A stretch of 25,125 nt of DNA. Source: Chiloscyllium plagiosum (lineage: Eukaryota). This document shows positions 1 through 25,125 of the stretch, piece by piece. The notes under the pieces are model-generated. The model was not told the DNA's origin. It saw only the letters and a program-made list of their open reading frames with translations, and ran no database searches. Positions within the stretch are counted from its first letter, which is position 1. Every line of letters starts with the position of its first letter. The translations under genes and the position numbers were made by a program. Location of the stretch: NCBI RefSeq assembly GCF_004010195.1, contig NC_057752.1:10200247-10225371 (forward strand), in the 5' to 3' direction.

Positions 1-300
1 AGGAGCAGTGTGAATACTACCTACAGGACCCTGTATTGGTGTAGTATTCTAAACAGTCTTTGCAATACTGTGTTACAGAATCATTGTACATTTTGCCTAC
101 AGTTATTGTATCAAAGGAATATTGCTAATACTGCATAAATGTACTAAAATACAGCAACATTGTGACTGTGCCTATAGCTCCTGTATTACAGGAACAAAGT
201 GAATGCTGCCCACAAGTATTTCACTTTACTGACAATAAGAATACTACTTACAGTTACTTTAACAGGAGAAGTGTGACATGATCCTGCAGGATTGCATTAC
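1..300. repeat. Highly degenerate ~37-38 bp tandem repeat (intronic, runs off the window start)
   Basis: Related units of the form ACAGGARCA-TGTGAATRCTGCCTACAG-T-CTGTATT start at about -1, 75, 113, 151, 188, 228 and 262. Confidence 0.55.
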
Positions 301-654
301 AATGACGATGATGTTTGCATCTTATAAAACATTATCTCTGAAAGTTGACCATGTTAAATATAATTGACTTATTCAGCATTATCAGTTCAAGGATACAAAC
401 TGGTTCGTTGTGCTCCACCATTCATTTTCCTTTTGCTGTTGTTTAGCCACACATTTCTCAGGTAGGATTCATTAGCGCATGGCTATGATCAAAATAGCAA
501 TTAGGGAACACTGTTAAATGTGGTTCTGTTGAATGGTACTGAAACTGAAGGCTTTTGGTCAATAATTATATCCTCGCTGCACTGAACATCCTGACAGTTG
601 TGTATCTGAACTATTTGAACCCATACGTTTGTGTCGGAGAGGTGGTGTGTCAAA

Positions 655-1860
655 TTATGGAATGGTTACCGAACAGAATGATGCCATTCAGCCTATAGTT
701 TCTGTGCTGGCTGTATGAAGGAGTAATTCACCTAGAGCCACTCCCCATGCTTCTCCCTGTGGCCCTACACATTTCTTCCTTCACAGATTGAAATTGAATT
801 CCCTCTTGAATGCTTCAGTTAAACTTGCATCCAACACACTCTCAGGCAGTGCAGTTAGCTCCTAACCACTTGCTGCATGAAAAAGGTTTTCCTCAAGTCT
901 CCGTGCCTTTTTTGTCAATTAACTTAAAAGTACATCCCGGCGCTCAATACTTCTACCAATTGGAACAGTTTCTTCCTATCTGCTCTGTTCAGATCCCTCA
1001 TGATGTTGGATACTTAGAAATCAAATCTCGTCTCAGCCTCCTCTACTTCAAGGAGAACAGTCCCAACTTCTCCAATCTGTTCATGTAACTGAAGCTCCTC
1101 ATCCCAATGAATCTTTTCTGCAACCCCTCTAATGCTCCTGTAGAATGGTACCATTTATTTTCTATTGTCACTCATTCTTCCTACCAAAATGAATCACTTC
1201 ATGCTTCCCTGCCCTAAACTCCATTTAGCACTTGTCCACCTATTCTGCCAACTTGACAGTGCCCGTTTGAAGTTCTACACTGTCTTCCTGTCGGTTCACG
1301 ATTCTTCCATATTTTATATGATTTGAAAATCTTGAAACTCTATCCTGTACACTAAGATATGGGTTATTCATATGTATCAAGATGATTAAAGGACCTCCAC
1401 TGACCCCTGGAGAACTCCACTATAAAACTTTCCACAGTCCAATAAACAACCACTTACCATCACTTTCTGTTTCCTTACACGCAGCTAATTTTGTATCCCT
1501 GCTACTATTGTTACTTCTTTTCCTTGGGTGTTGACTTTGCTTGCACGTTTACATGTGGCCTTCTGAAAGTCCATGTACACCATTTCACCATGATTGCCCT
1601 GATCAACCTTCTCTATCACCTCATCAAAAAACTCAAGCAAGTTAGCTGGATACGATGTCCCCTTAACAAATATCTGCTGGGTTTCCTTCATTAGCCTATA
1701 TTTGCCCAAGTGACTATTAATTTTCTCCTAAATTATCATTTCTAAAATCTTCACCACTGAGAGATTAAACTTCTGACCTGTAGTTTCTGTACTTACCTCT
1801 ACAGCCTTCTTTGAACAAAAGTGTAGCATTTGCATTTCTTCAGTCCTTGGGCACTACCTG
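655..1860 (-). mobile_element. Old, fragmented CR1-type LINE (3' end plus RT remnants)
   Basis: Inverted CR1 3'-end sequence near 665 (acagaatgatgccattcagccta). The minus-strand ORF 1485-1709 contains NLLEFFDEVIEKVDQG..VYMDFQKA, a typical CR1 reverse transcriptase segment. There are many indels. Confidence 0.8.
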
Positions 1861-1980
1861 AAGCTGTGGGATCACGACACCCATAAACATGCCAGCCATG
1901 AAGCTCTCCTCATCATGCATATGATGTACTGTCATTGGCTAATGCTCATGTTCCAAAACCCACAGTTTGAACTGCTAAAT

Positions 1981-2310
1981 TTTATTTTAGTTCATCAGAT
2001 GTGGGCATCACCAGCAAGGCCAGCATTTATTGCCTATTCCTAACTGTTAAGAGTCAATCCCATTACTGTAGTCTGCAGTCATGTCTAGGCCAGACCAGGC
2101 AGATTTACTTCCCTCAAGGGCATCAATAAATCAGCTGGGGTTTTACAACAATTCACACATGATCACCATTGGACTAGCTTTTAATTCACGTTTTATTGAA
2201 TTCAAATTTCACCATCTGCAGTGATGGGATTCAAACCCATGTCTATAGATCAGTAGCCTGACGTTACTGGACTAGTAATCCAGAACGTTGCCACTACACC
2301 ACTGCCTACC
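1981..2310 (-). mobile_element. tRNA-derived Deu-domain SINE (SacSINE1/AmnSINE1-like), near full length
   Basis: Minus-strand pol III A box TGGTGTAGTGG (2291-2301) and B box GGTTTGAATCC (2227-2237). The body resembles the Deu-domain (CTGGTCTGGCCTA..ATGACT..AGTAATGGGATTGACTCTTAAC) and the tail reads GCAATAAATGCTGGCC..GCCCACATC. The family name is from recall. Confidence 0.8.
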
Positions 2311-2741
2311 CATTTGAAGACACTTCCTGCACATATGGCTACCCGGGTCACAGCAATGTTCTTGGAATTCCCACATAACTTAGATTGCGTACTGGAGAGG
2401 TTGGAGTTGCCCTGCCGTTATTCAACTAGATAATACGCCTTAATACCTTTTTTAAAGAAAGGAAACACTCATCAGGTTATCAGATCCATTCCATTGATGT
2501 CACTTAAATATGGATAAGTTAACTGAATATTTTACTTCACCCTTCTAAGCAAGTTGAAATGTTTAATTTCCCAGCTCCTTAGGCTAGCTCCCTAACTTTA
2601 GATTTGGGAAAGCAAAGCTACGGTACTCGCCAGCTGATCCTGTAATGTCACAGTCTGAATTGTTTTTCTCGTTTTCCAAACTTGAATGCGCTCAGGTCTG
2701 CTGCAGCTGCTGATTGATGCATCAGACAAGGTGAATAAGAA

Positions 2742-2785
2742 AGAGCTCTGAAGAAGAGTCATATGGGACTTGAAACATTAACTTT
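2742..2785 (+). ncRNA. Minimal type I hammerhead ribozyme-like motif (partly decayed)
   Basis: Stem I AGAGCT(2742-47)/AACTTT(2780-85); core CTGAAGA 2748-54 plus one extra A; stem II GAGTC(2756-60)/GACTT(2767-71); GAAA 2772-75; then CA and UH=TT at 2778-79. Confidence 0.6.
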
Positions 2786-2880
2786 GTTTCTCTCTCCACA
2801 GATGCTGCCAGACCTGCTGAGTTTTTCTGCCGTTTTCTGTTTGTTTCAGATTTCTGACATCTGTAGTATTTTGATTTTAC
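2742..2880 (+). mobile_element. Short Penelope-like-derived dispersed element, copy 1
   Basis: CTGAAGAAGAGTC..GAAACATTAAC..CTCTCCACAGATGCTGCCAGACCTGCTGAGTTT..GATTTC. Homologous copies lie at 9029-9106 (+) and 14311-14419 (-). The Penelope assignment rests on the hammerhead motif. Confidence 0.7.
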
Positions 2881-3499
2881 TTAGATTTAGAAAATATTAT
2901 TTAAAAAATAACATGGATTTTTTTTTAGTAGAAGTCTAATTTTAAACAATACTCAATATGCAAGTATGGTCTTAAGGCAAAGAGAGCCTATGTATTGCAT
3001 TGAAACCTGTTGTACAAGGGCAACCTTGAAGGCTGTTTAATGTCTCATAGTATTCCACAATGCAACATATGCTGTACACAGTGAGCCATATATTACTGTG
3101 ATATGGCCAACTTTGTATTTGCATGACTTGAAAATGGATGTTTTACTTGGCAGTATGTTGGTAAATTAGATATGATTTGCACTCTGTATGTTAGTGATAC
3201 ATGATACATTGATTCCAAGGTGATGTTAATCAGCAAAATAAAATTGATATCAGTGTGTAGCTTCCAGCAGCAGTCACTGGAGAGATAACAAGATTAGGAT
3301 CCAAGGGTAATTTCTTCCCTTCCCACCCCAATCAAGTGGCACTGAGGTTAACATAAATCATTGTAGGCCTATGCTTGAACTCAAACCAGGAATTACTGAT
3401 TTGAGATAAGATCATAGAATCTAGTGATCTGTATGATCCAGTCACTTAACAGACCCTCTAACCAAAACATGCGCAGGCATTGGTTGTATTGCCTGCCAT

Positions 3500-4080
3500 C
3501 TTGAGTGCTGATGTGAGCCCAGCCCTGCTTCTTTTTGGGAAGATCTGCCAAATTAAGTGCCACTCAAGTCCAGTGGCAGGTCCTGGAATCAGGGCCCCAA
3601 AGGCTACCTTCTCAAAGGCTGGCAGCTATTTTACACAACAATGCCAGTGTTGGCTGCTGTTCATTCTACACTCATCCAAGATCTAGGCTGGACCCAGATA
3701 CATAGGTGAGTGATAGTGAGGGGGGGAAGCGGGGGGCATTTGTGCACTAGTGGACTAGGTACACAGCAGCAGTGATAGGAGTGGGTGCCTCTTCCTCTCT
3801 CTCAGAAGTTCTTGACCCCATCCTAATAGGGTCCCTCAATTAGATACTGAATACCTTTGAGGGAATACCGCCCCCCCCCCCACAACAAGTGGCATTAATT
3901 GCCCATTTAAAGTGCTCAGTTGGCTGTGGGGAAGGAAGGCCGTCCATGGGCTTTCCTACTTTGGACTTAAGGTGGAAAGTGGGAAAATGGAAGAGCTCCC
4001 ACCCACTACCCTCCAGTCTAATATAACGCCTCCCACCCCACCATTTCCAAACTCACCACAATACATAACAAAATTCCACT
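3500..4080. repeat. Probable degenerate non-autonomous interspersed repeat with internal inverted motifs
   Basis: GC-richer block inside the AT-rich intron. GCCAAATTAAGTGCCCACTCAAG (~3548) loosely mirrors CAAGTGGCATTAATTGCCC (~3886). Boundaries are uncertain. Confidence 0.3.
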
Positions 4081-4624
4081 CTGTTTTCTTGCATTGTGCA
4101 ATTCAATTAGTTATTTTTCAACACTGTGCTATCAGAAAGGAGATTTCTAAATCAAGTCAAATTCAGGTGCATTTGGGTTACCATTTGTGCCACACATGCT
4201 CCAAGTTTGACAATGCTTGAGACTCTCTGCTGGAAGCTTAAAGTCAAAAGATGATAGCAATTGATTTGTAAGAAGAAAATTGGCAGCATGCCTAGTTTTA
4301 AAAGAACTGGGCAGGGTGGAGTGTAAAAACAGGCATCCTATCCATTACTACCATCTTTCTCCCACCCGGGGGGACAATTACATTCAGCCCGTGGTCTTAT
4401 TATATTTCAGAAATTGACATTGTTCTACATCTGCTGTTATAAAGTGGAATCAAAAACAGTTGACAATAAATTCAAAAGTGCACCAGACTACAACCAATGC
4501 CATTTGTTGAAGGGTGTGAAACCTTGCCACATGTCAAATCTGTGTTTAACATTCTAACAGTCAAAATCAAAGCACACCTTCTTGTCCATTGTTACTTTAA
4601 TCATAAACTAGTGAGCAATACTTA

Positions 4625-4657
4625 CTTATTAATTCTCTCTAATGCATTTCCTTGCAG
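4625..4657 (+). promoter_or_regulatory. 3' splice acceptor of the final intron
   Basis: Pyrimidine-rich tract ending TTTCCTTGCAG (AG at 4656-4657), with branch-like CTAAT/TTAAT upstream. Protein similarity begins right after it (YFSRTDR). Confidence 0.85.
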
Positions 4658-6265
4658 TATTTTTCTAGAACTGATCGTTTGCTTAAACACAGAAGAATGT
4701 GCCACGAAAATCAAGGGAAAGCTTCTGGCAAAAACCCAGCTATGAAAACAGAGCCAATCATACTCGCAATCAATGCAGAAAACAGTTTCCTGTCACCTCA
4801 AAAAGACATAATTAATCCAAGGAAAAAAGTTAAAGCTGCAGAGAAGCCGGCATTGGCAACCCTTGATAATGAGGAGACCGGTAACCCAGCAGAGGTTAAG
4901 ATGGATAAAGGTGAATGTGTAGAATATTACACCAGCAGCTTGAAGGTGAAGGATGAATACAAAGTGGAGCAGTGCTCACTTGTGATCGCACATTCTTCAC
5001 AGACTGATGATCACCTCGGGGAAGCATATCAGAATCAGATGAACCTGCATCCACCAAAGCTTGTTCTGAAGAAGGTAAGCCCCCCAAAAAATCAAAAGAC
5101 AGCAGAAGAGTTGGCTCAAACCTTGCCTGTTTCTGGCAACTTTGATGCCACAAAAGTCAACAAATACACCTATGCTATGGTAGACAACCCTGACCTTCTG
5201 ACAATGGAGGGACCTGGTGCTGATCAGGGCCAAGATGCTTCACGCAAACCAGGAGGCAACAGCAACTATGATGATGCAATGCAGTTTGTAAAGAAGAAGA
5301 GATTTTTGCAAGGGACTAGCAGCACCAGCAGAGAGTATGCCTTAACTGTAGGCCAGATCCCAATCCAGCCAGCTGTAACACAGGCAGCTAGCACGTCTGT
5401 TGGGGACACCAGTGGTAGCACACCAATGCTGGGGCAACCTGGCAACACTGATCCGAAAAGCAGTCAGGACAAAAGTGGGATTCCTGACGAAGTTTTGCAG
5501 ACGCTGCTGGACCACTACACCAACAAGGCAAATGGCCAGGTTCCGTTTTCTGTCAATGATACCCAAGTCTCCTCAAATATAACCGTGAGCTCTACGGACA
5601 TTACTAATGTGCCTCCATCGGAGCGAGTCAACGAGAGTTCCCAGCCAGCAGCCACAGACAACTGTAACATGCTCCATGAGTATTCAAAGTTCCTCCAACA
5701 AGCTTTGGAAAGGACCTGCCACAACGATAGCTACTCGGCCGAGCAAGGACTTGCATATGAGACTGAAACTCACCCCCTAACTGGAAGTCTTCCAGTGCAG
5801 CCTCTGTTTTCTACTCTAGAACGACAGGTTTTTGCAACCATGGTTACCCAGCATGGCTTCAGACCTGAAGTGGGTTCCCCTTTGAGGATACCTTCACAAA
5901 AGACTCAGTACAGTTTATTAACTGGTGAATCCCAGCATCCTTTTGCTTTTATACCGACTGTAACAAGCAGCAACAGCATTTCTGCACCTCCTGATTTCAT
6001 AGAGCAGGTTAATACACAGAAGAAACGAGAGGAACCCCCGGCTCACCACAATCACCAAATGGACGCATTTGGTCAAGACTCTAGGTTCGCGGCTCCTGGA
6101 GGAGAAATGACTCCGTCGTTTAACAACAGTACTGGTGGACAGGTGAACTTAAGGATCCGACAAGGCAGCTCAGACTTCTCGGAGTTTTCTTTGGTAAATG
6201 TGCCAGAGGCCAGGGATCAAATGAGTGCCTCATCAGATGTCACAGGGGGCCAAGCCTTTAGGTGA
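4658..6265 (+). CDS. ZNF148: Final coding exon of zinc finger protein 148 (ZBP-89)-like transcription factor: second half of the last C2H2 finger plus the long C-terminal region
   Basis: Begins YFSRTDRLLKHRRMCHEN (HxxxC finger end). Contains the ZNF148 hallmark motifs KVKDEY, HPPKLVLKK, NYDDAMQFVKKKRFLQ, SREYAL, IPDEVLQTLLDHY, NMLHEYSKFLQQALERT, GQVNLR and FSEFSLVNV. TGA at 6263-6265. The ORF track start at 4652 (TTG) is intronic. Confidence 0.9.
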   Translation, partial: YFSRTDRLLKHRRMCHENQGKASGKNPAMKTEPIILAINAENSFLSPQKDIINPRKKVKAAEKPALATLDNEETGNPAEVKMDKGECVEYYTSSLKVKDEYKVEQCSLVIAHSSQTDDHLGEAYQNQMNLHPPKLVLKKVSPPKNQKTAEELAQTLPVSGNFDATKVNKYTYAMVDNPDLLTMEGPGADQGQDASRKPGGNSNYDDAMQFVKKKRFLQGTSSTSREYALTVGQIPIQPAVTQAASTSVGDTSGSTPMLGQPGNTDPKSSQDKSGIPDEVLQTLLDHYTNKANGQVPFSVNDTQVSSNITVSSTDITNVPPSERVNESSQPAATDNCNMLHEYSKFLQQALERTCHNDSYSAEQGLAYETETHPLTGSLPVQPLFSTLERQVFATMVTQHGFRPEVGSPLRIPSQKTQYSLLTGESQHPFAFIPTVTSSNSISAPPDFIEQVNTQKKREEPPAHHNHQMDAFGQDSRFAAPGGEMTPSFNNSTGGQVNLRIRQGSSDFSEFSLVNVPEARDQMSASSDVTGGQAFR

Positions 6266-6559
6266 AATGATTTGGTCATAAAACTTGGGATCATAATACA
6301 TGCATTACTGTTTTTGAATTGCTCAACAAAGAAAAACCTATCGATTTTTTTTTTAATTTTTAGAGAAAATCTATTAGTGATTTTACCAGGAAGGTATTTT
6401 GAAGTTCAGTACCGCTGTGCATTTCCCTTCTCTGCTGATACATGTTTGCAGGCTGGCACAGAAAGGGGATATTGATCTTGTCTGTGTATGACTTTCTCCA
6501 AGCCCTCTGTATTTCTGCTTTATCAGAAACATTTGTCTGCCAGTAAAGAGAGCTGATAG

Positions 6560-6880
6560 AAAATAACCCTGAGACTGGCATTGATACAGGTTCAATAGTT
6601 ATAACAAAACTGGCATGTATTCAGTTGCAGTAAATACCTGGATAGTGGCATTTCAGCTGATCAAATAATTACTCTAATACTGACACTAGTACAGATCCAA
6701 TAATTACCTCAGTACTGTATGTGTACAGCTCAAATAATGTCCTAGCATTGGAATTAATACAAATTTAATAATTACCACAATGCTATTTTTTAATCACGTG
6801 TTAATTATACAGAAATGGACATAATGCATTTCCAGTAAAGAACTGGCATTGATGCAGATGGAATAATTGCCCTTAATTTA
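6560..6880. repeat. Ancient, diverged ~35-bp tandem repeat related to the main satellite, in the proximal 3' UTR region
   Basis: Successive ~34-35 bp units such as AATAACCCTGAGACTGGCATTGATACAGGTTCAAT and AATTACTCTAATACTGACACTAGTACAGATCCAAT align with ATTAACCCTGATATTGACATTGATCCTCTTCTGAT. Confidence 0.6.
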
Positions 6881-6884
6881 ACTC

Positions 6885-7190
6885 CACTCATGAGATGTAG
6901 GCATCCTTGTTAGGCCAGCATTCATTGCCCGTCACTGTTTGCTGATGTGGGAGTAATGGTGAGTCACCTTCCTGAATCCACCTGAATGCATTACGATGCC
7001 ATTTCAGAGGGCAGTTGAGAGGCAACCACATTGCTGTGGATCTGGAGGTGCATTATTGGCCAGACTGGGTAAAGACAGCAGATTCCCTTTTCCAAAGACG
7101 TTAACAAACCAGGTGGGTTTTTGCAACAATCCAGTTGCGTGGTTATCATTACTGATGCTGGAGTTTTGTTCCATATTTTATTTAATCAAT
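6885..7190 (-). mobile_element. Deu-domain SINE, copy 2 (tRNA head not recognisable)
   Basis: Same tail (GGCCAGCATTCATTGCCC) and body (CCATTTCAGAGGGCAGTTGAGAGGCAACCACATTGCTGTGG..GGCCAGACTGGGTAA) as 1981-2310. Confidence 0.75.
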
Positions 7191-7274
7191 CAAGCTCTCC
7201 TGTAACATAACCTTTATGCTACTATACCTCCTTTAGTAATATGAACATTTATCCATTACCCTGAAATTCTTATT

Positions 7275-7370
7275 TTTACTTGTTCATGGGATGTGGGTAT
7301 CGCTGACTCGGCCAGCATTTATTATTGATCCTTAAGTGCATTGGAGAAAGTGATCATGAGCTGCCTTGAA
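7275..7370 (-). mobile_element. 3' tail fragment of the same SINE or its partner LINE
   Basis: TTCATGGGATGTGGGTATCGCTG..GGCCAGCATTTATT matches the tails at ~1990 and ~6890. Confidence 0.65.
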
Positions 7371-7434
7371 AATTGATTTTAAAAATTTCAATGTTTACCT
7401 TGTTACCGATATTATTCAGAAATGAAAAAAAATT

Positions 7435-8760
7435 GCATCATTGTAGGAGGCCAATTAACCCATCTTGCCTCTGCCAGTACTTCTAAATTTCATGATCTCT
7501 CCCTTTCCATTTTGGTGAGTAGCTTAATTTTTTGCCCTCCATTAACTAATACAATTGCCAGTTGAAATAGATTTTTTTTTACTTTATCAACTGCCTTTAT
7601 CAAACTTGTTTGTGGTTTCATCTGTTCTAGTGAAAAGAGCCCTAAGTTTTTAGTCTGTCCTCCTAGCTAAAGGCTTTTAATCTTGTTATCACCTTCATGC
7701 ACCGTGCCTGTGGACGTGTCATCCTTCCAAACATTGCGTTTCCAAAACTACATATTAGGCCATGAGAATCAGTGATCTGTATAGATATAGAATTATCTCT
7801 TTGTACTCCATCGCCCATTTATAAAATTTTACATTTATGTACCTGAAATCAGTCTCGACTCCCTTAAAATGTTACCAGTTAGCATAAATTCTTTCTACTT
7901 ATCCTTCTATTCAATAGTACAACTTCACATTTTCTCACATTTAAATTTTATCTGACATCTATGCATCAAATCTACAAACCAGTCGACATCCTCCTGGAGT
8001 CAATAACTGCTATCATCACAATTAATTTGTATGCTGCCAGTTTTTATGTTGTCTGCATGTTTAACATTGTGTCCCTTTAAATCCAAATCATGTATATATA
8101 GAGAGAGGAACAGTAATCCATACTATAGTGACCACTAGTGGCCACCAAGGTATGCCTTCAGTTCACTGAAATGTGATTAATAATAATCTCTGCTTTCTGT
8201 CCTGGAGCCAATTTCTTATTCATGCTGCTTCACTGCCAAATCATACCATAGAGCTAATTTTCATGTATTGGCATTGCAGATCAGTGATAGGTGCCTGACT
8301 CACATTGTTACGGTTTGACTCTATCACTCTCAATGTTCTTAACTTAGTCAACAGGCTTCCCATGTGACATCTTATTGTTTGTGTTGGGCATCAGTGCACC
8401 TATTAGATACTGCATGCCCTTTATCAATTCCCTTCACCCTATCCTGAACTGCCCCAACATGACAGTCTTTTAAGCATCCATGTAGTCCAAATTATCCCAG
8501 ATGTTTCCAGGTGAGTCTTAATTTTTATTATGCATTATGAAATCCAGCAGCTAGCCCACAACAAATGTATGGTCTATATTATCAAACTGATCACTTTCAA
8601 ATCGTTTTCAATCCAAAAAGTAGAGTCCTTAGGCATAAGATCTAGATCCCAAGATGACTGGGAAATTGTCAGAGCCTCTGCCTGTTCCTGCTGATGTGAG
8701 GAGTATTCCAGAATGCAAACATTGGGCTTTTCTGATTATTTCATCATCTTTTAAAATTAC
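7435..8760 (-). mobile_element. Very old, degenerate CR1-type LINE
   Basis: 3'-end-like GTAGGAGGCCAATTAACCCATC at ~7443. Colinear remnants follow (ACTTCACATTTTCTCACATTTAAATTTTATCTG, TGTTGTCTGCATG as a decayed FADD region, CCAATTTCTTATTCATGCTG) that parallel the better-preserved CR1s in this window. Confidence 0.55.
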
Positions 8761-9028
8761 ATTACCTCCTTAACAATATTTCTCTATGTAATAATAACAC
8801 CAATGTCGCCTTAAATGGCTGCAGTAATAACCCTAATATTGACAACAATCCTGCTCAATAATAACCCTTATATTGACATAGATCATCCTCTGATTATTAC
8901 CCCTTATATTGACATTGGTCCTCTTGCGATGTTAACCCTGATATTAACATCTACTGTGATAAAAAGCCTGCAATTGATATTGACGCAGCTCCAACATTAA
9001 CTGTAATACAGACATTGATCCTCCTGTA

Positions 9029-9106
9029 GAAAGAGTCTTCCCACAGATGCCAGAACTGAGTTTTTCCAGCAATTTGTTTTTGTTCCTGATTTCCAGCTTC
9101 CACAGT
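9029..9106 (+). mobile_element. Short Penelope-like-derived element, copy 2 (internally deleted, abuts the gap)
   Basis: AAGAGTC..CCACAGATGCCAGAACTGAGTTTTTCCAGCAATTTGTTTTTGTTCCTGATTTCCAGC aligns to 2754-2870. The hammerhead part is mostly deleted. Confidence 0.65.
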
Positions 9107-9606
9107 NNNNNNNNNNNNNNNNNNNNNNNNNNNNNNNNNNNNNNNNNNNNNNNNNNNNNNNNNNNNNNNNNNNNNNNNNNNNNNNNNNNNNNNNNNNNNN
9201 NNNNNNNNNNNNNNNNNNNNNNNNNNNNNNNNNNNNNNNNNNNNNNNNNNNNNNNNNNNNNNNNNNNNNNNNNNNNNNNNNNNNNNNNNNNNNNNNNNNN
9301 NNNNNNNNNNNNNNNNNNNNNNNNNNNNNNNNNNNNNNNNNNNNNNNNNNNNNNNNNNNNNNNNNNNNNNNNNNNNNNNNNNNNNNNNNNNNNNNNNNNN
9401 NNNNNNNNNNNNNNNNNNNNNNNNNNNNNNNNNNNNNNNNNNNNNNNNNNNNNNNNNNNNNNNNNNNNNNNNNNNNNNNNNNNNNNNNNNNNNNNNNNNN
9501 NNNNNNNNNNNNNNNNNNNNNNNNNNNNNNNNNNNNNNNNNNNNNNNNNNNNNNNNNNNNNNNNNNNNNNNNNNNNNNNNNNNNNNNNNNNNNNNNNNNN
9601 NNNNNN
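9107..9606. other. Assembly gap (500 N)
   Basis: Run of exactly 500 N. Confidence 1.
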
Positions 9607-10530
9607 AATGCAGTTTAATTTATTAGTCCTACCTTGTTCCTAACTGCTTGACTCGCTTCTGTTCTCACATGTAGCAGTCTCAGATTAATCTCTTTCCTCA
9701 CTATCTCCTTGGGTCCCAACCCCCCTTTTACTAGTTTAAATCCTCCCGAGCAGCTCTAGCAATTTTCCCTGCCAGTATATTAGTCCCCTTCCAATTCAAG
9801 TGCAATCTGTCCTTCTTGTACAGGTCACTTCTACCCCAAAAGAGATTCCAATGATTCAAAAATGTGAATCCTTCCCCCATACACCAGCTCCTCAGCCATA
9901 CATTCATCTGCTCTATTCTCCTATTCCTGCCCTCGTGAGCTTGTAGCGCCGGGAGTAATCCAGATGTTATTGCTCTCGAGGACCTCCTTTTTAAATTCCT
10001 GCCTAACTCTCTGTAATCTCCCTTCAGAACCTCAATCTTTTCCCTTCCTATGTCATTGGTTCCAATGTGGACAATGACCTCCTGCTGGCCCCTCTCCCCC
10101 GTGAGAACATCCTGCATCCTCTCTGAGACATCCTTGATCCTGGCACCAGGGAAGCAACACACCATTCTACTCTTTCGCTGCTGGCCACAGAAACGTCTGT
10201 CTGTATCTCGGACTAGAGAGTCCCCTAACACAATTGATCTCTTGGAATCCGACGGACCCTTCGTTGCATTAGAGCCAATCTCAATACCAGAAACTTGGCT
10301 GTTTGTGCTACGTTACCCTGAGAATCCATCAACCCCTACATTTTCGAAAAGAGCATACCTGTTTGAACTGGGTATATCCACAAAAGACTCCTGCACTTGC
10401 TGCCTACCTCTCTCTCCTTTCCTGGAGTTAACCCATCTATGTGACTGTAACTGAGACTTTCCCCCTTTCCTATAACTGCCATCCATCACATACTTTTGCT
10501 GTTACAAATTCCTCATCACTTCTAACTGTC
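9607..10530 (-). mobile_element. CR1 LINE fragment containing ORF1 with an SGNH/GDSL esterase domain (ORF1 disrupted)
   Basis: ORF 9731-10231 has LGDSLVR, FPGA, HIGTND and DRLH (SGNH blocks I, II, III, V). The same frame continues upstream (SNRYALFE) with TAA stops at 10313-10315 and 10502-10504. 5' truncated at the satellite junction (~10530). Confidence 0.9.
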
Positions 10531-11206
10531 CTTCTCTGATATTTAACCCAGATATCGACATTGATCGTTCTCTGATATTTAACCCAGATATCGACATTGA
10601 TCCTTCTCTGATATTAACCCAGATATCGACATTGATCCTTCTCGGATATTAACCCAGATATCGACATTGATCTTTTTCTGATATTTAACCCAGATATCGA
10701 CATTGGTCGTTCTCTGATATTTAACCCAGATATTGACATTGATCCTTGTGATATTAACCTCATATTGTAATTCATCCTCCCTGATATTAATCCTGATATT
10801 GACATTGACACCCCTGATATTAACTCTTCTATCAACATCGATCCACCTCTGATATTAACCCTTATATCGATGTTGTTCCTCCTCCGATATTAACCATGTT
10901 TGACATTGATGCTCCTGCAGTTTTAACCCTGAAATTGATATTGATCCTGCTGCAATAATAACCCCAATATAGGCAGTGAGACTCCTCTGAAAGTAACCCT
11001 GATATCGACAGTGATCCTCTTTTGGTATTATCCATGGAATTGACTTTGATCCTTCACCAACAAAAAAACCTGACACAGATTTTGTTAATCCTGCAGTATT
11101 AATTCGATAGTTAACATTGATTCTGCTTCAATATTAACTGTGATATCAATGTTGATCCTCCTGTGTTATGAACCCTGATAACCACATTAATGCTCCTCTG
11201 GAATTA

Positions 11207-12868
11207 TAGATTCATAGAGATAGCACAGAAACAGACCTTTCGGTACAGCTCATCCACGCTGACCAGATATCCCAACCCAATCTAGTCCCACCTGCCAGCA
11301 CCTGGCCCATATCCCTCCAAACCCTTCCTATTCATATACCCATCCAGATGCTTTTTAAATGTTGCAATTCTACCAGCCTCCACCACTTCCTTTGGCAACT
11401 CATTCCATACATGTACCATCCTCTGTGGGAAAAGGTGCCCCTTAGGTCTCTTTTATATCTTTCCCCTCTCACCCTAAACCTATGCCCTCTAGTTCTGGAC
11501 TCCCCCACCCCAGGGAAAAGACTTTGCCTATTTATCCTATCCATGCCCCTCATGATTTTGTAAACTTCTATAAGGTCACCCTTCAGCCTCCTACGCTCCA
11601 GGGAAAACAGCTCCAGCCTGTTCAGCCTCTTCCGATAACTCAAATCCTCCAACCCTGGCAATATCCTTGTAACTCTTTTCTGAACCCTTTTACAACATCT
11701 TCCTGATAGGAAGGAGACCCAGAATTGCACGCGATATTCCAACAGTGGTCTAACCAATGTCCTGTACAGCCGCAACATGATCACTCAACTCCTGTACTCA
11801 ATACTCTGACCAATAAATGAAAGCATATCAAATTCCTTCTTCACTATCCTATCTACCTGAGACTACATTTTCAAAGAGCTATGAACCTGCACTCCAAGGT
11901 TTCCTTGTTCAGCAGCACTCCTGAGGACCTTACCATGAAGTGTATAAATCCTGCTAAGATTTGCTTTCCCAAAGTGCAGCACCTCACATTTACCTAAATT
12001 AAACTCCATCTGTCACTCCTCAGCCCGTTGGCCCATCTGATTAAAATCACATTGTAATCTGGGATAACCTTCTTCGCTGTCCACAACACCTCCAATTTTG
12101 ATGTCATCTGCAAAATTACTAACTATCCCTCTTATGCTCACATCCAAATCATTCATATAAATGACGAAAAGTAGTGGACCCAGCACCGATCCTTGTGGCA
12201 CTCCACTGGTCACAGGCCTCCAGTCTGAAAAACAACCCTCCACCACCACCCTCTGACTTCTACCTTTGGGCCAGTTCTGTATCCAAATGGCTAGTTCTCC
12301 CTGTATTCCATGAGATCTAACCTTGCTAATCAGTCTCCCATGGGGAACCTTGTCGAACGCCTTACTGAAGTCCATATAGATCACGTCCACCGCTCTGCCC
12401 TCATCAATCCTCTTTGTTACTTCTTCAAAAACTCAATCAAGTTTGTGAGACATGATTTCCCGAGCACAAAGCCATGTTGACTATCCCTGATAAATGTATT
12501 TCCAAATACATGTACATCCTGTCCCTCGGGATTCCCTCCAACAATTTGCCCACCACCAATGTCAGGCTCACTGGTGGATAGTTCCCTGGCTTGTCCTTAC
12601 CACCTTTCTTAAACAGTGGCACCCCGTAGCCAACCACCAGTTTTCTGGCACCTCACCTGTGACTATCGATGATACAAATATCTCAGCAAGAGGCCCAGCA
12701 ATCACTTCCCTAGCTTCCCACAGAGTTCTAGGGTACACCTGATCAGGTCCTGGGGATTTATCCACTTTTATGCGTTTCCAGACATCCAGCACTTCCTCCT
12801 CTAATATGGACATTTTGCAAGACATCATCATCTGTTTCTCTACATTCTATATTCTACATTCTATATCT
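11207..12868 (-). mobile_element. 5'-truncated CR1 LINE (RT domain to 3' tail), relatively young but frameshifted
   Basis: ORF pieces KSPGPDQVYPR, KPGNYPPVSLT, YMDFSKAFDKVPH, SGVPQGSVLGPLLF, FADD, LYRTLVRPLLEY and SLERRRLKGDLIEVYKI. 3' tail at ~11207. Possible TSD TGGAATTA (11199-11206) / TGTAATTA (12869-12876). Confidence 0.95.
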
Positions 12869-14310
12869 TGTAATTAACCATGATGTCAACATTGATCCTC
12901 GACGATATTCCCCCTGATGACAACATTGATCAGATGAAATTAATCCTGTAATTGGTATTGATGCTGTTGTAATATTAAACCTGATGTCAATATTGATCCT
13001 CCTTCACTATTACCTTGATATTGACATTGGACACTCTCCAGTATTAACCCTGGTATTGACAGTAATCCTCCTCCGATATTAACCCTACGTTGATCCTATT
13101 CTGATATTAACCCTGATATAAACATTAATTCTCTTTTGATTGAACCCTGAACCCAGAATTAGCCCTGATGTTGACATTGATCTTCTTCTGTATTACCCCT
13201 GAAGCCAACATTAATCCTCTTGTGACATTAACACAGATCCTCCTCCAATAATAACCCTGTTATTGACATTGATTCTCATCCAATAGTAACCCTGTTATCA
13301 AGATTGATCTTCTCATGACAGTACCTTTAATGTCGACATTGATCCTCCTTCGATATTAACCCTGCTATCGACATTATTCTTTCTGCGATGTTAACCCTGA
13401 TACTAACATCAACGTGGATCCTCCTCCAACATTTGCTGGGATTCACATTTGCATTGGTGCTATTATAACCCTGATATCACTTTAATTCTCATGCAGGGTT
13501 AACCCCAGTCCTCCTGTGATGTTAATCCCGATAATAATATTGATCATGCTGCGATGGTAGTGACATTGATATCAACGTTAATTTTCCTGGAGTATTAACC
13601 CTGAGATTGATGTTGATCCAACTCCAAGAAAAAAACACTGGTATCCACTGGTAATCCATCTGCAGTTATAACCTTGAGATTGATTTTGATTCTACTCCAA
13701 TAATCATCCAGAAAGCAATGTGAAGCATCCTGCACTTTTAACCCTGAGATTGATTTTGACCATACTCCAATTTCAACCCAAATCTAGCCTCTGGTTCTTC
13801 TCCGATTCTAACCTTGATCTTGATGCTATTGTGAATATAAATGCTTATATCAACATTGATCCTCCTCTGATATTAACCCTACTGTTCACATTGATCCTCT
13901 TGTGATAATAGCTGTGTGTTTGACATTGATCCTTCACCCACAATAATCCTGAAATCAACATTGATACTTCTGCAATATTATGTCTATTATTAACATTGAC
14001 AATGCTCCAATATTAACCCTGATATTGGCCATTAGCCTCCTCAGATCTTAACCCTGTTTTCAACATTAATCTTCCTCAGATGTTAATCCTAATATTGACA
14101 TTGATGTTCTGATATTAACGCTGATGGTGACATTGATCTTCCTCTGATATTAACCCTGATTACCATTATTAATCCTCCTCTGATAGTTACCATGTCATCA
14201 AAATTGATCTGCCTCCAATTGTTACCCTAATATCAATATTGATCATTTTGTAATTTTAACCCAGCTACTAACATTGATCCTTCTGCAGTATTAAATCTAT
14301 AATTGTCATT

Positions 14311-14419
14311 GACACAAAAACAGAAATTGTTGGAGAAACTCAGCAGGTCTGGCAACATATGTGGAGAGAAAACAGAGTTAACGTTTTGGCTTCAGTGACC
14401 CTTCTTCAGAACTCTTCCA
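14311..14419 (-). mobile_element. Short Penelope-like-derived element, copy 3, inserted in the satellite
   Basis: Reverse complement reads AGAGTTCTGAAGAAGGGTCACTGAAGCCAAAACGTTAACTCTGTTTTCTCTCCACATATGTTGCCAGACCTGCTGAGTTTCTCC. Flanked by AATTGTCATT (14301-10) and AATTGTTATT (14420-29), a likely TSD. Confidence 0.75.
14374..14415 (-). ncRNA. Minimal type I hammerhead ribozyme-like motif (core G12 to A, probably inactive)
   Basis: Minus strand: AGAGTT-CTGAAGA-A-GGGTC..GCC-AAAA-CG-TT-AACTCT. Perfect 6-bp stem I, decayed stem II, and palindromic AACGTT at the stem III position. Confidence 0.55.
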
Positions 14420-16753
14420 AATTGTTATTCACGCTGCTCCAATAATAGCCCCGATATGAACATTGACCCTCTGACAATATTAAGCCTGATGTTGATATTA
14501 CTGGCTGCAGAATCAATTTTAATACTTTTGTTAATATTGGTGCTCAGTCAAAATCAGTTTCAGGGTTAATATTGCAAGAGGATTAATGTTGATATCAGGA
14601 ATCAATGTTCTCCTGCACCAACAGTAATTCTGAAATCTACATTGATACTCCTGCAGTAGTAATTCTGTGATTGACAGTGATGCTGCTCTGATATTATCCC
14701 AGATATCAACATTGTAAATCCTGTAAAATTACCATTGATGCTGTCATTGATCCTTTTGTGATATTAATCCTGATATCGAAATTGATACACTTATGATATT
14801 AACATAGACGTCAACATGGATCCTTGTGATATTAATCCTCTGACCACATTAGCCCTGATATTGATACTAATCCTTCTCCAGTATTAACCCTGGTATTAAC
14901 ATTGATCCTCTTCCGATATGAATCCTGATATTGATACCTATCTTCTGATATTAACGGTGATATCAGCATTGATCCACATTCAGTAGTGACCCTGATCTCA
15001 ACATTGATCTTCTTCAATATTACTCTGATATTGAAATTGATCCTTTTGTGATTTATGATCCCCTGATATCGACAATAATCCTCCTCTGAAATTAACCCCA
15101 GTATGAACATTAATACTCCTTCAGAATTAACACTGATGGCGACAATAATCCTCCTCTGAAACTAACCCTGATATGAACGTTAATACTTTTCCAGAATTAA
15201 CACTGATGGCGACATTAATCATCCTCTGAGATTAATTCTGATTTTGACATTCACCCTCTTGAGATATTTACTCATGTATTGGTACTGATCTTCCTCCGAT
15301 ATTAACCCAGGTATTAGCATTAATCCTCCTCTGAAATTAACCCTAATATAGATATTGATACTCATCCAGAATTAACCCTGACATAGACATTGATTTTCTT
15401 CGAATATTAACCCAGGTATCTGCATTGATCCCCTTGCAATATTGTGATTTTGACATTCATCCTCTTGAGATATTAAGTCAAATATCGGTATTGATCCTCT
15501 GATATATTAACCCTGATATTGACATTAATCCTCTTGTGATTTGAACCCTGATATCAAGATTAATTCTCCTGTGAAATTAACCCTGATTAGACATTAATAC
15601 TTATCCAGAATTAATCCTGATGGTGACATTAAAAATTCCTCTGAAATTGACCTCAATATAGATGTTAATACCTTTCCAAAATTAACCCTGACGGTGACAT
15701 TAATTCTCCTGCAAAGTTAACTCTTGATATCCATGTTGATCTGCTTGGGATATTAACCTTGATATTGATGTTGATTCTCCTCTGAAATAAACCCTGATAT
15801 CGACATTGATCTTCTGATATTAACCCAGATATAGATATTGATCATCTTCTGATGTTAACCCTGATGCCAACCCTGATCCTTCTGTGAGTTCAACTGTGAT
15901 ATCAACATTAATTCTTTTCCAGAGTATTGACATTGATCTTCTTTGATATTAACCCTGATATTGCCATTGATCCTGTTGTGATTTGAACCCTGATATCCAC
16001 ATTGATATTCCTGCGATATGAACCTTGATGATGACATTGCTTTTCTTCTGATATTAACCCTGATATCAAACTTAATGATCCTCCAAAATTAACTCTGATG
16101 TTGCTATTGGTCCTTCTGCAATATCAAACCTGATTACAGCTTTGATCTTCAGATATTAACCCCTGTTTTCAATATTGGTCCTCTTCTGACATTATCTCTG
16201 TGATCAATGTTGATCCAGTTCCAAAGTAAACATGATATAGACATTGATTATCCTCTAATAGTACCCTTGATATTGACATAGAACATTCTGGAATACTAAC
16301 CCTTGTAACGACATTAATCCTGCTGTGATATTAGACCTGGTAACAACATTGATCCTCTTGTAAATTGAACCCTGATATTGAGATTATTCCTTCTTCAGAA
16401 TTAACTTTGATCCTCCTCTGATATTCATGTTGATATTGGCATTGATTATCTTCTGATAATAACTCTGACATTGACATTGTTCTTCTTCTGATATTAACCC
16501 TGATATTGACATCATCTTCCTCTGATTATAACCCTGGTATCAATATTTGTCCTGTATTGATTTGATCTCAGATATTGACATTAATCTTCTATGGAATTAA
16601 CTATGATATTGACATTGATCCTCTTGCAATACTAACCCGCATATTGACTTTTATCGTCTTCTGATATAGACCGTGATAATGACCTCGATCCTCTCGTGAC
16701 TTGAATCCTGATATTGCTATTAATCCTCCTCCAGAATTAAACCTGTTGGTGTC

Positions 16754-17313
16754 TGTTATTGACCAGACTGGATCCTTCTGAAAGTTTTCAAGAAGGTTGC
16801 CTAGACCGTAACATTTTCTTATTTTAAAGGAAGGTGCAATGCAATTGGTTAAACCACTTGGCTTTAAGCAAAACAACTTATTTAAACACTACAGTTGAAA
16901 CATGAACAAAAGAAAGTGGAATTTAGAATAACGTAACTATTGGAAAGTTAACCTGCCTGATACAGTGACTATTACTAATTAATTATTCCAATGCAGTAAC
17001 ATAGTGAAAACACACCCCTTAGCAAAAAGATAAATTGAAACACAGATTTTTACAGGCAGGAGGGGACAACATCCAGAGAGATTTCAGGGACAGTCCATCA
17101 GGAGTCCTTTACTGAAGCTTGCAAAGCTTCTGGACTGGCACATTGTATGACTGCTACAGCTAAAAAGAAACTAGAAAAAACTTAAACTGGGAGATCTGGC
17201 CCCTCCCTTTCCATTGTTAAATTCCCTCGACTCTTCGGCAGCTCTACCTTTACAACCTCAGTTCAAAAAAACCAAGGACAAAATAACCCTTTTAAAGTGT
17301 CAGCATTGTCGCA
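16754..17313. mobile_element. Probable solo LTR (~560 bp) inserted in the satellite
   Basis: Unique non-coding insert starting TGTTA and ending TGTCGCA (TG..CA), flanked by GTGTC (16749-53) and GTGAC (17314-18), a 5-bp TSD with one mismatch. It interrupts a monomer at GGTGAC. Confidence 0.7.
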
Positions 17314-18677
17314 GTGACACTTAACCCTGAAGTTAACTCTGATATTGATATTGTTGTGATATTAACCCTGATAGCAATAGTGATTCTCCTCTGAAATGAA
17401 AGCTGATCTCACCATTAAACCTCCTCTGGAATTAACCCTAATATCGATATTGATCCCATGTGATTTGAATCCCAATATTGACATTAATCATCCTCTGAAA
17501 TTAACTTTGATTTTGACATTCATCCTCTTGAGATAATAAGTAAAATATTGATATTGGTCCTCCTCCGATATTTACCCAGGTATTGACATTGATCCTACTC
17601 CACAATTAACCCTGATATTGACATTGAATCTCTTGTGATTTGAGTCCTGATATTGACATTAATCCTCCTCTGAAATTGACATTGATTTTGACATTCATTC
17701 TGTTGTGATATTACGTTAAATATTGGCATTGCCCTCCTCTGATATTAACCCTGGTATTGACATTGATTTTCTTGGGATTTGAATCCTGATATTGACATTA
17801 ATCCTCTCCTGAAATTAACACTGATTTTGGCATTCATTCTCTTGTGATATTATCGCTGATATCAACATTGATCATCTTATGATATTTCAGTCAATCCTAT
17901 TCTGATACTCACCCTGATGTCAACATTGCATATTCTTCAGTTATTAACCCAGATTTCAGTATTGATCCTGCTCTGATAATAATTTTTGTATCGACATTCA
18001 TCCTCCTCCAACATCAACCCAGATCCTCTTATTAACACTGATGCCACACTGCATTGATCCTCATGTTGACTTTTATCCCCTTGTGATATTCACCTTGCTT
18101 TCGATGTGGATCCTTTTGGGATGTCAACCCTGATATTGACATTGGTCCTCAAGTGATGCTAACCCTCAAAACAACTTTGATCCTCCTCTAATATTAAGCC
18201 TGATCTTGACGTGGATCCTCTTGTGATTTGAATCATGATCTAGACATTAATCCTCCAACAGAGTTAGCCCTGATATCAACATTGATCCTCTTTTGATATT
18301 ATTCCTAACATCGACATTAATCCTCCTCCGGTATTAACTCTGATGTTGACATTGACCTTCTTCCATATTAATACTGATATCAACATTGACCATCCTCTGA
18401 TCTTAACCCTGATATTGATATTGGTCGTCTTCTCATATTAAAGCTGATGTTGACATTAATCACTGGTGATTTGAATCCCGATATCAGCATTGATCCTCCT
18501 CTGAAATTAACCTTCATTTTGACATTCATCCTCAGATATTAACTCTGATGTCAACGTCAATCTTCCTCTAATATTAACCCTGATATCAACATTGATCATC
18601 TTGTTTTATTAACCATGAGATTGATATTAATCCTCCCCTGATTTTACCCCAAAGGCAACATTGATCAACCTGTGACA

Positions 18678-19111
18678 ATAAGTATTGGGAACAGAAGGAG
18701 GCCATCTGGCCCTATTGAGCCTGCTCCGCCATTCAAGATCTTTTTGGCTGATCTTTTTGCGGCCTCAACTCCACTTACCTGCCCTCTCACCATAACCCTT
18801 AATTCCTTTACTGTTCAAAAAATTATCTATCTTAGCTTTAAAAACATTTAATGAGGTAGCCTCAACTACTTCGCTGGGCAGGGAATTCCATAGATTCATC
18901 TGGGTGAAAAGGTTCCTTCTCAATTCACTCCTAAATCTACTCCCCCTAATTTTGAGGATATGCCCTCTTGGCTGAGTTTCACCTGCCAGTGGAAACATCC
19001 TCTCTACTTCTATCCTATCTATTCCCTTCATAATTTTTTATGTTTCTATAACAATCCCCTCATTCTTCCAAATTCCAATGATTATAATCCCAGTCTACTC
19101 AGTCACTCCTC
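18678..19111 (-). mobile_element. CR1 LINE 3' fragment
   Basis: Minus ORF 18765-19031 (MKGIDRIEVERMFPLAGE..RGHILKIRG..NLWNSLP..GIKGYGERAGKWS) is the CR1 ORF2 C-terminus, followed by 3' UTR/tail. Confidence 0.9.
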
Positions 19112-20410
19112 CTGTTAACTCTGATATTGATAGTCCTTTGGAATTAACCCTGATCAACATTGATCTTCTGTTATTAACCCTGATGTCGATCTTGATCATC
19201 CTGATAGTAACATAATTCCTCCTCTAGCAATTTCCCTGATTTCGATATTAATCCTCTTCAGAAATTAACCTTATATTGACATTAATCTACCTCTGATATT
19301 ACCCTGATATCGACATTGATCTTTTGATATTAACCCTGATATTGACATTGATCATCTTCTGATATTAACCCTGATATTGACATTGATCATCTTCTGATAT
19401 TAACCCTAATATTGACATTGATCATCTTTTGATATTAACTGTGATGTCAGTATTGATCATCTTCTGATATTAACCCTGATATCGACATTAATCTTCTTCT
19501 GATATTAACCCTGATGCCGACATTGATTGTCTTCTGATATTAACTCTAATGTCGACGTTGATCATCTTCTGATATTAACTGATATCGACATTGATCTTCT
19601 TGTGATATTAATCCTGATATTGACATTGATCATATTCTGATATTAATCTTATATCGACAGTGATCCACCTTCGCTATTACCCCGATAGTGACATTATCTT
19701 CTGATATTAACCCTGATATCAGTCTTGATCTTCCTGCATTATTAACACTGATATCGACATCAATTCTCTTATGATACTGACCTGCTTATATCGACTTTGA
19801 ACCTCTTCTGATATTAACCCCTGATCTCAATGTGGATCCTCTTGTGATTTGAACCCTGATATTGAGATTAATCCTCGTCCAGAAATTACACATATTGACT
19901 TTAATCCTTCTTTGATATTAACCCTGTTATTGACATTGATCCTCTTCTGATATTAACCCTGATATTGACATTAATCCTCTTCTGAAATTACCCTTGATGG
20001 CAATATCGATCCTTCTGTGAAATTAACTTTGCTATTGATGATGATACTGCTCTGAAATTAACCCTGGCGTTGATCATCTTCTGGTGTTACCCCTGATGGT
20101 GACTTTGATCCTCCTGTGATATTAACGCTGATATTAAAAATCCTCCAAAATTAACCCTGACATCGACATTGATCCTCCACTATTAACACTGATGTCAGTG
20201 TTGATCATCTTCTGATAGTACCCCCATGGATTGGCATTGACCCTCCTGTGATATGAACACTGATATCAACTTCGATCTTCTGATATTAATCCTGATATTG
20301 ATATTGATCCTGTTCTGATAGTAACCCTGTAATCAACATTGATCCTCCTGCAATTGTAATCCTGAGATCACCATTGATCCTTCCTTGATATCACCCCAAT
20401 ATTGACATAA

Positions 20411-20766
20411 AACCATTAGAAATGGTAGCAGGAGGAGGCGGTTTGACCCCTTGAGCCTGCTCCATCATTCACTAGGATCATGGTTGATCTGTCTTTCCTC
20501 ATGTCCACTTTCCTGCCTTGTCCATATAACCCTGATTCCCCGACTAATCAAGAATCTATCACAGCCTTAAATATACATAAGGCCTCTGCCACAACATCTC
20601 TCTGTGGAAAGGAGTTCCAAAGGTTCACAACCCTCTGAGTGAAGAAATTCCTCCTCATCTCCGTCTTAAGTTGGGCCCCTTTATTCTGAGACGATGCCCT
20701 CTCATCCTAAACCCTCCCACAAGGAGAAACATCCTCTCAGCATTTACCCCGTCAAGTCCGTTAAGA
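20411..20766 (-). mobile_element. CR1 LINE 3' fragment
   Basis: Homologous to 18678-19030 (GGAGGCGGTTTGACCCCTTGAGCCTGCTCCATCATTCA..CCCTCTGAGTGAAGAAATTCCTCCTCATCTC). Confidence 0.85.
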
Positions 20767-21229
20767 GGATCCCCCTCCAATATTACACTTGTCATTGGCT
20801 TTATCTTGGGATATTGACCCTTATATCAGTGTTGATTGTCTTGTGATATTAACCCTAATATTGATATTGATCCTCCTGTGATATTGATCCTGATGTTGAC
20901 ATTGATTCTCGTGAAATTTATGCATCATCCAATATTGCATTGATTCTCACCTCAATGCTTCTCCATGAATTTACCTTTATATTGGCAAAAAAAAAGGTCT
21001 CCCCAGTAACTGCTCTGATACTTTTTTTTGCCCTCCAATAATTAACTTGATCTTGACATTGACTCTTCTTTAGTGATTGCCCTGATACCAACACTGATGC
21101 TGTACATTACTTACCCTGATCCTGGTATTCACGTCACTCCAGTCATTACCCCAACACTTCCATTGTTCCAGCTCCGGTCATTACCAGCATTGTTCTCCCT
21201 GCAATAATGACCTGTTTCCAGACAACCCT

Positions 21230-21950
21230 GCAATTCTTTCCTCGTTGGGTGATGGTCTACCTTTTGTTTGAAAGATACAATTGAATCTGGCTACCTCACA
21301 CTCTGAGGCACTGCATTCCAGATCCTAACCACTCACTGTGTAAAATATTCCTTCCTGGTGTCTTCATTGCATCTTTTGCCAAGCAGAGCGCTTCGGTTAT
21401 TGACTCTTCCACCATCTCCCTATCCATTGTGTGCATAGCCATCATGATTTCCTCAATCAAGTCTCGTCTCATCCTTCTTGGAGGAGAACGACCCCAGCTT
21501 CTCCAACTTATCTAATCCCTGAAACTATTTGTGTGAGATCTTTTCAGCAGTCTCTCAAATGCCTTCACATCCTTCTGTGTTACCCAGAGCTGGACCCAAT
21601 AGTTGATTAAGGCTGAGCTAGTTCTTTTCTTAAATGTGTTTAACACGACCTCCTCGCTATTGTACTCTCTCCCCTGATTTGGTTTATTACTACACAACCT
21701 GTCTTGTCACCTTCAGTGATTTGAGCACGTGTATTCCACAATCACTCTACTGCTGCAACCCCTTTAGAATTGTAGCCATTATTCGATTTTGCCTCTCCCT
21801 GCTATTCTGATTTGAACAAATCACTTCACAATTCTATGCATTAAGTTTCATCTGCCACTTCTCTGCACATTCCACGAGCTATCTTCTTCATGGATCAAAA
21901 TACTTCCAACGTTCAAGTCATCCGCAAACTGAGCCCCTTACATCAAAGTC
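21230..21950 (-). mobile_element. Old CR1-type LINE fragment
   Basis: GCATTCCAGATCCTAACCACTCACTGTGTAAAA, GGAGAACGACCCCAGCTTCTCCAA and GTCATCCGCAAAC (FADD on the minus strand) are colinear with the copy at 800-1340. Confidence 0.7.
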
Positions 21951-22541
21951 AAGGGCTGAATTTAATGGGGTACCACTCTCCCACCTCCCCCAACTTTATG
22001 TAATTTGGGAAAACTGCTGCCACATTACTTCACATTTGCCGGGATGTTCATTGACTCAGGGCAAGACTCCCACCCCCAGCTGGGGAGGAAATCCCACCTT
22101 AATCAGCTGGCAACTCTTCAGTTGCAGCAGTGCAGTTCCAAGCGGGTTGCCGCTTCTGGGACTCCAAGCAGAACCTGAAGAAGACGAGGTTATGGAATCG
22201 GGACTGAAGGTAGGTCCAGGATTTCAGCAGGCCCAGCCCGGTGGGCCCCAGCAATTTGACAGGCAATACGGGACCCGGGTTTGAGAAACCAGTGAGGGAG
22301 GATGAAAAGGGACATGATCTTGGGAGGGAGATACCTCCATTTTGCACAGAATCCATCAAAGACAAAAGATGTCTTCCCACTCTCCCTGCCCAACGACAGT
22401 GTAGCCAGTGAAAGCTGCCAAGCTAATCACTTTGCCTAGGCCTCCCCACTACTGCAGGGAAAATAGTGGCTAGGCCTGGACTGGCTGGAATGAAGCTGTT
22501 CAGTATTCAGTAATTAGCCACAAGGGTCTTATGAGGTGCAA

Positions 22542-22630
22542 GGGATTGTTTAGCTCGGTTGGTTGGCTGGTTCACAATTCAGAGTGATGCCACTAGCATA
22601 GGTTCAATTCCTAAACTGGCTGAGGTTAAA
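22542..22630 (+). mobile_element. tRNA-derived SINE head
   Basis: A box TAGCTCGGTTGG (22551-62) and B box GGTTCAATTCC (22601-11); no convincing cloverleaf. Confidence 0.6.
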
Positions 22631-23195
22631 GGTGTTCTCTCTCCTCTCTCCCCCCCCCCCCATGTCCCTTGTAGTCTCTCTCCTGCAACCTCCTGTTTCT
22701 CCCCACCTCACTCTAGCAGCCTTCATCTTCCATGCCATTCCCTTTTGTGGCTGTGACCCCACCTCCCCCAGCCCCTCTTCCAACCCCCTCCCCACCCTTC
22801 AGATAAAAGGCACAGTTCCCAAAAACGGGCAGAGCTCCAGCCACCACTTATTTTGCCAACTGTTCATTGCTCCTCCAATCGTAATTTGTTTTTTATGCTG
22901 CATTTGCTGATGGTAGGCCCAGTTGTGAGCCTATCAGCAACAAGACCTTTAGATGACCAACCTCTGATTGGAACAGCCACACCAGAGAGATTCTATCTAT
23001 TCGAAGTAGGGGGGGGGGGGATCTTGTCACCCACATGATTATGTCTTCCTGCATATTTTGGTGGTGAATTCACCAGCCTCTCTGGTATATTTTGAGCTTG
23101 ACTGAGCTTATCGTTGTATGCTTTTGTTGAACAAGCTTCTAACATTGATCTCCAGTGATTCCGCACCAGCTCTGTATCTCAGGATGATTGGAAAA

Positions 23196-23380
23196 TTACA
23201 GTCTCTTCCTGCACAATTTCCACGAGTACATCAATGTCTTTCGATACATTGTATCTCGTTCTAGTAAATGATCAGTTGCATGCACCGCCAACCTGTGTAG
23301 TGCCTTCTCCTCATCAGTGTGAAAGTCATCAAGTGAGTAACCACGACGCTGTTTGCCCATGAACTTGGTTGGCCCTTCTC
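23196..23380 (-). CDS. Candidate terminal coding exon of an unidentified convergent gene
   Basis: Acceptor TGTCTTTCCCACAG|G (AG at 23382-23381) with branch-like CCTTAAC ~30 nt upstream. Then a 60-codon frame EGPTKFMGKQRRGYSLDDFHTDEEKALHRLAVHATDHLLERDTMYRKTLMYSWKLCRKRL*. Unique sequence between repeats. Confidence 0.45.
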
Positions 23381-23424
23381 CTGTGGGAAAGACAGATACA
23401 AGCTGTTCAGTTAAGGAGATCAGA

Positions 23425-23722
23425 GGATGTAAAATCGAAAGGAGACCATTCAGCCTGAATCTGCTCTGCCATTCAATGAGAGCATCCTCCGCTCCACTGT
23501 CTTCTCTTTTCCCCATAACCCTGATCCCCTGACTGGTTAAAAAATGTATCTCAGCCTTGTATATACATTACTGACCCAGTCTTTACAACCCTCTGCGATA
23601 AATAATTTCATAAGTTCATTACTCCCTGAGAGAAGAAATTCTTCCTCATCTCTGTCTTAAGTGAATGATCCCTTACTCTGAGATTACGCCCCCTGGTCAA
23701 AGACTCTCTTAAATGGGGAAAG
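23425..23722 (-). mobile_element. CR1 LINE 3' fragment
   Basis: GGAGACCATTCAGCCTGAATCTGCTCTGCCATTCAATGAG..TTCCCCATAACCC..GAGAGAAGAAATTCTTCCTCATCTCTGTC, homologous to 20411-20766. Confidence 0.85.
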
Positions 23723-23734
23723 ACTGCAAAAATC

Positions 23735-24350
23735 TACAGACCAGTAGGATTTGGGGTCCTTACAATCACAAAAAGCTAGCATCCACATGGGAATTAGGGA
23801 ACTCAAATGGAATGTTTGGCCTTTACATCAAAGGGAATGGAGTGTAAAAGTAGGGAAGTTTTGCTAAAACTATATAAGGCACTGGTCAGAGCACAGCTGG
23901 AATACTGTGAAGTTTTGGGCCCCTTATCTAAGGAAAGACAGACTGGCATTGGAGGCAGCACGGAGAAGGTTCACTCGACTGATCCCGGGTATGGAGAGAC
24001 TGTCCCATGAGGAGAGGTTGAGGAGGTTGGGTCTATACTTGCTGGGGTTTAAAAGAATGGGAGATGACCTCATTGAAATGCACAAGATTCTTCGGGGACT
24101 TGACAGGGGAGATGTGGAGAGATTGTTTCCCCTTGTGGGAGAGAGTCTAGGACCAGAGGGTACAGTCTCAGAGTAAGGAGTTACCCAATTATATCAGAGA
24201 TGAGGAGGCTTGTTTTTCTTCGAGGGGAGTGAATCTGTGGAATTCTTTACCACGGAGGGCTATCAAGGCTGGGCCATTAAGTATATCCAAGGCTGAGACA
24301 GGCAGATCTTTAATCAGGGAGAGCATCAAAGGTTATAGGGAAAAGGCAAG
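23735..24350 (+). mobile_element. CR1 LINE ORF2 C-terminal fragment
   Basis: ORFs 23807-24010 (SREVLLKLYKALVRAQLEYC) and 23907-24176 (FWAPYLRKDRLALE..RRFTRLIPGM..DLIEMHKILRGLD), frameshifted. Confidence 0.9.
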
Positions 24351-24364
24351 AACTTGGCATTAAT

Positions 24365-24988
24365 GATTTCCTTGGTCTTGTCAAAGATCTTCTGCAAATC
24401 TATATATATTACATCCATAGCTTCTTCTTTGTCTATCCTGCATGTTATCTCCACAAAGATTCCGAATAAATTTGTCAGGCATGATTTCCTCTTCAAAGAA
24501 CCATGCTGACTCTGCTTAATCACACTTATGTATTTGTAAATGCTCTGCCATTACATCCTTTATAATAGACATTAACATTTGCCCGATAACACTTGTTAAA
24601 CTAACTGGCCTATTAGCTTTTTTTGTTGTTACCCTTTTTAAATAAAAGGGTTATATTGGCAGTTCCCCAATCCGCTGGGACTTCTGCAGAATCTAAAAAT
24701 TCCTGGAAGATAACTACCTGTGCATCCACTATCACTGTAGCTACTCCCTTTAGTCTACTGGAATGCATCTGATCAGGTCAAGAGGACTATCGGTCTTTAG
24801 CCCCATTAGTTCTTGCATTTATTTCCTCTCCTCCTTTTGCTCTTGAAAATTTCATAATTTTGGAATGCAATTTCTGTTTTCTACTGAAAAGACTGATGCA
24901 AGTATTTATTCAACTGCTCTGCCATTTCCTGGTTCCCTATGATTATTTCCCTAGCCTTGTTCTCAAAGGGGCCTATGTTTACTTTGGG
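24365..24988 (-). mobile_element. CR1 LINE ORF2 internal fragment
   Basis: Minus-strand SQHGSLKRKSCLTNL..DVIYIDLQKIFDK, with KVNIGP..GNQEMAEQLNKY upstream. Confidence 0.85.
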
Positions 24989-24991
24989 TGC

Positions 24992-25125
24992 TTTAAAGAA
25001 GCTTAAGTATAACATAGCTAAGATAAGTGGGAAAACTGAGGACTGGGAAGCTTTTAAAGAGCAACAGAGGATTACTAAGAAGGAAATACGCAGAGGAAAA
25101 ATGAGGTACGAAGGTAAACTGGCCA
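24992..25125 (+). mobile_element. CR1 LINE ORF2 fragment continuing beyond the window
   Basis: Encodes KYNIAKISGKTEDWEAFKEQQRITKKEIRRGKMRYEGKLA, the EN-RT tether region typical of CR1 ORF2. Confidence 0.75.

Follow-up and report, generated by a model that had tools for sequence, protein, structure and literature searches.

A decayed minimal hammerhead motif in a short, probably Penelope-derived repeat within the last intron of a shark ZNF148-like gene

The window, the whole 25,125-nucleotide stretch of Chiloscyllium plagiosum DNA analysed here, carries the last coding exon of a ZNF148-like gene and three copies of a dispersed repeat of about 140 bp. We focus on the intronic copy that lies upstream of this exon (copy 1). 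The features to which we refer are as follows.

2740..2880, plus strand: copy 1, probably a solo terminal-repeat stub of a Penelope-like element (PLE), with a hammerhead and a 3' part of about 100 nt (rise in repeat depth, alignment)
2742..2747, plus strand: copy 1, stem I, 5' strand; C2746 is mismatched with A2781 (reading and fold)
2748..2754, plus strand: copy 1, core C3-A9, CUGAAGA (reading, descriptor scan)
2755, plus strand: copy 1, extra nucleotide A2755 after A9, described as typical of PLE minimal hammerheads (PMC4209133)
2756..2771, plus strand: copy 1, stem II of 5 bp (2756-2760/2767-2771) with a 6-nt loop; the closing pair is G.U, not G10.1-C11.1
2772..2775, plus strand: copy 1, GAAA (direct reading, descriptor scan)
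2776..2777, plus strand: copy 1, 2-nt spacer CA, apparently a decayed CG; the palindrome for a dimer stem III is lost
2778..2779, plus strand: copy 1, UH, here TT (U16.1, H17=U); predicted cut at 2779/2780
2780..2785, plus strand: copy 1, stem I, 3' strand (fold)
2786..2880, plus strand: copy 1, 3' part of the repeat, most shared over 2797-2815
4658..6265, plus strand: last coding exon of the ZNF148-like paralog (identity to the bamboo shark record)
about 9019-9106, plus strand: copy 3, a core-like remnant fused to the 3' part, with an internal deletion of about 30-40 nt
14419-14314, minus strand: copy 2, 78% identity over 102 nt

The open reading frame at 4658-6262 is 100% identical to the bamboo shark record "zinc finger protein 148-like" and 46% identical to shark ZNF148. 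The host gene is therefore the paralog: ZNF148 itself is ruled out, and the same full match to the ZNF148-like record resolves an ambiguity with ZNF281 (Protein Atlas). The last-exon acceptor is found about 1.8 kb downstream of copy 1, which is in sense. No upstream exon of the gene was found in the window; as only the last exon is present, copy 1 sits in the last intron. The first-pass annotation had placed the motif in sense within a ZNF148 intron; orientation and intronic position hold, but the gene is the paralog. No X21 reads fall on the unique flanks of copy 1, and the X18 contig over 2550-2821 is not counted as expression, the RNA nature of X18 being only guessed. Predicted ZNF148-like isoforms from three carpet sharks (P0001, P0002, and P0005) join an early exon straight to the last exon; they gave no zinc-finger Pfam match.

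By direct reading of the letters, all core elements of a type I hammerhead lie in order at 2742-2785: the CUGANGA core, GAAA, and UH, together with stems I and II. A descriptor scan of both strands that allowed one stem I mismatch found copy 1 as its sole match in the window, compared with 0.005 matches per window in 200 dinucleotide shuffles; the descriptor had been relaxed to one mismatch after the strict version, free of stem I mismatches, gave 0 matches in the window. Reading and shuffles together confirm the hammerhead fold that had been proposed at these positions. The proposed stem I strands (2742-2747/2780-2785) also stand, although the C.A mismatch between 2746 and 2781 had been left unmentioned. 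The minimum free energy fold of 2740-2787 contains stem II and the outer 4 bp of stem I at -5.6 kcal/mol, with pair probabilities of 0.3-0.5 in general and 0.03 for the pair adjoining the cut. An Rfam scan returned no hammerhead match at E<=5; its snoZ112 match at 2725-2845 (E=1, 24 bits versus 40) was dismissed as chance. Just downstream of the motif, at 2787-2803 on the plus strand, a pyrimidine tract with CAG and then ATG runs in sense within the intron and is a possible cryptic acceptor.

Positions such as 10.1 and 11.1 follow hammerhead numbering. Copy 1 has three defects: the G10.1-U11.1 pair, a broken ACGU palindrome, and the C.A mismatch at the second pair of stem I. The closing pair is G-C in copy 2 and in L025, a metagenomic contig discussed below, and the palindrome at 15.2-16.2, which reads ACAU in copy 1, is ACGU in both; the extra nucleotide between A9 and 10.1 is present in all three. 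The calculated self-duplex energy is -3.5 kcal/mol for AACGUU versus +2.8 kcal/mol for AACAUU. Among contigs of run X1, T occurs at 2776 in 19% and G at 2777 in 20%, versus CA in copy 1; C at 2771, where copy 1 has U, accounts for 21% of the depth. From these contig variants we infer an ancestral CG at 2776-2777. Judged by the letters of its relatives, the family ancestor would have had G10.1-C11.1, lost in copy 1 through CpG decay. Because both decay products occur among the contigs, the G.U closing pair and ACAU fit CpG decay, as had been suggested for this copy; copy 2, moreover, keeps ACGTT.

Organism B carries an ortholog of the copy 1 insertion with 5/246 differences and organism C one with 7/272, most of those listed lying in the flank; the presence of the insertion there means that it is old and was damaged already. 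Organism B has at most 1 unlisted difference from copy 1 across 2550-2795, and at least two of the defects therefore predate the split. With three defects, a solo state, and an insertion common to two related organisms, copy 1 is old and probably inactive as a ribozyme, as far as its letters can tell. Intact minimal hammerheads are themselves described as inactive as monomers and weak as dimers (PMC4209133), dimer cleavage having been reported by Lunse et al. (as cited in PMC6765202). Copy 1 would ride passively in the intron, having decayed since insertion. Single-cell polyA RNA gave 706 X21 reads on the repeat, from 12,955,460 read (about 2% of X21), with both strands represented; none shows a pile-up of RNA ends at the cut, for which this type of library is a weak test.

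The window holds three copies of the repeat, as had been counted before: copy 1, copy 2 on the minus strand, and the internally deleted copy 3 on the plus strand. They are solo in 3/3 cases and all start within about 10 nt of the core; the hammerhead motif is retained in copies 1 and 2 only. In copy 2, stem I is perfect and both ACGU and the G-C closing pair are intact; its damage consists of a GAAA to AAAA change and a broken stem II. On either side of copy 2, at 14432-14420 and 14313-14301, there is a 13-bp duplication (11/13) that falls within a 35-bp satellite. For copy 1 the best candidate target-site duplication (TSD) matches at 8/10, and none is convincing. Past the cut site, copy 1 extends for about 101 nt and copy 2 for about 65 nt, a difference of about 36 nt that comes from two copies only. 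The stretch missing from copy 2, about 2845-2880 of copy 1, may be the optional "tail" of a PLE. The 3' end of copy 3 is interrupted by a 500-N assembly gap (9107-9606), and its 5' edge is ambiguous against the satellite.

Several other repeats share the window. The satellite, a long and degenerate minisatellite of 35-bp units, spans about 8800-20900; it contains one inverted block, near 14530-14600, as well as copies 2 and 3. A weak tail-like match at 7091-7130 (E=0.006) sits in a different repeat and is not counted as a copy. On the minus strand, 2217-2305 is tRNA-like with a 23-nt insertion (Rfam tRNA, 31.4 bits) and is probably the head of a tRNA-derived SINE, and 9731-10312 and 12013-12432 hold a GDSL-esterase-like ORF and an RVT_1 fragment, pieces that we take to be consistent with CR1/L2-type LINEs. 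In addition, 39 X21 RNA reads (agreement 0.98) from one other locus carry a core-like start fused to the 3' part before 2786; their internal deletion resembles that of copy 3.

We compared positions 2550-3100 of the window with four public runs at 80% likeness, including X1 (organism A) and X13 (organism B). Matching contigs number 45,970 in X1 and 44,986 in X13, which bears out the earlier description of a dispersed, abundant repeat of about 140 bp (about 46,000 matching genomic contigs). Word depth in X1 climbs from 5-6 in the flanking sequence to 1.2e4 at 2740-2758 and to 2.6e6 at 2797-2815; such depth ratios are not copy numbers. The core at 2797-2815 is probably common to several subfamilies; for both reasons, abundance is taken only as of order 1e5.

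The 5' boundary of the repeat clusters near stem I, in line with the shared boundary that the first-pass annotation had noted. Repeat depth is that of a single copy before 2740 and after about 2891 in both X1 and X13. Loose contig ends before 2747 (818 X1 contigs) agree at only 0.40, are A/T-rich, and weakly end in TTTCAGT, whereas those within the element return the element's consensus at 0.55-0.61 (figures among the matches listed, 24/656 rows). Since upstream ends agree poorly and internal ones well, related copies mostly have little sequence in common upstream of stem I, though mixed subfamilies could instead account for the low upstream agreement. Low-agreement ends occur in similar number at 2785 (720 contigs) and 2787 (890 contigs), so that some copies may start near the cut site. 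The boundary is about 35 nt upstream of the predicted cut and therefore is not made by cleavage; family copies keep the whole motif instead of starting at 2780, which suggests that they were copied from uncleaved RNA. Both L025 (1875-1890) and the loose ends before 2747 carry, at the 5' edge of stem I, a stretch rich in pyrimidines that terminates in CAG. This stretch recalls the intron end at helix I of the D. virilis Penelope (PMC4209133).

Joints between copies add to the picture of the family. Opposite-strand joints from 2747 to 2785-2793 occur in at least 20 X1 and at least 19 X13 contigs (among the joints listed, 15/113 rows). They place an inverted 3' part directly next to stem I, and belong to the family, not to copy 1. 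A head-to-tail joint, 2854->2750, also appears once among the joints listed, in X1 and at single-copy depth. At family level, inverted 5' copies as known from PLE terminal repeats (pLTRs) are thus present in two organisms, and a partial tandem in one.

A search for a PLE coding region sharing this end had also been proposed. A metagenome scan with a pattern of core, stem II, and ACGU gave contig L025 as its sole match, and here the motif lies 110 nt past the stop of an RT/GIY-YIG-like coding region whose RT and GIY-YIG Pfam scores are under the cut-off. L025 comes from a different organism and is a look-alike, with a tail that does not match the one of the shark repeat. When copy 1, copy 2, and L025 are aligned, 29/33 cells pair and 4/11 pairs change on both sides; 3 of these two-sided changes fall in stem I, which was absent from the L025 search pattern. 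Covariation as high arose in 12/500 shuffles, and the alignment has three sequences only. The core pattern gave 0 GTDB and 0 viral matches. Short-pattern matches at 18 viral and 6 GTDB loci were set aside as chance, with no likeness beyond the pattern itself, and a scan with the repeat tail gave 0 viral and 0 metagenome matches. Translations of the element compared with longer proteins gave 13 candidates, none at E<=10, which is weak evidence, and a tblastn search of the window with five PLE-like proteins found no match and no PLE protein remnant. A coding region of this RT/GIY-YIG-like type thus accompanies the motif in the look-alike only; peptide search and tblastn linked none to the shark repeat.

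We consider it probable that copy 1 is a short retrotransposed terminal-repeat (pLTR) copy of an endonuclease-bearing Penelope-like element. The layout, a minimal type I hammerhead as previously proposed, matches the PLE terminal repeats described in PMC4209133. A shark PLE protein would have nicked the intron and copied uncleaved PLE RNA from an internal start point. Reverse transcription would then have ended, or turned back, on reaching stem I: the RNA may itself start there (at a promoter or splice acceptor), or the cDNA may use stem I to prime itself. The outcome would be a hammerhead-headed stub with no need for ribozyme cleavage, and cleavage by the ancestral motif would require a dimer or the help of a protein. 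The PLE of the anole offers a precedent. Its reverse transcriptase is reported to start internally on the RNA, from two sites at least about 110 nt beyond the hammerhead region; one start is 111-118 nt into the ORF and the second gives an optional tail of 30-40 nt (PMC11167929). Unprocessed RNA is described there as the main substrate, cleavage as requiring the protein, and RNA ends at the cut as absent. Short solo terminal-repeat copies with minimal hammerheads were already interpreted in 2014 as probably truncated PLEs (PMC4209133), which makes a new class of element unnecessary: the motif is real, its kind is known, and this copy is decayed. Much of the first-pass interpretation survives, namely a PLE-type minimal type I motif in an abundant, non-coding, CpG-decayed repeat, but the label "retrozyme" is not supported, and a SINE would need a pol III head.

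An unlikely though still appreciable alternative is that the family is a self-standing non-autonomous mini-element, a SINE-like partner of a PLE, with short master loci, their own promoter, an RNA of about 140 nt, and a PLE protein acting in trans. It would draw on the very high abundance, the sharp 5' edge with single-copy depth before 2740, and the start of all 3 window copies within about 10 nt of the core; non-autonomous PLE derivatives are also reported (PMC8557442; bioRxiv 10.64898/2026.07.22.740005). Against it, no promoter is evident in the unit, Rfam identifies no pol III head, and PLE promoters are described as lying in the pLTR, upstream of or across an intron (PMC8557442). A reverse transcription start near the RNA 5' end, as the anole element suggests (PMC11167929), would also yield the same stubs from ordinary PLE transcripts. 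In its boldest form, which we regard as doubtful, sharks would harbor a self-propagating mini-element of about 140 nt, in the order of 100,000 copies; the start of its RNA, or a splice point in it, would fall exactly at stem I, and a PLE protein would copy this RNA in uncleaved form. If true, stem I would be an end and turn-back signal for reverse transcription, not part of a catalyst, and the role of PLE hammerheads could be tested by counting 5' ends and inversion points.

A non-LTR retrozyme, in which tandem units are cut by the hammerhead, circularised, and reverse transcribed, is very unlikely. Retrozymes are defined by at least 2 tandem units (PMC7229834; bioRxiv 10.64898/2026.07.22.740005), and they have been reported in one chondrichthyan genome (bioRxiv 10.64898/2026.07.22.740005). 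The head-to-tail joint listed for X1 would fit. On the other side, the window copies are solo and show no two tandem units each with a hammerhead, the 5' boundary sits off the cut site, and the motif is minimal, not canonical: a canonical hammerhead has stem III and loop 1-loop 2 contacts, whereas this one has no stem III and no Rfam hammerhead match. The 706 X21 reads, a weak test, point the same way. As for a SINE, Rfam finds no pol III (tRNA/5S/7SL) head on 2740-2880.

It is more improbable still that copy 1 is a domesticated intronic ribozyme that regulates the ZNF148-like pre-mRNA, in the manner of the conserved amniote intronic hammerheads (PMC6155905). Its sense orientation in the last intron and its retention in three related organisms would suit such a role, but retention is expected at about 2-3% divergence, no dimer partner lies nearby, and two or more of the structural defects are older than the organism B split. 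Finally, chance resemblance in an unrelated repeat, for which the lack of an Rfam match and the weak fold might speak, is effectively refuted by the rarity of matches in shuffled windows, the invariant core, and the compensated stems across the copies and L025.

Copy 1 itself is of little consequence, being a single decayed stub whose kind is already described. The family is of modest importance. We found no paper on shark PLE hammerheads at such scale, though the supplements of bioRxiv 10.64898/2026.07.22.740005 may list this shark family. With so many copies, the family lends itself well to asking why PLE copies have their end at stem I instead of the cut site. It also implies that many shark introns carry sense hammerhead-like motifs, most of them probably inactive.

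The closest known relatives are the minimal hammerheads in the pLTRs of metazoan PLEs, including Xena, Poseidon, and Neptune of fish (Cervera & De la Pena 2014, PMC4209133). As in that account, the shark motif has a type I core, an extra nucleotide after A9, and no stem III but a palindromic 15.2-16.2 in its family; most copies are likewise solo and dispersed, as expected of truncated PLEs, with some opposite-strand pairs. Copy 1 differs in being decayed. The shark repeat looks far more abundant than the roughly 4,000-9,000 given for coelacanth and Xenopus, by measures that differ; cartilaginous fishes go without mention in the accessible text of PMC4209133, and a listing for the whale shark includes Penelope elements (PMC8455134). 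Animal retrozymes, which are derived from PLE pLTRs (bioRxiv 10.64898/2026.07.22.740005) and are defined in the 2020 paper also by canonical hammerheads and by monomeric linear and circular RNAs (PMC7229834), share with the shark unit a non-coding, type I, PLE-pLTR-related nature and dispersed monomers, introns included; the shark unit is, in contrast, solo, minimal, and decayed. Poseidon of Anolis carolinensis (PAc; Frangieh et al. 2024, PMC11167929) has an autonomous ORF, whereas none is linked to the shark repeat; the two look alike in the stretch of roughly 100-150 nt between hammerhead and internal RT starts (putative in the shark), in an optional 30-40 nt tail that the shark repeat may have, and in that no RNA ends were seen at the cut site. 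PLEs routinely show inverted 5' copies and palindromic junctions (PMC8557442, PMC3846280). Copy 1 is unlike PLE insertions with an inverted pLTR, tail, and TSD in having neither an inverted arm nor a clear TSD, but the shark family resembles them in its inverted 5' junctions centred on stem I, the two 3' end lengths of copies 1 and 2, and the TSD-like flanks of copy 2.
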